From assembly GCA_020725385.1 (NCBI GenBank), contig DYFC01000034.1:1-64000 (forward strand): DNA of 64,000 bases. Direction: 5' to 3'. Positions 1 through 64,000 of this stretch are shown piece after piece. A program made the translations under genes and the position numbers. This stretch comes from Nitrospira japonica (lineage in GTDB: Bacteria > Nitrospirota > Thermodesulfovibrionia > Thermodesulfovibrionales > SM23-35). The stretch's first letter is position 1; the number at the start of each line of letters is the position of its first letter. The notes beneath the pieces are model-generated. The model was not told the origin of the DNA. It made no database searches and worked only from the letters and a program-made list of their open reading frames with translations.

Positions 1-105
1 GAATCATTTTCAGTTAGATTTTTGATGAGGCAATTCGTTCTATATAAAATATTATAAATATAATGTAAAATAATACTTATAACCTTTAAATTTATAGGGT
101 GAACA

Positions 106-1914
106 ATGGCGTCGAGACTCGGACAATTACTTGTATCATCAGGAATAATTACTGAAGAGCAATTAAAAGAAGCAATAAATCTTCAGCGCCGTGAAGGCGG
201 AAGGCTCGGCTCGAATCTTATCAAGCTCGGATATATAACCGAAGAAAAACTCATTTCTTTTCTTAGTAAACAATGGGGGGTTCCTGCAATCAATCTTGCC
301 GACTACAAAATTGATTCTGCTTTATTGAAAATTATTCCATATGAAGTAGCTCGCAAATATCGTATAATGCCGGTTGCCCGTGTGGGTGCTACTTTAACAA
401 TAGCAATGTCGGATCCATCGAATGTGTTTGTAATTGACGATATAAAATTTATGACCGGATATAATGTTGAAGTAGTTGTTGCGGGTGAATCTGCTGTTAT
501 AAATGCAATTAATAATTACTACAAAGGTAAAGCCGATGTTGTAGCAGCAAAGGGAATATCAACACAGGATATAATTAAAGCCAAAGATTATACATTATCC
601 GAGGAAGATTTCAAAGATGAGGAACATTCAATATCTTTCGATGAAAGTCTAACACTGGATGTTGATGAGTTTGATAAGGTAGTCGGTGAAGCACTTGATG
701 ATATTGAAGTTATCGAAGAAACTGATGAAGATGCTGTCAAAGAAGTTGAAAGACCTATAGTAAAACTTGTAAATGGAATATTAATTAATGCAATCAAGGA
801 ACGTGCGAGCGACGTGCATGTTGAACCTTATGAAAATTCTTTCAGAATAAGACAGAGGGTTGATGGAAAGATGTACACTGTTATGAATCTCCCGGTTAAA
901 ATAAAAAATGCTGTTACTTCGAGAATTAAGATAATGGCAAATCTTGATATTGCTGAAAGAAGATTGCCGCAAGACGGAAGGATCAAATTAAAAGTCGGCA
1001 AGAAAAAAGAGATAGATTTTCGTGTTTCTACCGTACCGTGTTTGTTTGGAGAAAGAACGGTCTTGAGGCTCCTCGATAAATCCAATCTCCAGGTAGATCT
1101 TACAAAGCTTGGTTTTGATGAAGATTCTCTTGGTGATTTCATGTCAGCACTTAATAAACCTTACGGAATGATTCTGGTTACCGGTCCGACAGGAAGCGGT
1201 AAAACAACAACTCTTTATTCAGCACTTCACCATCTCAATAAAGTCGGGGTAAATATTTCTACGGCAGAGGACCCTGTTGAATATAATTTTCTTGGAATAA
1301 ACCAGGTTCAGGTAAGAGAAGAAATCGGTCTTACTTTTGCCTCTGCCTTGCGTTCTTTTTTGCGTCAGGATCCGGATATAATAATGGTCGGAGAAATCCG
1401 CGATTTTGAAACTGCTGAGATTGCGGTAAAAGCTGCATTGACAGGACATCTTGTTTTAAGCACATTGCATACAAATGATGCGCCAAGTACAATAAGCAGA
1501 TTGTTAAATATGGGGATAGAACCTTTCCTTGTATCTGCTTCGGTAATATTGATAGTTGCACAAAGACTTGTTAGGAAGGTTTGTGCGGACTGCAAGATGG
1601 AAGAGAAAGTCCCTGTGCCTGCGCTGGTTCAACTCGGGTTTTCTGAAGAAGAAGCAGGAACTGTAAAGATATACAAGGGAAAAGGCTGTCCTGTATGCAA
1701 TGGTTCGGGTTACAAAGGTAGAATTGCATTATATGAGGTTATGCCTCTTAAAGAAGAGTTGAAGGAAATGATCCTTGAGGGAGCATCGGCGGATGATTTA
1801 AAGAAAACGGCTGTAAGGCTCGGTATGAAAACTTTAAGAATGAGCGGCCTGATTAAGATAAAACAGGGTGTCACAACTGTTGAAGAAGTATTGAAAGTTA
1901 CTTTCGGAGATTAA
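106..1914 (+). CDS. pilB: Type IVa pilus assembly ATPase PilB, copy 1
   Basis: N-terminal MshEN-like RLGxxL repeats, Walker A GPTGSGKT, RQDPDIIMVGE, CxxC...CxxC zinc motif; upstream of pilT-pilC. Confidence 0.95.
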   Translation: MASRLGQLLVSSGIITEEQLKEAINLQRREGGRLGSNLIKLGYITEEKLISFLSKQWGVPAINLADYKIDSALLKIIPYEVARKYRIMPVARVGATLTIAMSDPSNVFVIDDIKFMTGYNVEVVVAGESAVINAINNYYKGKADVVAAKGISTQDIIKAKDYTLSEEDFKDEEHSISFDESLTLDVDEFDKVVGEALDDIEVIEETDEDAVKEVERPIVKLVNGILINAIKERASDVHVEPYENSFRIRQRVDGKMYTVMNLPVKIKNAVTSRIKIMANLDIAERRLPQDGRIKLKVGKKKEIDFRVSTVPCLFGERTVLRLLDKSNLQVDLTKLGFDEDSLGDFMSALNKPYGMILVTGPTGSGKTTTLYSALHHLNKVGVNISTAEDPVEYNFLGINQVQVREEIGLTFASALRSFLRQDPDIIMVGEIRDFETAEIAVKAALTGHLVLSTLHTNDAPSTISRLLNMGIEPFLVSASVILIVAQRLVRKVCADCKMEEKVPVPALVQLGFSEEEAGTVKIYKGKGCPVCNGSGYKGRIALYEVMPLKEELKEMILEGASADDLKKTAVRLGMKTLRMSGLIKIKQGVTTVEEVLKVTFGD

Positions 1915-1923
1915 GAACATATT

Positions 1924-3732
1924 ATGGCAAGTAAACTCGGACAGTTACTCTTAAATTCACAATTAATTACAGAGGAACAATTAAAAGAAGCTATAGCCCG
2001 TCAACGAATGGACGGTGGAAGGCTTGGCACTAATTTAATAAAACTTGGTTTTATAACAGAGGATAAACTTGTTTCTTTTCTGAGCAAACAATGGGGAGTC
2101 CCGGCAGTAAATTTATCCGATTATAAAATAGATGCATCTGTCTTAAGATTAATCCCGTATGAGATTGCGAGAAAATACTCGATTATTCCTGTTGCCCGTG
2201 TTGGAGCAACTTTAACAATAGCAATGGCTGACCCTTCGAATGTCTTCGTGATAGATGATATTAAATTTATGACCGGTTATAATGTTGAAGTAGTTGTTGC
2301 AGCAGAGTCGGCCATTGGTGAAGCGATAAGCAATTATTACAAAGGCTCGGCGGCCATGGTTTCTTCAAAACAGCCTGTTTCTGGCAAAATGATACAGGCA
2401 AAAGATTATACACTTACAAAAGAAGAGTTATATGAAGAAGAGGGAGAAACTTCTGTTGATGAAAGTGTTTCTATAGATGTCGATGAATTTGACAAAGTTG
2501 TAGGGGATGCTCTCGATAGTGTTGAATCTATTTCAGAGCAGGAAGACGCCCTTTCTACAGAGATAGATGAGCCCATTGTAAAACTTGTAAATGGAATCTT
2601 AATAAATGCAATCAAAGGAGGCGCAAGCGATATTCATATCGAACCTTATGAAACAACTCTTCGTGTAAGATACCGTGTTGACGGGGTTCTATTCAATGCA
2701 ATGAATCTTCCTTTGAAAATAAAAAATCCTATTACTTCACGACTGAAAATTATGTCGAAACTTGATATTGCCGAAAGAAGACTTCCACAGGACGGAAGAA
2801 TAAAACTGAGACTCGGGAAAAAGAGAGAGGTTGACTTCAGGGTTTCTGTGCTTCCGACTCTTTTTGGAGAAAAGACGGTTCTTAGAATCCTTGATAAGTC
2901 CAATCTCCAGATCGACCTTACGAAACTTGGTTTTGAAGAGGCTGCACTTAAGAAATTTCTGGATGCACTTAATAAACCTTACGGAATGATTCTGGTTACC
3001 GGTCCGACTGGAAGTGGTAAGACAACGACTCTTTATTCAGCTTTGAATTATCTCAATAATCCGGATCTTAATATAATGACCGCAGAGGACCCTGTTGAAT
3101 ATAACTTCACGGGTATGAACCAGGTTCAGGTAAAAGAAGAGATAGGGCTAACTTTTGCATCAGCCCTTAGGGCTTTTTTAAGACAGGCTCCAAATATTAT
3201 TCTGGTTGGTGAAATTCGTGATTTTGAAACTGCTGAGATTGCTGTAAAAGCTGCATTGACAGGACATCTTGTTTTAAGCACATTACATACGAATGATGCA
3301 CCAAGTACAATAAGCAGATTGCTTAACATGGGGATAGAGCCTTTTCTTATTTCTGCTTCTGTTATTATAATAGCAGCACAAAGGCTTGCAAGAAAAATAT
3401 GTCCTGAATGCAAAAGTGAAGAAAAAGTGCCTGTCCACACTCTTATACAGCTTGGATTTTCCGAAGAAGAAGCCTCATCGGTAACTTGTTATAGAGGCAG
3501 GGGTTGCCCTGTATGCAACGGTTCGGGATATAAAGGAAGAATTGCATTATATGAGGTTATGCCTGTAGGTAGCGAAATAAGAGAAATGATTCTTGAAGGA
3601 GCTTCGGCAGATGATCTTAAGAAAACAGCTGTTCGTCTTGGCATGAAAACATTACGCATGAGCGGACTTAGAAAAGTTAAAGAAGGCATAACTTCGATTG
3701 AAGAGGTTATGAGAGTTACTTTTGGAGATTAA
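1924..3732 (+). CDS. pilB: Type IVa pilus assembly ATPase PilB, copy 2 (tandem paralogue)
   Basis: Same 602-aa length and motifs as copy 1; RQAPNIILVGE variant. Confidence 0.95.
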   Translation: MASKLGQLLLNSQLITEEQLKEAIARQRMDGGRLGTNLIKLGFITEDKLVSFLSKQWGVPAVNLSDYKIDASVLRLIPYEIARKYSIIPVARVGATLTIAMADPSNVFVIDDIKFMTGYNVEVVVAAESAIGEAISNYYKGSAAMVSSKQPVSGKMIQAKDYTLTKEELYEEEGETSVDESVSIDVDEFDKVVGDALDSVESISEQEDALSTEIDEPIVKLVNGILINAIKGGASDIHIEPYETTLRVRYRVDGVLFNAMNLPLKIKNPITSRLKIMSKLDIAERRLPQDGRIKLRLGKKREVDFRVSVLPTLFGEKTVLRILDKSNLQIDLTKLGFEEAALKKFLDALNKPYGMILVTGPTGSGKTTTLYSALNYLNNPDLNIMTAEDPVEYNFTGMNQVQVKEEIGLTFASALRAFLRQAPNIILVGEIRDFETAEIAVKAALTGHLVLSTLHTNDAPSTISRLLNMGIEPFLISASVIIIAAQRLARKICPECKSEEKVPVHTLIQLGFSEEEASSVTCYRGRGCPVCNGSGYKGRIALYEVMPVGSEIREMILEGASADDLKKTAVRLGMKTLRMSGLRKVKEGITSIEEVMRVTFGD

Positions 3733-3748
3733 AATAAAGGGGTGATTT

Positions 3749-4840
3749 ATGGCAACACTGTATGATTTGTTAAAAATGATGATTGAAAAAAATGCATCGG
3801 ATTTGCATGTTACTACCGGCAGTCCACCAAGACTTAGAATAGATGGAAAACTCATAAACATTGATCACCCGCCTCTTGCACCTGCAGATACGAAAGCATT
3901 ATGTTACAGCATATTAACTGATGCCCAGAAGCATAAATATGAGGAGAACAACGAACTTGATCTTTCATTTGGTGTAAAAGGTCTGAGCAGGTTCAGAGCT
4001 AACATATTTATGCAGCGCGGGGCTGTAGCCGGGGCATTCAGAACAATACCCTTTGAAATACGGGGATTTAAAGAATTGGGCCTTCCTGAAATTGTCAATG
4101 AACTTGTGAAAAAACCCAGAGGACTTATTCTTGTAACCGGTCCTACCGGAAGCGGAAAGTCAACAACTCTTGCAGCAATGGTTGACAAGATTAACTCCGA
4201 AAGATATGACCATATAATAACGATTGAAGACCCGATAGAATATCTTCATCCTCATAAAAAATGTCTTATAAACCAGAGAGAAGTCAATGCAGATACTGTT
4301 TCGTTTAAATCAGCTTTAAGATATGTTTTAAGGCAGGACCCTGATATTGTTCTTATAGGTGAAATGAGGGACCTCGAGACCATAGAAGCTGCCTTAACTG
4401 TTGCAGAAACAGGTCATATGACTCTGGCGACATTACATACTAATTCCGCTGTTCAGACAATCAACCGAATTATTGATGTCTTCCCACCCCATCAGCAGGA
4501 GCAGATAAGGGTTCAATTATCTTTTGTGCTTGAAGGAATTTTTGCCCAGCAACTTATACCAAGAAAATCGGGACAGGGCAGGGCGCTGGCTGTTGAACTT
4601 CTTGTGCCCAATCCGGCTATAAGGAATCTTATCCGTGAAGACAAAATTCATCAGATTTATTCTATGATGCAGACCGGTCAGGCCAAGTTTGGCATGCAAA
4701 CAATGAATCAGTCTTTGTATGAATTATATTCCAAAGGGATAATAACCTTTGAGGATGCTGTGGGTAGATCTCCGATACCCGATGAAATATTGCAGATGAT
4801 AAATAAAGGTGCCCAGGCATCCCAGGGTAGGAGGTCTTAA
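3749..4840 (+). CDS. pilT: Twitching motility retraction ATPase PilT
   Basis: GPTGSGKST, LRQDPD, TLHT and AIRNLIRE signature. Confidence 0.96.
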   Translation: MATLYDLLKMMIEKNASDLHVTTGSPPRLRIDGKLINIDHPPLAPADTKALCYSILTDAQKHKYEENNELDLSFGVKGLSRFRANIFMQRGAVAGAFRTIPFEIRGFKELGLPEIVNELVKKPRGLILVTGPTGSGKSTTLAAMVDKINSERYDHIITIEDPIEYLHPHKKCLINQREVNADTVSFKSALRYVLRQDPDIVLIGEMRDLETIEAALTVAETGHMTLATLHTNSAVQTINRIIDVFPPHQQEQIRVQLSFVLEGIFAQQLIPRKSGQGRALAVELLVPNPAIRNLIREDKIHQIYSMMQTGQAKFGMQTMNQSLYELYSKGIITFEDAVGRSPIPDEILQMINKGAQASQGRRS

Positions 4841-4842
4841 TC

Positions 4843-6051
4843 ATGGCTACTGTATTTCAATGGTCGGGTAAAAATCCCAAAGGAGCTATTGAATCAGGAG
4901 AAATAACCGCAAATTCAAAAGAAGATGTGATAGCACAGTTAAGAAAAAAGAACATAGTAGCTACACTTGTGACCGAGAAACAGAAAAAGATAGGAGGCTT
5001 TTCATTAGGCGGTGGAGTAAAGGATAAAGATATTGTCGTCTTCACACGTCAATTTGCTACCATGATTGATGCCGGACTCCCCCTGGTTCAGGCTCTCGAT
5101 ATTCTATCAAATCAGGTTGAAAACAAGAATCTCGGTAAAACACTATTGCAGGTAAAAAGCGACGTTGAATCAGGTGCAACCTATGCCGATGCTTTAAAAA
5201 AACATCCAAGGGTATTCAGTGAATTATATGTAAATATGGTTGCAGCAGGTGAGGCAGGAGGTATTCTCGATACCATATTGAACAGATTGGCTCTATATAT
5301 TGAAAAAGCGATGAAGTTGAAGAAAAAAGTTAAAGGTGCTTTAGTGTATCCTACTGTTGTTACCACTATTGCAATTCTTGTTATAGCAGTAATAATGATT
5401 TTCGTAGTACCAACTTTTACTAAAATGTTTGCACAACTCGGGGGAACATTGCCATTACCTACCAGGATTGTCGTTGGATTGAGTAATTTTATAGCAGGTG
5501 TGGGAGGATTAATAATTCTTGGTGCAATAATTGGCTCGGTAATAGGTATTGTGCAAATAAGAAGGACCGAAAAAGGAAAATATTATACAGATAAGATTTT
5601 GTTGAAAATGCCAATCTTTGGTGTTCTATTGAATAAAGTAGCTGTGGCAAAGTTTACAAGAACGCTTGGAACACTTGTAAGTAGCGGTGTGCCTATTCTC
5701 GACGGCCTCGAAATAACAGCTAAGACATCTGGTAATAAAGTTATCGAATACGCAATCATGGATGTCAGAAAAGGTGTTGTTGGCGGTAAAACCCTCGCAG
5801 AGCCCATAACAAAAGCTAAAGTTTTTCCTCCTATGGTAACCCATATGATAGCTGTTGGTGAATCAACTGGTGCACTGGATGCAATGCTCTCGAAAATTGC
5901 CGATTTCTATGACGATGAAGTCGATGTCGCTGTCTCGAATCTTACTGCCATGATGGAACCATTGCTTATGGTATTTCTTGGAGGGTCCGTAGGTTTTATA
6001 GTTGTTGCTATGTATCTGCCTATATTCAAATTAATTACACTTATAAAATAA
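4843..6051 (+). CDS. pilC: Type IV pilus platform protein PilC (GspF family)
   Basis: FTRQFATMIDAG, GEAGG.LD, EPLLMV..G motifs; context. Confidence 0.95.
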   Translation: MATVFQWSGKNPKGAIESGEITANSKEDVIAQLRKKNIVATLVTEKQKKIGGFSLGGGVKDKDIVVFTRQFATMIDAGLPLVQALDILSNQVENKNLGKTLLQVKSDVESGATYADALKKHPRVFSELYVNMVAAGEAGGILDTILNRLALYIEKAMKLKKKVKGALVYPTVVTTIAILVIAVIMIFVVPTFTKMFAQLGGTLPLPTRIVVGLSNFIAGVGGLIILGAIIGSVIGIVQIRRTEKGKYYTDKILLKMPIFGVLLNKVAVAKFTRTLGTLVSSGVPILDGLEITAKTSGNKVIEYAIMDVRKGVVGGKTLAEPITKAKVFPPMVTHMIAVGESTGALDAMLSKIADFYDDEVDVAVSNLTAMMEPLLMVFLGGSVGFIVVAMYLPIFKLITLIK

Positions 6052-6057
6052 TATTTG

Positions 6058-7659
6058 ATGTTTTCAGAAGAACCTGAAGGTTTGAAGAAAAAAATAAAGG
6101 CGCTGATAGCCTTCAGGGTTATTTTTGTAACCCTTTTTTTTGTTATAACCTTCTTTTTTTGGGGTTTTAGAAAATTTCCTTATCATAATCAATTTCTTTA
6201 TCTTATTATAAGTGTCTATGCTGCAACCATAATCTATTCTGTCTTTTATGGAAAAATAAAGAATCTCAGATATTTTGCCTATGCACAATTAGTTATCGAT
6301 ATAATTTTTGAAATAATTCTTGTTTATTTTACGGGAGGCATAGAAAGCTGGTATTCATTTACTTTAATAATTTCTATTCTTGCTGCAAGCATAGTTCTTG
6401 GTAAAAAAGCTGGATTTATAATAGCGACCCAAAGCAGTATTTTTTATGGTTCTCTCTTGAATTTTCAGTTCTATGGATTGATACCTATTAAGACCGAATA
6501 TCCGGTTGAAGTAATAGAATATCTTTATAAGATATTCATTCATGTAAGTTTTTTCTATATAACAGCCTATCTCAGCGGTTATCTCTCATCGCGCCTTGAA
6601 AGGACAGAGAAGAAACTCGAAGAAAAAGATTTTGATATTAAAGACCTTGAATTTTTCAATCAGGAAATCATAGAAAGTCTTCCAAGCGGTTTATTTACGA
6701 CCGATATAAAAGGTAGAACCCTCATTTTTAATAAAGCTGCAGAAAGAATCACGGGTATAAACAGAAAAAGCATAATAGGCAAAAGAATAGATGATGTATT
6801 GCCTTCTTTCAATTTTCCTTTTCAGGAAGGAAGAAGAGATGAGGTTATTGAAACAGAGAACCAAAAAAAAATAATCGGTCTTACTATTTCTCCTTTTAGA
6901 GGATTGGCAGGAGACCAGAAAGGTTTTATAGTAGTATTTCAGGACCTTACAAAAATCAAACAACTCGAAGCAGATATTCAGCGCAAAGAGCAACTGGCAG
7001 CCATAGGCGAGCTTTCTTCGAGTATTGCACATGAAATACGAAACCCTCTTGCATCACTTAAAGGTTCAATTCAAATGTTAAAAGAAGGTGTATTCCAGGA
7101 AAGCCACAAAGAGAAATTAATGGAAATCGCTCTTAAAGAGATGGATAGGCTGAACAGGATTGTAACAGATTTTCTGACTTATTCACGGCCTGCTCCTTTA
7201 GTTTGGAATGCTGTAAATATATGTGCTCTGCTCGATACAACAATAGAACTACTAAAAAATGCTGCTTCAGAAAATAAAATATCCATAAAGAAGCAGTACA
7301 GTAATGATATTGAAATAATTGCCGATTCCGGGAAGCTCCAGCAGGTATTTTTGAATCTCGGACTTAACGCTATCGAGGCAATGCCCGATGGTGGAGAATT
7401 AACTATTGCCATATCCGATAAAAATGATACAATTGAAGTAGATTTTGAGGATACCGGAACCGGTATCGAAGAAAAAAACCTGAAAAAAATATTTTATCCA
7501 TTCTTTACGACCAAGGAACAGGGAACAGGACTCGGACTTGCTATATCGTATAGAATTATAGAAGAACACAGAGGTACTATAGATTTAAAGACCGTGCCCG
7601 GGTCAGGCACAAAATTCAGAATTACATTGCCAAAAAGAAATGAAGAGAAGCAAAGGTAG
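6058..7659 (+). CDS. pilS: Membrane sensor histidine kinase PilS (PAS, HisKA, HATPase)
   Basis: Multiple TM helices, AHEIRNPL H-box, FFTTK..GTGLGL; paired with pilR. Confidence 0.85.
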   Translation: MFSEEPEGLKKKIKALIAFRVIFVTLFFVITFFFWGFRKFPYHNQFLYLIISVYAATIIYSVFYGKIKNLRYFAYAQLVIDIIFEIILVYFTGGIESWYSFTLIISILAASIVLGKKAGFIIATQSSIFYGSLLNFQFYGLIPIKTEYPVEVIEYLYKIFIHVSFFYITAYLSGYLSSRLERTEKKLEEKDFDIKDLEFFNQEIIESLPSGLFTTDIKGRTLIFNKAAERITGINRKSIIGKRIDDVLPSFNFPFQEGRRDEVIETENQKKIIGLTISPFRGLAGDQKGFIVVFQDLTKIKQLEADIQRKEQLAAIGELSSSIAHEIRNPLASLKGSIQMLKEGVFQESHKEKLMEIALKEMDRLNRIVTDFLTYSRPAPLVWNAVNICALLDTTIELLKNAASENKISIKKQYSNDIEIIADSGKLQQVFLNLGLNAIEAMPDGGELTIAISDKNDTIEVDFEDTGTGIEEKNLKKIFYPFFTTKEQGTGLGLAISYRIIEEHRGTIDLKTVPGSGTKFRITLPKRNEEKQR

Positions 7660-9004
7660 AATTCTTATAGTTGAAGATGAAAGAAGCATGAGGGAAGTAT
7701 TGAAGATGCTTCTTGAAGGGGAGGACTATGATGTCATAACTGCATCCGATGGACTGGATGGAAAAGAATATATTGAAAAAGACATTTTTGACCTTGTTAT
7801 TTCTGACATTAAAATGCCCGGACTTGATGGATTCGGACTACTTAAAGTCATTAAGGAAATATCACCGGATACTCTTGTAATAATGGTAACAGCATTTGGC
7901 ACAAATGAATCTGCTATTGAAGCCATGAAACTTGGCGCATACGATTATATCAACAAACCTTTCAATATCGATGAAATAAGAATTATTGTCAATAAGGCTA
8001 TCGAGAAAAAAAGACTAAGCGAACAAATAAAGGTCTTACGTGAAAAACTTGAGACCGAGTATGCGCTCGAAAATATTATCGGTCAAAGTCCGGGAATGCA
8101 GGAATTGTTCAGGTTACTTCCAAAAATAGCACAGAGCAATTCAAATGTATTAATTCTTGGTGAAAGCGGTTCCGGGAAAGAACTCGTTGCAAATGCGGTG
8201 CATAATTTAAGTCCGAGAAAAGGTAAAAACTTTGTGGCTGTCAACTGCGCTGCTTTCCCGGAAGGACTCCTTGAATCGGAAATCTTTGGGTTTATGAAGG
8301 GTGCTTTCACCGGTGCAATGCAGAACAAACAGGGGCTTTTCGAACTGGCTGACAATGGAAGCATATTCCTTGATGAAATCGGGGAGATGCCTTTGAATCT
8401 TCAGGTCAAATTATTAAGGGTACTTGAAAATGGTACTTTCAGGCGTCTTGGCGGTACTACGGACATCAAAGTTGATGTAAGAATAATTTCAGCCACGAAT
8501 AAAGATTTAAAAGAAGAAGTAAAAGCAGGGAAATTCAGGGAAGATCTTTATTATAGACTTAATGTTTTCCCGGTAAAAATACCTCCTTTGAGGGAAAGAA
8601 AAGAGGACATTCCGCTTTTAATTGATCACTTCTTAAGAAAACTATCCTGTTCTCAAAAGAAAATTTCTCCGGATGCAATGAAATTATTGCTGGATTACGA
8701 GTGGAAGGGAAATGTAAGAGAGCTTGAAAATACTATAGAACGGATTGCGCTACTTACCGAAGAAAATGAGATAACTGTTAGGGATCTTCCTGCGGAAGTA
8801 ACCGGTTATATTTCAAAAATAGAAGGGGTGCCTGTATTTGAAGATAAAGGTGTAAATCTTGATTTAATAATTGAGGATATTGAAAAAAAATATATACTTA
8901 AGGCTCTGGAAAAAGCAAATGGAGTTAAGACAGAAGCTGCGAAACTTTTGAATCTTTCCTTCCGTTCATTCCGCCACAGACTCAAAAAATACGGGATAAC
9001 TTAG
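7640..9004 (+). CDS. pilR: Sigma54-dependent response regulator PilR
   Basis: Receiver domain, GESGSGKE, GAFTGA, C-terminal Fis-type HTH. Confidence 0.88.
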   Translation: MKRSKGRILIVEDERSMREVLKMLLEGEDYDVITASDGLDGKEYIEKDIFDLVISDIKMPGLDGFGLLKVIKEISPDTLVIMVTAFGTNESAIEAMKLGAYDYINKPFNIDEIRIIVNKAIEKKRLSEQIKVLREKLETEYALENIIGQSPGMQELFRLLPKIAQSNSNVLILGESGSGKELVANAVHNLSPRKGKNFVAVNCAAFPEGLLESEIFGFMKGAFTGAMQNKQGLFELADNGSIFLDEIGEMPLNLQVKLLRVLENGTFRRLGGTTDIKVDVRIISATNKDLKEEVKAGKFREDLYYRLNVFPVKIPPLRERKEDIPLLIDHFLRKLSCSQKKISPDAMKLLLDYEWKGNVRELENTIERIALLTEENEITVRDLPAEVTGYISKIEGVPVFEDKGVNLDLIIEDIEKKYILKALEKANGVKTEAAKLLNLSFRSFRHRLKKYGIT

Positions 9005-9049
9005 GGTTTACAAATAAGACTTTCAATTGTTAGTATAATATTCTTGAGC

Positions 9050-9142
9050 GGAGAGGTGGCCGAGCCGGTCGAAGGCAGCCGCCTGCTAAGCGGTTGTGGG
9101 GGTAAAACCTCACCCAGGGTTCGAATCCCTGCCTCTCCGCCA
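9050..9142 (+). tRNA. tRNA-Ser(GCT)
   Basis: Acceptor GGAGAGG/CCTCTCC+GCCA, anticodon loop CT-GCT-AA, long variable arm, TTCGAAT T-loop. Confidence 0.95.
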
Positions 9143-9223
9143 GAAAAACGGCGGATAGGCGAGTTGAGGAATTACAGAAAACTTTAATAATACTAAATGA
9201 ATTCAACTTACAGGAGGAATAAA

Positions 9224-9889
9224 ATGAAGAAAGCTTTTATTATTGTGATAGGCTTATTATTAATATTTTCAATCTCTGCGTGCAAAAAAAAGGAAGAACA
9301 GCCACCATTACCTCAAACACAGGTTCCGATGATGCCGGGTGGAAATATGCCTCAAGGTCAGATGCCTCCTTCTCAAATGCCGCCTTCTCAGATGCCTCCA
9401 GCCCAGATGCCTCCTTCTCAAATGCCTCCAGCCCAGATGCCTCCGGCCCAAATGCCGCCAGCTCAAATGCCTCCAGCAGGCCAGCCGGGCATGATGGGAA
9501 AAGTAAAAACTCAGGTTGTTGTTCCGCCTTCGGTAAAAGGGCAATGGAGTGGAGCAAAATTGATTATTGAAGATAAGACCGCTAAAACAAAACAGGAATA
9601 TACAGTTAAGCTTAATAGTGATTTTACTATTCCTAATACAAATTTAAAAATACATGTTGGTGATTTTCTACCTGAGATAAAATTTGAAGGAACAACTATT
9701 ACATCGAGTTCAAATCAGCCGAATAATCCTGCTCTTAGTGTGCGTATTTACGAAAACAATAAACAGATTTTCCCTGACCCTAAAACCGGCAAACAATGGG
9801 CATGGCTTTTCTCAAAAGTGCCAACTATGCATGCTTTTGTGCACCCAAAATACGGAATTATTCTCAAGGAAGGCGTAAAAAAAGGATAA
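9224..9889 (+). CDS. Lipoprotein with (QMPP[S/A])8 repeat and DUF2155-like C-terminal domain
   Basis: AGGAGG RBS, lipobox ISAC, Pro/Met/Gln tract; domain call from resemblance only. Confidence 0.7.
   Translation: MKKAFIIVIGLLLIFSISACKKKEEQPPLPQTQVPMMPGGNMPQGQMPPSQMPPSQMPPAQMPPSQMPPAQMPPAQMPPAQMPPAGQPGMMGKVKTQVVVPPSVKGQWSGAKLIIEDKTAKTKQEYTVKLNSDFTIPNTNLKIHVGDFLPEIKFEGTTITSSSNQPNNPALSVRIYENNKQIFPDPKTGKQWAWLFSKVPTMHAFVHPKYGIILKEGVKKG
9359..9478 (+). repeat. Coding 15-bp tandem repeat x8 (CARATGCCNCCNKCN)
   Basis: Eight QMPPS/QMPPA units read directly. Confidence 0.92.
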
Positions 9890-9898
9890 TTTTATCTT

Positions 9899-9975
9899 GC
9901 GCCCATAGCTCAGCTGGATAGAGCGACGGACTACGAATCCGCAGGTCGGGGGTTCAAATCCTCCTGGGCGCGCCA
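9899..9975 (+). tRNA. tRNA-Arg(ACG)
   Basis: Acceptor GCGCCCA/TGGGCGC+GCCA, anticodon loop CT-ACG-AA, GGTTCAAATCC. Confidence 0.95.
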
Positions 9976-10100
9976 GCTTAGGTTACACGGTTTAAATAGT
10001 TTACATGGTTGGCAGAGTTAAAAGATTGACAAGGCGGCAGGCATAAATACGTGAAATGTAACGTGTAAAATGTTTTTCAGTTACTTCTAAACCTTTTCTA

Positions 10101-10128
10101 TGTCATTCCGAACGAATGTGAGGAATCT
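10101..10128. repeat. Solitary GTCATT-tagged REP-like variant
   Basis: TGTCATTCCGAACGAATGTGAGGAATCT resembles family A ends. Confidence 0.5.
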
Positions 10129-10192
10129 TATTATTTCGAGAGTTCCTTTGACTATTTAACCGATAACTATTAACCTATTTTACAATATAAAA

Positions 10193-11062
10193 ATGCAAAA
10201 TATAATTATTAACCTTAACAAACCTGTTAATATGTCCTCACAACAGGCTGTTACAAAAATAAAAAAGCTTTTTAATGCAAGAAAAGCCGGCCATTCCGGA
10301 ACTCTCGACCCTATTGCGTCGGGTATTCTTCTTGTGTGTCTTGATGAAGCAACAAAAGTAACAAGATTTCTTTCTGATATTGAAAAAGAATATGTTGTAA
10401 AAATGAAATTCGGGGAAAGAACCGATTCTTATGATTCAACCGGTAAGGTCATTGAAAAAAGACCATTTGATTTTCTTACCGAAAGAATGATTTTTGATAC
10501 ATTGAAAAAATTTACCGGTGCTATAAAACAAAAACCACCTTTGTATTCTGCCATAAAAGTAAAAGGTCAAAGATTATACAAACTTGCAAGAAAAGGGATA
10601 AATATTGATGTTCCTGAAAGAACAATAAATATTATGGAAATACAAGCATTAGCTTTTAATCCACCTTTTTTTGAATTTAAAGTTGTCTGTTCAAAAGGAA
10701 CATATATTAGAACATTATGCGATGATATTGGTATATCTCTTGGCACTGCCGCGCATGTGATTTCATTAATCAGGACGCGTATTGGAAGTTTTAATATACA
10801 GGATGCTTTTTCTTTTGGTGAGCCTGAAAATAAGTTAATTAACGCAATTTATTCAATTGATTCGGCTATTTCCCACCTTGAAGAAATAATTCTAAATCCA
10901 GAAGATTTCAAAAAGCTCAGAAATGGTTTTCCTTATGAAATAACAGACAAAAAAATGACTTTTAAGACTCATTATATCAGGTTAAAAACTCCTGAAAATA
11001 ATCTTCTTGGAATAGGCAAATTAGAGAATAATCTTGTCAAAATTGAGAGATTGTTAAACTAA
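10193..11062 (+). CDS. truB: tRNA pseudouridine(55) synthase TruB
   Basis: GHSGTLDP, Q.PPLYSAIK, CSKGTYIR motifs. Confidence 0.96.
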   Translation: MQNIIINLNKPVNMSSQQAVTKIKKLFNARKAGHSGTLDPIASGILLVCLDEATKVTRFLSDIEKEYVVKMKFGERTDSYDSTGKVIEKRPFDFLTERMIFDTLKKFTGAIKQKPPLYSAIKVKGQRLYKLARKGINIDVPERTINIMEIQALAFNPPFFEFKVVCSKGTYIRTLCDDIGISLGTAAHVISLIRTRIGSFNIQDAFSFGEPENKLINAIYSIDSAISHLEEIILNPEDFKKLRNGFPYEITDKKMTFKTHYIRLKTPENNLLGIGKLENNLVKIERLLN

Positions 11063-11145
11063 TTTATTAAGGTTTTTGGTGGATGTCCTTGTATTAAATA
11101 AAAAAAATACTTGACAAGAATATTTTTTTTTGTAATTATTAAGCT

Positions 11146-12183
11146 ATGTTATTTGGTGCAAAGAGCATTATCGGATTAGATATTGGCTCTGCGTATCTTA
11201 AGGTGGTTCAGCTTAAAGATACAAAAGCAGGCTATGAGCTTGAGCTACTTGATATGTTACAATTACCTCCTGAATTGATTGTAGATGGCTCTATTATTGA
11301 CTCTATCCGTCTTGTTGAGGCCCTCAGAGAACTCGCATCTAAAGCAAAAATCAAAGGCAAAGATGTTGTCATAAGCATGGCAGGACATTCAACTGTCATA
11401 ATCAAAAGAGTTTCTTTGCCTGATATGTCAGAAGAAGAATTATATGAATCAATTAAATTCGAGGCCGAGCAATACATACCTTTCGATATTGAAGATGTTA
11501 ATCTTGATTTTCAGATATTAGGGCCAAAAGAAGAACCCGGTCAAATGGATGTTATGCTTGTTGCGGTTAAGAAAGATATTATTAACGAATATCTATCGGT
11601 CGTTAAAGAAGCCGGTTTTAATTGCCAGATTGTTGATGTGAATTCATTTGCGCTCGAGAATATATATGAAATAAATTATGAGATCGAACCCAACAAAAAT
11701 ATTGCGCTCATAAATATTGGCGCCAGTACAATAAATATGAATATCCTTAAAGGTGGCATTTCAATTTTTACACGTGACAGTGCGGTTGGCAGCAATTTGC
11801 ATACCGAAGTGCTCCAAAGGGAATTTAATTTAACCTATGAAGTTGCCGAAAGACTTAAACGTGGAGAAGCGGTTGAAAACGTGCCGCCACAGGATGCATT
11901 TTCGGTTATGGAATTGGCATCCGAAGAAATAATCGGAGAAGTAAATCGCTCTCTTGAATATTTTCATGAAGATGTAAACGAGATTATTCTTAGCGGTGGT
12001 TGCGCTATTGTCAAAGACTTTCCTAAATTGCTTGCAGAGAAAACAGGTGTTGAAACAAAAGTAATACAGCCTTTTAAAAACATAAAAATACCTAAAAAAT
12101 TCGATACTGCATATATAGAAGAGATCGCTCCTATTTATGCGGTGGCTGCCGGACTTGCAATCAGGAGGCCAGGAGACAGATGA
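11146..12183 (+). CDS. pilM: Type IV pilus assembly protein PilM
   Basis: GLDIG, EAEQYIPF, LSGG actin-like motifs; first gene of pilMNOPQ. Confidence 0.95.
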   Translation: MLFGAKSIIGLDIGSAYLKVVQLKDTKAGYELELLDMLQLPPELIVDGSIIDSIRLVEALRELASKAKIKGKDVVISMAGHSTVIIKRVSLPDMSEEELYESIKFEAEQYIPFDIEDVNLDFQILGPKEEPGQMDVMLVAVKKDIINEYLSVVKEAGFNCQIVDVNSFALENIYEINYEIEPNKNIALINIGASTINMNILKGGISIFTRDSAVGSNLHTEVLQREFNLTYEVAERLKRGEAVENVPPQDAFSVMELASEEIIGEVNRSLEYFHEDVNEIILSGGCAIVKDFPKLLAEKTGVETKVIQPFKNIKIPKKFDTAYIEEIAPIYAVAAGLAIRRPGDR

Positions 12184-12719
12184 TAAAAGTTAACCTGCTT
12201 CCGGTAAAGAGAAAGAAAAAAGCAAAGCCTTTGCCGAAGTTTATAATAATCTCCGTTCTATCGACCGTAATTGTTTGTATTATTATGGCTTATCTCGCAT
12301 TTTTCTTTAGCTCTAAACTTTCACAGAAAAGAATTCAATTCAAAGAAAATGAAAGAAAGATTGCACAACTCAAAGAACAGATAAAAGCTGTCGATGATTT
12401 CGAAAAGAAGAATAAGATGTTCAAGGAAAGAAACGAAGTGATAGAGCAACTCAGCAAGAACAGGAGCGTTCCTGTAAAAGTATTGACTGAAATAAGTTCA
12501 CTTCTGCCGAAAGGTGTATGGCTGCAAGGCATGTCTGTCAACAACCAGAATATAAGCATAAACGGTTTTGGTTATACAAATTCAGAGATTGTTGCTTTTG
12601 TTGACAATCTCAAAGCTTCACAATTACTGACAGATGTATATCTCGAAGAATCAAAGAGCGCGGAGAAAGAAAAAATATCGGTTTATACTTTCAAATTATC
12701 ATGCAAGATAAAGGTATAA
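12180..12719 (+). CDS. pilN: PilN
   Basis: MIKVNLLP N-terminal motif, TM helix, coiled coil. Confidence 0.92.
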   Translation: MIKVNLLPVKRKKKAKPLPKFIIISVLSTVIVCIIMAYLAFFFSSKLSQKRIQFKENERKIAQLKEQIKAVDDFEKKNKMFKERNEVIEQLSKNRSVPVKVLTEISSLLPKGVWLQGMSVNNQNISINGFGYTNSEIVAFVDNLKASQLLTDVYLEESKSAEKEKISVYTFKLSCKIKV

Positions 12720-12720
12720 T

Positions 12721-13347
12721 ATGGCATTAAAATTGAACATAAATCTTAAAAACATTCCAACATATTTAAAGGTTATTCTTTCTTTTCTCCCTGCTGTAAT
12801 AATCATTATTCTCGTCGTATTTTTAATTATCCTTCCAAAACATAAAGAGATACAGGAACTTGAAACAAAAATAGCGTCGCAGGAAAATGAGATAGCAAAG
12901 AATCAGGCCAAAGCATCCAAACTTCCTGCATTGAAATTCGAAAATGAAAAACTCATGAAAAGACTCGAGGAACTTAAGCAGCAATTGCCCGAAGAAAAAG
13001 AAGTCAGCACCCTTTTAAAGCAGGTCTCTGATTTATGCATACGTTCGGGATTAAAAGTCAATTTGTGGAAGCCGGAAGCAAGAAGAAATCACCCGAGCGG
13101 TATTGTTTATGAAATACCTGTAAAAGTTGAGCTTTCCGGAAGCTATCACAGTCTCGGATATTTCTTTAGTAGTCTAACAAAATTAAACAGGATAGTTAAT
13201 GTGGCTGATTTCAAGCTTTCTGACCCAAAACCCGACAAAGGCTTTGCTGTAGTAAAGATAGCTTTTACAGCAACGACTTTCTCGTCTGTTCCGGAACAGG
13301 AAATATCCAAAGCAGGAGAAGCAAAAAAAGGTGAAAAGAAAAAATAA
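12721..13347 (+). CDS. pilO: PilO
   Basis: TM, coiled coil, LPEEKEV..LL, GSYH.LG.F, RIVN motifs. Confidence 0.92.
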   Translation: MALKLNINLKNIPTYLKVILSFLPAVIIIILVVFLIILPKHKEIQELETKIASQENEIAKNQAKASKLPALKFENEKLMKRLEELKQQLPEEKEVSTLLKQVSDLCIRSGLKVNLWKPEARRNHPSGIVYEIPVKVELSGSYHSLGYFFSSLTKLNRIVNVADFKLSDPKPDKGFAVVKIAFTATTFSSVPEQEISKAGEAKKGEKKK

Positions 13348-13852
13348 AATAGGTTTTGCTATCGCACTTTGTTTTTTAATTGCTTTTATTGCAGGCTGTA
13401 AGAAAGAACAGCCGGTAAAAAAACCTGCTGCTGAAAAAGTAAAACCTCCTGCAGTTGAGGTTCAGAAGCCTGCTGAAGAGGTTAAAAAGGAAGAACAACA
13501 GGAAGTTGTTTATGATGCAAAAGGTAAAAGGGATCCATTCCTTTCTCTTGTGGAAATAACAAAACAAAAACCTGTAAAGAAAAGAGGAGCAAGTCCTTTT
13601 GAAAGTTATGACATAGATGAAATAAAACTTCTTGCAATAGCATCGAGCAAGGAAAAATATTACGCCTTGATACGTCTTCCTGATAAGAAAAATTATACGA
13701 TTACCGAAGGTATGACACTCGGTCTTCAGGGAGGCAAAGTAGAAAAAATAACAAAAGATTCTGTAATCATAAGGGAATATGTAAAAGATTACAGGGGTGA
13801 AATAAAACCAAGAGATGCAATTTTGAAACTCCATAAGGGGGATGAAGAATGA
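13331..13852 (+). CDS. pilP: PilP lipoprotein
   Basis: Lipobox IAGC, RDPF motif, position between pilO and pilQ. Confidence 0.9.
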   Translation: MKRKNKIGFAIALCFLIAFIAGCKKEQPVKKPAAEKVKPPAVEVQKPAEEVKKEEQQEVVYDAKGKRDPFLSLVEITKQKPVKKRGASPFESYDIDEIKLLAIASSKEKYYALIRLPDKKNYTITEGMTLGLQGGKVEKITKDSVIIREYVKDYRGEIKPRDAILKLHKGDEE

Positions 13853-16125
13853 AGAAGATTTTTATAGATAAGAGAAGACATTTAATAAGACAGAGTTTCT
13901 CTCTTTTCAAGTTTAAACAATTTTATATCCTCAAAATGATTTCGGTCATGTTCATGCTCGGAGCTTTGTTTAATTTCCTGGGTTGTGCTTCATCTGGAAA
14001 CAAATCAGGAGAGACTTTAAAACCTGTTGAGCCAGCGGTTATAACGTCTATAGATATTCAGGATCATGCAATGATAATTACTGCCAGCAAACCTTTTATT
14101 TATACAATATATAAGCCCGGTGATCCTTACAAACTAATAATCGACCTTCCCGATGTATCTGCCGGAACATTTACGAAAAAGATTGTAGCAAGAAAAAGCG
14201 GGATTACCGAAGTAAGCCCTTCACAGATCACCACACCTTCACCTCTCACAAGAATAGAGATGCTTATGCAAAGCCCTTATTCTTATGAGCAGGAATATAA
14301 AAATAATGTTCTCACTGTGAAAATAAAAGAAGAAACGCCGGCTGTAAAGGCAGAACCATTAAGCGATGTCAAAGTCACAGAACTTATTCAGGAGCAAAAG
14401 AAACCTGTTCCTGTTGTAGAGAAAGTTCCGGATATGCCTTCTGTTCCATCTGTGCCTTTGCCGGATGCAACAGAAATAAATAATATTTCTTTTGATCAAT
14501 ACGGCAGGGTTGTAAGAGTAAAGATTAAAGGTAATGGCTCGATGGTCCCGAATGTTTTTCCGCTTGAAAACAGAATTGTTATAGATATTCCGAATGTTAA
14601 GTTAAATGCAGCTATTCCTTCGGAAGTAATGTCGCCTGTAAAAGGGATTCGTTCAGGAAGATATGATGACAAAGTAAGGCTTGTTCTTGATTTACAGGAA
14701 GATACAAACTTCGATGTTGCATCGATAAGCGATTCTATAATAATCAGTCTCCGGGGACGCGGTGAAGAAATACCAACTGCCCAGATGACAAGAAACATAC
14801 TTGCCGAAACAGAGAGCGCAGAACCTGTTTCAGCGCCTGTAAAAGTGCCCGAAGCTCTTGCAGGAAGTAAATGTCAATCATATCTTGAAGGAAAAGAAAA
14901 TGTAAACTTTGATTTTCAGGATCAGGACATAGTCCCTATTCTCAGGCTTTTTGCAGACATCAGTAATTGCAATTTGTTTCTGCATCCGGAAGTTAAAGGC
15001 AAAGCCACAATGAAGTTCCGTGATGTGCCATGGAATCAGGCTCTCGATACGATACTAAAAACCTTCAGCCTTGATAAATCTGTTGAAGGAAATGTAATAA
15101 GAATAGCTCCGAATACTGTATTTACAAGAGAGAAAGAGGAGAAAGTCAAACTTCAGGAAGCTCAGGTAAAAGCCGAGCCATTGGAACAGAGAATTTATCC
15201 TGTAAGCTACGCAGATGTCGGAATAGTTGAAAGTGCTATTAAGAAAGTATTGACACCAAGAGGCAGTATCAATGTTGACAAAAGAACAAGCACAATGGTT
15301 GTAAAAGATGTTGCTACTGTTTTCCCGGAAGTCGAAAATCTTCTAAAAACACTCGACAAACCAACACCGCAGGTTTTAATAGAGGCAAGGATTGTCGAAG
15401 TTAATACAAACAGCGAACGAGAACTTGGAATCCAGTGGGGCGTTAATCTCAAGACAACAAATACACTTGCATCTATCGGCGGATTAAGCGGGGTACCTTT
15501 GCTTTCAACAGGACCTTTTACGGGTGGAAACTATCTTGTTGATTTCCCGGCAAAAGGAGTTGGTCCGTTGTCAGGTTCGGGGTTTACATTTGGGATAATA
15601 GACCCGGCGCGTTCAATAGGTCTTGATTTACAGCTCTCTGCAATTGAGACAATGGGACATCTCAAGGTTATATCAAATCCTAAGGTATTAACGATAGACA
15701 ACGGCAAAGCAAAAATACTTCAGGGCAAAAGCATTCCTGTTAGAAAACTTACAACCGAAGGCACGGTATCAACAGAATTTAAAGATGTAACTCTTGAGCT
15801 TAATGTAACTCCTCATATAACACCTGATAGATCTATTAGCATGAGTGTAGAGATTAAAAAAGAAGAACTTGACCCAACAGTTCCATCTGTTGAAGGAGTG
15901 CCCGGTACCGATAAAAAAGAAGCTAATACAAATGTAATTATAAAAGATGGCGAAACAATTGTTATTGGTGGAATGTATAAAGTTACAACAAATGATTCTG
16001 AATCAGGTGTGCCGGGGTTAATGAAAATTCCGATACTCGGATGGCTTTTTAAATCTAATAAGGTTTCATCAAATACCAGTGAATTATTGATTTTCATAAC
16101 TCCGAGAATTTTAGATAAGCAATAA
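13849..16125 (+). CDS. pilQ: Type IV pilus secretin PilQ with AMIN domains (start may be downstream)
   Basis: QVLIEARIVE, VPGL.KIPILGWLF, ELLIFITPRI secretin motifs. Confidence 0.95.
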   Translation: MKKIFIDKRRHLIRQSFSLFKFKQFYILKMISVMFMLGALFNFLGCASSGNKSGETLKPVEPAVITSIDIQDHAMIITASKPFIYTIYKPGDPYKLIIDLPDVSAGTFTKKIVARKSGITEVSPSQITTPSPLTRIEMLMQSPYSYEQEYKNNVLTVKIKEETPAVKAEPLSDVKVTELIQEQKKPVPVVEKVPDMPSVPSVPLPDATEINNISFDQYGRVVRVKIKGNGSMVPNVFPLENRIVIDIPNVKLNAAIPSEVMSPVKGIRSGRYDDKVRLVLDLQEDTNFDVASISDSIIISLRGRGEEIPTAQMTRNILAETESAEPVSAPVKVPEALAGSKCQSYLEGKENVNFDFQDQDIVPILRLFADISNCNLFLHPEVKGKATMKFRDVPWNQALDTILKTFSLDKSVEGNVIRIAPNTVFTREKEEKVKLQEAQVKAEPLEQRIYPVSYADVGIVESAIKKVLTPRGSINVDKRTSTMVVKDVATVFPEVENLLKTLDKPTPQVLIEARIVEVNTNSERELGIQWGVNLKTTNTLASIGGLSGVPLLSTGPFTGGNYLVDFPAKGVGPLSGSGFTFGIIDPARSIGLDLQLSAIETMGHLKVISNPKVLTIDNGKAKILQGKSIPVRKLTTEGTVSTEFKDVTLELNVTPHITPDRSISMSVEIKKEELDPTVPSVEGVPGTDKKEANTNVIIKDGETIVIGGMYKVTTNDSESGVPGLMKIPILGWLFKSNKVSSNTSELLIFITPRILDKQ

Positions 16126-16140
16126 AATATTTAAAAATTT

Positions 16141-16325
16141 TGTCATTCCCGGGCTTGACCAGAGAATCCAGAAAGCACGGGACTGGATTCCCCGATTAAA
16201 TCGGGGAATGACATTATTCTTGACTGTCATACCATGACGTGATCGTGGTATCCAGTGATAAAGCTTAAAAACTGGATTCTTCAATCCCGCCATGAAAACG
16301 GCGGGCAGGTAAATCGGGGAATGAC
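16141..16325. repeat. Cluster of four family-A REP-like palindromes (GTCAT-stem-CTTGA-stem-ATCCAG) in inverted pairs
   Basis: Units at 16141-16171, 16183-16213, 16225-16255, 16272-16325. Confidence 0.9.
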
Positions 16326-16374
16326 GTAAGGAAGATGTGACATCCACGATAAATTGTGGAATTTAGAGGTAATC

Positions 16375-16563
16375 TTGAAATTCAATGAACTTATAAGATT
16401 ACTCGAAGAAAATGGTTTTAGAATTATAAAAGAAAAAGGCGCAATAAGGTATTACGGAAAACCCGGATGGAAAAACTTGATCAGAGTTGATTATCATGGC
16501 TCAAAGGAAGTACCGAAAGGGACGTGTCATGCTATACTTAAAGCAGCAGGTATTAAATTATAA
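16375..16563 (+). CDS. hicA: HicA-family toxin-like protein
   Basis: TTG start after AGAGGT; ELIRLLEENGF...HGSKEVPKGT..AILKAAG pattern; upstream of hicB-like gene. Confidence 0.8.
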   Translation: MKFNELIRLLEENGFRIIKEKGAIRYYGKPGWKNLIRVDYHGSKEVPKGTCHAILKAAGIKL

Positions 16564-16582
16564 CTATGGATGGAAAAAATAG

Positions 16583-16828
16583 ATGTTAGAATTAGAATAT
16601 TCTCTAATAATAGAAGCGACGGAAGATCCGGATTTTTTTGGTTTTTATTCTCCTGAACTTGAAGGTTTCTCAGGGATAGGGCATTCTATTGAGGATTGTA
16701 TATATAGGGCAAAATGGGGAATGATAGAGCATGTGAATTTATTGAAAGAAAAAGGATTGCCTGTTCCACCTAAAAATCCTGAACCAAGAATAATAATACA
16801 GAATGAACAGGCGATGGCAACTGCTTGA
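16583..16828 (+). CDS. hicB: HicB-family antitoxin (short, no DNA-binding domain)
   Basis: YSPELEG..GIG.SIED...A...L...GLPVP HicB pattern. Confidence 0.8.
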   Translation: MLELEYSLIIEATEDPDFFGFYSPELEGFSGIGHSIEDCIYRAKWGMIEHVNLLKEKGLPVPPKNPEPRIIIQNEQAMATA

Positions 16829-16908
16829 ATAAAATTAGGAGAAGATAAATATAAATAACATTTTTTAGTTTGTCATTCTCGGGCTTGAATGGATGAGAAA
16901 GGTAATAA

Positions 16909-17038
16909 ACAACCCCCTGACCCCCTTAACAAAGGGGGAATAAGGTGTGGACAAAGGGATTGCCTTATAAATTCCCCCTTATAAAAGGGGTTTACCTTAT
17001 TATATTCCCCCTTAGAAAAGGGGGATGAAGGGGGTTGT
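16909..17038. mobile_element. Family-B MITE/REPIN-like element (ACAACCCCCT...AGGGGGTTGT), flanked by family-A remnants
   Basis: Inverted arms made of CCCCCTT-N4-AAGGGGG hairpins; homologous to loci at 20964, 21586, 23843. Confidence 0.75.
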
Positions 17039-17133
17039 AAAAGGCTTTAAATTTTTGTCATTCTCGGTCTTGACCCGAGAATTATAGTATTTTAAAAATA
17101 ATGACTAATAATTTATAAATAAAAGGGGGTAAA

Positions 17134-17751
17134 ATGAAAAGGAGTCTATTGGAAGTTTTTCTTTTCTATACTTTTATAAGCCTTATTCTAACAGGCTGCG
17201 GCGGAGGTGGTTCTGGCTCTCCCGGTTCTTCAGGAAGCGAAAGCACAGGCATACAGATAAGCGCTGTCTCGATAACAAGCGAAAAAGGACCGGATTTTGA
17301 TGTTTTTTCTGCTCCTTTAGCCTGTCCTCCGGATAATCCTACAAAATCCGAAGCCCTTTTGACAAGAGAAGATGCAACGATAACAATAGACGCAACAGTT
17401 CTTAATCCGAGCAGCACATTTGACCCTTTTCCTGCAAGCGTTGAAGAATGCACCATAACATATTTAAAAGCCCGTGAAGACCCTTCAGCCCCTGTAATAG
17501 AATCATGGAAGATATATCCAAATTGTCCAATTTATGATTCGCCTTCCAACATATGCAATGTATCATTAATCGATATTACACGTAAAAATAAATTCTGGAC
17601 GGATATAAATGATGGTATCCATGTGCCCGCAGAATACCCAACACATTATGTAGCAAAATATCACTGCAAATATATGAATAGAGTAGGAAAGTATGGTTAT
17701 TTCGATGTTGAATATGATATGTGGCTTGCAGATTTCTTAATTTGTGATTAG
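17134..17751 (+). CDS. Hypothetical lipoprotein
   Basis: Lipobox LTGC, Gly/Ser tether, Cys-containing domain; GGGGGT RBS. Confidence 0.85.
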   Translation: MKRSLLEVFLFYTFISLILTGCGGGGSGSPGSSGSESTGIQISAVSITSEKGPDFDVFSAPLACPPDNPTKSEALLTREDATITIDATVLNPSSTFDPFPASVEECTITYLKAREDPSAPVIESWKIYPNCPIYDSPSNICNVSLIDITRKNKFWTDINDGIHVPAEYPTHYVAKYHCKYMNRVGKYGYFDVEYDMWLADFLICD

Positions 17752-17759
17752 GAGGAGCG

Positions 17760-20654
17760 ATGAATAAAAAAACAATAATTGCAATTTTACTTCTTTCAAT
17801 ATTTTTATTTAATTGTGGAGGAGGAGGCTCGGGCGGGTCAAGTTCACCGGCTGGCGAGAAACCCGGAGTTCCCGAGATTGTTCAGGTTTTACCATCACAT
17901 TATATCGCTCTGACAAATTCTGCAATAATCATAAGGGCAAAGATATTGAACGGAAACGGCGGTCCTGTTAGAAATTATCCAGTCACTTTTACTAATCTGT
18001 CCCCTATTGGAACTCTTATAAATGAAAATGATGTTCCTGTAGGAAATAAAACAGTTGTAAAAACAAACAATAGCGGTCTTGCCACAATAAAAGTAAAGTC
18101 AACCATAACAGGTTTTGCGACAATAATGGCTGAGGTTGCAAAGGGTGTGGGAATCGTAAGGGATAAAAAGACAGTATATTTCAGTTCAACTCTCGCATCA
18201 CAGCCTTTCATGTATCTTGATGCAGATGCTGACAGCGATGGAACTTATAACGAGCCCTCTGATTACACATTGTTTGAAGGCGGGAATGCTTCAGACAATC
18301 AGGTCTTAATGAGAGCAACTGTTTTCAATAAATTCGGACAGCGTGTATATGGAGCTACCGTTAAGTTCGGATCAGACTATCCATATAAAGAAGGTTCATC
18401 AACAACATGTAGTGATGGAACAACTACATGCTATGTAACTTTCCCCAATGGCACTACAGCTACAACCGATTCGAACGGACAGGCTTATGTTTTGGTGCAG
18501 GTTGACCCTGTATTGAGAAATCTGATAACTGTCTTAAACATTACAGCAGTGGCAGACACAAACGGTGACGGATACGCTGATGCAGGCGGAGTTTATTCAT
18601 TATATCTTTTGCCAATAACCTTGAATTCAATCACAGTTACAGCAAGTCCGGATATAGTTGCTCCTAATGCTAAATCAACTATATCAGCGGCAGTAAAATT
18701 AAACACAGGAGGTCCTGCGCCTGATGGAACAGCTGTTGGTTTTGTAGCTGACTGTGGTTCGGTAGAGCCATTTGCTCTCACATCAACAGGGCTTGCAAAA
18801 GCAGAATTTGTTGCGCCATCAGCACCACCTTCATCAGGAACCTGCCGTGTAACAGCAACAGTTGATGGCTTAAGCAATTTTGTTGATATTACAATTTCAT
18901 CCGATCTTGTTGTTGTGCCTGATGCGCAGGTAATAAGCGGGGCATCAGGCGGAACAGTTTCATATGTAATATCAGGAGGAGTAAGACCATATACTGTAAC
19001 CTCATCAAATCGCTTTGTCGCGTGTAATAGCGAGGATACTGATTGCTCCGATGCAGAGGATTCTGGCACATGGAATATATCAACTCCTGATGGAAGCGGA
19101 AACTATATATTTACAGCAACTGTACCGCCAAACACACCTTCACAATCTGTTACATTTACAGTTATGGATGCAGTAGGCAAGACAAAAACCGCAACACTTA
19201 CAATCAATGTTGCTGCATTAACAGTTCAACCCGGAACAGTAACAATTGATGGCACAGCAGGTGGAATTGTAACCTTTACAATCTATGGCGGAGTTCCGCC
19301 ATATGATATATTTGCAAACATTGCAGACCCTGTCTTTGCTCCTAACCCTGCGCAGGTTACATCAAGCGGAAGTGCCTTCACTGTTACAGTTCCTGCAAAT
19401 ACAACTGCTAAAACGATTATATATACTGTTAGGGATGCAAATGGCGCAACAACAACAGGAACTTTGACAATATCAGCAGTAGCGCCTCCGGGATTGTTAA
19501 TAATCCCTGCAAGTCAGAGTGTTGTAGCTCCAAATACTGCAAGCTTCTCTGTTTCAGGCGGGACTGCGCCATATGTTATAACCTCTACAGATCCATCGAG
19601 TGCCTGTAATTCAACAGATGCAGACTGTTCTGATGCAGGTGATACAGGTATCTGGAATCTTGCATCAGCAGGCTCATTCACTGTTACTGTACCTACAAAT
19701 GCTGTTGCAGGAAATGTAACATTGAATGTATTCGATTCTGTAGGTGCTACAAAGAGCGCAACGTTAACTATTATTTCTGGTGGTGCTGCGTCTGCTTTAA
19801 CAATTAATCCAGCAAGTATTTCTGTAACAGGGTTAGGTCCAGATGATCCTTCTGATACTGATAAAGATGATGTTACATTTATAATTTCAGGCGGTAGCGG
19901 TTCTTATACAGTTTTCTCGTCAAATACAGCAATAGCTAAAATTAAAACTACAGGAACAAGTTCATTTACAGTTGACCCACAGCCAGTTGCCGCTACAACA
20001 GCAGCTACTTTAACAGTTGTTGATTCACTTGGTGCAAGTAAGACAGCAACAATTACTGTGACTCCATTGTCTTCGTCAATGGCTATTAACCCGAGCACAC
20101 TTGCAGTTACATCGGGTACTAATAATATTGGCTTTAACATTATAGGTGGGGTGGCTCCTTATACTGTATATTCAAGCAATACATCAGTTATTGTTTTAGA
20201 TGGCGGAGGTGGCACAGGACCATGGACAATATCTGGTAATTCTTTTACTGCTGATGCTGCGGGTGCTGGTAATGCAGTAATAACTGTTGTTGATAGTGAT
20301 GGAAAAACAGTTACTTCAAATATAACAGTGACACCTTCTGCTCAAGATTTTACACTAACGTGTGTTCCTAATGCACTTAGTATTGCTATTGGAAGTAGTG
20401 ATGTTAGTACTTGTACTGTGACTTCTTTAAATGGATTTATAAACAATGTTAATTTGAGTTGTGATGGATTACCTACTGGTGTTAGTTGTAGTTTTAGTCC
20501 TGCAATTATTGCACCTCCTCCTGCTGGTTCTTCTGATAGTAGTCTAACGATTACTATTGGTTTAGCTGCCTCTTCTGGTGTATATAATTTCAATGTTGTT
20601 GGAACAAGTGGTAGTCTTTCACATGTACAAACAATTAACTTGACAATCCCTTAA
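17760..20654 (+). CDS. Large Ig-like repeat surface lipoprotein (adhesin/invasin-like)
   Basis: Lipobox LFNC+GGGGSGG, repeated beta-rich modules (I.GG..PY.V...V.D..G), DxDxDG motifs. Confidence 0.8.
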   Translation: MNKKTIIAILLLSIFLFNCGGGGSGGSSSPAGEKPGVPEIVQVLPSHYIALTNSAIIIRAKILNGNGGPVRNYPVTFTNLSPIGTLINENDVPVGNKTVVKTNNSGLATIKVKSTITGFATIMAEVAKGVGIVRDKKTVYFSSTLASQPFMYLDADADSDGTYNEPSDYTLFEGGNASDNQVLMRATVFNKFGQRVYGATVKFGSDYPYKEGSSTTCSDGTTTCYVTFPNGTTATTDSNGQAYVLVQVDPVLRNLITVLNITAVADTNGDGYADAGGVYSLYLLPITLNSITVTASPDIVAPNAKSTISAAVKLNTGGPAPDGTAVGFVADCGSVEPFALTSTGLAKAEFVAPSAPPSSGTCRVTATVDGLSNFVDITISSDLVVVPDAQVISGASGGTVSYVISGGVRPYTVTSSNRFVACNSEDTDCSDAEDSGTWNISTPDGSGNYIFTATVPPNTPSQSVTFTVMDAVGKTKTATLTINVAALTVQPGTVTIDGTAGGIVTFTIYGGVPPYDIFANIADPVFAPNPAQVTSSGSAFTVTVPANTTAKTIIYTVRDANGATTTGTLTISAVAPPGLLIIPASQSVVAPNTASFSVSGGTAPYVITSTDPSSACNSTDADCSDAGDTGIWNLASAGSFTVTVPTNAVAGNVTLNVFDSVGATKSATLTIISGGAASALTINPASISVTGLGPDDPSDTDKDDVTFIISGGSGSYTVFSSNTAIAKIKTTGTSSFTVDPQPVAATTAATLTVVDSLGASKTATITVTPLSSSMAINPSTLAVTSGTNNIGFNIIGGVAPYTVYSSNTSVIVLDGGGGTGPWTISGNSFTADAAGAGNAVITVVDSDGKTVTSNITVTPSAQDFTLTCVPNALSIAIGSSDVSTCTVTSLNGFINNVNLSCDGLPTGVSCSFSPAIIAPPPAGSSDSSLTITIGLAASSGVYNFNVVGTSGSLSHVQTINLTIP

Positions 20655-20660
20655 TGAATA

Positions 20661-20683
20661 AGGGCGGGGAAGCCCGCCCTTTG
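20661..20683 (+). terminator. Probable intrinsic terminator
   Basis: AGGGCGGG-GAAG-CCCGCCCT then short T run just after the stop. Confidence 0.65.
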
Positions 20684-20699
20684 TATAAAACATTTGTTT

Positions 20700-20950
20700 T
20701 GTCATTCTCTGGCTTGACCAGAGAATCCAGAAGGCACGGAACTGGATTCCCGCTTTCGCGGGAATGACAAAATATAGGTGTGGATTCCTCAATCAAGTTG
20801 AGGAATGACGAATTGGATGTGACATCCATAAAAAATGGAATGACGTTTAAATGACTTGTCATTCCCGGGCTTGACCCGGGAATCCAGAATTTTCTGTCAT
20901 ACCACAATTCTCTGGTCAAGCCAGAGGGCATGCTTGATTGTGGTATCCAG
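20700..20950. repeat. Cluster of about five family-A REP-like palindromes
   Basis: Units at 20700-20730, 20742-20769, 20781-20809, 20857-20887, 20895-20950. Confidence 0.9.
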
Positions 20951-20963
20951 AGGGAAGAAAGGC

Positions 20964-21219
20964 ACAACCCCCTAACCCCCTTGACAAAGGGGGAATAGGT
21001 GTAGGGAATAACAAAGGGGGAAAGGCACAACCCCCTGACCCCCTTAACAAAGGGGGAAAGGCACAACCCCCTAACCCCCTTGACAAAGGGGGAAAAGGGT
21101 AGTGGTTAACAAAGGGGGAATAGGTTGTGGAGAAGGGGTTACCTTATAAATTCCCCCTTAAAAAAAAGGAGGTTACCTTATTATATTCCCCCTTAGAAAA
21201 GGGGGATGAAGGGGGTTGT
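20964..21219. mobile_element. Family-B element with expanded left array
   Basis: Hairpin units at 20964, 21027, 21063; inverted right arm ends at 21219. Confidence 0.75.
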
Positions 21220-21221
21220 TT

Positions 21222-21692
21222 ATGAAGCTTTATTACAACCCAAAACTAAAATCTCTTTCAAGAGAACTAAGAAAAAAAGGGGTTCTTTCAGAAGCATTAT
21301 TATGGAACTACTTAAAAGGCAGAAAATTGAGAGGCTATTTATTTACAAGACAAAAACCTATTGGAAATTATATAGTAGATTTTTTTTGTAGCAAACTCAA
21401 ATTAGTTATAGAGATTGACGGGGTAAGTCATGACGGTAGATACGACTATGATGAAGAAAGAGAAAAGTATCTCAAATCATTGGGATTAAAAATATTAAGG
21501 TTTAACGATACTGATGTTAAAAAAGATATAAGAAATGTATTAATAGGTATTGAAGGTTGGATTGAAAGAAAGGAAAAGGGAGTAAACAACCCCCTGACCC
21601 CCTTAACAAAGGGGGAAAGGCACAACCCCCTGACCCCCTTAACAAAGGGGGAAAGGCACAACCCCCTGACCCCCTTAACAAAGGGGGAATAG
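21222..21692 (+). CDS. DUF559 / Vsr-like PD-(D/E)xK endonuclease domain protein
   Basis: SEALLW, RQKPIGNYIVDFFC, VIEIDG.SH, LG..ILRF motifs; C-terminus is NPLTPLTKGE x3. Confidence 0.88.
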   Translation: MKLYYNPKLKSLSRELRKKGVLSEALLWNYLKGRKLRGYLFTRQKPIGNYIVDFFCSKLKLVIEIDGVSHDGRYDYDEEREKYLKSLGLKILRFNDTDVKKDIRNVLIGIEGWIERKEKGVNNPLTPLTKGERHNPLTPLTKGERHNPLTPLTKGE

Positions 21693-21763
21693 GGTAGTGG
21701 TTAACAAAGGGGGAATAGGTGTTGACAAAGGGTATGCCATTATGAATTCCCCCTTTGTTAAGG
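21586..21763. repeat. Family-B array: three tandem 36-bp units plus partial inverted arm
   Basis: ACAACCCCCTGACCCCCTTAACAAAGGGGGAA at 21586, 21622, 21658; TTCCCCCTTTGTTAAGG at 21747-21763. Confidence 0.9.
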
Positions 21764-21810
21764 TGAAATAGCAACATATGAATTTACTTTACTTATAAAG
21801 GAGTGGAGCC

Positions 21811-23787
21811 ATGAAAAAATATTTCTGCGTTTTTATATGCCTATTCATCGTATTATCAGGCATTCAAGCCTTTGCAGGCAATTCTTCAGAAAATGTAACC
21901 ATAACCAAACCTAAAATAACTGTGGATTCAATTCTTGGAGAATTAAACAAAGGCAAATATGTTCAGGGTGAACTCCTTGTTAAATTCAAATCAGGCGCTT
22001 CGAAACAAACGTCTCAGGCAATTCATCAGTCATTAGGCGCAAAACTAATTAAAAAGTCAGCTATACTTGAAAATGTTGAACGTGTAAAGCTTCCCTCTGG
22101 TTTATCTATAAAAGATGCAATTATTCAATATATGTCAAATCCAGATGTTGAGTATGCATCTCCTATTTTCATCAGAAAAGCTTCTGGAATCAGCAAACTC
22201 ATGCCCGATGATCAGTTCTTCAGGGACCAATGGGCTTTAAGGAATACCGGGAAATATGCATATGGAACAAAAGGTGCTGATATTGATGCAACATATGCAT
22301 GGCGTGTTTCAACCGGAAATTATGGAATAGTAGTAGCTGTTATCGACACCGGTATTGATTATACCCATCCTGACCTTGCTTCTAATTTATGGAGAAATAA
22401 TGCAGAATGTAATGGTACAGCAGGTGTTGATGATGATGGCAATGGTTTTATTGATGACTGCACAGGATGGAATTTTGTAACATGCGAGGAATGGGGTGAT
22501 TCGGGGTGTCTTTATCCAACGACCGGAAATAATGACCCTATGGATTATTACGGTCATGGAACACATGTGGCAGGAATTATTGGAGCAATCGGAAACAATG
22601 GTGTAGGCGTGACAGGGGTGATGTGGAGAGCCCGAATAATGCCTGTAAGGGTCTTAAATCAATATGGTGAAGGTGATGATTCAGATATAGCAGAAGGTAT
22701 TAAATATGCTGTTGACAATGGAGCAAAAGTTATAAATGCGAGTCTTGGCGGCTACGGGACAAGTCCTGTTCTGGAAGATGCAATGAATTATGCGTATTCA
22801 CACGGCGTTCTTTTTGTTGCAGCAGCGGGGAACGAGTCAAATAATAATGATATAAATCCTTTCTATCCGGCAAGCTATTCATATGCAAATATAATTTCAG
22901 TGGCTGCAACAGATCAGGATGACCTTAGGGTTCAATTTAGCAATTTTGGTTATAGCTCTGTTGATGTTGGAGCTCCGGGTGTTTATATCATAAGCACCGT
23001 GCCAACATGGTGGGCTGATTATTATGGTTATGGTTATCTTGAGCATTTTGCAGGAACTTCAATGGCAGCGCCTCATGTTAGCGGTCTTGCAGGGCTTTTA
23101 TATTCATACTACGTTAATTTTGACTATAGTCAAATAAAGAATATGATTATGAGTTATGTAGATGTACTTCCATCGTTGGATGGCTGGGTTTTTTCAAGAG
23201 GAAGAATAAATGCATTCAGCTCAATGTCTGCCTTATGGGAGCCTTTTGATCTTAAATTGAAAATAAAAGGTTCATATGTTGAGCTTAAATGGACTGATGT
23301 TGCGCATGCCGAGCAATATACGCTTGTTGAACGTAAGACAGAAGGCGGAACATATGTTACACTTGCGACATTAGGCGCAAATGTAAATTCATATACAGAC
23401 ACTTATGGAATATCTGAAGGTGTTAAATATACATATCGCATTAGACTTAAAAATCAGATCGGCGAAACACCGGGACATCCTGATAATGAACGCTCTATTT
23501 CAACCGGTTTGATTGCGCCATCAGGGCTTAGAGCAACTGCACTGTCTAAATCAAAAGTAAAACTAACGTGGTTTGATGGTTCGGGTTCTGAAAAAGGCTT
23601 TAAAATATACAGGCACAATGGAACAGGTTCTTATATACATATAAAAACAGTTGGCAAAAATGTAACTTCATATACTGATAAGAAACTTGCCACAGGAACA
23701 AAGTACTGGTATCAGGTAAAAGCGTATAATGACTCGGGAGATTCTGATCCGTCAAATGAGGCAGAAGTTACAACCTCAGCCAAGTAA
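21811..23787 (+). CDS. Secreted S8 subtilisin-like serine protease with C-terminal FN3 domains
   Basis: Signal peptide, VAVIDTG, HGTHVAG, GTSMAAP catalytic triad motifs. Confidence 0.93.
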   Translation: MKKYFCVFICLFIVLSGIQAFAGNSSENVTITKPKITVDSILGELNKGKYVQGELLVKFKSGASKQTSQAIHQSLGAKLIKKSAILENVERVKLPSGLSIKDAIIQYMSNPDVEYASPIFIRKASGISKLMPDDQFFRDQWALRNTGKYAYGTKGADIDATYAWRVSTGNYGIVVAVIDTGIDYTHPDLASNLWRNNAECNGTAGVDDDGNGFIDDCTGWNFVTCEEWGDSGCLYPTTGNNDPMDYYGHGTHVAGIIGAIGNNGVGVTGVMWRARIMPVRVLNQYGEGDDSDIAEGIKYAVDNGAKVINASLGGYGTSPVLEDAMNYAYSHGVLFVAAAGNESNNNDINPFYPASYSYANIISVAATDQDDLRVQFSNFGYSSVDVGAPGVYIISTVPTWWADYYGYGYLEHFAGTSMAAPHVSGLAGLLYSYYVNFDYSQIKNMIMSYVDVLPSLDGWVFSRGRINAFSSMSALWEPFDLKLKIKGSYVELKWTDVAHAEQYTLVERKTEGGTYVTLATLGANVNSYTDTYGISEGVKYTYRIRLKNQIGETPGHPDNERSISTGLIAPSGLRATALSKSKVKLTWFDGSGSEKGFKIYRHNGTGSYIHIKTVGKNVTSYTDKKLATGTKYWYQVKAYNDSGDSDPSNEAEVTTSAK

Positions 23788-23842
23788 CGTAATTTACTTA
23801 TTAGTTTGTCATTCTCTGGCTCGACCAGAAGAGAAGGGTGTG

Positions 23843-24135
23843 ACAACCCCCTAGCCCCCTTGACAAAGGGGGAAAGGCACAACCCCCTAACCCCCTTAAC
23901 AAAGGGGGAAAAGCACAACCCCCTAACCCCCTTGACAAAGGGGGAATAGGGTAGTGGTTAACAAAGAGGGAATAGGTGTAGGGAATAACAAAGGGGGAAT
24001 AGGGTGCATGAAAAGGGAATGCCATTATAAATTCCCCCTTAAAAAAAAGGGGGTTACCTTATTATATTCCCCCTTAAAAAAAAGGGGGTTACCTTATTAT
24101 ATTCCCCCTTAGAAAAGGGGGATGAAGGGGGTTGT
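23843..24135. mobile_element. Family-B element with both arms expanded
   Basis: 36-bp units at 23843, 23879, 23915; 35-bp tandem units at 24031 and 24066; right arm ends GTTGT 24135. Confidence 0.75.
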
Positions 24136-24153
24136 AAAAGCCTTTAAAATTTT

Positions 24154-24271
24154 GTTGTTCTCGGGTCCTCTGGTTCCACCAAACAAATGGCGGACAAGCA
24201 AGTCAAAGGGCGTGCTTGATTGTGGTATCCAGAAACCTTGAAACTGGATTCCCGCTTTCGCGGGAATGACA
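24154..24271. repeat. Family-A REP pair, left unit carrying nested insertions
   Basis: 24154-24232 composite unit and 24244-24271 CTGGATTCCCGCTTTCGCGGGAATGACA. Confidence 0.8.
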
Positions 24272-24305
24272 GAAAAAATTTCGAATAACAAAAATGGTTT
24301 TAAGT

Positions 24306-24824
24306 CTATTTTTTAAGTTTTGCTATCAAATCCCTTACCTTTGAAGCATCCGGCGCATTAGGTGAAATTGCAAGATATTGCTCGAATTCTTTTACTGCTT
24401 CGGATTTTTGTTTGAGATCAAAAGCCAGAACTACTCCAAGATTTCTATGGGCATTTGCATGATTGGGATTGATTGAAATGGCTTTTCTATATTCTTCAGC
24501 AGCTTTATCCGGTTTTCCGATGCTTCTGTAACATGTTCCCATATCAACCCTTACATCAACATTATTGGGGTCTATTTCAAGGGCTCTGCTATAGGCATCA
24601 ATAGCATCGGCAAAACGATGTGTATCCATATAAATATTTCCAAGTTCAATTTGTGCATTTACATCTTTGGGATTCTGTCTTATTGATTCTTTAAGTTGAA
24701 AAATCTTATTTTCCAGGACCGGAGAGGTTGAAGGAACTTGAGAATAGGTTTTTGTATCTTCTTTTTTCTTACAGCCAGTCACTATTAGAAATGAAATAAA
24801 AAATATTATTAAAAATTTTTTCAT
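24306..24824 (-). CDS. TPR-repeat lipoprotein
   Basis: Lipobox VTGC; repeated LG..Y...A...Y..AL.I.P TPR motifs. Confidence 0.9.
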   Translation of the reverse strand: MKKFLIIFFISFLIVTGCKKKEDTKTYSQVPSTSPVLENKIFQLKESIRQNPKDVNAQIELGNIYMDTHRFADAIDAYSRALEIDPNNVDVRVDMGTCYRSIGKPDKAAEEYRKAISINPNHANAHRNLGVVLAFDLKQKSEAVKEFEQYLAISPNAPDASKVRDLIAKLKK

Positions 24825-24976
24825 AGCACTCTCCTCACTTGTTAAAAATTTTATTATTTTACCTCAAATAATAAGATTATTGCATAACATCCTATATCCG
24901 CAGAACCTTAACCCGATTGAGATTTGGTCTTGACAAATAGATTTAGATTTGATATTAAAAAGGAAAGGGGCGGGAG

Positions 24977-25294
24977 ATGTTTAAGTATGAGGAGACGACC
25001 TATTTGGAAAAGAGGTTTATCGAACAGAGAAAGCATCTGCGTTATCCCTTTAACTATGCAATAAAATATACTATTGCACCGATATTGGATGAAAATTATT
25101 CAACAGGAATAATATCAAATATCAGTAGTTCCGGAATGTGTCTTTATACTTCCTGTGCCCTTGTTAAGGGTCAGGAAATAATTTTCAGGACGATCCTGCC
25201 AACTTTTTACAAAAAGGCAATAGTGCGTTGGTGTGAAAACACAGATAGAAATTTCTGGAAATCCGGCCTGGAATTTATCCATAGTAATAATTAA
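24977..25294 (+). CDS. Stand-alone PilZ-domain protein
   Basis: QRKHLR (RxxxR) and NISSSG (D/NxSxxG), VRW, GLEF. Confidence 0.85.
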   Translation: MFKYEETTYLEKRFIEQRKHLRYPFNYAIKYTIAPILDENYSTGIISNISSSGMCLYTSCALVKGQEIIFRTILPTFYKKAIVRWCENTDRNFWKSGLEFIHSNN

Positions 25295-25420
25295 CCCAAA
25301 TTTAATTTGACAGCCGGCTAATAAATTACTATAATTCTTACATCAGATAAAATATTTTCTAATTTTCCATTTCAAATTATTAATAAAGACAATATTATTT
25401 TTTCAAGAAAGGAGGATTTT

Positions 25421-27280
25421 ATGATTTCGGATTTATCAAAAAAATTAACCGTTGTTCTTGTGGTAGTTTCATTTCTGCTTTTGTCCGGATGTGCTGGATT
25501 CGAATATGCTCCGAAGAAAGATTATTTATTCTACCATAAGGAACTTCCGCAGGCTGAACGTGCAGTGGAGGATGCTGTGCTTTCAGGCAAGGACAAGCAA
25601 TGTCCTGAGGAATTCAATGAAGCAAAAACATTAATGGAAAAAGCCTATGAGACTTACTGGGCTTGCAGAACAAAGGAAGCAAGAGAAATGGCGAGGGATG
25701 CTCTTATAAAAGCAAAGCATCTCTGTCCGCCACCGCCAACATGTGAACTTACAGCATCTCCAAAAGAGATAGAAATAGAGCAATCATCTACGCTAACTTT
25801 GAAGACCTCCGGAAAAGTGAAATCAGCTTTAATTGATGGAACACCTGTAACTGTTACAGGCGGAACAAAAGTAGTAACACCCAGGAATTCGATGCCTTAT
25901 CTTGCACACGTTCTTGGCCCGGGTGGTTCCGGCACCTGCAGTGCTTCTGTAATTGTCAATATCCCTCCTGCACCGAATTGTGAATTGACAGTTTCTCCTT
26001 CAGAGATAGAACGCGGTCAGTCAGCGACACTCACTCTTAAAACTTCAGGCAAGATCAAATCTGCAATAATCGATAATACAATAGTTTCACCTAACGGAGG
26101 CACAAAGACCGTTACACCTTTAGACAGTACGACATATATAGCTCAATGTAGCGGCCCGGGTGGCTTATCTATTGGAAGCGCAACTGTTGCTGTTGTTCCT
26201 CCACCACCTCCAGGGTGTGACCTAACAGCTTCACCTGCAGAAATCGAAGAAGGTCAATCCACGACATTAACTCTTAAAACAACAGGACAGGTTACATCTG
26301 CAATCCTTGATGGCTCGGAAGTCCCTGTTACAGGTGGAACAAAGACTGTAGCGCCGAAGAATACTATGCCTTATCTTGCAAAATGTTCGGGTCCCGGTGG
26401 TTCATCTATTGCGTCAACAACAGTCTCTGTAATTCCTCCTGCACCACCAAAAGCCGAGCTAACCGCATCTCCTAATGAGATAGAAAAAGGACAGTCTTCG
26501 ACCCTGACATTAAAAACATCGGGCAAGGTTACAAGTGCTATCCTTGATGGAACCGAAGTTGCGCCTGAAGGCGGAACAAAAGTAGTTACTCCTTCGACGA
26601 GTTCCTCATATCTTGCCCATGCAACAGGACCGGGTGGCACAGCTGTAAGCACAACTACAGTTTCTGTAACACTGCCACCGCCGCCGAAATGCGAACTGAC
26701 AGCATCGCCAAAAGAAATTGAACAGGGAGCTTCATCAACAATAACCCTTAAAACATCAGGCAAAGTAACAACAGCAATTCTTGATGGAACAGAAGCTGAC
26801 CCATCTGGTTGTTCCAGAACAGTTTCTCCAAAAAGTACCACACCTTACATTGCAAGCGTGATAGGCCCGGGTGGAACCGAAATCTGTACGACAACTGTTT
26901 CGGTTATACCGCCACCTCTACCTATACCAAAAGTAATAGATAGATTTACAACACATGTGAATTTTGATTTTAATAAATATGATATTAGACCGTCTGAAAG
27001 GCCTGAATTACAAAAGGTTATCAATTTTGTAAAACAAAAACCCGGTGCAAAGATTTATATTGATGGACATACCGACGCTATCGGAACCGACAATTACAAT
27101 CAGGCTCTGTCCGAAAAAAGAGCGGAAGCGGTTAGACAGTACTTAATAAAAGAGGGCGGCATCAATGAGTCGGGTATAATAACTGTTGGATTGGGTGAAT
27201 CGAGACCTATTGCTCCAAATACTACGGATGAAGGAAGAGCCGGAAATAGAAGAGCTGAAATAGTGATAATAGCAGAATAA
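25421..27280 (+). CDS. OmpA-family lipoprotein with five tandem ~79-aa beta-rich repeats
   Basis: Lipobox LSGC; GHTD.IG...YNQ.LSEKRA and NRR.E peptidoglycan-binding motifs. Confidence 0.9.
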   Translation: MISDLSKKLTVVLVVVSFLLLSGCAGFEYAPKKDYLFYHKELPQAERAVEDAVLSGKDKQCPEEFNEAKTLMEKAYETYWACRTKEAREMARDALIKAKHLCPPPPTCELTASPKEIEIEQSSTLTLKTSGKVKSALIDGTPVTVTGGTKVVTPRNSMPYLAHVLGPGGSGTCSASVIVNIPPAPNCELTVSPSEIERGQSATLTLKTSGKIKSAIIDNTIVSPNGGTKTVTPLDSTTYIAQCSGPGGLSIGSATVAVVPPPPPGCDLTASPAEIEEGQSTTLTLKTTGQVTSAILDGSEVPVTGGTKTVAPKNTMPYLAKCSGPGGSSIASTTVSVIPPAPPKAELTASPNEIEKGQSSTLTLKTSGKVTSAILDGTEVAPEGGTKVVTPSTSSSYLAHATGPGGTAVSTTTVSVTLPPPPKCELTASPKEIEQGASSTITLKTSGKVTTAILDGTEADPSGCSRTVSPKSTTPYIASVIGPGGTEICTTTVSVIPPPLPIPKVIDRFTTHVNFDFNKYDIRPSERPELQKVINFVKQKPGAKIYIDGHTDAIGTDNYNQALSEKRAEAVRQYLIKEGGINESGIITVGLGESRPIAPNTTDEGRAGNRRAEIVIIAE

Positions 27281-27290
27281 GAATTTTACT

Positions 27291-27322
27291 AAAAGGGAGA
27301 GACATCGCGTCTCTCCCTTTTT
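27291..27322. terminator. Bidirectional intrinsic terminator
   Basis: AAAAGGGAGAGAC-loop-GTCTCTCCCTTTT between convergent genes. Confidence 0.85.
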
Positions 27323-27368
27323 ATTTGGGTCTTCGCGTAATCGAGTAGGTAATACCGATAATAAATTA

Positions 27369-27495
27369 TGTCATTCCCCGACTTGATCGGGGAATCCAGA
27401 AATTTTCTTGTCAGTTTTACTTGTTACACATGCGACGTTGAGAAAGATTCACATTTTCTTTATACTGGATTATCCGGTCAAGCCGGATAATGACA
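27369..27495. repeat. Inverted pair of family-A REPs
   Basis: TGTCATTCCCCGACTTGATCGGGGAATCCAG and CTGGATTATCCGGTCAAGCCGGATAATGACA. Confidence 0.88.
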
Positions 27496-27619
27496 AACAG
27501 AAGATTAACTCTTTGGATATTTTCACCTTATAGCATGTTCTTTTATCCTTATTATGATCCAGTTTGGAGTCTGTTTCCATCATTTTTTACCCACTCACTT
27601 TCACGATGAGAATTTAATT

Positions 27620-29278
27620 TTATGGCAACGGTCCAAATATTATAGTATTATTGTTTTCATCTGCTTCTACCAAAACATTCTCAAAGTCAATTACAGCAAT
27701 AATATATTTTCCTGACAAAGATGTTCCATAACTAAAATTATATTGAATTGTAATGTCTTTGCTTTTGCCCGCCTTTATTTTACCTGTTGAAATTTTCTTT
27801 AAAGGCATATCTTCAGTTTCATATAGATTGTTTTCAGACAGAAAGAATTTCACAGAAGATGAAGGAGCATCCTGTTGCCCTGAATTTCTTACATTCAGTT
27901 TGCCTGATATTTTGCATTTAATTCCCTTGCGTGTCTCAATACATTTTATAGTCAGAAATTTCCACGAGCCTGTAAGATCAGGACCAACGGATGAAGAAGG
28001 AGTTGCAGATGCTGTTACTCCTGATGAAATATTTCCTTTATTATCTATGGCGCAAACACGATAATAATATGTTGTATCATTTGTTAGACCTTTATGAACG
28101 TATGATTTATTAATACCCGAGTATAATTGAGTTCCTTCTGAACAGTTTGCAGGAAATGTTCCGGTACTGTAAACAAGTTTATACCTGTTTATACCGCTTT
28201 CTGTATCTGAAAATCCGCTCCAGCTCAAAGATACCTGATTGCTTCCAGGAGTTGCGGTTAATGTTCCGTCAACAGGTGGAGTGGTATCTTTTTTAAATTC
28301 AAACCAGAAATATGGTCCTTTAATATCTCCTGAAGAAGAATGAGCTATGACCTGCCAGTAATAGATACTTCCACTTTCAAGTTCAGGGAAGTCCATTTCA
28401 GGATAAGACAAATTGTTTCCGATTTTTTTCAAAGGTTCGGTTACGTTTTTACCAAAGTAAAGGTCATATCCTGTGACGCCTGTCAGAGGATACCATGAGA
28501 AAGCCCCTTCTTCAGCATTAACAAGTGCGCCTTCTTCGGGTTCCGGAAAATATATGCCGGGACGGAAAGTTGCAGGATTTTTCGTAAATACAAGTTCATA
28601 TTTTCCTGTGCCGCTATGATTATATGCTTCTGCAATTATTGTATAAAGACCTGTTTTTTTGAGCTGATAGTTTATTCCATATGCTCCAAGATTTTGTGAT
28701 TCTGCTTGCTCTCCGCTATCAGGATAAAGCCTAAGATAAATACCGCCACTCATGTTGCCTGATTTTTTCATTGCATAAATGGAAACAATATCTCCAGCAA
28801 GTCCATAGAATTGATAAGCATCTATATCCGATTTTTCATGGATATATCCAATCGTTTTTGTGCCAGGGAAAATTGTTCCACCATCCATATCTTCAGGAGA
28901 AGTAACCGGTCCCGGAATTTTCTGGAATGTAAGGGTATAATTACCGGTATTGCCGTGAGGATTAGCTTCAACAGCGATTTTATATAATCCGGTTTTTTTC
29001 AATTGATGGTCAATGCCAGCATTACCATTATTCTGAGTTTCAAGAATCGAATCTTTATCATAGAGTTTTAAATAAACTCCTGACATAGAGCCCGATGTCT
29101 TTATAGCGGATACAAGAACCCTTTGATTAGTCTCACCATAAAATAACCACTCCTCTGTTGAGGATGCGGATTCAATGGTTCCGGAAACAGTTTCAGCAGA
29201 CCTTATTGATTTAATTTCTGTAGCCCAGGAATATGATGCTATGATGAAGCTTATTAAAACCATGATAATTAATCTCAT
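27620..29278 (-). CDS. Secreted multidomain protein (two PPC-like domains, FN3, CARDB-like C-terminus)
   Basis: Signal peptide; duplicated L.KTGLY.I..EA..H..TG.Y.L.F.K; FN3 YYYRVCA.D; E.DE.NN end. Confidence 0.75.
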   Translation of the reverse strand: MRLIIMVLISFIIASYSWATEIKSIRSAETVSGTIESASSTEEWLFYGETNQRVLVSAIKTSGSMSGVYLKLYDKDSILETQNNGNAGIDHQLKKTGLYKIAVEANPHGNTGNYTLTFQKIPGPVTSPEDMDGGTIFPGTKTIGYIHEKSDIDAYQFYGLAGDIVSIYAMKKSGNMSGGIYLRLYPDSGEQAESQNLGAYGINYQLKKTGLYTIIAEAYNHSGTGKYELVFTKNPATFRPGIYFPEPEEGALVNAEEGAFSWYPLTGVTGYDLYFGKNVTEPLKKIGNNLSYPEMDFPELESGSIYYWQVIAHSSSGDIKGPYFWFEFKKDTTPPVDGTLTATPGSNQVSLSWSGFSDTESGINRYKLVYSTGTFPANCSEGTQLYSGINKSYVHKGLTNDTTYYYRVCAIDNKGNISSGVTASATPSSSVGPDLTGSWKFLTIKCIETRKGIKCKISGKLNVRNSGQQDAPSSSVKFFLSENNLYETEDMPLKKISTGKIKAGKSKDITIQYNFSYGTSLSGKYIIAVIDFENVLVEADENNNTIIFGPLP

Positions 29279-29377
29279 TTTTAGTCCCCTTAAAATTATT
29301 ATTTTAAATATTCTACAACAAAATAATTATTAATGTACTGATATAAACCGGTTTGTTTATAATGTATAATTAAACTA

Positions 29378-29974
29378 ATGGAAGACATTATAAAAATATT
29401 GCCCAACACTTTTATACCTTTATTTGTAGCAACCAATATCTTTATGCTACTTCCTGTTTTTATTTCATTAACAAAGGAAATGTCAAAAGCAAAGCGCAAA
29501 ATAGTCGTGAGGGACTCGATATTAACTGCCATAATTGTAAGCTTCTTATTCATAGGTCTCGGTGAATTTATCTTCAGAACACTGGGAATTACATCCGATG
29601 ACTTTAAGATTGCCGGTGGAATAGTGCTTCTTATTTTTGCGGTTAGGGACCTTGTGCATAGCGGCGAAGAAAGGATAAAACCTGATATAAAAGTAGGTGT
29701 AGTTCCAATAGGAGTGCCTTTAATTATCGGACCTGCGGTCCTTACAAATATACTTCTACTCGTAGATCATTATGGGATTATGCCTACAGTTATTTCATTG
29801 GTCTTGAATCTTTTTATTGTATGGATAACACTTATTAATGCAGAGAGGCTTACTAATATAATCGGCAGAGGCGGGATAACCGGAATTGCAAAAGTAATGG
29901 CATTGCTCCTTGCCGCTATTGCAATTATGATGATAAGGATTGGTATTCAAAACACCTTCAAATTCGGTGTTTAA
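29378..29974 (+). CDS. MarC-family inner membrane protein
   Basis: F.IAGGIVL, VVPIGVPLIIGP, K.MALLL.AIA motifs. Confidence 0.9.
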   Translation: MEDIIKILPNTFIPLFVATNIFMLLPVFISLTKEMSKAKRKIVVRDSILTAIIVSFLFIGLGEFIFRTLGITSDDFKIAGGIVLLIFAVRDLVHSGEERIKPDIKVGVVPIGVPLIIGPAVLTNILLLVDHYGIMPTVISLVLNLFIVWITLINAERLTNIIGRGGITGIAKVMALLLAAIAIMMIRIGIQNTFKFGV

Positions 29975-30063
29975 GCGCAAGTTATTAACTTTACTTTTGA
30001 TTCGCTAAGTCCCGTAAGAGCTATTTTTTTATTTCAATATACATAAAAATTACTTTTTTCGGT

Positions 30064-30105
30064 TTGACATGAAAACTTTCTCAATGGTAGTATTTATTCA
30101 TACCA
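30064..30105 (+). promoter_or_regulatory. Sigma70-type promoter with overlapping imperfect inverted repeat (possible TA operator)
   Basis: TTGACA-18-TAGTAT; TGGTA...TACCA overlapping the -10. Confidence 0.55.
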
Positions 30106-30123
30106 GTAGAAAGGAGAAAAACT

Positions 30124-30360
30124 ATGGGAATAGCTGTGAAAAAAACTATTTCACTTCCTCCTGACCTTGCGAATGAAGCTGAGACTATTGCAAGGGAAGA
30201 AGGTAAGACTTTAAGTTCTGTAATACAGGATGCCCTTAGAATTGCAAGACAGGATAGACTAAAGAGAGAATTTCGTGAAATGCAAGGATATTGGAGCAGG
30301 AAGGCAAAAGAAAAAGGGATACTTACAGAAAAAGATCTAAAAAAATATCTTAATAAATGA
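30124..30360 (+). CDS. Ribbon-helix-helix (CopG-like) antitoxin
   Basis: KKTISLPPDL....E.IAREEGKTLS.VIQDALR; overlaps PIN gene. Confidence 0.85.
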   Translation: MGIAVKKTISLPPDLANEAETIAREEGKTLSSVIQDALRIARQDRLKREFREMQGYWSRKAKEKGILTEKDLKKYLNK

Positions 30361-30752
30361 AAGTCGTTTTCGATACCAATATTTTTATATCTGCATTAAT
30401 TTTCCCCGGCAGCAAAGCAGAAGAAGCTATCATGAGGGTTATAAATGGTGGGGATACCCTTATTGTTTCTCGTTATATTATTGATGAAATTCTTACGGTA
30501 CTCGCTAGGAAATTTAGTAAAGAAGCCGAGGCTTTAAGTAGGGTTGCGGTGAATATTGGAGAGATAAGTGTGATGGTTAATCCTACGCAAAAACTAAAGG
30601 TTTTTGACGATGAATCAGATAACCGAATCCTTGAATGCGCTATTACAGGAGGTGCTGATGTTATAGTTACTGGTGACAAGGCCATGCTTGTACAAAAAAA
30701 GTATCAAACTGTGAGAATCATTAGTCTTAATGATTATTTAAGAGGATTTTAA
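30357..30752 (+). CDS. PIN-domain toxin (PIN_3-like)
   Basis: VVFDTNIFISA, D..DNRILECA, IVTGD. Confidence 0.9.
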   Translation: MKVVFDTNIFISALIFPGSKAEEAIMRVINGGDTLIVSRYIIDEILTVLARKFSKEAEALSRVAVNIGEISVMVNPTQKLKVFDDESDNRILECAITGGADVIVTGDKAMLVQKKYQTVRIISLNDYLRGF

Positions 30753-30769
30753 AGGATAACACTAAAAAT

Positions 30770-31885
30770 CTATCCTTTTATCACCCTTCTTTCATACAGA
30801 AAATATCCTGTTATTATAAATATTATTCCAAGAATCAGCAGCTTTAACATATTAAGGGTCAATTGTTCGGGGGATGCTCCTCTGATAAGCAGGCTTATGC
30901 CCGAGTCCATATAGTGCTTTAGCGGAGAAATTACTGTCATTTTTCTTAGCCAGACAGGTAAAGACTCCGGTGGTACCCATCCGCCTGATAGCAAAATCAT
31001 AGGAGCAAATACTGCCATAGTAAGGAGCCCTATCTGACTTAGTCTTTTTGCGATTGAAGCTATTATAAACGCAAGGCCTGAAGTGGCAAGACTGTAAATT
31101 AAGCTTATAAAAAGAAACTCTAAAAGAGTGCCTTTTAAGTCGAACCCGAGCCATAAAGAAAGGATTATTTCATAGCTGAAAGCAATTAAAAATAGAAGGA
31201 ATATTGTTGATGCGGTTATTTTCATTAAAAGAAGTTTCTTTATATTTAAAGGAGAAATCATTATCTGTTCGATTGTTCCATATTCTTTCTCACGTATCAG
31301 AATAGCAGCGGGTAATATCATACCTATAAGTGTAATTATCATGAAAAATTCATTTATTCCTTCGAACAATTTATCATTTGCATTTGGGTTGAACAATATT
31401 CTGCTTCTTGCTTCGATAAAATTTAGGCCGGTAATATTGCTTGCTTTAAGCCTTTCTTTTAAAAAATCCAATGTATATTTCTGGATGATTATATTTAGAT
31501 ATGCTGAGCTAAGATAAGCTGTCGAACTCTGCGTGCCATCAACAAGTACCTGCAGAGAAGCATTTAATCTATATAAATCTTTCTCAAAACCATAAGGTAT
31601 TGCGAGTGCGATAACTGTTTTTGATTCATTCAAAAGTTTGTCAATATCCTTATAGCCATCTATAAAAACCGGATTCTTAAAAGCAGGTGGATTTATATGC
31701 TCAATAAGTTCTCTACTTTTAAATGATTTGTCTTCATCATAAACACTTATAGAAACCATTTCAGGTATAAGGTTAAATCCTTCGGCAGCAAGATAAATAT
31801 CAAAAGTAAAAGCATATATTATAAATATCATTAAGCCTTTATCACGCAAGATGTGTAAAAGTTCTTTTCTTATTAATTGGAGCAT
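30770..31885 (-). CDS. ABC-2 type exporter permease (YbhR-like)
   Basis: REKE.GT.EQ motif, LSGG..P...P.W; operon context. Confidence 0.88.
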   Translation of the reverse strand: MLQLIRKELLHILRDKGLMIFIIYAFTFDIYLAAEGFNLIPEMVSISVYDEDKSFKSRELIEHINPPAFKNPVFIDGYKDIDKLLNESKTVIALAIPYGFEKDLYRLNASLQVLVDGTQSSTAYLSSAYLNIIIQKYTLDFLKERLKASNITGLNFIEARSRILFNPNANDKLFEGINEFFMIITLIGMILPAAILIREKEYGTIEQIMISPLNIKKLLLMKITASTIFLLFLIAFSYEIILSLWLGFDLKGTLLEFLFISLIYSLATSGLAFIIASIAKRLSQIGLLTMAVFAPMILLSGGWVPPESLPVWLRKMTVISPLKHYMDSGISLLIRGASPEQLTLNMLKLLILGIIFIITGYFLYERRVIKG

Positions 31886-31890
31886 ATGTT

Positions 31891-33030
31891 TTAACCTTCT
31901 CTCTTTCTAAAGACCATAACCCCTATTGTGAATAAAATTACAAAATAAAGAATCATAAGAAGTATATGAGGAAGCAAATCAATCATGTTAAGGTTCTTCA
32001 AATAAACACCATGAATTATTCTCATAAAGTGCATCGTTGGATAAAGACGGGCTATTATTTTTGCTTCACCCTCAAGATTCGCAACAGGCACTAATAGTCC
32101 TGAATAAAGAAATGCAGGTATTACTGTTACAATAACAGTAACAATCTGTGCTGCAACCATAGTCCTTGTTACCGAAGAAACAAGCAGCCCTATTGAAACA
32201 TTAATAAGCACATATACAATTGCACCGGGCACCAGATCAATAAAATTACCTTTCATTGGTATCTTAAAAAGAAGGCTTACGGTAATTATCAATATATTAA
32301 AATTTATCGCTGAAATGATTAGGTAAGGTATTATCTTTCCTGTAAGAAATTCCCACTTTTTTATTGGTGTTGAGTAAATGTTATAAATTGTTCCAGTTTC
32401 CTTTTCTCTGGATATTGCAAGGGCTGTTAATACAGCGGGATTCATAAGTAATATAACAGCAATCATGCTTGGTACCAAAGCATAGCTACTTTTTAAGGAT
32501 TCGTTGTAGAAATAACGGGTTTCGACTTTTAGAGGAGAAATTGTTTGAAGTTTTCCTTTATATTTTTTCATTGCCATTTCTGTATTAAAAGCAGTAAGAA
32601 TAGATTCACAATATCCTCTTATAGTAATTGCTCTGAAAGGATAGCCTCCGTCGATTAAAAATTGAACCTGTGCATTATTCCCCCTATAAATATTTTTGGA
32701 GAAATCAGAAGGGATAATCATAACAGCTCTAAGTTTACCCGAGGATAAAAGCATTTCTGCATGTTTAAGTTCTGTTAATTCGTACTTCAAATCAAAATAT
32801 CTGTTTTTGAATTTCTCTACAAGATTAGCACTCAACTGACTTTTATCATGGTCAATATACGCAAAAGGCATATTTTCGTTATCGAGACTAATTCCAAAAC
32901 TAAATACATTAAACATTATGAAAGGCACAATAAATGCAAGCATAAGAAAAAGCCTGACCCTGACTATTTCCTTAATTTCTTTGGTTGTAACTGCAAATAT
33001 TCTCTTTAGACTTTCTTTTAAAAATATCAT
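31891..33030 (-). CDS. ABC-2 type exporter permease (YbhS-like)
   Basis: SREKETGT motif, multiple TM helices. Confidence 0.88.
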   Translation of the reverse strand: MIFLKESLKRIFAVTTKEIKEIVRVRLFLMLAFIVPFIMFNVFSFGISLDNENMPFAYIDHDKSQLSANLVEKFKNRYFDLKYELTELKHAEMLLSSGKLRAVMIIPSDFSKNIYRGNNAQVQFLIDGGYPFRAITIRGYCESILTAFNTEMAMKKYKGKLQTISPLKVETRYFYNESLKSSYALVPSMIAVILLMNPAVLTALAISREKETGTIYNIYSTPIKKWEFLTGKIIPYLIISAINFNILIITVSLLFKIPMKGNFIDLVPGAIVYVLINVSIGLLVSSVTRTMVAAQIVTVIVTVIPAFLYSGLLVPVANLEGEAKIIARLYPTMHFMRIIHGVYLKNLNMIDLLPHILLMILYFVILFTIGVMVFRKREG

Positions 33031-33033
33031 ACC

Positions 33034-33094
33034 GTGCTCTTCGCTCTATGTTATATACTCTTTGCTCTATGCTCTTTGCTCTATGCTCTTCGCT
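33034..33094. repeat. Heptamer tandem repeat (TGCTCTA/TGCTCTT-like)
   Basis: ...TTTGCTCTATGCTCTTTGCTCTATGCTCTTCGCT in intergenic space. Confidence 0.75.
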
Positions 33095-34782
33095 CATTGC
33101 TTTTCAATGAAATAAATAAAAACATCTTCCATTAATGGTTTTATCCTTTTTATGTATCTGTTGCTGATATTTGAAGATGAAAGTATGTCTTGAATTTGAT
33201 TTTCTGTAAGGTCTTTACTCCACAAATGAAATCTTCTCCCAAATGGGGCAATTGATATATTTTTTGAAATGAAAATCGTTTTATCCAGTTCTATATCGGG
33301 ATAAATTTCAAATACTTCCCCGGAAGATTCTGAAAATTGTTGTCTTAAATTTTCAGGAGTGTCAATTGCAATAACTTTTCCTTCATTCATAATAGCTATT
33401 CTGTCACAGAAGTCTGCTTCAACAAGATTATGTGTTGTAACAAGAACAGTCATACCGAGTTTCTGGGATAAAGCTCTTATCAATTGCCAGAAAGATTTTC
33501 TTGCGACAGGATCAACACCTGATGTGGGCTCATCAAGGATAAGCACATCTGGCAAATGTAAAGCAGAACATCCGAGCGCAAGCCTCTGCTTGATTCCCAG
33601 CGGGAGTCTTGATACTATCGTATCACCTTTTCCTTTAAGCCCTGCAACATTTACAACCCAATCTTTTCTAATTTTAAAATTTGCTTTATCAATGCTGTAA
33701 AGACTCGCATATAGTTCAAGATTTTCATCAACAGTCAAATCTCCATAAAGGGAAAATATCTGTGACATATATCCTATCCTGTGTTTTATTTCTTTTTCCC
33801 GTGAATCTATTCCAAGAACTTTAATTGTGCCTGAATCGGATTTTAAGATTGATAATATGCACTTAAGCAATGTTGTTTTCCCTGCACCATTTGGGCCAAG
33901 AAAACCAAAAATCTCACCTGTGTTTATTGTTAAGCTTATATTGTCGAGTGCTTTAAAAGAACCAAAAAACTTGCTAACACCCTGTATATCTATAGCAATA
34001 TCATTGAGACCAATTTTACTTTTTTCAAAAGGAACTTCATAGTAAGGAATATCCTTGTCTTTCAGAAGCAAATTAAAAAAAGCATTTTCAAGGTCATTAT
34101 ATCCGGATACAAGCATTTCAGGATCGCCTGAAAATAATATTTCACCATCGTGAAGAAATCTTACTGAATAACATCTCTCAGCTTCATCCATATAAGAAGT
34201 GGCAAGTATTAGAGTTGTTCCTGTTTCTGTAATGAAATTATTAAGAATCTCCCATAATTGTCTTCTTGATAAAGGATCAACACCTGTTGATGGTTCATCG
34301 AGTAAAACAACTTCTGGATTGGATATAAGGGAGCAACATATTCCAAGTTTTTGTTTCATGCCGCCAGAAAGATTTCGTGCATGCCGTGTTCTAAATGGAA
34401 TTAGTCCTGTCGCAAATAATAATTTTTCTTTAAGTTCATTTCGCTTGTTAATTGGAACATCTTTTATTGCTGCAAAAAAATCAATATTTTCTTCTACAGA
34501 CAAATCCATGTATAAATTTAATCCAAGCCCCTGTGGCATAAAACTCAACCATTTTTTTATTGCTTCAGGTTGTTTTTTTATATCTATGTTTTTGAATTTT
34601 GCCTGACCTTCAAATGATAAGACTCCTGCACATATTTTCATCAAAGTGCTTTTACCTGCGCCATCAGGCCCGATTATGCCTGTAATTTCAGAGGATGCTA
34701 TATCAATGTCAATATTTTTTAGAGCCAGAGTTTTTCTATACTTTTTTGAGACATTCTTAAGCGATATTAGAGGATTATTCAT
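33094..34782 (-). CDS. Dual-domain ABC ATPase (YbhF-like)
   Basis: GPDGAGKS and GPNGAGKT Walker A; LSGGMKQKL; two LDEP. Confidence 0.92.
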   Translation of the reverse strand: MNNPLISLKNVSKKYRKTLALKNIDIDIASSEITGIIGPDGAGKSTLMKICAGVLSFEGQAKFKNIDIKKQPEAIKKWLSFMPQGLGLNLYMDLSVEENIDFFAAIKDVPINKRNELKEKLLFATGLIPFRTRHARNLSGGMKQKLGICCSLISNPEVVLLDEPSTGVDPLSRRQLWEILNNFITETGTTLILATSYMDEAERCYSVRFLHDGEILFSGDPEMLVSGYNDLENAFFNLLLKDKDIPYYEVPFEKSKIGLNDIAIDIQGVSKFFGSFKALDNISLTINTGEIFGFLGPNGAGKTTLLKCILSILKSDSGTIKVLGIDSREKEIKHRIGYMSQIFSLYGDLTVDENLELYASLYSIDKANFKIRKDWVVNVAGLKGKGDTIVSRLPLGIKQRLALGCSALHLPDVLILDEPTSGVDPVARKSFWQLIRALSQKLGMTVLVTTHNLVEADFCDRIAIMNEGKVIAIDTPENLRQQFSESSGEVFEIYPDIELDKTIFISKNISIAPFGRRFHLWSKDLTENQIQDILSSSNISNRYIKRIKPLMEDVFIYFIEKQ

Positions 34783-34807
34783 ATTAATTATGAAGATGCT
34801 GGAAATT

Positions 34808-35896
34808 TTATTTTGTTTTGATATTAAATCTTACATCAACAGGCATACCTTTTTTCAAAGTCGAAATCCCTTTGTCAGTCTCATCAATTTTTGAAGATTT
34901 GACGCAAACTTTAACAGCAAATACCTGCTTAACTCTTTCTTCGTATGACTGTACTTCTTTTGGTGTGAATTCAGCCTTATCAGAAATATAACAAACATAG
35001 CCTTTGATTGGTTTATCCGGATATGCATCGGTAAATATTTCTGCTTCAATATTATTATTAAGATTGCCAATGTATTTTTCAGGCACAAAAGTTCTTATAT
35101 GTATGCTTTCAGGATTAATCATTGTTCCGATTACGCTTCCACTTGAAATAACCTCCCCGGACTCTGCAATTTTTCTCAGAATTATTCCATCAACGGGTGC
35201 TGTAATTTTTGTATAGCCAAGATTTATATCAGCCTGCTGTAATAATTCTTTTAATTGCCCGAGAGATTTTTTCATTGAGAGGATTTCCTGTTCCTTTGCG
35301 TTTATTAAAATTCTTGAATCTTCCGCTTTTTTCAATGCAACTTTTGCTTTCTCAACATCGCTCAATGCAACTTTATTCTCTTCGGATGAAAGATCAAATG
35401 CAAGTTTTACAGAATCAAATCTCTCTTTTGATATTACATCTTTCTCAAGAAGCGCTGAATATCTCATAAGTTCTTTCCTTGCATTCTCAAGTTTTGTATT
35501 TGATTGTTTTAGTCTTGCTTCTGATGCTTCGAGCACTCTTTTTGCTTCTTCAATAGAATGTGATATGTTGTTTCTTGTGAATTCAAGATTTAATTCTGCT
35601 GCTTTGATGCTTTCTGTTATTTCAGCGATTTTGTTTAATATTTCCCTTCGTTTCGATTGAATTTCATCATCTTCAAGGAAGGCTATTAAATCACCTTTTT
35701 TTACATTAGAGCCGTCATTTATTAGAACTTTTGCAAGTCTTCCGGAAATTCTTGAAGATAATTCTATTTCATCGGCTTCAACCCTTCCACTTACTTTAAG
35801 AAGATTTTCTTTTGGTTTCAGATAGGGCAGCAAGATAAATATTAACAATATAATAGCGGTTATAATTAAACCTGAAATCAAAATTTTCTTTCTCAT
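34808..35896 (-). CDS. HlyD-family membrane fusion protein (YbhG-like)
   Basis: TM anchor, coiled coil, AEFTPKEVQ, LK.GMP. Confidence 0.92.
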   Translation of the reverse strand: MRKKILISGLIITAIILLIFILLPYLKPKENLLKVSGRVEADEIELSSRISGRLAKVLINDGSNVKKGDLIAFLEDDEIQSKRREILNKIAEITESIKAAELNLEFTRNNISHSIEEAKRVLEASEARLKQSNTKLENARKELMRYSALLEKDVISKERFDSVKLAFDLSSEENKVALSDVEKAKVALKKAEDSRILINAKEQEILSMKKSLGQLKELLQQADINLGYTKITAPVDGIILRKIAESGEVISSGSVIGTMINPESIHIRTFVPEKYIGNLNNNIEAEIFTDAYPDKPIKGYVCYISDKAEFTPKEVQSYEERVKQVFAVKVCVKSSKIDETDKGISTLKKGMPVDVRFNIKTK

Positions 35897-35899
35897 ATT

Positions 35900-37672
35900 T
35901 TACCAGCTACCTCCACCGCCTCCGCCAAAACCTCCACCGGATGAGCCGCCACCAAACCCTCTGCCGGAACTAACCCCGCTTCCTCTTGGTGCGGAAAACA
36001 TTGCCGAAGCCATGCTTGAAGTTGCCGAACTTATTGAGCGCGAAAAACTATGGGGGTGGAATGTTCCGATGCCTGTGTGAGAAACATACCAGTTAGGCAT
36101 CTCCTGAAATATTCCCTCAAAAGCTTTTGCCCAGTTATCAACAACATCAAGTGCAATAGCATAAGGCAGAAATTTTGAAAAAAGATCCTTATCACCCATT
36201 CTTAAAAGTCTATCTTTCTCCGCACGGTTTAAAAATTCCCTGAAACCAAGAATTTCCATATAAGCCTTAGTACCTATTTTTGTTTTCACAGGCATTGCTT
36301 TGGCAAATAAGATAACAGGGATACCTGTCAACAATCCAGCTATCAGACCTGCCGGAGAATTTGATGCAACAGGGAGAATAAAACTACAAATAATTAAAAT
36401 TATTATGCCTATAATAATATAGGTTTGTCTAACCTTTTCGGGGCTTACAAGAAAATATTTCTTTGAGACAAGTTCTTCATATAAAGTCTTTTTTAGAAGA
36501 TTAAGATTTTTATAAAATTCATTCTTCATTTCAGAAACCATTCTTCCGGATACAGGCAAATCCGTAGTGAATATTTTATTCAAAAGCATCTTTTCAAATA
36601 TACTTAAATTATCATCTGGCTCTTTTATTCTTTTTAAATAATAATCTGTTGAATCAAACAAAATACCTTCTTTTTTTATTTCTTCAATCTGAATATATCC
36701 TTTTACTGCAAGACCCACAATTGTTGAAGTTATGTCTCTTGGATCAAGTTTTTCATCAATCAATGTGCCTGCTTCTCCAGGTGTTATATAATTGTTATTA
36801 AACTTTGGTGGCTCATACATAACTGTAATTGATTCTCTCACTTCAGGATCTCTACCTTTTTTTCTCCATAGGTTAAACATGATAATTAATGATATTAAAG
36901 GAACTATAAATACCCAGTTCTGCCTTAGATTCAAAAACCAGATTAATCTTTTTAATCTTGATGGCTGAACGACAAGCCCTTTATCCCAGCCAAAAGCTAC
37001 TGTGAATCCTTCACGTACTCCGAGATTTCTGACTGTTAGAAAATTTCCACTGTTGTTTGATGTCTCGAAACGACAGGCAGTTTCTTTTGATCCTGTAGCG
37101 CCAGTATAGCAAGCTGCCCACAAGTTATGGCTCTGTTTTGTTGTAGAAAGATTAATATTGGCTGAAGCTTCTTTTATTGGAGCCCACCAATAATTGCCTG
37201 TGACATTCCAATAAAGCTCATCATGATCTTCAAAAAATAAGATAGCGTTTTCAACATTGTAAGAAATTATATACGTTTGCAAACCATCAATATATTTTTG
37301 GGGATCGCCTATACGGATATTTATTACATTTCCTTTTCTACTAACATTGTATTTCCATTTGTTTCCGTTTCTATCGGTAACGGATAATATATCCACCGGT
37401 GTAATTATTGTTCCTCCTCTATCATCCGAATATCTGTAAGGTATTTCTCTATATATACCATGTTTTTGTCTATGAAATTCTACAGTAATATTTTCGGTAA
37501 CAGTAATTGAGGAATCCTCTTTAATTAAAATATCAGAATGAAATTTATTTATTGTAAAATCCTGGGCAAGTGCAGGGGTAATAATATTAATTGATAAAAA
37601 AATTATCAATAAGGCAAAAATTTTTAATAAAAAATAAAATTCATGAAAATAATTATTGTATTTGCTTTTCAT
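35900..37672 (-). CDS. DUF2207 membrane protein
   Basis: ELYWNVTG..W, LPYAIAL....WA..F, C-terminal GGGFGGGGGGSW; follows lemA. Confidence 0.88.
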   Translation of the reverse strand: MKSKYNNYFHEFYFLLKIFALLIIFLSINIITPALAQDFTINKFHSDILIKEDSSITVTENITVEFHRQKHGIYREIPYRYSDDRGGTIITPVDILSVTDRNGNKWKYNVSRKGNVINIRIGDPQKYIDGLQTYIISYNVENAILFFEDHDELYWNVTGNYWWAPIKEASANINLSTTKQSHNLWAACYTGATGSKETACRFETSNNSGNFLTVRNLGVREGFTVAFGWDKGLVVQPSRLKRLIWFLNLRQNWVFIVPLISLIIMFNLWRKKGRDPEVRESITVMYEPPKFNNNYITPGEAGTLIDEKLDPRDITSTIVGLAVKGYIQIEEIKKEGILFDSTDYYLKRIKEPDDNLSIFEKMLLNKIFTTDLPVSGRMVSEMKNEFYKNLNLLKKTLYEELVSKKYFLVSPEKVRQTYIIIGIIILIICSFILPVASNSPAGLIAGLLTGIPVILFAKAMPVKTKIGTKAYMEILGFREFLNRAEKDRLLRMGDKDLFSKFLPYAIALDVVDNWAKAFEGIFQEMPNWYVSHTGIGTFHPHSFSRSISSATSSMASAMFSAPRGSGVSSGRGFGGGSSGGGFGGGGGGSW

Positions 37673-37688
37673 TATTTTGACTGTAGCA

Positions 37689-38249
37689 TTATGAAAAGCT
37701 AACCTTTACAGGCTTTCTTTCGACCTCAGGAGACTCAAGTTCAAAGAATTCTTCCTGCTTGAAATTAAATGTGCCAGCAATTATATTCGAAGGAAATGAC
37801 TCTATAGTTATATTGAAATCCCTTACAACAGCATTATAATATCTTCTTGCATATTCAATATTGTCTTCAAGTTCTTTGAGCTGGGACTGCAATTGTAAAA
37901 AATTTGTATTAGCTTTCAAATCAGGATAGGCCTCAGCGAGAGCAAAAAGACTTTTTAAAGTAGATGTAAGCATATTTTCAGCTTTTGCCTTATCTGCTGG
38001 AGATGAAGCATTCATTGCCATGTTTCTTGCTTTTGTTACATTCTCAAAAGTTGTTTTTTCATGAGAAGCATATCCTTTAACTGTTTCTACAAGGTTCGGA
38101 ACAAGATCATATCTCTTTTTTAATTGAACATCTATATCAGACCATGAAGATTTAACAGTATTACGGAGTTTTATCAATTTGTTATATATTGCTACACCAT
38201 AAAACAAAACAAGTAAAACTACACCAGAAATAATAAGTAAAGCAATCAT
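37689..38249 (-). CDS. lemA: LemA family protein
   Basis: [35 protein letters not shown]; ATG after GGGGGA. Confidence 0.94.
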
Positions 38250-38601
38250 CTTTCCCCCTAAGTTATTGTATATAAGCAAATCTATAAATTAATTGGTCAT
38301 TATGACCGAGCCCGGTTATAGCTATATCAATATGGATTATAAACCTTCTAGGAATATTCTCGAGCTCGTTAACTTTTTCTTCTATTTCAGGCATATTGAT
38401 AACTCCTCATTAATTTCATATTCTACCATAAAAAAACAACTTATCTTACAAATAAGCTGTTTGAACAAAAATACAAATAAACATGTAATAGGGTATAGGA
38501 AGAGCAGAGACCAAAGAACTGTAAAGCGTAAGGCATGAACACGCAAACAGCTAAAGAGTTAACGTGGGCAAGTAATACTTGAATCTGGATACTTGATTTT
38601 T

Positions 38602-40782
38602 TTAGTGCGTCTTACGATTTCCTTTGACTTCGAATTTAACCGAGTCAAGAATGTTTTCATGTTTATCAATTAATTGAACTGTGTGTTTTCCTGAAACAGG
38701 TTTTATTATCAGCGGCATTTTTGTATTCATATTTGTGTTATGTCCATCAAATACCCATGATATTTCATCGCTTAATGGATTTGCTTCAATAATGATTTTC
38801 TGTATTTCATCTGGAATGTCAGGATCAAGAGTTATTATAGTGCCATCAGGAGGATAAACAATTTGCGGGATAAAGTGTTTTTCATTTAAAGAAATTATGT
38901 GTCTTGAACTTTCTTTAAATGACGGTTCTGTGCCTTTAATAAACCATTCCTCTATTTCTAAAAGATTGGTTGAATCGATGAATACAGGCTTCTTTACTAT
39001 GCCATCAGGAGGTTTAATTTCTTCATCAATATTATCCTTATAGAGATAATTCATTATAGAAAGCCAAATAGGAGCAGCTCCTGTTATTCCTGTTACATTC
39101 CACATTGCCTCACCTGAAAAATTACCAACCCATACGCCTACTGTATATTTATTTGTATAACCAATGCACCAGTTGTCTCTCATATCTTTGCTTGTGCCTG
39201 TTTTTACCGAACTCCGGAATTTTGTATTCAAAGGGTTTTCTAAACTAAATGTATAAACTCTTGCCTCTCTGTCAGAAAGTATATCAGATATTATAAAAGC
39301 AGCCTCTGGTGAGAATACCCGAAATTTAGTATGTAAAACATCTTTATTTTGCAACCTTAAATTACTATATATGCCTCCATTTGCGAGCATTCGGTAAGCA
39401 TTAACAAGTTCATATAATGTAACATCAGCCGAGCCAAGAGCTAAAGAATGGCCGTAATAATCTGCATTTCTCAGATTTTTAAACCCCGATTCTTTAAGTT
39501 TCAGGACAAAATTTTCTATTCCAATCAGCGATAATGTTCTTACAGCAGGAACGTTTAATGATGAGGCAAGAGCAGTTCTTAAAGTAACCAGACCTTTAAA
39601 ATCATTTTCATAATTTTGTGGTTTATATATCCCATATTCTGTTGAAATATCAACAGGACTATCCGGGATAATTGATGCGGCAGTCAGCAAATGTTTATCT
39701 ATGCTTAGTGCGTATAGAAACGGTTTCAGGGTTGAACCTGCCTGTCTTTTTGCTCTTACACCGTCAACATATGGAGCAACCGAGCCTTTCCCGATGCTTC
39801 CAACATAAGCCAGTATATCGCCAGATTTATTTTCAACAACAATAGCTGCTCCATCATTCACATTCCTTGATTTAAGAGAAGAAATATGTTCTTCTAAAGT
39901 TTCGGAAACAAAACGCTGAATATCATAATCCAGAGTGGTAGAAATGGACTCTGTTCCAAAATAGGTAGGATTAATATTATTGTCATTCCTGTTTAAGAGA
40001 ATATGTGCTACATGCGGAGCAAGATTTTCTTTTTGTCTTACATAATATTTTCTATTGAATGTTTCTTTTATCTTTTCTTCAATTTTTTCTGGTTCAACGA
40101 CAGGCGTAAGGGATTGATTTAATAAATTAGCTCTATTAATAATTTTATCTATTTCCGCATTTGGTGAACGAATAAGTACAGCAAGAATAATTGATTCAAC
40201 GCTATTCAAACCCGATGGTTCTTTATTAAAAAGACATCTTGATGCAGCGGCAATTCCCTGCAACTCTCCTCTATATGTAACAAGATTTAGATAGGCTTCA
40301 AGTATTTCATCTTTTGACCAGATTTTCTCAATTTCAAGTGCTTCTTTCATCTGTCTCCATTTCTGTAAAACTGATCTGCCATTCTGCGCCGGTTTTAATT
40401 CTTCATTAAGAAGAGAAACAAGTTGCATTGTAATAGTGCTTGCCCCTCTTTTTGTTTTACCAGTAATATTTTTGATTAAGGTAGAAATAACAGAAAGCCA
40501 GTCAACACCGTAATGGCTGTAGAACCTTTTGTCTTCTGAATAAATAACAGCTTCTATCAGAGCTGGAGAGATGTCTTTTAAAGAAATCCATTCAAGTTTT
40601 CTTATATCGGGATTAAACCGCAATTCATGAATGATTTTCCCATTTCTGTCAAAAAGAAGTGCATCGGATGTAACATAAGAGTTTTTTACCTCCTGAAAAG
40701 AAGGCAAGGCATAAACATCAGAAACTACTAAAAGTATAAATAAGATAAGAAATTTATTTAAAATGAAAAATTTTTTTTTCAT
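38602..40782 (-). CDS. pbpC: Penicillin-binding protein 1C
   Basis: EDKRFY.H.GVD, GASTITMQ, GSTLKP, SLN, KTGTS, C-terminal extension. Confidence 0.9.
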   Translation of the reverse strand: MKKKFFILNKFLILFILLVVSDVYALPSFQEVKNSYVTSDALLFDRNGKIIHELRFNPDIRKLEWISLKDISPALIEAVIYSEDKRFYSHYGVDWLSVISTLIKNITGKTKRGASTITMQLVSLLNEELKPAQNGRSVLQKWRQMKEALEIEKIWSKDEILEAYLNLVTYRGELQGIAAASRCLFNKEPSGLNSVESIILAVLIRSPNAEIDKIINRANLLNQSLTPVVEPEKIEEKIKETFNRKYYVRQKENLAPHVAHILLNRNDNNINPTYFGTESISTTLDYDIQRFVSETLEEHISSLKSRNVNDGAAIVVENKSGDILAYVGSIGKGSVAPYVDGVRAKRQAGSTLKPFLYALSIDKHLLTAASIIPDSPVDISTEYGIYKPQNYENDFKGLVTLRTALASSLNVPAVRTLSLIGIENFVLKLKESGFKNLRNADYYGHSLALGSADVTLYELVNAYRMLANGGIYSNLRLQNKDVLHTKFRVFSPEAAFIISDILSDREARVYTFSLENPLNTKFRSSVKTGTSKDMRDNWCIGYTNKYTVGVWVGNFSGEAMWNVTGITGAAPIWLSIMNYLYKDNIDEEIKPPDGIVKKPVFIDSTNLLEIEEWFIKGTEPSFKESSRHIISLNEKHFIPQIVYPPDGTIITLDPDIPDEIQKIIIEANPLSDEISWVFDGHNTNMNTKMPLIIKPVSGKHTVQLIDKHENILDSVKFEVKGNRKTH

Positions 40783-40803
40783 TTCACGACTATAAAAATA
40801 ATT

Positions 40804-42231
40804 TTAAGTTATTAATTTTCTCGTGTCCCAGAATTTCCATTTTAGGTAGTCATTAATGCCTTTAGCTGCTTTTCTGCCTGCACCCATCGCAAGAATTACT
40901 GTTGCAGCGCCTGTAACAATATCACCTCCTGCAAATATGCCGGGTTTTGAAGTCATTCCTGTTTCATGGTCAGCGATTATATAATTTTTCTTGTTAAGAG
41001 CAAGATCTGGTATTGTGCTGGTTAGCAATGTATTCGACCTTGTTCCTATAGCAGGTATTGCAACATCTATATCAAGCTTAAACTCGCTTCCTTTTATTGG
41101 TACAGGTTTCCTCCTTCCAGAAGCATCAGGCTCGCCAAGTTCCATTTTTATACATTCAACAGCACAAACATTTCCTTTGCCATCATCAATGAATTTTAAT
41201 GGAGCAGTGAGAAACATGAATTCAATTCCTTCTTCTTTTGCGTGATGTATTTCTGCTTTCCTTGCAGGCATTTCTTCTTCAGAGCGACGGTAAATGAGAT
41301 ATACTTTTTCCGAGCCAAGCCTTAAAGCAACTCTTGCAGCATCCATTGCAACATTGCCGCCTCCAAATACAGCTACATTTTTTCCTTTTTTAATAGGTGT
41401 ATCATATTCGGGAAAAAGATAAGCTTTCATAAGATTTGCTCTTGTAAGAAATTCATTCGCAGAATAAATTCCATTTAAGTTTTCACCCGGAATTCCAAGA
41501 AAAACAGGCAGTCCCGCGCCTGCCCCAATATAACATGCATCATAACCCTGTTTATTCATGAGGTCATCTATAGTAAAAAGTTTCCCTATTACCGAATTAA
41601 GTCTTATCTCAACTCCGAGCTTTTTTATATATTCAACTTCTTTTTCAACTATAACCTTTGGCAATCTGAATTCCGGTATCCCGTAAATAAGGACTCCCCC
41701 GGGTTTGTGGAGTGCTTCAAACAATGTAACCCGATGTCCTTCTTTTATAAGATCTGCTGCGCATGAAAGTCCTCCGGGTCCGGAGCCGATTACAGCAACT
41801 TTTCTTCCTGTTGATTTAGGTTTTTCCGGTATTTGTATTTCACCGCTTTCACGTTCAAAATCAGCGACAAATCTTTCAAGATTACCAATTGCAACTGGCT
41901 CTCCTTTTTTTCCAAGAATACATCTTGATTCGCACTGTATTTCTTGAGGACAAACTCTTCCACATACAGCAGGCATTGCATTTTCTTCTTTTATTTTCCA
42001 TGCTGCTTCTATAAATTTTCCTTGTTTAATTAATTTAATAAATGCAGGTATATCAATCGATACAGGGCATCCTTCCCTGCATGTAGGTTTTGCACAATTT
42101 AAACAACGGGAAGCTTCTTCAACAGCTTCTTTAGGAGAATAACCAAAAGGCACTTCATCAAAATTTCTTGCTCTTATTATAGGGTCCTGTTCTCTCATCC
42201 TGATTCTGCTTTTTTGTTTCTTTTCTTCCAT
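40804..42231 (-). CDS. nfnB: NfnB/SudA, large subunit of NADH-dependent reduced ferredoxin:NADP+ oxidoreductase (GltD-like)
   Basis: CLNC...C..GCP and CGRVCPQE.QCE Fe-S motifs, GSGPGG, GGGNVAMD; paired with nfnA; no gltB nearby. Confidence 0.88.
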   Translation of the reverse strand: MEEKKQKSRIRMREQDPIIRARNFDEVPFGYSPKEAVEEASRCLNCAKPTCREGCPVSIDIPAFIKLIKQGKFIEAAWKIKEENAMPAVCGRVCPQEIQCESRCILGKKGEPVAIGNLERFVADFERESGEIQIPEKPKSTGRKVAVIGSGPGGLSCAADLIKEGHRVTLFEALHKPGGVLIYGIPEFRLPKVIVEKEVEYIKKLGVEIRLNSVIGKLFTIDDLMNKQGYDACYIGAGAGLPVFLGIPGENLNGIYSANEFLTRANLMKAYLFPEYDTPIKKGKNVAVFGGGNVAMDAARVALRLGSEKVYLIYRRSEEEMPARKAEIHHAKEEGIEFMFLTAPLKFIDDGKGNVCAVECIKMELGEPDASGRRKPVPIKGSEFKLDIDVAIPAIGTRSNTLLTSTIPDLALNKKNYIIADHETGMTSKPGIFAGGDIVTGAATVILAMGAGRKAAKGINDYLKWKFWDTRKLIT

Positions 42232-43061
42232 TATTTCACCCCTGCTTTATAGTGTTCCATGGCAATTTTTTCTTCATCAATATACATTCTTTGCCTTGAC
42301 ATTAAGAGATTGAAATCAACCTTATGTCCATCGAATTCAGGTCCATCAACACATGCAAATTTTGTTTCACCGCCGACTTCAACCCTGCATGCTCCACACA
42401 TTCCTGTTGCATCAACCATTATGGAATTCAGACTGACAATAGTTTTAACATTATGTTTTTGAGTAGTAATGCATACAAATTTCATCATTATCGCAGGTCC
42501 AATTGCATAAACGAGTTTTACACTTTTATCTTCATGCAAAATTTCATCAACAGGCACGGTAACAACAGCTTTTCTTCCGTAAGAACCATCATCGGTTACA
42601 ACTATCAATTCATCCGATACACTTCTCATTTTGTCTTCCCAGAAAATGAGTTCTTTCATTCTTGCTCCAATTATAGATATTACAGTATTGCCTGCTTCTT
42701 TTAATGCACGTGCAATAGGATAAACAGGTGCGATTCCAACACCGCCTCCAACACAAATAACTTTGCCAAAATTTTCAATATGCGAAGGAATTCCGAGAGG
42801 ACCTATAACATCTGTAATATAGTCACCTTCGTTTAATGTAGAAAGCTCATGGGTAGTTTTACCGATTTTTTGGAAAACAGTTGTAATAGTTCCTTTTTCT
42901 CTGTCAAAGTCTGCTATTGTAAGGGGAATTCTTTCTCCTTTTTCATGAATGCGAAGCACAAAAAAATTGCCTGCCTTTGCTTTTTGTGCTATTTCTTTTG
43001 CATCAATTACAAATAGAACTACAGCATCAGACAAGATCTGTTTTTCGAGGATTTTGAACAT
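42231..43061 (-). CDS. nfnA: NfnA/SudB, small FAD/[2Fe-2S] subunit
   Basis: ERIPLTIAD, GGGVG, MVDATGMCGACRV...CVDGPEF. Confidence 0.9.
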   Translation of the reverse strand: MFKILEKQILSDAVVLFVIDAKEIAQKAKAGNFFVLRIHEKGERIPLTIADFDREKGTITTVFQKIGKTTHELSTLNEGDYITDVIGPLGIPSHIENFGKVICVGGGVGIAPVYPIARALKEAGNTVISIIGARMKELIFWEDKMRSVSDELIVVTDDGSYGRKAVVTVPVDEILHEDKSVKLVYAIGPAIMMKFVCITTQKHNVKTIVSLNSIMVDATGMCGACRVEVGGETKFACVDGPEFDGHKVDFNLLMSRQRMYIDEEKIAMEHYKAGVK

Positions 43062-43106
43062 TAAAAACTCCTTTCTAATACGGCGGTGCCGGGATGAACT
43101 TAAGAT

Positions 43107-43154
43107 CTAAAACTCAAAATTCAAGATTCAAAACTCAAAACTCAAAATTCAAGA
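43107..43154. repeat. Heptamer tandem repeat (TCAAAAC/TCAAAAT/TCAAGAT)
   Basis: About six 7-nt units upstream of nfnA. Confidence 0.75.
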
Positions 43155-43321
43155 ATGGGTTTCTATAGCTAATGCTTTCATAGTATAAACTCTCAATAAA
43201 TTTTTTGGAATAATTTTTTATACAAATTAAAAATAACCTCTATTTATGATGATTTTATAATTGAAAATAATAAGCTTATCAAGCTATTAAAAAAATTATT
43301 TTACATTAATCAATTTTTTAC

Positions 43322-43351
43322 TTGACAAGACCGAGCACTTTCAAGTATAAC
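43322..43351 (+). promoter_or_regulatory. Sigma70-type promoter of the nuo operon
   Basis: TTGACA-18-TATAAC, 10 nt before nuoA ATG; no Shine-Dalgarno. Confidence 0.55.
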
Positions 43352-43361
43352 ATACTCGCTT

Positions 43362-43733
43362 ATGCCTGGAACGTATTTGCCAACAGAATATTTACCGGTT
43401 TTGATTTTTATACTCGTTGCAGAGGCGTTTGGTTTTGGCGCACTGTTAATAGGAGTAGTATTCAGACCTAAAAAGCCTTACCTTGAAAAATTACTGCCTT
43501 ATGAATCAGGTATTGATCCCAAAGGAGAACCTCGCACAAGATTTGCAATTCGTTTTTATATAATAGCAATGCTTTTTGTGGTTTTTGATGTTGAAGCAAT
43601 TTTTATTTATCCATGGGCAATTGTATTTGATAAGATCGGCATATTTGCATTTATTGAAATGGTTATCTTTATTCTGATACTTTTAGTCGGATACATCTAT
43701 GCCTGGAAAAAAGAAGCTTTTGTCTGGGATTAA
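43362..43733 (+). CDS. nuoA: NADH-quinone oxidoreductase subunit A
   Basis: K..PYESG, FY..AMLFVVFDVE..F.YPW. Confidence 0.96.
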   Translation: MPGTYLPTEYLPVLIFILVAEAFGFGALLIGVVFRPKKPYLEKLLPYESGIDPKGEPRTRFAIRFYIIAMLFVVFDVEAIFIYPWAIVFDKIGIFAFIEMVIFILILLVGYIYAWKKEAFVWD

Positions 43734-43758
43734 AATACCTAACAGGGGGTTATTGTAG

Positions 43759-44277
43759 ATGCTGGATACATCGAGTTTAGGCCTGATTCAAGTGCAGCAG
43801 GATGTTAAGATACTGCCTCCAAATGCTATTATTACGACTTTTGACAAAATTATTAACTGGGGCAGGCTTTCATCTATATGGCCTATGACATTCGGACTTG
43901 CTTGATGTGCTATTGAGATGATGGCCGTGGGCGCATCACATTATGATTTTGACAGGTTCGGTGTTATTTTTAGAGCTTCACCCCGACAGGCAGATTGCAT
44001 TATAATCGCAGGCACAGTTACTAAGAAAATGGCTCCAATTGTAAGAAGAGTTTATGATCAAATGCCTGAGCCGAGATATGTTATCTCTGTTGGAAGTTGT
44101 GCATGCACCGGAGGGATTTTCAAAACATACAGCACAGTACAGGGTTGCGATACTTTCCTGCCGGTTGATGTTTTTATCCCTGGTTGCCCTCCAAGACCCG
44201 AGACATTTCTTGAAGGTGTAATGTTGCTTCAGGAAAAAATAAGAAAAGAACAGGCGAGGTGGAGTCCATGGCGGTAA
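43759..44277 (+). CDS. nuoB: NADH-quinone oxidoreductase subunit B, 172 aa with in-frame TGA at codon 49 (probable selenocysteine)
   Basis: [16 protein letters not shown]-[TGA 43903-43905]-[25 protein letters not shown]; the ORF track shows only the part after the TGA. Confidence 0.9.
43919..43938 (+). promoter_or_regulatory. Candidate SECIS hairpin of nuoB
   Basis: TGATG-GCC-[GTG]-GGC-G-CATCA; loop G at +22 after UGA. Confidence 0.6.
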
Positions 44278-44849
44278 CCGAAGTTGTAGCAGGTTTGTAT
44301 CCTGCCGGAATAGAGCAGGAAAAAATAGCTGAAATGATAAAAGAAAAATTTCCCGAGCAGGTAATTGATGTTACCAATTTCAGGGATCAGGTTGCTGTTA
44401 TTATAAAGAAAAATCAGAGTTTTTCAATCCTTAAATATCTCCATGATGAACCAACTCTTAGTTTTGACCATCTTAGAGATCTAACTGCTGTTGACTGGTC
44501 TAATAAAAAAGAAGTAAGATTTGAAGTCGTTTATAATCTTTTATCAACAAAATACCGTCATATACTAAGAATAAAAGTACAGGTTCCGGAAAATGACGTG
44601 AAAATTGCTTCGGTTGTGCCGATATGGGCAGGAGCAAATTGGCATGAACGTGAATGTTTTGATATGTTCGGAATTCAATTTACAGGTCATCCCGATTTAA
44701 GAAGAATTTTAATGCCAGAGGACTGGGAAGGTTATCCATTGAGAAAAGATTATCCTTTAAAAGGATATGAAGGAGATAAAGACTGGCCTGGATTTATTCA
44801 AGTTATTAAAAGATCTCAAGAACTGAAGGAGTTTGAGTGGCATGATTAA
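44259..44849 (+). CDS. nuoC: NADH-quinone oxidoreductase subunit C
   Basis: [31 protein letters not shown]. Confidence 0.95.
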
Positions 44850-46311
44850 GATGCAGGAGCCTGAAAAGATTTTTGAGACGAGAGAACTGAATGTTAATAT
44901 GGGGCCACAGCATCCGGCTACCCATGGGGTATTAAGAGTTGTATTGGACCTTGATGGTGAAACTATTGTCAGACTTACTCCATACGTTGGTTATCTGCAT
45001 CGTGGTATAGAAAAGCTCGGTGAAAGTCTGAGTTATTTTCAGGCATTGCCTTTAACAGACAGGATGGACTATGTCTCAGCAATGTCCAATAATATAGGTT
45101 ATTGCGTAGCTGTTGAAAAACTTTATGGAATAGAACCTCCGCCAAGAGCAAAATTCATAAGAACAATTGTTGGAGAGTTGTCAAGAATTTCAAATCATCT
45201 CTTATGGCTTGCAACACACGCTCTTGACATCGGCGCAATGACAGTCTTTCTTTATTGTTTCAGGGAAAGAGAATGGATACTTGAATTATTTGAGATGATA
45301 TGCGGTGCAAGACTTACCGTTACATATCCAAGAGTTGGTGGAGTAAGAAACGATATATCCAAAGAATTTATAGATCATCTCGTAAAATTCCTTGCAGAAT
45401 TTCCTTCAAGAATACTTGAATATGAAACATTAATTGATCAGAATAGAATCTGGCTTCAAAGGACTGTAGGTATTGGTGTTATCTCTGCTGAAGAAGCCAT
45501 TAACTGGGGAATGACAGGACCTACATTAAGAGGTTCTGGAATTCCGTATGATATTAGAAAATTTATGCCTTATGATGCCTATGATCAGGTTGAATTTGAA
45601 ATTCCTATAGGTACCGCAGGCGATACATATGATAGATACCGTTGCAGAATGCTTGAAATGAGGCAGTCTGTAAAAATAATCATACAATGTCTCGAGAAAC
45701 TTCCTGCCGGTCCTGTAATGGCTGATGCTCCAAAGTTTGTACTTCCTCCAAAAGACAAAATGTTAATAATCACACATCCTGTAAATGAAATTGCATATTT
45801 CATAGATGAAAAAGCATGTAAAGGATGTGGAATGTGTTTAAGAGCATGTCCTGCAAAAGCAATAACAGGTGAGAAAAAGAAACCGCATAAAATTGATCAG
45901 GCTTTATGTCTGCAATGTGCCACCTGTTTTGTTACATGTAAGTTCAAGGCTTTAAAAATAGTTCCGGGAGGAAAAGGACAGACAGAGGAGAAACTTGTAG
46001 AGCTTGCAGCGCAGCCTGTTTCGGATGAACTAAAACAGGCTCAAGAAGCACTCGTTGCTCATTTTGATTTCATAAAGAAAGGACCCAAGGTTCCTGAAGG
46101 TGAAGTATATGTAGCAACAGAAGTCCCGAAAGGAGAGCTTGGATTCTATTTTGTCAGTGATGGTACGCATAAACCATATAGAATGCGTGTTAGGTCGCCA
46201 TCCTTTATTCATGCAGGATGTCTTGAAAGACTCTGTAAAGGGCATTTGGTTGCGGATGTTATAGCTAATATTGGAACGATTGATATCGTTCTTGGAGAGT
46301 GTGACAGGTAG
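44842..46311 (+). CDS. nuoD: NADH-quinone oxidoreductase subunit D with inserted 2x[4Fe-4S] ferredoxin domain
   Basis: [31 protein letters not shown]; insert [12 protein letters not shown]...[11 protein letters not shown]. Confidence 0.95.
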
Positions 46312-46314
46312 AAT

Positions 46315-47373
46315 ATGAATATGGCAAATGTAATAAGTCCTACAACTGTTGATGCTTTAATTAAATTTGGCATTGATGTAGCTATTATTCTTCTTAAAAT
46401 AGTAATAGTTCTTGCGGTTGGCTTACTTCATGTAGCATATGCAACATATTTCGAACGTAAAGTAATAGGTCATATGCAGGTAAGACTTGGACCAATGAGG
46501 GTTGGACCTCACGGTCTTCTTCAGCCTTTTGCTGATGGTATAAAACTTTTCTTTAAAGAAGACATAATCCCTGCTCAGGCTGATAAAGTAGTCTTTTATA
46601 TTGCTCCTATTATTTTTATGGCTGCTGCAATGGTTAATTTGTCCGTAATTCCATTTGATGCAAATTTTGTAATTGCTGATATTAATGTTGGATTGCTTTT
46701 CATCTTTGCGATGGCTGGAGTTGGTGTTTATGGAATATTTATATCAGGATGGGCATCAAATTCAAAATATGCATTCATGGGAGGACTTAGATCATCTGCA
46801 CAGGTTATAAGTTATGAAATTGCGATGGGTCTCAGCCTTGTTGGTGTTATGATGATGGCGGGTTCTTTAAATCTCTCGGATATAATCAGGGCACAAGGTG
46901 AATCAATATTTGGCATGTACGCTATCCCCCAGTTTATAGGATTTATAGTATTTGTAATTGCTGCAGTTGCAGAAACAAACAGAACACCGTTTGATTTGCC
47001 CGAAGCCGAAAGCGAATTAGTAGCAGGTTATTTTACAGAATATAGTAGTTTCAGATTTGCTCTATTCTTTCTTGGCGAATATATAGCAATGATTCTTATG
47101 GCGTCATTATGCACAATATGTTTCCTCGGTGGATGGACATTGCCATGGTATGTTTTGAAAATTTTCCCGTTCCTTAGTTATGTGCCGGGAGTTGTATGGT
47201 TTGTGTTGAAAGTTTATGCATTTTTCTTCTTCTATTACTGGATAAGAGCAACAGTACCAAGATACAGATACGACCAGTTTATGGCTATAGGCTGGAAGAT
47301 TTTAATTCCGGTTGCGATAGGAAATATATTATTAACAGGTCTTGTGAAAATTATTTTGAAAGAGGTATTGTAG
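46315..47373 (+). CDS. nuoH: NADH-quinone oxidoreductase subunit H
   Basis: ERKV...MQ.R.GP, PFADGIKL..KE, NRTPFDLPEAESELVAG. Confidence 0.96.
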   Translation: MNMANVISPTTVDALIKFGIDVAIILLKIVIVLAVGLLHVAYATYFERKVIGHMQVRLGPMRVGPHGLLQPFADGIKLFFKEDIIPAQADKVVFYIAPIIFMAAAMVNLSVIPFDANFVIADINVGLLFIFAMAGVGVYGIFISGWASNSKYAFMGGLRSSAQVISYEIAMGLSLVGVMMMAGSLNLSDIIRAQGESIFGMYAIPQFIGFIVFVIAAVAETNRTPFDLPEAESELVAGYFTEYSSFRFALFFLGEYIAMILMASLCTICFLGGWTLPWYVLKIFPFLSYVPGVVWFVLKVYAFFFFYYWIRATVPRYRYDQFMAIGWKILIPVAIGNILLTGLVKIILKEVL

Positions 47374-47374
47374 C

Positions 47375-47899
47375 GTGACATTCAAACATTTCATTAAAAC
47401 AATTACCTTTATAGAAATATTGAAAGGTATGGCTTTAACATTAAGAAGGATGTTTTCTAAGGCAGTTACAATACAATATCCCGATGAAAGAAGAAAGATT
47501 GCGCCTGGTTTTAGAGGGCAACATGCTCTTTCAAAACGTGGCGGGAAAGCAAAATGTGTTGGTTGCGGATTATGCGCTACAATATGCCCTTCGCAATGTA
47601 TAAGCATAACGAGAGAAAAAGGTCAGGTTACAAAATATCAAATAGAGCTTCTAAGATGTATATATTGTGGATTTTGTGTTGAAGCTTGCCCGTATGGAGC
47701 TATCTCTCTAACTGAGAATTATGAATATTCTTCTTACAACAAACAGGATTTAATGATGACAAAGGAAAAATTATTATCAAACTGGGATAAATATATGCCC
47801 GGTACAAAAGGCGAAGAATATTACAAAAAATTCTGGAGGCCTATGTCAGAGGATTTCGGTACACCTCCCGGACAGGCAATGTATGGAGGTAAAAGATAA
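47375..47899 (+). CDS. nuoI: NADH-quinone oxidoreductase subunit I
   Basis: TIQYP, FRG.H, CVGCGLCATICP, CIYCGFCVEACP. Confidence 0.95.
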   Translation: MTFKHFIKTITFIEILKGMALTLRRMFSKAVTIQYPDERRKIAPGFRGQHALSKRGGKAKCVGCGLCATICPSQCISITREKGQVTKYQIELLRCIYCGFCVEACPYGAISLTENYEYSSYNKQDLMMTKEKLLSNWDKYMPGTKGEEYYKKFWRPMSEDFGTPPGQAMYGGKR

Positions 47900-48411
47900 T
47901 GGTATCCATAGGCTTTTTTATATATTTTGCTTTTGCAATTGTAGTTCTTTCATTGCTTGTAGTAACAAGAAGGAATCCTGTTCACAGTGTTTTATGGATG
48001 CTTCTTTTGTTTTTCCATATAGCAGGAGTATATTTGTTCCTTAACGCTGAATTTATGGCTGCAATACAGGTCATTGTATATGCAGGAGGTATCCTTGTTT
48101 TATTCTTATTTGTTGTTCTTTTAATGAACTTACGAGAAGAGTTATCAATAGGTAAATACACCACATTTGGCCCGACAGGTTTTACTTTCGCTTTAGGACT
48201 TTTTGTAGCTGTTTCTATGGCACTGAGTTCTTTTATAGCTGCGCCTCCCGGCAAATATTCAATAGATTTAATCAAGCAGGAGACACATGTAAAAGCACTC
48301 GGTAAATTGTTATATACAGAGTTTATTTATCCTTTTGAAATTGCTTCTTTGATTCTTTTAGTTGCAATGATTGGAGCAATAGTCCTTGCGAAAAGGAGGC
48401 TTAAGAGTTAA
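47899..48411 (+). CDS. nuoJ: NADH-quinone oxidoreductase subunit J
   Basis: NPVHS, QVIVYAGGI.VLFLFV, FE..S..LL.AMIGA. Confidence 0.95.
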   Translation: MVSIGFFIYFAFAIVVLSLLVVTRRNPVHSVLWMLLLFFHIAGVYLFLNAEFMAAIQVIVYAGGILVLFLFVVLLMNLREELSIGKYTTFGPTGFTFALGLFVAVSMALSSFIAAPPGKYSIDLIKQETHVKALGKLLYTEFIYPFEIASLILLVAMIGAIVLAKRRLKS

Positions 48412-48412
48412 G

Positions 48413-48718
48413 ATGGCGGTTCCATTAAGCTGGTACATGTTATTGAGTCTTGCTGTATTTTCAATCGGTGTGTTTGGTTTTCTTTCAAGAAGAAACATTA
48501 TTATTATGTTAATGTCTATAGAATTAATGTTAAACGGAGTAAATATTAATTTAATCGCTCTCAGTCATTATATTCAGGATTTAAGGGGCCAGATACTTGC
48601 GTTTTTTGTGATAGCGGTTGCAGCAGCCGAGGCGGCGATTGGACTTGCGATTGTGATTGCGATGTTCAGGAACAGGGCAACTGCGCATGTTGATGAAATC
48701 AAAGAGATGCAGGGTTGA
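48413..48718 (+). CDS. nuoK: NADH-quinone oxidoreductase subunit K
   Basis: RRN.I..LMSIELMLN, AAAEAAIGLA. Confidence 0.95.
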   Translation: MAVPLSWYMLLSLAVFSIGVFGFLSRRNIIIMLMSIELMLNGVNINLIALSHYIQDLRGQILAFFVIAVAAAEAAIGLAIVIAMFRNRATAHVDEIKEMQG

Positions 48719-48747
48719 TTAACAAATGAGTATAGAGGAATAAGAAT

Positions 48748-50832
48748 ATGGCAAATATGGAATTACAATGGTATCATGTTTTAATACCTTTTCTTCCGCT
48801 AACCGGTTTTATAATTAATATTCTACTTGGCAAAGAAGTAACCAGATATAAAGCTCACTGGTTTGCTGTTTCTTCTGTTTTTGGTTCATGGCTATGTTCG
48901 CTCGCTACATTACAGGATGTTCTTGGAGGCAAGATAATCGATGCCGATCTTTATACATGGATACTTTCAGGCACATTTAAGGTAGGGGTGGGATTTTTAA
49001 TTGATCCTTTAACTGCAGTTATGCTCATTGTTGTTACAACCTGTGCAACTTTGATTCATATTTATGCAATAGGTTATATGCATGGTGACACAGGTTATTA
49101 CAGATTTTTCTCATATCTGAATCTTTTCACATTCTGTATGCTTATGCTTGTAATGGGCAATAACTTCCTCCAGCTTTATTTCGGATGGGAAGGTGTAGGA
49201 CTTTGCTCTTATTTCTTGATTGGATATTATTTCAATAAAAAATCTGCTGCAGATGCTGGAAAGAAAGCCTTCATAGTCAATAGATTCGGCGACTTTGGTT
49301 TTGGAATCGGTGTTTTTATGGTCTTTTTAACATTTGGAACTTTACACTATGCTGATGTTTTTGCGAATGTTAGCAGTATTGCCGGTAAAACAGTCAATTT
49401 TCTTGGTTTAAATGTTGACCTTCCAACATTGATTGCACTATTACTTTTTTGCGGTGCGGTTGGAAAATCAGCCCAGATTCCATTACATGTCTGGCTTCCA
49501 GATGCAATGGAAGGTCCCACACCTGTCAGCGCATTAATCCATGCTGCCACAATGGTTACAGCGGGTGTATTTCTCGTTGCAAGATGCAATCCTATTTTCA
49601 ACCTTTCTGAAATTGCAATGAATACAGTCGCAATTATCGGGGCGTTGACAATGTTCTTTGCAGCAACAATCGCTATAACGCAAAATGATATAAAAAGAAT
49701 TATAGCTTTTTCTACATGTAGTCACTTAGGTTATATGTTTCTTGCCTGTGGAGTTGGAGCTTATGCAGCAGGAATATTCCATCTTTACACCCATGCATTT
49801 TTCAAAGCACTTCTATTTCTTGCAGCAGGTAGTGTAATTCATGCAGTTCATACAAATAATATTCAGTTTATGGGTGGATTGAAAAAATATATGCCTATTA
49901 CATACGCGGTTTTCGTTATTGCTGGGTTAAGTGCCGGCGGATTTCCCGGTCTTTCCGGATTCTTCAGCAAGGATGAGATTATATGGTCTGCATATGCTTC
50001 CCATTCAAGCGTAGGTAAATTTGTATGGATACTCGCACTTGCCGGAGCATTCTTTACACCTTTCTATACATTTAGATTAATATTCAGGACTTTCTTCGGA
50101 GAATATCGTGGTGGACTCGAGGCAGAAGAAGCAGCGACTCATGCACATAGCAGTTCACATGGTTCGGGGCATAGTTCACATGGTGCCGGTCATGATTCTC
50201 ACGGTTCAGGACACGACCCGCACGGACATGATTCATCTCATGGTTCCGGACATGATTCACACGGAGGACATGGACATGGTCCCCATGAATCACCTTATAT
50301 TATGACAGTGCCCTTGATGTTTCTTGCTGTTGGAGCAATAGCTGCCGGCTGGGTTGGCATTCCGCCTTTACTCGGGGGAGGAAATCATTTTGCTCATTTC
50401 TTACAGCCTGTTGTAGGCCACCCGGAATTTCATGGCACTCATGCTGAAGAATGGGGTGTAATGATATTATCAACCACAATTGCACTAATTGGCCTGGGAC
50501 TTGCAGCATTTATGTATTTAAGAAAAACCGATTTACCCGAGAGAATTTCAAAACAATTCTCATTGTTATATAAAATTTTATATAACAAATATTATGTGGA
50601 TGAATTTTATAATCTTACTATTGTGCAGCCGACTCTTAAACTTGCAAATAAAGTGCTTGTAGGATTTACAGATGCCAAGATAATTGAAGGTATAGTTAAT
50701 GGTGTGCCTAACTTAATAGGAATATTCAGCCAGAAACTTAGAAGGCTTCAAACAGGAATAGCGCATCATTATGCAATATTTATGGCAGCAGGTGCAGTTT
50801 TTATAGTTGCACTGGTAATTTTATTGAGTTAA
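48748..50832 (+). CDS. nuoL: NADH-quinone oxidoreductase subunit L with His-rich loop
   Basis: GKSAQ.PLHVWLPDAMEGPTPVSALIHAATMV, HAFFKALLFL. Confidence 0.96.
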   Translation: MANMELQWYHVLIPFLPLTGFIINILLGKEVTRYKAHWFAVSSVFGSWLCSLATLQDVLGGKIIDADLYTWILSGTFKVGVGFLIDPLTAVMLIVVTTCATLIHIYAIGYMHGDTGYYRFFSYLNLFTFCMLMLVMGNNFLQLYFGWEGVGLCSYFLIGYYFNKKSAADAGKKAFIVNRFGDFGFGIGVFMVFLTFGTLHYADVFANVSSIAGKTVNFLGLNVDLPTLIALLLFCGAVGKSAQIPLHVWLPDAMEGPTPVSALIHAATMVTAGVFLVARCNPIFNLSEIAMNTVAIIGALTMFFAATIAITQNDIKRIIAFSTCSHLGYMFLACGVGAYAAGIFHLYTHAFFKALLFLAAGSVIHAVHTNNIQFMGGLKKYMPITYAVFVIAGLSAGGFPGLSGFFSKDEIIWSAYASHSSVGKFVWILALAGAFFTPFYTFRLIFRTFFGEYRGGLEAEEAATHAHSSSHGSGHSSHGAGHDSHGSGHDPHGHDSSHGSGHDSHGGHGHGPHESPYIMTVPLMFLAVGAIAAGWVGIPPLLGGGNHFAHFLQPVVGHPEFHGTHAEEWGVMILSTTIALIGLGLAAFMYLRKTDLPERISKQFSLLYKILYNKYYVDEFYNLTIVQPTLKLANKVLVGFTDAKIIEGIVNGVPNLIGIFSQKLRRLQTGIAHHYAIFMAAGAVFIVALVILLS

Positions 50833-50859
50833 AAAGGATAAAACTCTTAGAGGAGAACA

Positions 50860-52401
50860 ATGGAACAGGTAATAATGAATAATCTGAATTACCCCATACT
50901 TAGCACCGTTATATTTCTACCAGTTTTGGGCGCGCTTCTAATTCTCATTAACAGAAGATCATGGGAGACCCTGACAAAATGGATAGCATTGGGAACGAGC
51001 ATTTTAACTTTTATAGCTTCAATTCCTTTATTTACTCATTTTGACAAGACCACCCATAAGATGCAATTTGTAGAGAGATTTTCATGGATTCCCAACTGGA
51101 ATATTTATTATTTTCTCGGAGTTGATGGCATAAGCGTTCTATTTGTTCTTCTTTCGACACTATGCGCTATTCTTTGTGTATTAATATCATGGACAGCAGT
51201 TACTAATAAAATTAAAGAGTTTTATATAGCTATTTTATTAACAACATCTTTTATGATCGGTGTCTTCTGCTCCCTGGATTTTTTCCTTTTTTATCTTTTC
51301 TGGGAAGCGATGCTTATACCTATGTTCCTGATCATCGGTGTCTGGGGCGGACCAAATCGTATATATGCTGCAATTAAGTTCTTCCTTTATACATTAGTAG
51401 GAAGTGTCCTGATGCTTGTTGGAATAATCGTTCTTTATCTTTATTCAGGTAAAACATTTGATATTCTTACAATGATGACAAAGAATTATCCTTATACAAT
51501 GCAAATATGGCTTTTCTGGGCATTTTTTGCAGCTTTTGCTGTTAAGGTGCCAATGTGGCCAGTGCATACATGGTTGCCCGATGCACATACCGAAGCTCCA
51601 ACAGCAGGTTCGGTTATTCTTGCTGCTGTCCTTATTAAAATGGGTGCTTATGGTTTCCTGAGATTTTCATTGCCCCTGCTTCCCGAAGCATCAAAAGCAA
51701 TGACACCTGTTATGTTAACGTTATCAGTTATTGCAATTATTTATGGAGCTATCATATGTTTAGGCCAGACAGACCTGAAAAGACTTATTGCATACAGTTC
51801 GGTAAGTCACATGGGATTTGTAACACTCGGTATTTTTGCACTAAATACACAGGGAGTTGAAGGCGGAATACTACAAATGCTCAATCATGGTGTAGTAACA
51901 GGAGCTCTCTTTTTATCTGTAGGTATTGTTTATGAAAGAACACATACAAGATTAATTGCTGATTATGGTGGTCTTGCTACCGAGATGCCAATATATTCAT
52001 CATTTTTTATGGTGTTTACCTTAGCAGCAATTGGGCTTCCTGCAACAAATGGTTTTATAGGTGAATTCCTGATCCTTTTGGGTGGATTCGCTGCAAATAA
52101 ATGGGCTGGAGTCCTTGCTTGCACTGGAATAATCATAGGTGCAGGTTATATGCTCTGGCTATATCAAAGAGTATTTTTTATGGAAGTAAATCCCAAGCTT
52201 CATGGACTGGTTGATATGAATGTAAGGGAAACTATAGCATTATTGCCCATGTTAATACTCGTATTCTGGATAGGTGTTTATCCTAATTCATTCCTTAGCT
52301 TTATGCATACTTCTGTGCAACATCTTTTAGAGAGAGTTAATAGTGGCGGGATTGCCCAGGAAGCACAGATAGCTAAAAATATTATGGAGGTAATCAGATG
52401 A
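50860..52401 (+). CDS. nuoM: NADH-quinone oxidoreductase subunit M
   Basis: KVPMWPVHTWLPDAHTEAPT, IAYSSVSHMG. Confidence 0.96.
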   Translation: MEQVIMNNLNYPILSTVIFLPVLGALLILINRRSWETLTKWIALGTSILTFIASIPLFTHFDKTTHKMQFVERFSWIPNWNIYYFLGVDGISVLFVLLSTLCAILCVLISWTAVTNKIKEFYIAILLTTSFMIGVFCSLDFFLFYLFWEAMLIPMFLIIGVWGGPNRIYAAIKFFLYTLVGSVLMLVGIIVLYLYSGKTFDILTMMTKNYPYTMQIWLFWAFFAAFAVKVPMWPVHTWLPDAHTEAPTAGSVILAAVLIKMGAYGFLRFSLPLLPEASKAMTPVMLTLSVIAIIYGAIICLGQTDLKRLIAYSSVSHMGFVTLGIFALNTQGVEGGILQMLNHGVVTGALFLSVGIVYERTHTRLIADYGGLATEMPIYSSFFMVFTLAAIGLPATNGFIGEFLILLGGFAANKWAGVLACTGIIIGAGYMLWLYQRVFFMEVNPKLHGLVDMNVRETIALLPMLILVFWIGVYPNSFLSFMHTSVQHLLERVNSGGIAQEAQIAKNIMEVIR

Positions 52402-53825
52402 ATTTCCCCCTTCCTGATCTTAATCCTGTAATGCCTGAAATACTGATGACTGCATTTGCATTAATTGTGCTTTTACTTGATTTGATTGTGAAAAAGAAAG
52501 AAGCTGTAGCTGTAATTAGCATTGCAGGCACAGCAATAGTATCACTAAGTCTTCTAAATACATCAGGCTCTACATTCGGGGGAATGTATATAGCTGACGG
52601 ATATAGCACATTCTTTAAAATCATATTCTTTATAAATGTCATATTAACGATATTGATTTCAATTAAATATATTGCTGTAGAAAGAGTTAATTATGGTGAA
52701 TATTATAGTTTAATACTTTTTTCGACAGTTGGTATGATGATAATGGCCTCAGCTTCTGACCTGATAACGCTTTACTTAGGTCTTGAATTAATGGCATTAA
52801 GCACTTATGTATTAGCCGGATTTATAAGACATAATCTTAAATCGACTGAATCTGCACTTAAATATTTTCTTCTGGGAGCTTTTTCATCAGGATTCTTGCT
52901 CTATGGTATTTCTATTGTATATGGACTTACAGGTACAACGGATATAAAGGCAATAGCAACATTCATAACAGAAAGAGGATTAAGCGGAAATTTATCGCTT
53001 CTTCTTGCGATTGGAATGCTTACTGTTGCGTTTGGATTTAAGATTGCTGCGGCTCCATTTCATATGTGGGCTCCCGATGTATATGAAGGAGCTCCAACTT
53101 CAATAACAGCATTCATGTCAGTTGGCCCAAAAGCAGCTGGTTTTGCTGTTATTGGAAGAGTTTTTATGATAGCTTTTGCAGCTGTAAAAGCAGACTGGGC
53201 AACTATCTTGATCCCGATATCAATTCTTACAATGGCAGTTGGTAACATTGTAGCATTATCACAGACGAACATAAAGAGAATGCTCGCATATTCTTCTATA
53301 GCCCATGCTGGATATGCATTGCTTGGTATAATTACAGCCAACTCAGAGGGTATATCAAGCATGATGAATTATCTCTTTATCTATGCTTTCATGAATATCG
53401 GAGCATTTGCAGTTATCATAATGCTTAGAAGCGAAGGCATAAAAGGTGAAGATTTAAGCGACTATGAAGGGCTTTCAAAAACACATCCTATGGCAGCGGC
53501 TTTAATGCTGATTTTTATGTTTTCATTGACCGGAATCCCACCAACAGCAGGTTTTATTGGTAAATTATATATTTTCATGGCTGCAATTAATGCAGGATAT
53601 ACATGGCTTGTTATTATAGCTGTCATATTTAGCGCTATTTCAGCATACTTTTATTTACGAGTTGTAATGTATATGTATATGAGGGATCCAAAAACTGAAC
53701 TACCTTTAACTACATCCTTTACAAATGGATTAGCCCTTGCAGTTACAACAGCAGCAGTATTGATCATAGGTGTTTTCCCGACAATGCTTGTGGAATTTGC
53801 CCGTGCTGCATTGAAGAGTTTTTAG
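52398..53825 (+). CDS. nuoN: NADH-quinone oxidoreductase subunit N
   Basis: FKIAAAPFHMWAPDVYEGAPT, KRMLAYSSIAHAGY. Confidence 0.96.
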   Translation: MNFPLPDLNPVMPEILMTAFALIVLLLDLIVKKKEAVAVISIAGTAIVSLSLLNTSGSTFGGMYIADGYSTFFKIIFFINVILTILISIKYIAVERVNYGEYYSLILFSTVGMMIMASASDLITLYLGLELMALSTYVLAGFIRHNLKSTESALKYFLLGAFSSGFLLYGISIVYGLTGTTDIKAIATFITERGLSGNLSLLLAIGMLTVAFGFKIAAAPFHMWAPDVYEGAPTSITAFMSVGPKAAGFAVIGRVFMIAFAAVKADWATILIPISILTMAVGNIVALSQTNIKRMLAYSSIAHAGYALLGIITANSEGISSMMNYLFIYAFMNIGAFAVIIMLRSEGIKGEDLSDYEGLSKTHPMAAALMLIFMFSLTGIPPTAGFIGKLYIFMAAINAGYTWLVIIAVIFSAISAYFYLRVVMYMYMRDPKTELPLTTSFTNGLALAVTTAAVLIIGVFPTMLVEFARAALKSF

Positions 53826-53878
53826 AACTTCTGAGATTTTCCACAAAATAAAAATAACAAGAGTAAATTCTTTCCGAT

Positions 53879-54703
53879 ATGAAAATCCATGATGACATTT
53901 TTTGTTTATCAAATAATGACTGTTATATAACTGATCCAAAAAGGAAACGTTCATTTCTTTCAAAATTATTTCTGTCCGGCAAATTATCATTTTATCCACA
54001 AATATTATCATGTATCTTAACTAATGGTATTAAAGCAGCTTTTAGTCATTACAGTAATGAAGACTGGGTAAAAGCAAGTTACTGGATTCTTAAAATACTT
54101 GAAAATGTTGGAATTATTGTTAATATAAGCGGCCTGAAAAATATTTCGAGTTTTGACGGGCCTTGTGTTTTTATAGGGAATCATATGAGTGTTCTTGAAA
54201 CATTTGTGTTACCATGCATTATACAGCCCATTAAGCCAGTTACATTTGTAGTAAAAAAAGAGCTTCTTCATGTGCCTGTTTTTAAACATGTAATGCGGTC
54301 ACGTGACCCGATTGCAGTTGGAAGAGTTAATCCGCGTGAGGATTTCAGAACAGTGATGGAAGAAGGAGTAAAAAAAATCAAGAATGGTATATCGATCATA
54401 ATTTTTCCACAAAGCACACGCTCGGTTGAATTCAAACCCGTGGAATTCAATTCTCTCGGGGTAAAGCTTGCATTAAGAGCTAATGTGCCTGTAATTCCAT
54501 TAGCTTTAAAAACAGATGCATGGGGTATTGGCAAAATTATAAAAGATTTCGGGAAAATAAATACTAATAAAAAGGTATGGTTTAGATTCGGTGAACCTAT
54601 GAGAGTTCAGGGTAGGGGTGCAGAAGAACATGAGAAAATAATCAAATTTATACAGGATTGCCTTGCGGAATGGAATAAGGAAGAAAAAGCACCTGTAACA
54701 TAA
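53879..54703 (+). CDS. Lysophospholipid acyltransferase (PlsC family)
   Basis: NHMS.LE (NHxxxxD variant), FPQSTR. Confidence 0.85.
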   Translation: MKIHDDIFCLSNNDCYITDPKRKRSFLSKLFLSGKLSFYPQILSCILTNGIKAAFSHYSNEDWVKASYWILKILENVGIIVNISGLKNISSFDGPCVFIGNHMSVLETFVLPCIIQPIKPVTFVVKKELLHVPVFKHVMRSRDPIAVGRVNPREDFRTVMEEGVKKIKNGISIIIFPQSTRSVEFKPVEFNSLGVKLALRANVPVIPLALKTDAWGIGKIIKDFGKINTNKKVWFRFGEPMRVQGRGAEEHEKIIKFIQDCLAEWNKEEKAPVT

Positions 54704-54723
54704 CAATCATGTTCTTCATCAGG

Positions 54724-55275
54724 TCATTTGATTCTTGCAGCTATTGTTTTAAATTCTTGCGTTCCTGCGATTTTTAGCAACTGGAAAAGCACTGTTTCGG
54801 TGCAAGTGATTACAGCTCCGGCATCTCTCATAAATTCAATACCTGTTTTCCAGTTATCTTTCGACCTTGAGCAGATTGCATCTTTAACAATATGAACATT
54901 ATATCCTTCGGATATAAGCCCGATGCATGTTTGAAGAAGACATACATGTGTTTCCATGCCGGAAAGAATTAGCGTCTTTTTATTTATCTTTTTGATTTCG
55001 TCAAGAAAAGAAGGTTCATCGCAACAACTAAAAGTTAGCTTCTCAATAGGTTTATATTCAGGCAGGGCATTTTTAATTTCTTCAACAGTTGGACCGAGAC
55101 CCTTCGGATATTGTTCGGTTAATATTATGGGTATGTTTAATAAACGGGATAATTCAATAAGATGCAAACAATTATTTATGACTTTGTCTTTTTCTTTCAT
55201 AACAGCAGCAAGTCTTTCCTGAATATCAATAATTACAAGAGCTACATTGTCCCTATCAAGATAAAACTTTTTCAT
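54724..55275 (-). CDS. Isochorismatase-family hydrolase
   Basis: IDIQERL, TEQYPKGLG.T, K..FSC, G.ETHVC. Confidence 0.9.
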   Translation of the reverse strand: MKKFYLDRDNVALVIIDIQERLAAVMKEKDKVINNCLHLIELSRLLNIPIILTEQYPKGLGPTVEEIKNALPEYKPIEKLTFSCCDEPSFLDEIKKINKKTLILSGMETHVCLLQTCIGLISEGYNVHIVKDAICSRSKDNWKTGIEFMRDAGAVITCTETVLFQLLKIAGTQEFKTIAARIK

Positions 55276-55442
55276 AAAAACACCTCTAATTTATTAGAAT
55301 AAAATTTATTATACTAATTTATTTGTGTCAAAGTATAAAATAATTTTTTGTAATATCTTCAGTATCTCCATACAAATAATGCAGACATTGCTCAAAAATT
55401 TATGGTTCTTCTCCAAAAAAGTTGCTGAATAAATAGACAAAC

Positions 55443-55580
55443 TGTCATTCTACGACTTGCCTGCCCACCGATTTTGTGGTGGGATTGAGAATCCAGTTTG
55501 AATAGTCTCTGGATTCTCGGGTCAAGTCCGAGAATGACAAGTAATCAAAGGTCATTCCCCGACTCGATCGGGGAATCCAG
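55443..55580. repeat. Cluster of three family-A REPs, the first with a 24-nt insertion
   Basis: 55443-55496, 55509-55539, 55551-55580. Confidence 0.88.
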
Positions 55581-55636
55581 AAAAATATGAAAAATTATTA
55601 TGTTTATATCCTTATTTCAGGGTAAAATATTTAATC

Positions 55637-56368
55637 ATGAATTTTTGGAAGGACAATATACATTTTATTCTTATTGAACCCCGGGAACCCGGAAATATAG
55701 GCGCTGCTGCAAGAGCTATGAAAAATATGGGATTCAGCAAACTTGAACTTGTAAATCCTGTGCCTTTTCATACTAAAGAAGCAAAGTGGATGTCATGCCA
55801 GGCTTATGACATGGTAAAAAGAGCTAAAGTTTATCAAACATTTGAAGAGGCAATTAATGGTAAAAGTTTAATTATCGGAACTACAAGAAGAATTGGAAAA
55901 AGGAGAGGAATAATCCTACCTCTTAAAGATAGTGTAAAAAGAATCGTTGTTGCTGCGAAAAAGAATAAAATAGCAATACTGTTTGGAAGGGAGAAAAACG
56001 GTCTTTTAAATAGAGAAGTTGAATCATGTGGTTTTATGATAACGATTCCATCATCACCCGAAGCAGCATCACTGAATCTATCACAAACTGTTATGCTTGT
56101 AGCATATGAACTTGCCCAAAAAACGTATAAAGTGGAAACGCCTGAATTTGTTAAACATGAAAGGCTTAATACTCTATATGAAAGAATTGAATATCTGTTA
56201 AAACTTCTCGATTATATTCCCAGAGGTGACAGACAGATTGAAAAAAAGATAATGAAAAACCTCAAACATTTCATTGGAAGGGCAGGATTAACAGAATGGG
56301 AATTAAATATGCTACAGGGGCTATGTACACAAATAGAGGAGAAAATAAATTTTTATCAACATCTTTGA
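55637..56368 (+). CDS. trmJ: TrmJ/LasT-family SPOUT RNA methyltransferase
   Basis: NIGAAARAMKNMG, LFGRE..GL, SLNLSQ. Confidence 0.85.
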   Translation: MNFWKDNIHFILIEPREPGNIGAAARAMKNMGFSKLELVNPVPFHTKEAKWMSCQAYDMVKRAKVYQTFEEAINGKSLIIGTTRRIGKRRGIILPLKDSVKRIVVAAKKNKIAILFGREKNGLLNREVESCGFMITIPSSPEAASLNLSQTVMLVAYELAQKTYKVETPEFVKHERLNTLYERIEYLLKLLDYIPRGDRQIEKKIMKNLKHFIGRAGLTEWELNMLQGLCTQIEEKINFYQHL

Positions 56369-56388
56369 TTTTTTAACCCCATTTTTAT

Positions 56389-56847
56389 TTAAAAATAATC
56401 ATCCCATTTGAATATTAAAGGTTCGGCATCTTTTTTTAGTATTTTTGCATCTGTTACTGTGCCGGTAAAGATTGAATGGTCTCCGGCTTTGAAATCATCG
56501 ATCAGTTTGCATTCAAAGTATGCAACTGCATCCATTAAAACCGGTGAGCCATTTGAAGCATCAAAATAAGGAATATTCTGAAATTTATCATGCTTTCTTC
56601 CACTTTTAAAGCCAAATAGCTTTGCAATCTCTATTTGATTTTTTGAAAGAGTATTAACGGCAAAATAGCCTGATTCTTTAATAAGACCGTGTGTAAATCT
56701 TGCCGGAGCAATTGCAACCATAAGCATTGTTGGCTTCAAGGATACCTGTGATACCCATGCTGCTGTCATTCCATTTATTTTTTCTTTTGTTCTTGTAGTT
56801 ATTATATATACCCCATGAACTATTGCTTTTGAGACAATATCCTGCAT
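56389..56847 (-). CDS. Flavin reductase-like protein
   Basis: NGMTAAWVSQVS..P, FG.KSGR..DKF, GDHSIF.G. Confidence 0.9.
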   Translation of the reverse strand: MQDIVSKAIVHGVYIITTRTKEKINGMTAAWVSQVSLKPTMLMVAIAPARFTHGLIKESGYFAVNTLSKNQIEIAKLFGFKSGRKHDKFQNIPYFDASNGSPVLMDAVAYFECKLIDDFKAGDHSIFTGTVTDAKILKKDAEPLIFKWDDYF

Positions 56848-56862
56848 TTTTAACCTCCTGAT

Positions 56863-57414
56863 TTAGTTATTAGTGTGTAAAGTTTTAATCAATCTGCCTG
56901 TGTCATAATTTTGTTGTTTTAATTTTTCAATTATATTCATATAGAGTTCTTCATCCATTGAAGGCCTGCGGCTTAATATCCAGAGATATTTTCTATCAGG
57001 GTGACCGACTACAGCATATTCATAATCTTTACCGAGATCAATAATCCAATAATGACCCGAGAAAGGCCAGAAAAATGTTACCTTTAACTTTGAATTAGTT
57101 TTGTTATCAACAATTCGCGCAACACCATGAGCTGTTTTGAATTTTCCATCTGGAGAACCTATTTGACATTTGTTCAACACGTCAATTTTACCATCTCCGC
57201 GAATTGTATAGGTGGCAGAAGTATTTATACATCCTTCCTGGAAACGATGAGGGAAACGGGCAATCTCATACCATGTGCCTGTATATTTTGTTAAGTCAAC
57301 ATAGGGAACAGTTTGAAGTGGGACTTCTGATTTCTTAAGGTTCGAAGTGCAGGAAGTTGAATATAAAAGAACAAATGATAAGATTAAAGATATTTTGAAT
57401 CTAAGATATATCAT
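56863..57414 (-). CDS. blc: Bacterial lipocalin (Blc-like) lipoprotein
   Basis: VDL.KY.G.WYEIAR, KV.FFWPF.G.YW, YLWILSR. Confidence 0.9.
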   Translation of the reverse strand: MIYLRFKISLILSFVLLYSTSCTSNLKKSEVPLQTVPYVDLTKYTGTWYEIARFPHRFQEGCINTSATYTIRGDGKIDVLNKCQIGSPDGKFKTAHGVARIVDNKTNSKLKVTFFWPFSGHYWIIDLGKDYEYAVVGHPDRKYLWILSRRPSMDEELYMNIIEKLKQQNYDTGRLIKTLHTNN

Positions 57415-57573
57415 TTTTTGCCTTTTTATAATTTTCCCACAATAACTGCATTATTTCAACAAATTTTTTTAATATCGTATCAGTAGAAAAATGTTCTTCT
57501 CTAAAAGAAATATTTAATATGATAATAAATAAGTTATAATTCATTAATGTATCAATTAGGATAATATATTCGT

Positions 57574-57780
57574 ATGAAGTATTTTTTTATAGAATCTACT
57601 TTAAGATATAGTGATGAAAAAGGTTTTGGTGAAGCATATTATATTCTTTGTCCTGTTTGCTGGAATTCGAGCATAATGTATATTAAATGGGAGGATGGGA
57701 CAGAGGAAACAAGTGAATGTAGAGTGTGTGAAAGAATGCTCAGGATATTAAACAATGAAGATGATTATTCTAATACCTGA
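57574..57780 (+). CDS. Small hypothetical protein with CPVC...CRVC (possible Zn finger)
   Basis: Two CxxC pairs in a 68-aa ORF upstream of rluD. Confidence 0.55.
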   Translation: MKYFFIESTLRYSDEKGFGEAYYILCPVCWNSSIMYIKWEDGTEETSECRVCERMLRILNNEDDYSNT

Positions 57781-57801
57781 TACGAAAAATCTTATTAACC
57801 T

Positions 57802-58725
57802 ATGAATCAAGAATTTATTGTAACATCCTCTGAAGCCGGGCAAAGGATAGATGTCTTTCTCTCTTTAAAGACAGGCATTACCCGTTCACAGATACAAAAA
57901 GCTATCGATAGAGGCGATGTGTTTGTTAGTGGAAAAATTATTGAGAATAAATACAGGATACGACAGGGTGATGTTATTCTGATTAATTTAAAAGAGAAGA
58001 AAGACGAAGGACTTATTCCTCAGAATATACCAATCGAAATTCTTTTTAAAGATGAATATGTCATTGTAGTAAACAAGCCAGCAGGTATTGTTGTCTATCC
58101 AGCAGCAGGGCATGAGGATGGAACATTGATGAATGCAATTACGTATCATTGCGGCACAATTGTAGCGCCAGGTGCTCCATTGAGACCGGGTGTAGTACAT
58201 AGACTTGATAAGGATACTTCAGGCGTTATGGTAATCGCTTTGAACGATATTTCCTATTACAATCTAATTGAACAATTTCGCAAAAGAACAATTAACAGAA
58301 AGTATATAGCTTTGGTTTATGGGATAATGAATGAAGACAGTGGAGAAATAATCAGGAAGATAGGCCGTTCAGAGTCTGATCGAAAAAAAATGTCCACCCA
58401 TGTTAAAAAAGGTAAAGAAGCATTAACACGATGGAGGGTTATCAAAAAATTACCGTTTGCTACAATAATAGAAGCAAAACTCGGAACCGGAAGAACACAC
58501 CAGATAAGGGTACATTTTGCATCTATAGGCCATCCTGTACTTGGAGATAGGGTTTATGGGAAAAAATGTGAGATTCAACTGAAGACAGGCAAGAAGATAG
58601 TTTTCCCGAGACAGATGCTTCATGCAGAGATGCTTGGTTTTATTCATCCCGCAACCAATGAATATCTTGAATTTTCAAGTCCTTTACCCGATGATATGGA
58701 AAAAACAATTAGAGAAATGGAATAA
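57802..58725 (+). CDS. rluD: RluA-family pseudouridine synthase (RluD)
   Basis: S4 domain, RPGVVHRLDKDTSG, TGRTHQIRVH. Confidence 0.92.
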   Translation: MNQEFIVTSSEAGQRIDVFLSLKTGITRSQIQKAIDRGDVFVSGKIIENKYRIRQGDVILINLKEKKDEGLIPQNIPIEILFKDEYVIVVNKPAGIVVYPAAGHEDGTLMNAITYHCGTIVAPGAPLRPGVVHRLDKDTSGVMVIALNDISYYNLIEQFRKRTINRKYIALVYGIMNEDSGEIIRKIGRSESDRKKMSTHVKKGKEALTRWRVIKKLPFATIIEAKLGTGRTHQIRVHFASIGHPVLGDRVYGKKCEIQLKTGKKIVFPRQMLHAEMLGFIHPATNEYLEFSSPLPDDMEKTIREME

Positions 58726-58753
58726 AATAAATTCCAGGAAAATAATCTGCATG

Positions 58754-59065
58754 TCAAAAAGTAATAATTTTATCTGCTTCTTTTACTGATTCATAAAGGT
58801 CATTCATATAGCCTATTGGACACATTTTTGAGCTCACAAGTCCGTGAGCTTTCATACAAACTCCTCAGACAAACATGTTGCCTTTAAATTTATCTATTTG
58901 TTCTTTTACATTGAATTTTTCATCATTAATTTGCTCAAATAAAACTGCTTTCCCGAGCATAAAAACATTTACTTCATCACCCTTTTCTACAGCTATATTT
59001 GCTAATCTCATAGCATTATAGATTTTTTCTGCATCATCGGTACTTAAAATAAATAGGATATTCAT
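58754..59065 (-). CDS. DsrE-family protein, 103 aa with in-frame TGA at codon 67 (probable selenocysteine, UxxC)
   Basis: Read-through of TGA 58867-58865 gives MFV-U-GVCMKAHGL...CPIGYMNDLYESVKEADKIITF, completing the DsrE pattern. Confidence 0.85.
58831..58850 (-). promoter_or_regulatory. Candidate SECIS hairpin of the DsrE-like gene
   Basis: AGCTCAC-[GGACTT]-GTGAGCT perfect 7-bp stem; loop G at +22 after UGA. Confidence 0.75.
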
Positions 59066-59086
59066 TTTATATCCCCCTAAATTTTA

Positions 59087-60169
59087 TTAATCTCCAAAAC
59101 TAATACCCATTGATCTTGCTGTAAGAACTATATCAGAGTCCAGAGGCACTGATTTCATCTGTCCAATTGCTTCTTCAATAGGAACTGCGATTATTTCGGT
59201 AGAACGTACAGCAGCCATCATACCAAATTTACCTGCTTCAACAAGACGAACAGCAGCTGTGCCAAATCTTAAAGAAAGTAATCTATCGAAAGTCGTAGGC
59301 GCGCCTCCTCTTTGTAAATGACCGAGAACTATATCCCTTGTTTCTTTGCCGGTTTTTTTCCCGATTTCTTCTCTTACTTTTCTTCCTATACCACCTAATC
59401 TTACTTCAGAACCTCCTGGCTGTTTGCCTTCAGCAATTGTAATTTCTCCTCCAACAGGTTTGGCTCCTTCAGCAACAACGACAATTGCATAATCTCTTCC
59501 CATCAAAGCAAGCTGTCTGATTTTGTTGCAAACTTTATCAATATCAAAAGGTATTTCAGGAATTAGAATAACATCCGCAGAACCCGAGATTCCTGAATGA
59601 AGGGCTATCCAGCCAACATAACGACCCATTACTTCAACAACCATAACTCTGTCGTGAGATCGTGCTGTAGTGTGAAGACGATCAATTGCTTCAGTAGCAA
59701 TGTTAACAGCAGTATCAAAACCAAAAGTTGCGTCAGTACAGCTAATATCATTATCAATTGTTTTAGGAACACCAATAATTGGCATTCCTTTTTTTAGAAA
59801 TTTATTTGCAATTCTGAGGCTTCCGTCACCTCCGATAGCGATTAATGCGTCAAACCCGAGCGCCTTGAAATTTGAGACAATAATATCCGAAATGTCTGTT
59901 TCAACAACACTTCCATCAGGCTGGTTTACTGCATATTTAAACGGGTCGCCTTTGATTGCTGTGCCAAGAATTGTTCCTCCAATATCTGTAATATCCCAAA
60001 CTGATTCCGGTGTAAGACGAACAATCTGCTTTGTGTCAATCAGTCCTCTATATCCATATTTAATGCCATAAACTTCCCAGCCTTTCTGGTGAGCTGCAAG
60101 AACAATGCCTCTTATTACGGCATTAAGTCCGGGTGCATCCCCCCCGCCAGTATTAACAGCTATTTTCAT
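59087..60169 (-). CDS. pfkA: 6-phosphofructokinase (PfkA family)
   Basis: TGGGDAPGLN, GGDGS, PKTIDND, EVMGR, LGHLQRGG. Confidence 0.94.
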   Translation of the reverse strand: MKIAVNTGGGDAPGLNAVIRGIVLAAHQKGWEVYGIKYGYRGLIDTKQIVRLTPESVWDITDIGGTILGTAIKGDPFKYAVNQPDGSVVETDISDIIVSNFKALGFDALIAIGGDGSLRIANKFLKKGMPIIGVPKTIDNDISCTDATFGFDTAVNIATEAIDRLHTTARSHDRVMVVEVMGRYVGWIALHSGISGSADVILIPEIPFDIDKVCNKIRQLALMGRDYAIVVVAEGAKPVGGEITIAEGKQPGGSEVRLGGIGRKVREEIGKKTGKETRDIVLGHLQRGGAPTTFDRLLSLRFGTAAVRLVEAGKFGMMAAVRSTEIIAVPIEEAIGQMKSVPLDSDIVLTARSMGISFGD

Positions 60170-60681
60170 TTTATAACCTCCACTGCATCTTTTTTAGAGA
60201 CCCTCGGAGGAGGGCTTGGAATTTTTGATGGATAACCAACAGGTACAATTGCAACGGGTCTTAAATAATCCGGCATCTTCAATATCTTATGTACATCATT
60301 TTCATTGAAAGCACCAACCCAGCATGTGCCAAGACTGTTTTCATGAGCAACAAGCATCATGCCCATTATGCTTAATGCAACATCCTGAATTGAATAAAGA
60401 TATACACCCCTTTCCCTGTATTTATATGATATACGGCTGTCTGTACATCCAATGATTACCAGTGGTGCTTCTGCGATAAAATTCTGGTTTAAAGCAGCAA
60501 TAGCAATTTTTTTCTTTATATCACCATTCATAACAAAATAGAATTTTCTCGCCTGTAAATTTCCAGCACTTGGAGCCCAGATTAAAGCTTCTGCAAGTTT
60601 GTCAAGCAAAAAATCGGGGATTTCCTTTTTTTGAAAATCCCTTATGCTTCTTCTTTCTTTAACAGCTTTTAAAATATCCAT
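60166..60681 (-). CDS. Nitroreductase family protein
   Basis: RRSIR.F, APSAGNLQ, LGTCWVGAF. Confidence 0.92.
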   Translation of the reverse strand: MDILKAVKERRSIRDFQKKEIPDFLLDKLAEALIWAPSAGNLQARKFYFVMNGDIKKKIAIAALNQNFIAEAPLVIIGCTDSRISYKYRERGVYLYSIQDVALSIMGMMLVAHENSLGTCWVGAFNENDVHKILKMPDYLRPVAIVPVGYPSKIPSPPPRVSKKDAVEVIK

Positions 60682-60688
60682 TTTTTAA

Positions 60689-61798
60689 TTACGGTTTCCA
60701 GAATTCCTCAAATTTTCCGTTTTTAGTAATCCATACAACGTACGGAGAAACAGTTACATCTCCTTTTGAGTCAAATTTTATTTTTCCGAGAGCAACATTA
60801 AATTCCATTGAATGTAGTTTTTCGGAAATTGCTGCTCCATCTGTTGAATTTGCAGCATTTATTGCTGTTAATAAAATATTTGCTGCATCATAGGCATAAA
60901 TTGAATATGGTCCTATTTCGCCAAATTTTGATTGGTAATTTTTTATGAAATCTTTTGCAGACGGAATATTTTTTGGATCAGGACTAAAAGTAAGATAAGT
61001 ACCTTCGGCAGCAGATGCGCCTGCAATTTCTATGAATTTCGGGTCAATTGTTCCATCACCGCTTAGAAACGGCACATTCAAACCCAGTTCTCTTGATTGT
61101 TTCACAAGAAGACCTGCTTCAGGATATATTCCTCCAAAAAAAACAATTTCAGGTTTCTTTGATTTTACAGTGGTTAATACCATTTTGAAATCTTTATCAC
61201 CTTGAACTATTCCACCATAATATACGACCTTAGCTTTATCACCAATGTGTTTTTTGAATTCGTCAGCCAGTCCCTGTCCATATGTAGTTTTATCGTGTAA
61301 AATTGCTACATTCTTTAATTTAAGCTGTTCGGTGACAAAAACAGCTCCTACTTTACCCTGCTGGTCATCTCTACCGCATACCCTGAAAACATTTTTATAT
61401 CCTTTGTCCGTGAGTTGTGGATTTGTAGAACCCGGTGTAATCATAGGGATTCCACTTCTATTGTAAACATCGGATGCAGGGATAGAACAACTTGAATTAA
61501 AATGTCCGACAACTCCGACCACACCATCATTTATCATCTTATTTGCTATTGAAACAGCTTGTTTAGGGTCATGCTGATCATCTCCTACTATAAGTTCAAT
61601 CTTTTTGCCCAATACCCCGCCTTTTTGATTCCATTCTTCAACCGCAAGTGTAGCTCCGTTTTTAAAATCCATTCCCATTTTTGCCTGATCACCTGTCATC
61701 GGTCCTGCAATTCCAATTTTAATAGTATCTTGTTGCTTCGATTGACATCCGGTGGATATGAAGAATGCAAAAAAAATTAAAATAAAAAATTTTTTCAT
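60689..61798 (-). CDS. Branched-chain amino acid ABC substrate-binding lipoprotein (LivK/LivJ-like)
   Basis: Lipobox STGC, GP.TG, GHFNSS, R..GRDDQQG, YGQGLA. Confidence 0.9.
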   Translation of the reverse strand: MKKFFILIFFAFFISTGCQSKQQDTIKIGIAGPMTGDQAKMGMDFKNGATLAVEEWNQKGGVLGKKIELIVGDDQHDPKQAVSIANKMINDGVVGVVGHFNSSCSIPASDVYNRSGIPMITPGSTNPQLTDKGYKNVFRVCGRDDQQGKVGAVFVTEQLKLKNVAILHDKTTYGQGLADEFKKHIGDKAKVVYYGGIVQGDKDFKMVLTTVKSKKPEIVFFGGIYPEAGLLVKQSRELGLNVPFLSGDGTIDPKFIEIAGASAAEGTYLTFSPDPKNIPSAKDFIKNYQSKFGEIGPYSIYAYDAANILLTAINAANSTDGAAISEKLHSMEFNVALGKIKFDSKGDVTVSPYVVWITKNGKFEEFWKP

Positions 61799-62415
61799 GA
61801 TCTAACCCTCCCTATTGAGTCAAGAAAATATTTAATATTAGTTTTTATATCACCTTTCAATATTCCTGAAGAGACAGCAATACCATCTGCACCGGCATCA
61901 AGAACTGATGCCAGATTTTCCGTGTTAATCCCGCCAATGGCAATTACAGGAATATTCACTATTTTTTTTACTTCCTTTAAAGCTCCTATTCCTTTTGGTT
62001 CACCCGCATCTTTTGTGTTTGTGTGAAAAATTGGACCAAATCCTAAATAATCAGCTCCTGTATCCTGAGCTTCAAGCGCCTCTTCAATTGAGTGTGTTGA
62101 TATACCAATAGTAAATTTTTGTCCAGTGATTTTTCGAGCCTCTTTTAAAGGTAAGTCATCCTGTCCAAGATGAACTCCTTCAGCATCAGAAGCAAGTGCA
62201 ATATCTGTGTGATCATTTATAATTAAAGTCGCATCATATTCAGAAGTTATTTGTCTCAAGTCAACAGCATTTTCGTAAATTGCTCTTCTTGTGTTTTTTT
62301 TGTCCCTGTATTGAATCCATTTAATGCCGCAATCGAGAACAATACGTGTCATCTCTATAAAAGACAGATTGCAAATATTCTGATCGGTAATGAAACAGAT
62401 GCCAGCCAGATACAT
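61795..62415 (-). CDS. thiE: Thiamine-phosphate synthase
   Basis: QYRDK, IND, GVHLGQDD, STH, T.TK, AIGGI. Confidence 0.95.
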   Translation of the reverse strand: MYLAGICFITDQNICNLSFIEMTRIVLDCGIKWIQYRDKKNTRRAIYENAVDLRQITSEYDATLIINDHTDIALASDAEGVHLGQDDLPLKEARKITGQKFTIGISTHSIEEALEAQDTGADYLGFGPIFHTNTKDAGEPKGIGALKEVKKIVNIPVIAIGGINTENLASVLDAGADGIAVSSGILKGDIKTNIKYFLDSIGRVRS

Positions 62416-62419
62416 TGTA

Positions 62420-63781
62420 TTAACCTTCTTTAGTGTTATTGTTATTCTTTTCGATAAAACCTGTATTGAAATTACCGCTAATAAAATCAGGATGGCTCAT
62501 TACTTTTTTATGGAAAGGAATTGTAGTCTTGACCCCTTCTATGATGAATTCATCAAGCGCTCTTTTCATTCTTGCTATAGCCTCATTTCTGTCTTTGCCA
62601 TAGACAATAAGTTTTGCGATCAAAGAATCATATTGTGAGGGGATAACATATCCCTGATAGATTGCTGTGTCTACCCTTACACCCGGTCCACCCGGTAAAG
62701 ACAAGAATGTAATTTTGCCGGGTGAAGGAATAAAACGTTCCGGGTCTTCAGCATTAATTCTGCATTCGATAGAATGACCTGAAAGTTTAATTTGATTCTG
62801 TTTATATCCGAGAGGAAGTCCGGCTGCGAGTTTTATCTGTTCTTTAATAATGTCAATTCCGGTAACAGCCTCTGTAACGGGGTGTTCGACCTGTACACGA
62901 GTATTGACTTCAATAAAATAAATATTTCCTTTATTGTCAACAATGAACTCAATTGTACCTAAGTTACGATACTTTAAAGCTTTTGCAGCTTTTACCCCAA
63001 GCTCTCCAATTCTTTTTCTGAATTTTTCAGTTGTTATAAATGGTGAAGGAGATTCTTCAATAAGTTTTTGATGCCTTCTTTGTATGGTACAGTCTCTTTC
63101 ATGAAGATGAATTATATTCCCTTTATTGTCAGCCATAATCTGGACTTCAATATGTCGTAATTCAGGTATATATTCTTCTATATATACTTCGCTGTTACCA
63201 AAAGCTGTGAGAGCCTCCCTTTGAGCTATAAAGAAAGCCTGCTCAAGAGCCTTTTCTTCTTTTATGATTTTCATTCCATGTCCGCCACCACCTGCTGATG
63301 CTTTCAAGACAATAGGAAACCCGATCTTTTTTGCGACCTTCATGGCAGTTTCTTCATCAGGAATAGGGCCATCGCTACCTGATACTATAGGAACACCTTT
63401 TCTTTTCATTGTCTGTCTTGCCTTGGCCTTGTCTCCACCGAGACGTATATTTTCAGGTGAAGGACCTATAAAAATAATTCCGGATGTCTGGCAGGCTTCT
63501 GCAAAATGATAATTCTCTGCGAGGAACCCGTATCCAGGATGTATTGCGTCGGCGTCAGTAATTTCAGCAGCACTCAAAATTGCAGGAATGTTAAGATAAC
63601 TCTGGCTTGCCTGAGCAGGACCAATGCAGACAGATTCATCTGCAAGACGCACATGTAATGACTCCCTATCGATATCAGAATAAACAGCAACAGTTTTTAT
63701 TCCCATTTCACGACAGGCTCGTATTATGCGTACTGCTATTTCACCTCTATTTGCGATCAAAACTTTCTTAAAAATTTTCAT
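62420..63781 (-). CDS. accC: Acetyl-CoA carboxylase biotin carboxylase
   Basis: [39 protein letters not shown]. Confidence 0.96.
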
Positions 63782-63836
63782 ACTCTTAACATTACTGGAT
63801 TTTTATAAAAAGAGATTAATCAAGTTTGTCGAATAT

Positions 63837-64000
63837 CTATAAAGGTTCTATTAAGAACAAAGGTTCACCATATTCGACTGGCTGTCCATTTTCCACAAGA
63901 ATTTTTACGATTATTCCATCTGTTTCGCTCTCAATTTCATTCATGAGTTTCATTGCTTCAACAATACATAGAACCTGACCTTTTGATACCTTTGAGCCAA
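63837..64000 (-). CDS. accB: Biotin carboxyl carrier protein, C-terminal part (truncated by window edge)
   Basis: Manual translation ...[17 protein letters not shown]...[16 protein letters not shown]; EAMK biotinylation motif. Confidence 0.93.

What the first reader, a model, noticed from the sequence alone, without database searches (positions are those of the whole stretch)
20964..21763. DUF559 nuclease bracketed by and fused with its own hairpin repeat family: candidate non-RAYT REP/MITE system
Seen: the gene core lies between perfect 13-bp inverted ends AGGGGGTTGTTTA (21210-21222, supplying a G-rich RBS and the A of ATG) and TAAACAACCCCCT (21583-21595). The frame runs through three 36-bp units (NPLTPLTKGE x3) before stopping. 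Gene-less elements with the same arms occur at 16909 and 23843 with variable unit numbers (10 left-arm units in the window). Established: DUF559 is a Vsr-like PD-(D/E)xK fold of unknown role; RAYT genes are flanked by their REPs in a similar way. Inference: DUF559 nicks the CCCCCTT-N4-AAGGGGG hairpins and drives their spread or expansion, as an autonomous/non-autonomous pair.
Basis: partly seen in the sequence, partly recalled or inferred. Interest (0 to 1): 0.78.

Follow-up and report, generated by a model that had tools for sequence, protein, structure and literature searches.

The report
Nuclease gene boxed in by hairpin repeats
A small DNA-cutting enzyme gene of unknown role (DUF559) sits exactly between two inverted copies of a short fold-back DNA repeat, and the same gene-plus-repeat package recurs in many bacterial phyla, so it looks like an undescribed selfish, mobile gene cassette.

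Summary
ORF 21222-21692 is the genome's only DUF559 (Vsr-fold) gene. It lies between inverted copies of a ~33-nt unit, ATT-CCCCCTT-N4-AAGGGGG-N3-4-GGGGGTTGT, and reads through three perfect 36-bp copies of it. It has three blocks (C, G, G/T), the layout of published intrastrand-triplex repeats.

In this genome the family is tiny: 14 units, 13 of them inside 7 kb. It is therefore not a genome-wide REP family here.

The pairing is general, however.
- Homology to three other genera begins and ends at the outer edges of the arms (21185-~21617).
- Two congeners lack the gene at the orthologous site.
- Arm-type units lie at 44 of 80 homologous loci from at least 15 phyla, about 80 times background.
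- Flank inverted repeats beat all same-locus controls in 55 of 77 loci.
- Arm type follows the protein tree.

The closest solved folds are 3HRL and the homing endonuclease I-Bth0305I.

Best reading (0.5): a mobile nuclease cassette that acts on its own repeats, analogous to REP/RAYT or homing but with a different enzyme. Nuclease action on the repeats is inferred, not shown. The scan has noted the same pairing before on other DNA, and I found no paper describing it.

The parts
21185..21219 (+). Left arm U of the cassette: ATT-CCCCCTT-AGAA-AAGGGGG-ATGA-AGGGGGTTGT. It is a hairpin plus a third G/T block. Its G-run lies 7-11 nt before the ATG and could serve as the ribosome-binding site.
   Evidence: As single-stranded DNA it folds at -8.4 kcal/mol, z -2.5. 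The identical 30-mer occurs at 17007 and 24104. Cross-genus homology starts here.
21222..21692 (+). DUF559 (Vsr-fold, EDxHD-type) nuclease ORF of 156 aa. The conserved core is about residues 1-120 (21222-21581). Residues 121-156 are translated repeat.
   Evidence: Pfam PF04480, E 1.1e-32. It is the only DUF559 match in the genome. It carries all 18 invariant columns of a 45-sequence alignment. The AF2 core has pLDDT 84-96 and the tail is below 50. Foldseek: 3hrl, E 4.5e-8, TMt 0.92; 3r3p, prob 1.0, TMt 0.70.
21586..21618 (-). Right arm U', the reverse complement of U: ACAACCCCC-TGA-CCCCCTT-AACA-AAGGGGG-AA. It overlaps the 3' end of the ORF.
   Evidence: Cross-genus homology ends at about 21616-21617.
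21586..21689 (-). Tandem array of three identical 36-bp U' units, read through by the ORF.
   Evidence: TRF: period 36, 2.9 copies, 100% matches.
21690..21766 (+). Truncated remainder of a repeat element: G-block modules and a degenerate hairpin, ATTCCCCCTTTGTTAAGGTG. It has no terminal GGGGGTTGT.
   Evidence: direct reading.
20964..21184 (+). Upstream repeat element body: three U' units (20964, 21027, 21063), 27-bp G-block modules, and two 35-bp hairpin units (21133-21200). It ends in the cassette's arm U.
16909..17038 (+). Gene-less element: one U', one G-block module, 35-bp hairpin units, then U. The arms face outward.
23843..24135 (+). Gene-less element: three U', 27-bp modules, 2.5 copies of the 35-bp hairpin unit, then U. 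It lies in a ~510-bp block of repeats (about 23790-24300) that is absent downstream of the S8 peptidase gene in congener G005.

Best explanation
Window 21185-~21617 is an intact copy of a compact (~435 bp) 'DUF559 cassette'. It is a Vsr-fold nuclease gene whose start and stop abut two inverted copies of a ~33-nt three-block motif. The motif is a C-block, a complementary G-block, and a G/T-block that mirrors the G-block. It can form a hairpin and, on paper, a purine-motif intrastrand triplex.

The cassette is a discrete unit that moves over evolutionary time and across phyla together with its arms. Here it has landed in, or seeded, a local cluster of the same motif, present as tandem 36-bp arrays and two gene-less elements.

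Proposed mechanism (inferred). The nuclease recognises the motif, or the pseudo-palindrome formed by two converging motifs, and breaks DNA there. Repair that copies from a cassette-bearing site, as in homing, spreads the gene. The same breaks would promote duplication and array expansion of the motif.

Shown: architecture, linkage, boundaries, presence/absence at orthologous sites, multiple diverged copies in unrelated contexts, and fold.
Inferred: that the enzyme is active, that the motif is its substrate, and the copying mechanism.
For: 1. Boundaries. BLAST matches of the gene in G017, G012 and G007 span query positions 244-678, that is, from U to U'. In the four-genus alignment, conservation starts at ATTCCCCCTT and ends at AAGGGGGA, and the flanks are unrelated (G017 context).

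2. Presence or absence. The orthologous intergenic region (Ig-like gene to S8 peptidase gene; S8 identity 66% and 83%) is about 120 bp with no unit in G004. In G005 it holds a gene-less U'...U element and no gene.

3. Other DUF559 clades in relatives show cassette-length homology of 368-564 bp at 84-93% between copies in one genome (G011, G024, G007). Between genera the values are 86% and 98%, the 98% pair over only 323 bp of a fragmentary copy. Flanks are unrelated on the sides examined.

4. Many copies are fragments or carry stops: G007 has 19 matches, G011 has 11 and G024 has 10.

5. Generality.
- Of 119 homologs, 48 have C-terminal tails that translate a whole U', 54 translate its first block, and 17 neither. 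Eleven of 16 N-terminal extensions translate U.
- At 80 loci from at least 15 phyla, a generic three-block detector finds an upstream unit in 25 of 77 assessable loci, a downstream unit in 36 of 80, either in 44 and both in 17. This detector hits only the 13 known units in the whole 64-kb window. Background is 28 units in 363 kb.
- The flank-to-flank inverted repeat beats all 40 same-locus controls in 55 of 77 loci.

6. Arm type follows the protein tree: 14 changes, against a minimum of 16 and a mean of 22.7 in shuffles, with 0 of 1000 shuffles reaching 14 (49 rows). The window's nearest relatives (Nitrospirota, Actinomycetota, Fidelibacterota) share its poly-G arm type.

7. Gene-less inverted doublets GGGGGTTGT-N-ACAACCCCC occur at 5 loci in 4 of 57 family genomes. 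Four of the five have exactly 17-bp spacers (a further 17-bp case with a mismatch is).

8. Fold. The profile hits 3hrl at E 3.4e-26 and I-Bth0305I (3r3p) at E 1.4e-3; Foldseek agrees. I-Bth0305I is a homodimeric homing endonuclease with a pseudopalindromic target (abstract of PMC3239194).

9. There is no methyltransferase or defence gene nearby. The neighbours are pilNOPQ, a lipoprotein, an Ig-like protein, an S8 peptidase and a TPR protein.
Against: - No enzymology exists for any member of this clade.
- In this genome the unit family is tiny (14 units, 4 loci). No recent movement is visible: public contigs gave no joint across the gene, which is uninformative.
- G005 has 22 units but no arm-flanked DUF559 in its assembly. 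G013 and G018 have one unit each and no DUF559.
- G000 also carries 13 other three-block units, among them five of a CCCCTCT type, with no cognate DUF559.
- 36 of 80 loci had no unit by my detector, and 22 of 77 had no significant flank inverted repeat.
- Genome-level co-occurrence is modest: 9 of 11 unit-bearing genomes against 13 of 30 unit-free genomes have any DUF559, Fisher p 0.03. The genomes are kin, so they are not independent.
- A hydrolytic nuclease cannot by itself join DNA, so host repair must be invoked.
- No target-site duplication was seen.
- A DUF559-domain protein in Caulobacter (VsrA) has been linked to cytosine-methylation-related damage rather than to mobility (passage of PMC12907096).
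Confidence: 0.5

Rival explanations
1. The arms are only cis-acting signals, such as a ribosome-binding site, a terminator or transcript-stabilising hairpin, or a recombination handle. They travel with a nuclease gene whose real substrate lies elsewhere, for example mismatch or modified-base repair, or defence. Gene-less units would then be leftovers of decayed cassettes, not products of the enzyme.
For: - The G-run of U sits at ribosome-binding-site distance from the ATG.
- U' is a stable hairpin at the 3' end of the gene.
- Many decayed DUF559 copies exist in relatives.
- Caulobacter VsrA, which has a DUF559 domain, acts in a methylation-linked damage pathway (passage).
- PADLOC gives weak hits to methyl-directed restriction enzyme and DpdF models, E 0.002-0.007.
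Against: - The third G/T block, conserved in all 14 units and in other clades' arms, has no role in a ribosome-binding site or terminator.
- Units occur as tandem arrays and as fixed 17-bp-spaced inverted doublets, some with unrelated spacers. Simple gene decay would not produce these.
- G005 has 22 units, more than decay of a single-copy gene explains.
- No methyltransferase is nearby.
Confidence: 0.2
2. The units are an independent host REP-like family moved by something else, for example the RAYT-like Y1 protein or replication slippage. They merely pile up around DUF559 because it sits in permissive, repeat-rich intergenic DNA.
For: - This stretch is a repeat sink. A second family (TTGTCATTC...) has 28 + 32 copies genome-wide and is interleaved with the units.
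- The genome has one RAYT-like gene.
- Units exist in genomes without a detected DUF559.
Against: - The junctions are precise and conserved across genera and phyla.
- Arm type tracks the protein tree rather than the host phylum.
- Cassette-length homology has unrelated flanks.
- The RAYT-like gene is flanked by a different repeat that has only those 2 copies.
Confidence: 0.1
3. The inverted arms serve as crossover sites for inversion of the gene segment, making an invertible switch, rather than for transposition or homing.
For: A systematic screen lists 'DUF559 domain-containing protein' as 14.3-fold enriched among gene families near predicted programmed inversions (table passage of PMC9881135). 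The arms are perfect 13-bp, and up to ~33-bp, inverted repeats.
Against: - There is no recombinase gene nearby.
- No inverted joint appeared in the public contigs laid, which is weak evidence.
- Inversion would not explain different genomic contexts or gene-less units.
- The enrichment in that screen may simply reflect the flanking inverted repeats.
Confidence: 0.05

Closest known systems
REP / REPIN elements with their RAYT (REP-associated tyrosine transposase) gene (Bertels & Rainey 2011, PMC3116915; I saw only the search listing and the starts of abstracts)
   Same: - A short hairpin repeat in extragenic DNA.
- It occurs as singles, inverted doublets with a spacer, and clusters.
- A single-copy gene is itself bracketed by inverted copies of the repeat.
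   Different: - The enzyme is a Vsr-fold PD-(D/E)xK hydrolase, not an HUH/Y1 transposase. PF01797 is not matched by this ORF.
- The repeat has a third block.
- The gene-plus-arms unit is found in several diverged copies per genome and in many phyla. RAYT systems are described as single-copy and vertically inherited (abstract starts).
EDxHD homing endonucleases, prototype I-Bth0305I (Taylor et al. 2011, PMC3239194; abstract read)
   Same: The Vsr-like catalytic fold is shared (profile E 1.4e-3; Foldseek prob 1.0, TMt 0.70). It is a selfish nuclease gene. Its target is a pseudopalindrome, which invites the analogy with the converging arms here.
   Different: I-Bth0305I sits in a group I intron of a phage recA gene. 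It is multidomain and has a ~60-bp footprint. The gene here is free-standing and intergenic, has a core of only ~120 aa, and is bracketed by structured repeats.
Intrastrand triplex motifs (PIT, BoxC, TMECO; Holder et al. 2015, PMC4666352; abstract, sections 15-16 and passages read)
   Same: The same three-block layout: C-stem, loop, G-stem, short loop, second G-rich stem. The repeats are abundant, conserved and without a known function or partner. The authors state that they never found transposase or integrase remnants near TMECO sites.
   Different: - The sequence differs: CCCCCTT/AAGGGGG/GGGGGTT against CCCTCNCCC/GGGNGAGGG/GGGNGAGGG.
- The stem is 7 nt, which is in their noisy range.
- No link to DUF559 appears in the text searched (0 hits for endonuclease or nuclease).
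- In E. coli K-12 the DUF559 gene ycjD does run into a degenerate unit, and a canonical TMECO lies about 170 bp downstream.
Vsr and Vsr-like repair nucleases, including Caulobacter VsrA (CCNA_02930; PMC12907096, passage), and NGO0050 (PDB 3HRL)
   Same: The same fold and family. 3HRL is the best solved relative, with 42% identity over the aligned core.
   Different: There is no partner cytosine methyltransferase here. Nothing in what I read of those papers mentions flanking repeats.

Membership tests
Pfam DUF559 (PF04480), Vsr-like PD-(D/E)xK | Profile match above the curated cut-off | tested here: met
   112.6 bits against a cut-off of 20.6, residues 8-110. NCBIfam PRK09767 (the YcjD equivalog) scores 79.7 bits, below its cut-off of 218, so this is the same family but not the same equivalog.
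Pfam DUF559 (PF04480), Vsr-like PD-(D/E)xK | Restriction-endonuclease-like fold as in 3HRL | tested here: met
   AF2 core pLDDT 84-96. Foldseek to 3hrl: E 4.5e-8, TMt 0.92, rmsd 1.4.
Pfam DUF559 (PF04480), Vsr-like PD-(D/E)xK | Conserved acidic and His residues of the active site | tested here: met
   The window protein carries all 18 invariant columns of the 45-sequence alignment. These include D53, D66 and H70, and it also has the near-invariant E64. That these are the catalytic residues is recalled from the family literature, not tested here.
EDxHD homing endonucleases (I-Bth0305I) | Vsr-like catalytic domain | tested here: met
EDxHD homing endonucleases (I-Bth0305I) | Gene resides in a self-splicing intron or intein | tested here: not met
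   The gene is free-standing between an Ig-like protein gene and an S8 peptidase gene. No Rfam intron family reaches threshold in 16000-25000.
EDxHD homing endonucleases (I-Bth0305I) | Cleaves the gene-less allele, and the break is repaired from the occupied allele | not testable with these tools
   Needs enzyme assays or crosses.
REP/REPIN-RAYT | Short palindromic extragenic repeat in many copies | tested here: inconclusive
   There are 14 units at 4 loci in this genome. G005 has 22 and G012 has 11.
REP/REPIN-RAYT | Inverted doublets (REPINs) | tested here: inconclusive
   There are none with a spacer of 30 bp or less in G000. Five loci in 4 of 57 family genomes have them, four with 17-bp spacers.
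REP/REPIN-RAYT | The associated gene is a Y1/HUH transposase | tested here: not met
   The ORF is DUF559. The genome's RAYT-like gene lies elsewhere and has different flanks.
Intrastrand triplex motifs (ITxF class II / TMECO) | Three consecutive blocks, C-stem, G-stem and mirror G/T-stem, with short loops | tested here: met
   All 14 units match, while the backwards-read control gives 0 in 41 genomes. The generic detector finds only these 13 in the window.
Intrastrand triplex motifs (ITxF class II / TMECO) | Match to the TMECO consensus | tested here: not met
   The block sequence differs.
Intrastrand triplex motifs (ITxF class II / TMECO) | Forms a triplex in vitro | not testable with these tools
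   The folding tool models hairpins only.
IS / MITE | Transposase of a known class, and target-site duplication | tested here: not met
   The cassette holds no transposase domain. No duplication was seen at the four cassette pairs whose borders were compared.

The most novel reading that the evidence does not exclude
DUF559 nucleases are the long-missing partner enzymes of bacterial intrastrand-triplex and hairpin repeats, a class that includes E. coli BoxC/TMECO with YcjD. Enzyme and repeat together would form a new kind of mobile element. In it, a ~120-aa structure- or palindrome-specific Vsr-fold nuclease propagates itself and its repeats by break-induced copying. The element would have lineage-specific arm sequences that co-evolve with the enzyme, and it would occur across at least 15 phyla.
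Probability: 0.35. Interest if true: 0.85.

Novelty: new variant of a known kind. Interest (0 to 1): 0.7.

Why it matters
DUF559 is a very large orphan family that includes E. coli YcjD. Triplex-type repeats such as BoxC, PIT and TMECO are a published puzzle with no known mobilising activity.

A consistent physical pairing of the two gives each a testable function: a defined substrate for the enzyme, and a candidate driver for the repeats. It would add a hydrolytic-nuclease analogue to the REP/RAYT and homing-endonuclease paradigms. A ~435-bp unit would also be among the smallest gene-carrying mobile cassettes known.

For annotation, it explains the odd Pro/Gly-rich heads and tails on many predicted DUF559 proteins as translated repeat.

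Tried and rejected
- Public runs. Only Logan contigs were available and no RNA holder was listed. The contigs break at the repeats. The joints seen (for example 20722 to 20964, and 21695 to 21133) correspond to the other copies of the elements in the genome. No contig joined 21219 to 21586. One run lacked cover over the gene body. None of this is evidence either way.\n- Homodimer prediction for residues 1-120: no answer.\n- Rfam over 16000-25000 at E <= 1: five chance-level hits, all far below gathering scores.\n- PADLOC: only weak hits, E 0.002-0.007.\n- Look-up of earlier scan notes by the protein's DNA: nothing found.\n- E. coli natural experiment. 3346 of 5426 genomes hold at least 80% of the fabI-ycjD-sapF stretch. 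The rest are interrupted there, and I did not resolve empty against filled sites.\n- Exact alignment of the G000, G005 and G004 intergenic regions outside the ribosome-binding-site region. They are too diverged to define an insertion point to the base.\n- The idea that the 17-bp spacer, or the AAAAGGCTTTAAA flank of gene-less U, is a remnant of the gene's 5' end. By eye only about 8 of 11-14 positions match, which is not convincing.\n- The promoter and terminator scan gave consensus matches only.\n- Chance as an explanation is rejected.
Full report
WHAT IS THERE

The window is contig C31:1-64000 of a 2.46-Mb, 71-contig assembly with 34.7% G+C. Earlier scan notes call it an uncultured anaerobic Nitrospirota.

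The ORF from ATG 21222 to TAG 21692 encodes 156 aa. It matches Pfam DUF559 at E 1.1e-32. It is the only DUF559 match in the genome.

The hairpin CCCCCTT-N4-AAGGGGG occurs 13 times in the window, with none expected by chance.

ANATOMY, CORRECTED

There is therefore one ~33-nt unit, which I call U and U'.

The unit has three blocks:
- a pyrimidine block, C5TT;
- its complement, AAG5;
- a third block, G5TT, which is the mirror of the purine block with A replaced by T.

All 14 hairpins of the genome carry the third block. The same pattern read backwards has no match in any of 41 related genomes. This is the layout of a purine-motif intrastrand triplex. It is the same layout as the published TMECO/BoxC motif, CCCTCNCCC-N3-6-GGGNGAGGG-N3-GGGNGAGGG (PMC4666352, section 16), with a different sequence. 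As plain hairpins the units fold at -8.4 to -9.0 kcal/mol, z -2.5 to -3.5. Triplex formation cannot be tested here.

The gene-less elements at 16909-17038 and 23843-24135 read U'(x1 or x3), then G-block modules, then 35-bp hairpin units, then U. Their arms face outward. The gene sits between a U on its left and a U' on its right, so its arms face inward. The locus can therefore be parsed in two ways: as element, gene, truncated element; or as a cassette U-gene-U' embedded in more repeats.

WHICH PARSE IS BIOLOGICALLY MEANINGFUL

Comparison with relatives favours the cassette.
- DNA matches to the gene in three other genera (G017, G012, G007) span query positions 244-678, which is from the first base of U to the last of the first U'.
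- In the four-way alignment, conservation begins at ATTCCCCCTT (window 21185) and ends at AAGGGGGA (about 21617). The flanks are unrelated.
- In G017 the cassette lies 16 bp after the stop of an outer-membrane-receptor-like gene and just before an unrelated gene.
- The G012 copy has frameshifts. The G007 copy carries a 65-bp insertion of a different three-block unit inside the ORF.

PRESENCE AND ABSENCE

The S8 peptidase gene downstream has orthologs at 83% identity in G005 and 66% in G004, with the Ig-like repeat protein gene upstream in both.
- In G004 the intergenic region is about 120 bp, with no unit and no DUF559.
- In G005 it holds a gene-less, partly degenerate U'...U element and no DUF559.
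- Downstream of the peptidase gene, G005 runs straight into the next gene. G000 instead has about 510 bp of repeats, including the 23843 element.

Both the units and the gene are therefore additions in the G000 lineage, or losses elsewhere.

SIZE OF THE FAMILY HERE

The genome has 14 units: 13 within 7 kb of this window, and one partial element upstream of a gene on C33. In this genome it is not a dispersed REP family.

The array next to the gene is the most homogeneous. Its three copies are 100% identical, against 96% and 94% for the other two arrays. The three U copies are identical 30-mers. Both points suggest recent local amplification or conversion.

My generic detector finds 27 three-block units genome-wide. 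Fourteen are of this type. The rest include five of a CCCCTCT type with no cognate DUF559.

GENERALITY

The best homologs are 60-71% identical. They come from metagenomes and from MAGs labelled Nitrospirota, Brocadia, Planctomycetota, Proteobacteria and others.
- Tails. Of 119 homologs, 48 end in a translation of a whole U' (NNPLTPFSKGE, KQPPSSPFVKGE and similar), 54 in a translation of its first block (for example NTTP or KQPP), and 17 in neither. The frames differ, so the tails are DNA-level repeats and not a protein domain.
- Heads. Eleven of 16 N-terminal extensions read MKGVV or ..KGG..GG, which is translated U.
- Fold of the tail. In the AF2 model the window's tail (residues 126-156) has pLDDT below 50, while the core is confident.
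- Other clades. Other DUF559 clades in the same bacterial family are flanked by other three-block units: CCCCTCTTT/AAAGAGGGG, CCCTCTCCC/GGGAGAGGG (TMECO-like), and CTCCTCTTA/TAAGAGGAG.
- Wider survey. I took the 80 best of 595 confirmed loci in one-genome-per-species contigs. They come from at least 15 named phyla, including two candidate-phyla-radiation groups. A unit in the right orientation lies within 90 bp upstream in 25 of 77 assessable loci. One lies within 120 bp downstream in 36 of 80. Either is present in 44 of 80 and both in 17. Background is 28 units in 363 kb, an enrichment of roughly 80-fold per base.
- Independent of the detector. The best inverted match between the upstream and downstream flanks beats all 40 same-locus control windows in 55 of 77 loci, where about 2 are expected.
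- Missed arms. Some arms that the detector misses have a small extra hairpin inside the second loop.

DO THE ARMS TRAVEL WITH THE GENE?

On an 81-protein tree, arm type changes 14 times among 49 typed rows. Shuffled labels need at least 16 changes, with a mean of 22.7, and 0 of 1000 shuffles reach 14. The tree is poorly resolved (4 starred branches), and kin share labels. Even so, the poly-G type spans at least 7 phyla, and the window's nearest rows (Nitrospirota, Actinomycetota, Fidelibacterota) all carry it.

Copies within one genome (G011 at 93% over 564 bp; G024 at 89% over 461 bp; G007 at 84% over 368 bp) and between genera (86% over 520 bp; 98% over 323 bp, this last pair being a fragmentary copy) share cassette-scale or shorter homology. 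Their flanks are unrelated on the sides examined. In clade B there is an extra outer inverted repeat, GGTTCTTCAG...CTGAAGAACC, and no target duplication.

Several relatives hold many fragments and stop-containing copies. That is the usual debris of a selfish element.

GENE-LESS FORMS IN RELATIVES

Three forms occur:
- single units, 22 in G005, where they are modules of a larger composite repeat;
- converging pairs with about 88-bp unrelated spacers;
- tight doublets GGGGGTTGT-N-ACAACCCCC at 5 loci in 4 of 57 family genomes, four of them with exactly 17 bp between the arms.

Some of the 17-bp spacers resemble each other and resemble the AAAAGGCT... flank of U in G000 and G005. The doublet is the REPIN-like form. 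In the cassette, the gene occupies the position of the spacer.

THE ENZYME

A profile of 45 homologs hits PDB 3HRL (NGO0050) at E 3.4e-26. It hits 3R3P, the catalytic domain of the homing endonuclease I-Bth0305I, at E 1.4e-3. Foldseek ranks the same two first.

The PD-(D/E)xK survey groups Vsr, DUF559 and DUF2726 with 1cw0, 3hrl and 3r3p (PMC3424549, table passage). The window protein keeps every invariant column of the alignment.

I-Bth0305I is a homodimer whose specificity centres on a 14-bp pseudopalindrome across the cut (abstract). By analogy, two converging arms would offer such a target. That is inference.

RIVALS

The genome's one Y1 gene is RAYT-like (NF047646, 71.9 bits, just under the cut-off of 80). 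It is flanked by its own direct repeat, which has only those two copies, and not by U.

The neighbourhood holds pilNOPQ, a lipoprotein, an Ig-like protein, the peptidase, a TPR protein and an OmpA-family protein. It contains no methyltransferase, restriction gene or recombinase.

The remaining alternatives are that the arms are mere expression signals, that the units are an independent host repeat, or that the arms form an inversion switch. These are weighed in the Rival explanations section. The third block, the arrays, the fixed-spacing doublets and the tree-linked arm types argue against the first two.

LITERATURE

- A full-text search for 'DUF559' found 25 papers, 22 listed. I read the DUF559 passages in four of them. 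None links the family to flanking repeats.
- One screen lists DUF559 proteins as 14-fold enriched near predicted programmed inversions. The flanking inverted repeats described here would explain that.
- 'Intrastrand triplex' plus 'bacterial' found 14 papers. Holder et al. 2015 say they never found transposase or integrase remnants near TMECO sites. Their text has no hit for endonuclease or nuclease.
- 'ycjD' found 21 papers, 15 listed, none on repeats by title.
- As a spot check in E. coli K-12, the DUF559 gene ycjD ends inside a degenerate unit (..CCCTCTCCC TGA..). A duplicated remnant of its 3' end follows. A canonical TMECO matching Holder's pattern lies about 170 bp downstream.

Supplements were not available. 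I did not see the pairing described in any of these.

EARLIER SCAN NOTES

The scan has flagged the same pairing on other DNA many times: 737 notes hold the search words. One of them (e1-2571381) gave me the triplex lead, which I checked against the sequence and the paper.

VERDICT

The REP/RAYT-like analogy is apt as 'works like', but membership fails because the enzyme class is wrong. In this genome the system is small and local. The general DUF559-plus-three-block-arm cassette is well supported as a mobile unit. That the nuclease acts on the arms remains to be shown.

Noticed in passing
window 16140, 16870, 17055, 20699, 20856, 23806 (+ strand); 20762, 55532 (- strand): A second, more abundant repeat family (TTGTCATTCYC..GGCTTGACC..GAATCCAGA, itself a hairpin) has 28 + 32 copies of its 9-mer core genome-wide. 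It is interleaved with the U elements. The intergenic stretches 16126-17133, 20655-21221 and 23788-24305 are almost entirely nested repeats.
   Followed up: partly
G000 contig C2:72732-73295 (- strand), outside the window: A RAYT-like Y1 gene of 188 aa (NF047646, 71.9 bits, cut-off 80). It is flanked on both sides by a ~55-nt direct repeat containing the hairpin GTCAAGAACRGTCTTGA. That repeat has only these two copies in the assembly.
   Followed up: partly
window 20744-20768 and 24248-24270: Hairpins ATTCCCGCTTTCGCGGGAAT, with 7 + 7 copies genome-wide. This is a third small repeat family in the same intergenic regions.
   Followed up: no
G000 C21:49 and 811, C29:59999, C31:89406, C69:706: Five three-block units of another type (CCCCTCTATCAAGAGGGG...GGGGTGT) occur in a genome that has no second DUF559 gene. 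They are orphan units.
   Followed up: no
L004 (G007:C87), alignment A2 columns ~280-346: A decayed copy of the same cassette carries a 65-bp insertion of a different three-block unit (..CCCCTCC..GGCGGGG..GGGTGCGGGG) inside the DUF559 reading frame.
   Followed up: no
L010 (G011:C342) and L137 (G007:C153): DUF559 cassette fragments 98% identical over 323 bp sit in MAGs of two different genera, with unrelated flanks. This points to recent transfer or to cross-binning.
   Followed up: no
L043 (G007:C116:2500-4500): A DUF559 ORF has no stop before the signal peptide of the next, very large gene, giving an open frame of 2324 aa. It is a read-through of cassette into neighbour, not a domain fusion by design.
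   Followed up: no
L051 (E. coli K-12 NC_000913 1351100-1351800): The 3' end of ycjD (DUF559) runs into a degenerate TMECO-like unit. A duplicated ycjD 3' remnant follows, and a canonical TMECO lies ~170 bp downstream. 2080 of 5426 complete E. coli genomes do not hold 80% or more of the fabI-ycjD-sapF stretch in one place.
   Followed up: partly
L011-L021 (G005, several contigs): In the congener G005 the same U unit is a module of a longer composite repeat. That repeat also contains tandem AACGCTATAACGCAA-type and CTTCAGCCTAAAGCC-type runs, and it often lies near contig ends.
   Followed up: no

Follow-up and report, generated by a model that had tools for sequence, protein, structure and literature searches.

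What supplies electrons to a complex I whose operon encodes no NADH-oxidizing head, and do the unusual features of such an operon form a unit? Both questions are raised by the window, a 64,000-nucleotide stretch of DNA from an uncultured, heat-loving, anaerobe-type bacterium of the Thermodesulfovibrionales. A preliminary description read its nfnAB and nuo genes as a single module, in which electrons from Nfn or its ferredoxin pool would enter through a ferredoxin domain built into NuoD and reach a selenocysteine (Sec)-ligated cluster N2.

Gene content of the nfnAB–nuo locus

The coordinates agree with the divergent arrangement described earlier: nfnAB (40804-43061, minus strand) and nuoABCDHIJKLMN (43362-53825, plus strand) are separated by 300 bp. 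The features are as follows.

40804..42231, minus strand: nfnB, NfnL/GltD-like large subunit, 475 aa, two [4Fe-4S] and FAD/NADPH domains
42231..43061, minus strand: nfnA, NfnS/PyrK-like small subunit, 276 aa
43062..43361, no strand: divergent intergenic region, 300 bp
43097-43152: tandem repeat (AAAACTC)n within the nfnA/nuoA intergenic region
43322-43327 and 43346-43351: nuo promoter predicted from sequence, TTGACA and TATAAC, spacer 18 nt
43362..43733, plus strand: nuoA, 123 aa; PF00507, 125.7 bits
43759..44277, plus strand: nuoB, predicted selenoprotein, 172 aa counting Met and Sec; cluster N2 subunit
43903-43905, plus strand: predicted UGA Sec codon; in the N2 motif FGLA[U]CAIEMM it replaces the first of the tandem Cys
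43915..43942, plus strand: SECIS-like hairpin, core GAUGAUGGCCGUGGGCGCAUCAC, loop about 22 nt past the UGA
44259..44849, plus strand: nuoC, 196 aa; PF00329, 167.9 bits
44833..46311, plus strand: nuoD, 492 aa, insert-bearing; TIGR01962, 554.7 bits, above cut-off
45760..46023, plus strand: NuoD insert, about aa 310-397, 2x[4Fe-4S] ferredoxin-like domain plus linkers
46315..47373, plus strand: nuoH, 352 aa; PF00146, 424.5 bits
47375..47899, plus strand: nuoI, 174 aa, clusters N6a and N6b; NF004538, 141.7 bits, above cut-off
47899-48411, plus strand: nuoJ, assigned solely from its position, size and hydrophobic sequence
48386-48718, plus strand: nuoK, assigned on the same grounds only
48748..50832, plus strand: nuoL, 694 aa; NF005141, 764.9 bits
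50860..52401, plus strand: nuoM, 513 aa; NF004499, 671.5 bits
52398..53825, plus strand: nuoN, 475 aa; TIGR01770, 483.6 bits

The nfn genes encode a predicted NfnAB (NfnSL)-type enzyme, for which bifurcating activity is likewise predicted. NfnB matches TIGR01316 at 580 bits (cut-off 472) and carries the Pfam domains Fer4_20 and Pyr_redox_2; NfnA matches NF004862 at 419 bits (cut-off 220) and carries DHODB_Fe-S_bind and NAD_binding_1. The closest solved structure to NfnB is 4ylf_B (full length, E 2.6e-188), followed by 5jca_L, labelled NfnI by its depositors; the closest to NfnA is 5jca_S (NfnI, E 5e-108). Both subunits align over their full length with the NfnAB enzymes of Thermotoga maritima and Pyrococcus furiosus (4ylf, 5jca) and pass the NCBIfam cut-offs. 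As proteins they are ordinary, and their conserved place beside nuo is the sole peculiarity relative to characterized NfnSL. Two 10-mers recur in the upstream regions of related loci independently of the upstream gene, ACTTGACAAG in 25 of 37 and AGTATAACAT in 29 of 37.

In HMM scans, NuoA, B, C, D, H, I, L, M, and N each scored above a curated family-model cut-off, NuoB with its TGA read through (NF005012, 251 bits; TIGR01957, 239 bits) and its start corrected from 43762 to the ATG at 43759. The N2 ligand set of NuoB is complete (U-C...GSCAC...PGCPP, Sec first), and NuoI contains two CxxCxxCxxxCP motifs, CVGCGLCATICP and CIYCGFCVEACP; we take the tandem Cys pair and two further Cys of NuoB and the NuoI motifs to be the cluster ligands. 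The GPQHPATHG and DRMDYVS motifs of NuoD align with identical motifs in solved 49-kDa subunits, and their His (β1-β2 loop) and Tyr presumably form the quinone site. NuoL has a loop rich in His, Gly, and Ser (aa 460-517; 50125-50298), which was set beside the sequences of relatives.

The reported absence of nuoEFG holds for the operon but not for the genome. Because nuoD ends at 46311 and nuoH starts at 46315, the operon leaves out nuoE, nuoF, and nuoG. Wherever an insert-bearing locus extends to nuoH (36 loci), that gene directly follows nuoD. NuoE, NuoF, and NuoG are therefore not encoded with the complex as they are for a canonical 14-subunit enzyme. Outside the operon, the host genome encodes four NuoE/NuoF-like pairs and four NuoG-like genes. 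The pairs adjoin FdhA and formate-THF ligase, CO dehydrogenase, or other NuoG-like genes, none lies with nuo, and no NuoG-like protein of the genome (336-363 bits) reaches the NuoG equivalog cut-off of 470 bits. With eleven subunits and no NuoEFG head, the sole complex I of the host is predicted to pump protons while reducing quinone. The host genome also contains a second NuoD-type gene, NuoCD-like. Complex I-type pumps lacking NuoEFG include the 11-subunit Nuo of sulfate reducers and other anaerobes, archaeal Fpo/Fqo, and Campylobacter Nuo, for which ferredoxin, F420H2, or flavodoxin has been proposed or shown as donor. Our searches brought up no dicluster domain inside NuoD/FpoD and no Sec ligand of N2 from such systems.

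The selenocysteine codon of nuoB

The in-frame UGA at the first tandem Cys of the N2 motif, noted in the preliminary description, occupies an identical position in all 32 of the TGA-bearing loci with a located motif; TGT or TGC stands there in 28 orthologues. Counted as distinct nuoB gene segments, 39 have TGA and 49 a Cys codon at this site, and relatives (78-99% identity) keep the frame both before and after the TGA. Selection is also visible immediately downstream. Among TGA genes of the host nuoB type, the rate of synonymous differences at codons +4 to +11 is 0.098, versus 0.509 elsewhere in the gene. Each of the three TGA groups (n=20, 12, and 6) shows synonymous change over the eight codons past the site at 0.19-0.21 times the rate of the gene itself, while the ratio in Cys-group orthologues is 0.74-0.96; this roughly fivefold suppression is thus specific to UGA genes. 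A SECIS-like hairpin begins 12-16 nt downstream of the UGA when folded. The single-sequence fold was no better than shuffles (z = 0.63), minimum free energy did not tell Sec and Cys genes apart (-8.08 vs -8.21 kcal/mol), and Rfam models gave no match to the region.

The host genome encodes tRNA-Sec, selA, two copies of selB, and a second selenoprotein, FdhA, with a TGA within HCARY*HSSS. No match to selD was found in the host assembly (96.6% complete); selD, itself containing a TGA, is present in 13/15 sampled genomes of the family, and the other two have partial matches. Given the site shared by 39 genes, the Cys orthologues, the synonymous constraint confined to UGA genes, and selA, selB, and tRNA-Sec, we conclude from sequence that the UGA in nuoB genuinely encodes selenocysteine. 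That it is instead a stop (through pseudogenization, gene splitting, or assembly error) or encodes another amino acid is scarcely credible: gene callers appear to cut the gene short (the best full-length NuoB in a 5.8-billion-protein collection is only 86% identical, though one relative, G286, has a 99% identical gene) and selD was not found in the assembly, but site, frame, and downstream constraint recur across the 39 genes, this is the genome's only NuoB, 206 of 991 long ORFs end normally at TGA, nuoK and nuoM among them, and Sec machinery and another selenoprotein are encoded.

Sec is not tied to the other features of the locus. Within the order, Sec-NuoB occurs in 5/13 insert-bearing and 29/111 insert-less genomes, and the Sec/Cys state switches at least seven times inside the insert family. 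Sec-NuoB is also found in nuo operons containing nuoE/F/G-like genes, in one relative and in Thermodesulfobacteriota-like contigs, and the Sec site appears in eukaryote-like NDUFS7 contigs. The Sec trait is therefore independent of both the NuoD insert and the missing head, and the proposal of a single co-evolving module fails on this point. A lack of correlation among the traits had been named beforehand as the outcome that refutes such a module; for Sec, it is what we observed.

Sec is a metal ligand in [NiFeSe] hydrogenase, FdhA/FwdB, HdrA, and VhuD. Host NuoB has in common with these proteins Sec in place of a redox-metal-binding Cys and the existence of Sec/Cys orthologue pairs, but differs in that the ligated center is predicted to be the terminal [4Fe-4S] cluster of complex I. 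The same four families are covered in the matched parts of a selenoprotein review (PMC13188914), where, as in the matched parts of the GOS selenoproteome table, NuoB/PF01058 is absent. We found no published report of Sec-NuoB or of the NuoD insert.

The ferredoxin-like insert of NuoD

The dicluster insert of NuoD proved to be real and conserved. Its 85-90 aa break the PF00346 match in two around Fer4, Fer4_6, and Fer4_21 matches (aa 322-385) and carry two CxxCxxCxxxC(P) motifs, whose eight Cys are all invariant across 43 aligned homologues down to 77% overall identity. Mapping to solved structures places the insertion point between the equivalents of Thermus thermophilus Nqo4 residues 315 and 317. 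The AlphaFold2 model of NuoD is poor (mean pLDDT 56.7).

The best paralogue of the insert in its own genome is aa 535-589 of a 592-aa NuoF-like protein (55% identity, E 6e-21). Insert-like matches occur at 23 loci that contain a roughly 590-aa NuoF-like protein gene (L123-L144, L155); in the 19 checked by coordinates, the match is the C-terminus of that gene, and 13 of these are Nitrospirota, with 62-71% identity. By sequence comparison, the insert is most closely related to the "Fd-like" domains at the C-termini of BfuB/HydB-type NuoF homologues. These domains, which hold clusters B3/B4, have the same two ferredoxin signature motifs but form the tail of a flavoprotein, whereas the host domain is internal to a quinone-module subunit derived from [NiFe]-hydrogenase. 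In the pertinent passages of PMC12018979, the Fd-like domain is the site of ferredoxin reduction in Bfu enzymes, passing low-potential electrons to ferredoxin.

Among 401 genomes of the phylum, full-length insert matches were found in the host, in 11/12 other sampled genomes of its family (f1), and in G280. The insert is present in 40 species-level genomes of the genome_contigs collection, every one an uncultured MAG, and in 76 protein clusters at 90% identity. It was not found in the f1 member G324 or, G280 excepted, in any sampled genome of the order's other families. The insert is thus confined to one uncultured Thermodesulfovibrionales family, with G280 alone among sampled genomes of other families. 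In 11/12 insert-bearing genomes other than the host, the insert-bearing NuoD is the only NuoD-type gene. If the enzymes of insert-less relatives also use ferredoxin, the insert would be dispensable for ferredoxin oxidation as such.

The position of the insert invites comparison with cyanobacterial and chloroplast NDH-1, which, like the host complex, has eleven Nuo-homologous core subunits and no NuoEFG. As given in parts of PMC6992706 and PMC7021789, ferredoxin donates electrons to N6a of NDH-1 from a pocket formed by NdhI and the C-terminal part of NdhH, contacting NdhH Lys315 and Lys321 and NdhI lysines, with its cluster 9.6 Å from N6a. Host NuoD Lys419, only 24 residues past the end of the insert, aligns gap-free with NdhH Lys321. 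Unlike NDH-1, the host complex has its ferredoxin-like domain covalently within NuoD and Sec as an N2 ligand, and its setting is an anaerobe-type member of the Thermodesulfovibrionales encoding Wood-Ljungdahl genes and Rnf. The resemblance to photosynthetic NDH-1 is functional only, and we do not class the host enzyme as a member.

Electron entry and the neighboring module

The slot divergent from nuoA could be assessed in 36 insert-bearing genomes and holds NfnAB in 25, PntAB in six, and a Bfu-type set (NuoE-like, NuoF-GltD, NuoG-like) in three. Hence 34/36 slots contain a (putative) pyridine-nucleotide transhydrogenase-type module, and the nfnAB neighborhood exceeds chance. The synteny is partly inherited within one family; the PntAB swap represents one clade, and the Bfu-type sets are scattered over three. 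PntAB is not known to contain Fe-S clusters, and its presence in the Nfn slot favors coupling through pools over an obligatory hand-over of electrons from Nfn to NuoD. The slot pattern thus suggests that the complex is connected with NAD(P)H/ferredoxin balancing, not that Nfn must dock. Of the electron route first proposed, entry through the insert is consistent with the kind of domain and its place, while an obligatory feed from Nfn is disfavored.

The explanation we prefer, to which we assign a somewhat better than even chance as a whole, is a headless pump with the NuoD insert as built-in ferredoxin wire, a Sec-ligated N2, and a link to nfnAB at the level of pools. The insert would be anchored next to the NuoD/NuoI surface whose counterpart in cyanobacterial NDH-1 binds ferredoxin, and would serve as the entry wire, or as the exit in reverse. 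Low-potential electrons from reduced ferredoxin or a ferredoxin-reducing enzyme would pass through the insert to N6a, N6b, Sec-ligated N2, and menaquinone, with protons pumped. Sec may tune or protect N2, and its exchange with Cys would be easy, presumably following selenium supply. From its conserved "transhydrogenase slot," nfnAB would contribute to NADH/NADPH/ferredoxin balancing through pools and co-inheritance, with docking not required.

A broader and more speculative reading, against which the balance of probability lies, joins Sec-N2 as a recurrent adaptation of complex I to a captured bifurcating-enzyme domain that lets soluble modules plug in. If it is true, Sec ligation of N2 extends across bacteria and probably into some eukaryotes; it would have been gained or swapped many times, and selenium would serve as a natural probe for the quinone-reducing cluster. 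NfnAB, or Bfu-type sets lacking the insert domain, would then dock onto a proton pump via a captured ferredoxin-reducing domain, giving a new kind of NAD(P)H/ferredoxin:menaquinone respiratory assembly.

It is unlikely that the true head is a NuoE/NuoF/NuoG-like (Bfu-type) module recruited from elsewhere or, in some relatives, from next door, with the NuoD insert replacing the module's Fd-like domain, which would make the enzyme NAD(P)H- or formate/CO-linked instead of free-ferredoxin-dependent. The four NuoE/NuoF-like pairs of the host could dock in principle, and a Bfu-type set fills the slot at L083, L096, and L098. In the L096 set, the NuoF part is fused to a GltD-like domain, and Pfam, run on the L096 protein only, detects at its C-terminus no Fer4 dicluster like that of the NuoD insert; the L083 fusion is 86% identical to it. 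The insert is homologous to precisely this domain of BfuB. However, such sets adjoin nuo at just 3/36 loci, the NuoF-GltD fusion has no orthologue in the host (at most 56% identity, partial), the host's own pairs cluster with genes other than nuo, and its NuoG-like proteins fall below the NuoG cut-off.

We consider it quite improbable that NfnAB docks physically on the ferredoxin-like domain of NuoD, which would yield a dedicated quinone reductase linked to NADPH (+ NAD+), or the enzyme running in reverse. Since ferredoxin docks on solved NfnAB at the [4Fe-4S] end of NfnB, the ferredoxin-like NuoD domain is a plausible partner. Beyond the 25 adjoining loci, f1-type NfnB (at least 74% identity) is nearly restricted to the insert family, and in G390 nfnB is found 7.8 kb from nuoB, past the Bfu-type genes and on their strand. 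Yet adjacent nfnAB is missing from 11/36 insert-bearing loci, adjacency has been lost or displaced at least five times, and presence of the partners diverges in both directions: among insert-bearing genomes, G350 gave no f1-type NfnB at E <= 1e-120 and G280 only a 55% identical homologue on a different contig, whereas G324 and G394 have nfnAB near nuo and no insert.

Very improbable, finally, is an insert off the electron path, acting as a structural, assembly, regulatory, or redox-sensing appendage. Relatives function without it, and the poor NuoD model leaves room for such a role, but its cluster-ligand Cys are invariant, its parent family is an electron-transfer domain, and its insertion site borders the ferredoxin-contact patch of NDH-1.

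Layout of the nfn/nuo locus and its genome

The nfn and nuo gene sets are divergent, with 300 bp between them:

nfnB, 40804-42231, minus strand
nfnA, 42231-43061, minus strand
nuoA, B, C, D, H, I, J, K, L, M, N, 43362-53825, plus strand

Every product scanned by HMM passed its curated family cut-off (nuoJ and nuoK were outside the scan), and NfnB and NfnA aligned over their full lengths to solved Nfn enzymes (4ylf_B, E 2.6e-188, and 5jca_S, E 5e-108, respectively). Given that nuoD ends at 46311 and nuoH starts at 46315, nuoE, nuoF, and nuoG are missing from the operon. The preliminary description had called nuoEFG absent, which is correct for the operon but not for the genome, where NuoEF-like domains occur elsewhere. 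The genome has NuoE/NuoF-like pairs and NuoG-like genes, four of each, lying next to formate-THF ligase and an fdhA split by TGA, next to the catalytic subunit of CO dehydrogenase, or next to NuoG-like/Fdh-like genes; none of its NuoG-like proteins reached the NuoG cut-off. Its NuoD-type genes comprise that of the nuo operon and a NuoCD-like gene on another contig. An Rnf complex is also encoded (RnfC, 570 bits on TIGR01945, followed by ORFs of D/G/E/A size).

The window covers the initial 64 kb of a contig of 152 kb, part of a 2.46-Mb assembly that is 96.6% complete, and its named relatives are MAGs labeled Thermodesulfovibrionales, Thermodesulfovibrionia, or Nitrospirota. Genes flanking the nfn/nuo region encode a PBP1C-like protein, LemA, DUF2207, an ABC exporter, and an acyltransferase, and look unrelated to it. 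Among 24 listed sequencing runs, 18, from 12 studies, contain all or part of the window; no RNA run is recorded among them. Rfam retrieved two tRNA genes from the window (RF00005; 9050-9139 and 9899-9972), unrelated to complex I, and nothing else. NuoL carries a His/Gly/Ser-rich low-complexity loop at residues 460-517 (window 50125-50298), which possibly binds metal; in relatives this loop contains 5 to 23 histidines, the short form being THHEEHHLHESP.

The in-frame UGA of nuoB

Cluster N2, with its unusual ligation by tandem cysteines, lies where electron transfer in complex I is coupled to quinone chemistry and proton pumping. NuoB reads FGLA*CAIEMM, with the TGA (43903-43905) at the first of the tandem cysteines ligating N2. 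The preliminary description had noted a UGA at an N2 ligand, and comparative sequence evidence now argues that it is a selenocysteine (Sec) codon: TGA recurs at the same site, orthologues encode Cys there, synonymous change is constrained downstream, and tRNA-Sec, selA, and selB are present. NuoB was matched in 124 of the 131 genomes of the order, and 34 of the best matches listed contain one TGA (5 in the window's family, 29 in other families). The motif was found in 60 of 61 loci, with TGA at the identical codon in all 32 TGA loci and TGT or TGC in 28 orthologues. When the motif was searched as a degenerate DNA pattern, 33 of the 401 phylum genomes matched, all within one class: 32 from the order and one from a different order. 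A reversed-pattern control matched 0, and the motif pattern matched none of 88 genomes of the small phylum around the sampled genome G448. Of 991 long ORFs, 206 (nuoK and nuoM among them) end normally at TGA.

The decisive test took genes that encode an identical peptide and compared their rate of synonymous change at codons +4 to +11 past the UGA with that in the rest of the gene. Three groups of UGA genes gave 0.099 versus 0.507 (n=20), 0.098 versus 0.509 (n=12), and 0.075 versus 0.353 (n=6), whereas the ratio in four Cys groups was 0.74-0.96. A hairpin starting 12-16 nt past the UGA occurs in three sequence versions. The comparative tests replaced single-sequence folding, which was not significant for the 73 nt past the UGA (-12.8 kcal/mol, z = 0.63). 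Minimum free energy over nt +10 to +51 was likewise dropped, as it did not separate Sec from Cys genes (-8.08 versus -8.21 kcal/mol). Rfam reported no SECIS family at the UGA site.

The genome encodes tRNA-Sec, two selB genes, and selA. No selD was found in the assembly (best TIGR00476 match 69 bits, against a cut-off of 125); all 15 sampled genomes of the family have selD, 13 with a TGA of its own, and the missing copy probably lies in an assembly gap. A second selenoprotein, the formate dehydrogenase alpha subunit, has one TGA at residue 363 (HCARY*HSSS):

fdhA, G000:C27:32846-35563 (locus L162, in the window's own genome), adjoining NuoE/NuoF-like genes and formate-THF ligase

NuoB genes with the UGA seem to be truncated by current gene callers.

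The preliminary description had further tied Sec to a ferredoxin-like insert in NuoD and to the missing NuoEFG head. That linkage did not hold. Among genomes of the order with a NuoB match, 5 of 13 with the insert have Sec, as do 29 of 111 without it. The codon was readable in 38 of 40 insert-bearing species genomes (TGA in 11, Cys in 27), and a NuoA+C+D tree of 32 such genomes requires at least seven changes of Sec/Cys state, with several Sec/Cys sister pairs. The complete genome G013, from the same order, pairs Sec-NuoB with NuoE- and NuoF-like genes immediately after nuoD.

Scanning of metagenome contigs retrieved at least 80 loci. Among the matches listed, 65 had a NuoB-like gene, and 63 of these carried the TGA motif: 20 resemble Thermodesulfovibrionales, 29 form a group reading FGLA*CALEM..., 11 are of mitochondrial sequence type (FGLA*CAVEMMHAAAARY), and 3 fall outside these groups. 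The two further sequence types are represented on metagenome contigs as follows:

L170, L176, L178, L190, L195, L205, L218, L228, and about 20 more: CALEM loci
L168, L175, L177, L188, L191, L208, L213, L222, L231, L235, L238: mitochondrial-type loci

CALEM genes have their own conserved 8-bp hairpin past the UGA, GGUUGCCA-GUA-UGGCGACC, and in the four loci on contigs of sufficient length, nuoD and nuoH are separated by NuoF- and NuoG-like genes. The one CALEM NuoD searched, that of L178, has nearest named relatives labeled Thermodesulfobacteriota or Syntrophaceae. In each mitochondrial-type NuoB/NDUFS7 gene, the first of the tandem N2 cysteines is replaced by TGA, the only one in frame, and the remaining cysteines have standard codons. 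Intron-like interruptions occur in two of them (L191 and L168), and the four longer contigs inspected show no neighboring nuoA or nuoC. Together, these features suggest nuclear NDUFS7 genes of eukaryotes, which may encode a selenoprotein NDUFS7. A Euplotid code (UGA as Cys) was set aside for these contigs because TGA occupies one Cys position only, the rest being standard.

The best-supported picture is that ligation of N2 by Sec in NuoB is widespread and labile. Full-text literature yielded no report of Sec in NuoB/NDUFS7/PSST/Nqo6, although supplementary selenoproteome tables could list NuoB. The accessible portions of a 2026 review of prokaryotic selenoproteins contain neither NuoB nor PF01058, the lone related entry being PF02508 "subunit E"; the accessible part of the GOS selenoproteome table likewise gives PF02508 "subunit E" only and no NuoB. 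If confirmed, NuoB (and apparently NDUFS7) would join the list of selenoprotein families. A natural Sec at an N2 ligand would offer spectroscopists a 77Se handle on the cluster, and natural Sec/Cys pairs would allow comparison of midpoint potential, kinetics, and oxygen tolerance.

A ferredoxin-like insert in NuoD

The dicluster insert that the preliminary description reported in NuoD was borne out. Residues ~310-397 of the 492-aa protein split the 49-kDa fold between the equivalents of Thermus thermophilus Nqo4 residues 315 and 317 and contain two ferredoxin motifs, all eight cysteines of which are invariant. The insert core spans 55 residues, flanked by linkers of ~14 and ~22 residues. In the 401-genome phylum sample, full-length insert matches were confined to the window's genome, 11 of the 12 other genomes of its family, and G280; other listed phylum genomes matched at the flanks only, with ORFs mostly near 400 aa. 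A single NuoD-type gene is present in 11 of the 12 other insert-bearing genomes. The genome contig collection holds 40 species-level carriers, all uncultured and one a closed 3.59-Mb chromosome, and the protein collection holds 76 clusters. No report of such an insert was found in full-text literature. G280 (loci L034 and L084), labeled as a neighboring family, encodes an insert-bearing NuoD 86% identical to that of the window; it lacks NfnB of the type found in the window's family, and its sole homologue (55%) is encoded on a different contig. The case would be explained either by horizontal transfer of the nuo operon or by mis-binning.

A length-unbiased search identified the C-terminus of a 592-aa NuoF-like protein (Complex1_51K, SLBB, NADH_4Fe-4S, and Fer4 domains) as the best paralogue of the insert in the window's genome (55% identity, E 6e-21). 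An insert-like match was obtained in 23 further loci bearing such a NuoF-like gene; in the 19 whose coordinates were checked, it is the C-terminus of that gene (13 from Nitrospirota, 62-71% identity). The insert resembles the domain that electron-bifurcating Bfu enzymes use toward ferredoxin, the accessible text on these enzymes describing the "Fd-like domain" (clusters B3/B4) as the site of ferredoxin reduction (PMC12018979).

An AlphaFold2 model of NuoD, built with 43 close homologues, was too poor for placing the insert (mean pLDDT 56.7). NuoD 419-492 aligns without gaps to NdhH 321-394 of Thermosynechococcus elongatus NDH-1. In the portion available of a report on ferredoxin-bound NDH-1, NdhH Lys315 and Lys321 contact ferredoxin together with three NdhI lysines (PMC7021789); that of a second structure places the ferredoxin cluster 9.6 Å from N6a (PMC6992706). 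Since K419 (in KKGPK) aligns with Lys321, the insert ends 24 residues before the equivalent of a ferredoxin contact, with one predicted helix (398-416) in between. The insert would therefore adjoin the pocket where cyanobacterial NDH-1 binds ferredoxin, and the spacing is consistent with, but no proof of, a tethered domain able to reach the N6a pocket. The electron source of many 11-subunit complex I enzymes of anaerobes is an old question on which the insert bears; a ferredoxin-like domain of the enzyme's own beside this pocket makes the ferredoxin-input hypothesis directly testable.

Redox genes upstream of nuoA

Enough upstream sequence was available in 36 of 40 insert-bearing loci to assign the position divergent from nuoA. 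The nfnAB arrangement noted in the preliminary description recurs in 25 of these 36. Six have pntA/pntB (AlaDh_PNT and PNTB domains), three have a set of NuoE-, NuoF-, and NuoG-like genes (Bfu-type), and two have none of these systems. The alternative occupants are:

L101, L106, L108, L110, L114, L119: pntA/pntB upstream of nuoA
L096:3-5426 and L083:117-5525 (also L030): Bfu-type set, divergent from nuoA

The sets of L096 and L083 comprise a 178-aa NuoE-like protein, a 1061-aa fusion of NuoF-like (Complex1_51K, NADH_4Fe-4S) and GltD-like (Fer4_20, Pyr_redox_2) parts, and a NuoG-like protein; the fusion is present in two of the three Bfu-type loci. Pfam detected no C-terminal Fer4 dicluster of the NuoD-insert kind in the L096 proteins, and the window's genome has no orthologue of the NuoF-GltD set. 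In G390, a congener, nfnAB is separated from nuo by a Bfu-type set encoded on the nfn strand. NfnB homologues from outside the family are at most 64% identical and lie on other contigs or far from nuo, except in G324 and G394, with NfnB ~4 kb from nuoB, and for two 77%-identical genes (G284, G423) unlinked to nuo.

On the NuoA+C+D tree, all six Pnt-type loci fall in one clade, the Bfu type is scattered, and adjacency requires at least five changes. Inherited synteny alone would be hard put to explain three non-homologous systems that interconvert or oxidize NAD(P)H in one position. Two of the three are transhydrogenases, and PntAB is not known to contain Fe-S clusters; that the Bfu-type set is another is a guess from its domains. 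This pattern suggests a conserved redox-balancing unit. The overall picture best supported is of an 11-subunit complex I that is linked to ferredoxin and reduces menaquinone (or runs reversibly). It combines two novel features independent of each other: the Sec ligand in NuoB, and a captured Fd-like domain of NuoD, restricted to one family, that would be the point of electron entry. Most simply, Nfn is a conserved, functionally linked neighbor, acting via pools of ferredoxin and NAD(P)H; Nfn or a Bfu-type head could conceivably dock on the insert, but this is unsupported.

The nuo promoter (TTGACA, 18 nt, TATAAC; window 43322-43361) ends 11 nt before the nuoA ATG and is strongly conserved; it alone is conserved in 37 upstream regions, which share no operator. 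A T-rich tract precedes TTGACA, no Shine-Dalgarno sequence is evident before nuoA, and the nuoA mRNA may be nearly or wholly leaderless. Just upstream of nfnA lies an (AAAACTC)n repeat of 6.3 copies, or 2.7 copies of a 21-bp unit (window 43097-43152).

Follow-up and report, generated by a model that had tools for sequence, protein, structure and literature searches.

An in-frame UGA codon at the first N2-ligating cysteine of NuoB: a probable selenocysteine site in a complex I of the Nitrospirota

In complex I, quinone receives its electrons from cluster N2, the final carrier of the chain. That two neighbouring cysteines ligate this cluster is unusual, and the feature has long been discussed in relation to the coupling of electron transfer to proton pumping. 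In a 64,000-nucleotide stretch of a genome assigned to Nitrospira japonica (contig DYFC01000034.1; the whole of this stretch is referred to as the window), the nuoB codon for the first of these two cysteines is UGA, and the question is how this codon is decoded. Our results suggest that nuoB undergoes programmed recoding at codon 49, which is best read as directing the SECIS-dependent insertion of a selenocysteine (Sec) that would ligate N2. We consider this reading, which is drawn from sequence comparisons, to be probable.

The UGA codon and its place in NuoB

The gene and its surroundings comprise the following features.

43362..53825, + strand: nuoA-B-C-D-H-I-J-K-L-M-N, an 11-gene operon without nuoEFG between nuoD and nuoH
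43759..44277, + strand: nuoB (complex I subunit B / PSST / NDUFS7 homologue), 172 codons with one in-frame UGA, identified by NCBIfam and PDB alignment
43903..43905, + strand: in-frame TGA, codon 49, the first Cys of the N2-ligating tandem CC pair, placed by frame and PDB alignment
43906..43908, + strand: TGT, Cys50, the second Cys of the tandem pair, retained in the read-through frame
44098..44100, + strand: Cys114 (GSCA motif), third N2 ligand position, aligned with the conserved GSCA of NDUFS7
44185..44187, + strand: Cys143 (GCPP motif), fourth N2 ligand position, aligned with the conserved GCPP
44833-46311: NuoD, carrying a ferredoxin-like insert

Around the codon, nuoB reads TTC GGA CTT GCT TGA TGT GCT ATT GAG ATG ATG (43891-43923; FGLA-TGA-CAIEMM). 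Translation table 11 splits the frame into a 48-aa ORF (43759-43905) and a 119-aa ORF (43918-44277), while read-through of the UGA yields a single 172-aa protein with U49. This product has full-length matches to TIGR01957 (238.9 bits; cut-off, 142.7) and NF005012 (251 bits; cut-off, 116), aligns residue for residue with the solved NDUFS7/Nqo6/NuoB chains (E of 2.1e-64 to 6g2j_B) and is, by eye, ~65% identical to mitochondrial NDUFS7 over residues 23-166. In this alignment, U49-C50 corresponds to the conserved CC pair, with U49 at the first C of the FGLACCA(V/I)EMM motif of solved complex I structures. All four N2 ligand positions (CC...GSC...GCPP) are matched, by U49, C50, C114 and C143, and it is the first of these that is encoded by UGA. 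An earlier reading made from the sequence alone had placed the UGA at the first tandem Cys of the N2 cluster and had noted an unbroken frame on both sides, with the GSCA and GCPP ligands and the other nuo genes apparently intact. The frame and the PDB alignment bear out the first of these claims, the 172-aa read-through protein bears out those on the frame and the ligands, and the other ten nuo genes (nuoA, C, D, H, I, J, K, L, M and N) are intact over their full length.

The protein shares with Cys-type NuoB/Nqo6/NDUFS7 its sequence family, its place in the operon and the four N2 ligand positions. It differs from Cys-type complex I in having a UGA codon and a hairpin at the first tandem Cys, and the operon differs in the absence of NuoEFG and in the ferredoxin-like insert of NuoD. 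The enzyme is an 11-subunit quinone reductase of the complex I type without the NADH-binding NuoEFG module.

Conservation of the codon and of the hairpin that follows it

Nothing but the single odd codon speaks for an error of sequencing or assembly, or for a genome-wide reassignment of UGA (e.g., to Trp or Gly). An error is contradicted by contigs of public runs from other studies, for which no difference is listed at codon 43903-43905. The contigs of X2 record 5 and X6 record 11 show no other letter, and the single other letter of X7 record 15 does not fall at a listed place. Run X1 did not reach the codon. The TGA is thus confirmed in independent sequence, and other assemblies share it; an RNA run holding the stretch was not found among the sequencing runs listed. 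Reassignment is at odds with the use of TGA to end 350 of 1541 long ORFs of the source genome, the nuoK and nuoM genes likewise stopping at TGA, and with the presence of RF2 (prfB, 505 bits; cut-off, 370). Genetic codes 4 and 25 were rejected on the same grounds, namely that UGA is used as a stop and RF2 is retained. A scan of the source genome for UGA-containing genes gave 449 raw candidates, and the 20 of these that were checked by Pfam comprised 2 ordinary stops, 14 without a Pfam match and 4 that were credible: an FdhA-like, an RnfB-like, a HesB-like and a GlpC/HdrD-like gene. In all four the UGA stands at a Cys position, which also argues against reassignment. In each of the first three a Pfam model extends across the UGA, the U of the FdhA-like gene lying inside the molybdopterin domain; the UGA of the GlpC/HdrD-like gene is covered by no model. 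We regard the probability of either an error or a reassignment as negligible.

Alternatively, the TGA could be a true stop, in which case nuoB would be a pseudogene or would be split into the 48-aa and 119-aa products, with a restart at the following ATG ATG. Table 11 gives exactly two such ORFs, and ATG codons lie within five codons past the TGA. However, a 119-aa product would be without two of the four N2 ligands, and the TGA is widely shared. One TGA is present in a full-length nuoB orthologue in 14 of 61 genomes of the order, and a 301-genome sample of the phylum yielded a further 15 genomes with TGA-nuoB; in all 29, which belong to the same class, the TGA is at exactly the codon 49 position. 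The Cys forms examined (36 + 5 = 41) have TGC or TGT at this position, and the second-Cys codon (Cys50) is TGY in 50/50 orthologues and in 20/20 further loci (15 TGA and 5 Cys forms). Alternation of TGA and TGY among relatives, which the sequence-only reading had named as a check, therefore occurs at exactly this codon, and the nuoB gene tree needs at least four changes of TGA/Cys state. The sequence on both sides of the TGA is in frame and conserved (up to 99% identity), the operon is intact and the hairpin is synonymously constrained, as described below. These observations tell against a true stop, which we consider very improbable, and the reading can be taken as effectively refuted.

The hairpin has the following coordinates.

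43919..43938, + strand: SECIS-like hairpin, with the 5' arm at 43919-43926, a GUG loop at 43927-43929, the 3' arm at 43930-43938 and a bulged G at 43933
43914-43916 paired with 43941-43943, + strand: optional 3-bp lower stem of this hairpin

Folding of nt 10-45 after the U of the UGA with RNAfold predicted a stem of 8 bp that contains one bulge and is capped by a GUG loop (-9.8 kcal/mol). The hairpin spans 14-33 nt past the UGA, and its first loop G lies 22 nt past the UGA, in agreement with the earlier claim of a loop G at +22. Among the TGA-nuoB genomes, at least five sequence versions of the hairpin are found at one distance from the UGA, their loops lying 21-27 nt past it. An Rfam search of the 64-kb window at the gathering threshold returned two tRNAs only and no bacterial SECIS match.

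Fold energy was rejected as a test of the hairpin. A folding window of 63 nt had an unexceptional z of +1.44, the hairpin energies of the TGA and Cys forms overlapped (medians, -8.35 versus -7.5 kcal/mol; one-sided Mann-Whitney p of 0.13), and many of the Cys forms of family f1, the family of the source genome, have their own hairpin at the same place. A synonymous-site test was used instead. In the 7 TGA genomes of family f1, which represent 6 genera, no variation occurs at the four-fold sites of stem codons +7, +9, +10 and +11 while loop codon +8 varies (C, G, T), and 47/47 comparable four-fold sites outside the hairpin region vary. A similar pattern was seen in the f3/f7 group, in which the stem sites are invariant, one loop site varies and 46/50 outside sites vary. 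The hairpin is under selection in the TGA forms. This selection is a matter of observation, as are the recoding signal itself, its conservation and most of the Sec machinery.

In the mechanism that we propose, the hairpin, which begins 14 nt past the UGA and is short with a G-rich loop, would act as a bacterial SECIS and recruit SelB carrying a charged Sec-type tRNA to the ribosome. Full-length 172-aa NuoB would then carry selenocysteine where the first cysteine of the N2-binding tandem pair otherwise stands, and an N2 [4Fe-4S] cluster with a Sec ligand would pass electrons to quinone. From this scheme we infer the presence of selenium in NuoB, a selenolate ligation of N2 and, thereby, a tuning of the cluster; on general chemical grounds, Sec could lower the pKa, make the bond to iron (Fe-Se) softer and longer, and modestly shift the potential or the redox-linked ligand rearrangement. 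Sec-type recoding had been put forward from the sequence alone, and it is now supported by the confirmed base, the Sec genes, the TGA/TGY alternation and the selection on the hairpin. The other credible UGA-containing genes of the source genome, such as the FdhA-like one, also favour it.

Selenocysteine machinery and the possible decoding of UGA as cysteine

The Sec machinery, which the sequence-only reading had proposed to look for, was found in most of its parts. The source genome (G000) has a tRNA-Sec(UCA) (72 bits), SelA (628 bits) and two SelB (358 and 384 bits); SelD is the one part that searches failed to detect, both here and in the sister genome G005. A family search of G000, which is 96.6% complete, detected no SelD, and the two best candidates (69 and 55 bits) were rejected as ThiL and HypE by NCBIfam. 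SelD was likewise not found in G000 by tblastn with the SelD of G015 (stops as X) or by synteny with G001, G015 and G029, and the place syntenic to the selD of G015 is a 740-nt AT-rich gap with no remnant. Nor was it found in G005 (98% complete) or G024 (96%). SelA cannot make Sec-tRNA without selenophosphate. Among 61 relatives, 57 have a SelD that scores over the cut-off, and nearly all of these SelD have a UGA themselves. Since the G000 assembly is 96.6% complete, the absence of SelD is not proven, and the gene may simply be unbinned. The complete genome G042 combines TGA-nuoB with a full canonical Sec route, namely tRNA-Sec(UCA), SelA, SelB and a SelD that itself contains UGA; a second Sec-like tRNA was not detected there at E <= 1e-9.

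The source genome also carries a second tRNA and SelB cassette.

G000:C15:23004-23099: Sec-like tRNA-Cys(GCA), 96 nt, 57.7 bits to RF01852, called Cys by ARAGORN
G000:C15:21101-22957: second SelB, adjoining the Sec-like tRNA-Cys

It is possible that, owing to a loss of selenophosphate synthetase, G000 and G005 read the UGA as Cys, with the second SelB bringing a Cys-tRNA of the tRNAReC type to the same hairpin. NuoB itself would then be of the ordinary all-Cys kind, and only the route of its synthesis would be unusual. A tRNAReC / second SelB system, in which a Sec-shaped tRNA with Cys identity is paired with a dedicated SelB paralogue, was reportedly described by Vargas-Rodriguez et al. in 2018, and the cassette of G000 is a counterpart of it. 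The tRNA has an anticodon GCA, not UCA, an 8-bp acceptor stem and discriminator U, and it stands directly beside the SelB paralogue in both G000 and G005. The tRNA-Cys(UCA) envisaged by the sequence-only reading was not found as such, the anticodon being GCA, but a Sec-like tRNA-Cys with a second SelB does exist. This arrangement and the failure to find SelD in both genomes, with a clean gap at one syntenic place, favour cysteine insertion, as does the statement in PMC13582414 that tRNAs of the tRNAReC kind, with anticodon UCA or GCA, were reported to recode UGA as Cys with a SECIS.

Several observations weigh against cysteine insertion. A GCA anticodon does not pair with the third base of UGA, and among 20 second-tRNA loci fetched from relatives, 17 are GCA and none UCA (the others are 1 true tRNA-Sec and 2 uncalled), so that all 17 tRNAs identified are GCA. 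If Sec synthesis had been lost long ago, the intact SelA and tRNA-Sec(UCA) of both G000 and G005 would be surprising. The cassette is present in 12 of 37 f1 genomes, 10 of these 12 having SelD, and it occurs equally in genomes with Cys-type nuoB; it therefore tracks neither SelD nor TGA-nuoB. There is also the chance, noted above, that SelD is unbinned. Nonsense mutation and sequencing error, two of the alternatives named by the sequence-only reading, are refuted, while the third, UGA read as Cys, retains some weight for G000 because SelD was not found and a Sec-like tRNA-Cys with a second SelB is present. We consider it unlikely, and selenocysteine insertion is the reading that we follow below.

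Relation to known selenoproteins and distribution

A possible precedent for Sec at or near Fe-S clusters is found in the HdrA and VhuD of methanogens, which are different proteins and rely on an archaeal SECIS in the UTR. The route proposed here is the same as that of Sec formate dehydrogenase (FdhA/FdhF), namely UGA, a 3' hairpin, SelB, tRNA-Sec and SelA. In formate dehydrogenase, according to PMC6288185, Sec ligates Mo/W at the catalytic site, whereas the Sec of NuoB would ligate an electron-transfer Fe-S cluster. [NiFeSe] hydrogenases, including Group 4 Sec variants, have, like the present site, been found by UGA read-through and have SECIS loops with a conserved G (PMC13582414). They further resemble the present case in that Sec replaces a metal-binding Cys in a module ancestral to complex I, and they share the tRNAReC caveat. 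Their Sec is in the large subunit, a homologue of NuoD, at the Ni-Fe site (PMC13582414), whereas the Sec of NuoB would belong to the homologue of the small subunit and to a [4Fe-4S] cluster, in a quinone reductase that has no Ni-Fe site.

A report of Sec in NuoB, NDUFS7 or cluster N2 was not found in full-text searches that covered main texts, mostly of open-access journals, with part of the papers judged by title and abstract. A statement on Sec as an Fe-S ligand was likewise not found by literature search, PMC6288185 included. 'Nuo' and 'complex I' have 0 occurrences in PMC13582414, PMC5109826 lists five other selenoproteins but not NuoB, and PMC2398784 lists an Rnf/Nqr-type 'subunit E' but not NuoB. 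The main text of PMC7539508, on algal selenoproteomes, has 0 matches for NADH, NDUFS7, complex I, ubiquinone, PSST, dehydrogenase and respiratory.

If NuoB does contain Sec, a natural enzyme with a Sec-ligated N2 would be a ready-made probe of this cluster, in which 77Se would give a handle for EPR and ENDOR. The Sec and Cys sister enzymes of close relatives would allow potential, pH dependence and turnover to be compared, and a respiratory Fe-S ligand would join the short list of metal sites with natural selenium.

A pattern scan of metagenomes gave 81 matches, all of which (81/81) are in frame in nuoB or NDUFS7, with TGA at this same codon, and thus add independent DNA in support of the recoding site. 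The eukaryote-like NDUFS7 matches among them lack nuo neighbours, are extended at the N terminus by a long stretch and are interrupted in an intron-like manner; for one of them a SECIS match of the eukaryote type was obtained. These matches suggest that the same substitution may occur in the mitochondria of marine protists, in which case complex I function would be tied to the selenium supply in the sea. More tentatively, Sec-ligated N2 might be a widespread variant of complex I that has been gained and lost repeatedly, in the Nitrospirota-like class, in other bacterial lineages seen in metagenomes and probably in nuclear NDUFS7 of marine eukaryotes; where the cassette is present, the same hairpin might allow the cell to place either Sec or Cys at the N2 ligand position, depending on how much selenium is available. 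We consider this broader proposal somewhat less likely than not.

Gene callers split TGA-nuoB, here into 48-aa and 119-aa products, so that genomes of this kind may be credited with a defective complex I. Selenocysteine appears in the protein names of none of at least 120 full-length Cys-type NuoB, lengths which hide split Sec forms. Among the matches listed in the search for related loci, distant NuoB dominates, and the nearest records are 'Nitrospirae bacterium' MAGs.

The nuoB codon and its operon

When its in-frame TGA is read through, the nuoB gene of the window encodes a product with a whole-length match to curated NuoB models (TIGR01957, 238.9 bits; cut-off, 142.7).

43759-44277, + strand: nuoB, 172 residues when read through, the TGA being codon 49 (FGLA-U-CAIEMM)
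43903-43905, + strand: the in-frame TGA, which under the standard bacterial code leaves a 48-aa ORF and a 119-aa ORF
43362-53825, + strand: the 11-gene complex I operon nuoA-B-C-D-H-I-J-K-L-M-N
44833-46311, + strand: nuoD, 492 aa, with an insert at about 45763-46033

Aligned to the solved chains of mitochondrial NDUFS7, Thermus Nqo6 and E. coli NuoB, the product shows no gaps around the TGA-encoded residue (U49), which with C50 occupies the place of the conserved adjacent cysteines; C114 (GSCA) and C143 (GCPP) are the other two conserved cysteines. In complex I structures, these four positions are the ligands of cluster N2. The sequence-only reading had described FGLA-TGA-CAIEM with the frame whole on either side, intact GSCA and GCPP ligands and remaining nuo genes that look intact, and this description is accurate, because the split ORF, the NuoB models, the chain alignment and the intact nuo genes (10 of 10 besides nuoB) all agree.

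The operon lacks nuoEFG; hence, a ferredoxin-like insert of ~90 residues after residue ~311 of NuoD may be the electron entry point of the complex. This insert has two CxxCxxCxxxCP motifs, as for two clusters, and its matches (44.5 bits) are to 2x[4Fe-4S] models, the RnfB type among them. The closest metagenome relatives among the matches listed (loci L239, L244, L257, L266, L270 and L276) have an adjoining nuoD of similar span, ~1.46-1.49 kb. The electron donor of the enzyme is probably other than NADH. Divergent from the operon (40804-43061, - strand) lies a pair like the NADPH-dependent glutamate synthase small subunit and PyrK-type proteins (gltA-type model, 580 bits), an ordinary redox module.

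The TGA itself was confirmed in contigs of public runs from other studies that cover codon 49, none of which lists a difference at 43903-43905: two (run X2, record 5; run X6, record 11) have no differing letters, and a third (run X7, record 15) has one difference, outside the listed places. The site lies outside the coverage of run X1. A sequencing error is rejected on this agreement. A changed genetic code is likewise rejected, as TGA is the stop of 350 of 1541 ORFs of at least 200 codons in this genome, the neighboring operon genes nuoK and nuoM among them, and release factor 2 is kept (505 bits; cut-off, 370).

Recurrence of the TGA and constraint on the hairpin

Alternation between TGA and TGC or TGT at this codon, proposed as a check by the sequence-only reading, was found in relatives. 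A nuoB match is present in 60 of the 61 genomes of the order (the window's own counted), and 14 have exactly one TGA in a full-length orthologue. Among 50 extracted orthologues, the TGA falls at the codon 49 position in 14 of 14 TGA forms; in the remaining 36, this codon is TGC or TGT. A phylum-level sample of 301 genomes, whose figures rest on the matches listed (226 lower-scoring rows lie beyond, and other classes outside its reach), gave at least 25 rows with one TGA, at least 15 of them in genomes new to the count. In all 15 new genomes among the matches listed, which belong to the same order except for one (G252) from another order of the class, the TGA is again at codon 49, for a total of at least 29 genomes. 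On a gene tree built with the codon and hairpin columns left out, the TGA state requires 9 changes, and well-supported branches force at least 4 of these; the counts are rough, as the tree search was quick and used 432 columns. Among the matches listed, the named database proteins nearest to it are from 'Nitrospirota/Nitrospirae bacterium' MAGs.

A hairpin with a loop G at +22 had been noted after the TGA, and RNAfold returns such a stem.

43919-43926 paired with 43930-43938, + strand: hairpin with one bulged G and a GUG loop 22-24 nt past the UGA, -9.8 kcal/mol

This spacing is typical of bacterial SECIS elements, the hairpins that direct selenocysteine (Sec) insertion. Fold energy by itself is not convincing evidence: a 63-nt fold has a z of +1.44, and no significant energy difference separates TGA from Cys forms (medians, -8.35 versus -7.5; p = 0.13), because a hairpin is also present in many of the family's Cys forms. 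The decisive result is the constraint on synonymous sites, which was compared with four-fold sites outside the hairpin region.

Variation at four-fold sites in groups of TGA genomes
Family f1 (7 genomes, 6 genera): outside, 47/47 vary; stem codons +7, +9, +10 and +11 invariant, loop codon +8 with C, G or T, upstream codon +2 variable
Group f3/f7 (4 genomes): outside, 46/50 vary; three stem sites invariant, one loop site variable
Group f2 (3 genomes): outside, 32/56 vary; 4/4 hairpin-region sites invariant (weaker evidence)

At least five distinct hairpin sequences are seen from clade to clade, all equally far from the UGA and all with a G in the loop.

Stem arms of the hairpin types (bulges in parentheses)
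Type 1: UGAUGGCC / GGC(G)CAUCA
Type 2: UGACGA / UCGUCA
Type 3: GAUGGC / GCCA(G)UC
Type 4: GGCCGC / GCG(A)GCC
Type 5: GGCUGC / GCAGCC

For type 2, TGA and Cys forms have the peptide MMTTGSSH in common; its Ser codons pair in TGA forms and are unpaired in most Cys forms, a pattern that marks a functional RNA element linked to the UGA. The gene carries a recoding signal on which selection acts; the TGA is no ordinary stop here, and programmed recoding of some kind at this UGA is almost certain. Many Cys-type nuoB genes of f1 (L032, L035, L036, L041, L044, L050 and others) have a GGCUGC-AGGN-GCAGCC hairpin at the SECIS position (-13 to -5.5 kcal/mol), the same as that of the TGA form in G305 (L205). 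This hairpin could be a SECIS left over from a change of Sec to Cys, could merely follow from the codons for MMAAGAAH, or could serve as a signal with the tRNA of anticodon GCA.

Recoding machinery and the residue inserted

The window's own genome (2.46 Mb, 71 contigs, 96.6% complete, 34.7% G+C) holds tRNA-SeC(UCA), SelA (628 bits), two SelB-type factors (384 and 358 bits) and other UGA-containing genes; therefore, UGA recoding is in use in this organism. Of selA, selB, selC and selD, which had been proposed for checking, only selD was not found. The tRNA-SeC gene is listed below with the UGA-containing genes, which come from a survey of 20 of 449 raw candidates.

C13:40088-40185: tRNA-SeC(UCA), 72 bits
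C27:32846-35563, - strand: FdhA-like fusion, 904 aa, formate dehydrogenase-like, with U at the usual place in the molybdopterin domain; Pfam match spans the UGA
C31:134473-135621, - strand: RnfB-like polyferredoxin (L181, P0002), on the window's contig outside the window; PF04060 spans the UGA
C45:30971-31258, + strand: HesB/IscA-like protein, 95 aa, UGA at a Cys position; Pfam match spans the UGA
C23:3663-4982, + strand: GlpC/HdrD-like protein, 439 aa, UGA at a Cys position; no Pfam model across the UGA

In the RnfB-like protein, U is the first Cys of the N-terminal Fe-S motif (AHAH-U-GACGFAGC), making this a second case of predicted Sec at an Fe-S ligand position; 10 of 48 orthologues in relatives have a TGA somewhere in the gene, and the sister genome (G005) has two. 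A Cys/Gly-rich small ORF (C31:110765-111211) has a strong hairpin after its TGA.

Matches to SelD above the cut-off were obtained for 57 of 61 relatives, and nearly all of these SelD genes have a UGA of their own. In the window's genome only two weak matches were found, ThiL and HypE, and SelD was likewise not found in the sister (98% complete, NuoB 99% identical) or in G024. Where selD adjoins three conserved genes in the relative G015, the syntenic place in the window's genome (C15:18315-19054) is a 740-nt AT-rich spacer with no selD remnant. Yet selA and selB are kept, as are the tRNA-Sec gene and five or more genes with a UGA. The window's genome also has a further tRNA.

C15:21101-23099, outside the window: Sec-shaped 96-nt tRNA (anticodon GCA, 8-bp acceptor stem, discriminator U) directly beside a second full-length SelB (L002, L009, L159)

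Long tRNA-Cys(GCA) genes of this kind are frequent in the order, making up 17 of 20 fetched loci, and adjoin selD in several relatives; the tRNA-plus-SelB cassette occurs in 12 of the family's 37 genomes, whether or not nuoB has the TGA, and 10 of the 12 have SelD. A paper from 2026 that treats Sec forms of Group 4 hydrogenases names such tRNAs tRNAReC, states that recoding of UGA as Cys had been reported for both anticodon forms and warns that UGA may mean Cys where they occur (PMC13582414). The nuoB UGA may accordingly be read as cysteine by this route, which the missing SelD and the discriminator U of the tRNA beside the second SelB would favor; we regard this as unlikely, as UGA is not matched by the anticodon GCA and both sisters have an intact SelA and tRNA-Sec. 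In G042, a complete single-contig genome with a TGA-nuoB, tRNA-Sec(UCA), SelA, SelB and SelD are all present, and no second Sec-like tRNA was found at E <= 1e-9.

Selenocysteine is the likely residue at the nuoB UGA in the window's organism. The recurrence, the hairpin constraint and the tRNA-Sec, SelA and SelB genes support the Sec reading first made from the sequence, and the finding is real. SelB-GTP with Sec-tRNA would bind the hairpin as the ribosome arrives at UGA49, Sec would be inserted there by the SelB-delivered tRNA, and a selenolate would replace the first tandem thiolate on N2, where selenium could alter potential, protonation or ligand lability. Repeated Sec/Cys switching on the gene tree suggests a benefit that is quantitative and dependent on selenium supply, as for other Sec/Cys enzyme pairs. 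PMC6288185 describes Sec- and Cys-type Fdh genes of Treponema primitia as differentially expressed with selenium availability, an arrangement that it also assumes for Acetobacterium woodii.

Mechanistically, this is the established bacterial route; its target is new as far as the searchable literature goes. Full-text searches over main texts in part of the journals found none that describes Sec in NuoB, NDUFS7 or N2, though an earlier listing in a supplementary table may exist; NuoB is not in the main text of the selenoproteome surveys compared, and no NCBIfam model or database source name among the matches marks a Sec-type NuoB.

Breadth in metagenomes

An exact scan of JGI metagenome contigs with the degenerate pattern A-TGA-C-A-(I/V)-E-M-M gave at least 119 stretches. 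In the 80 loci among the matches listed, 81 of 81 pattern matches fall in the reading frame of a nuoB-type gene and follow (F/Y)G(L/I)A, and nuoA, C, D or H lies beside the gene in 57. The trait reaches other lineages, since these 57 include nuo operons with sequences and G+C (0.35 to 0.73) unlike the Nitrospirota-like types.

Non-Nitrospirota-like bacterial nuo operons with TGA at codon 49: L221, L226, L233, L240, L264, L269, L271, L275, L289

Another 22 of the 80 listed loci have no nuo neighbor, even on contigs of 5.7-13.4 kb.

NDUFS7-like loci without nuo neighbors: L223, L224, L229, L237, L238, L242, L246, L248, L262, L263, L272 and 11 more

These have high G+C, mitochondrial/alphaproteobacterial-type sequence (CAVEMMH...) and N-terminal extensions, with up to ~100 residues ahead of U. 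Five contain intron-like frame interruptions, and in several with complete frames TGA is also the gene's own stop codon. They are probably NDUFS7 genes from the nuclei of marine microbial eukaryotes, with a Sec codon at the same position, which we offer only as a lead. Rfam gave no SECIS match in 19 of the 20 such loci scanned; in the other, L272, a eukaryote-type SECIS_1 match lies just downstream of the coding region (824-895; 34.9 bits against a gathering score of 35, E 0.0036).
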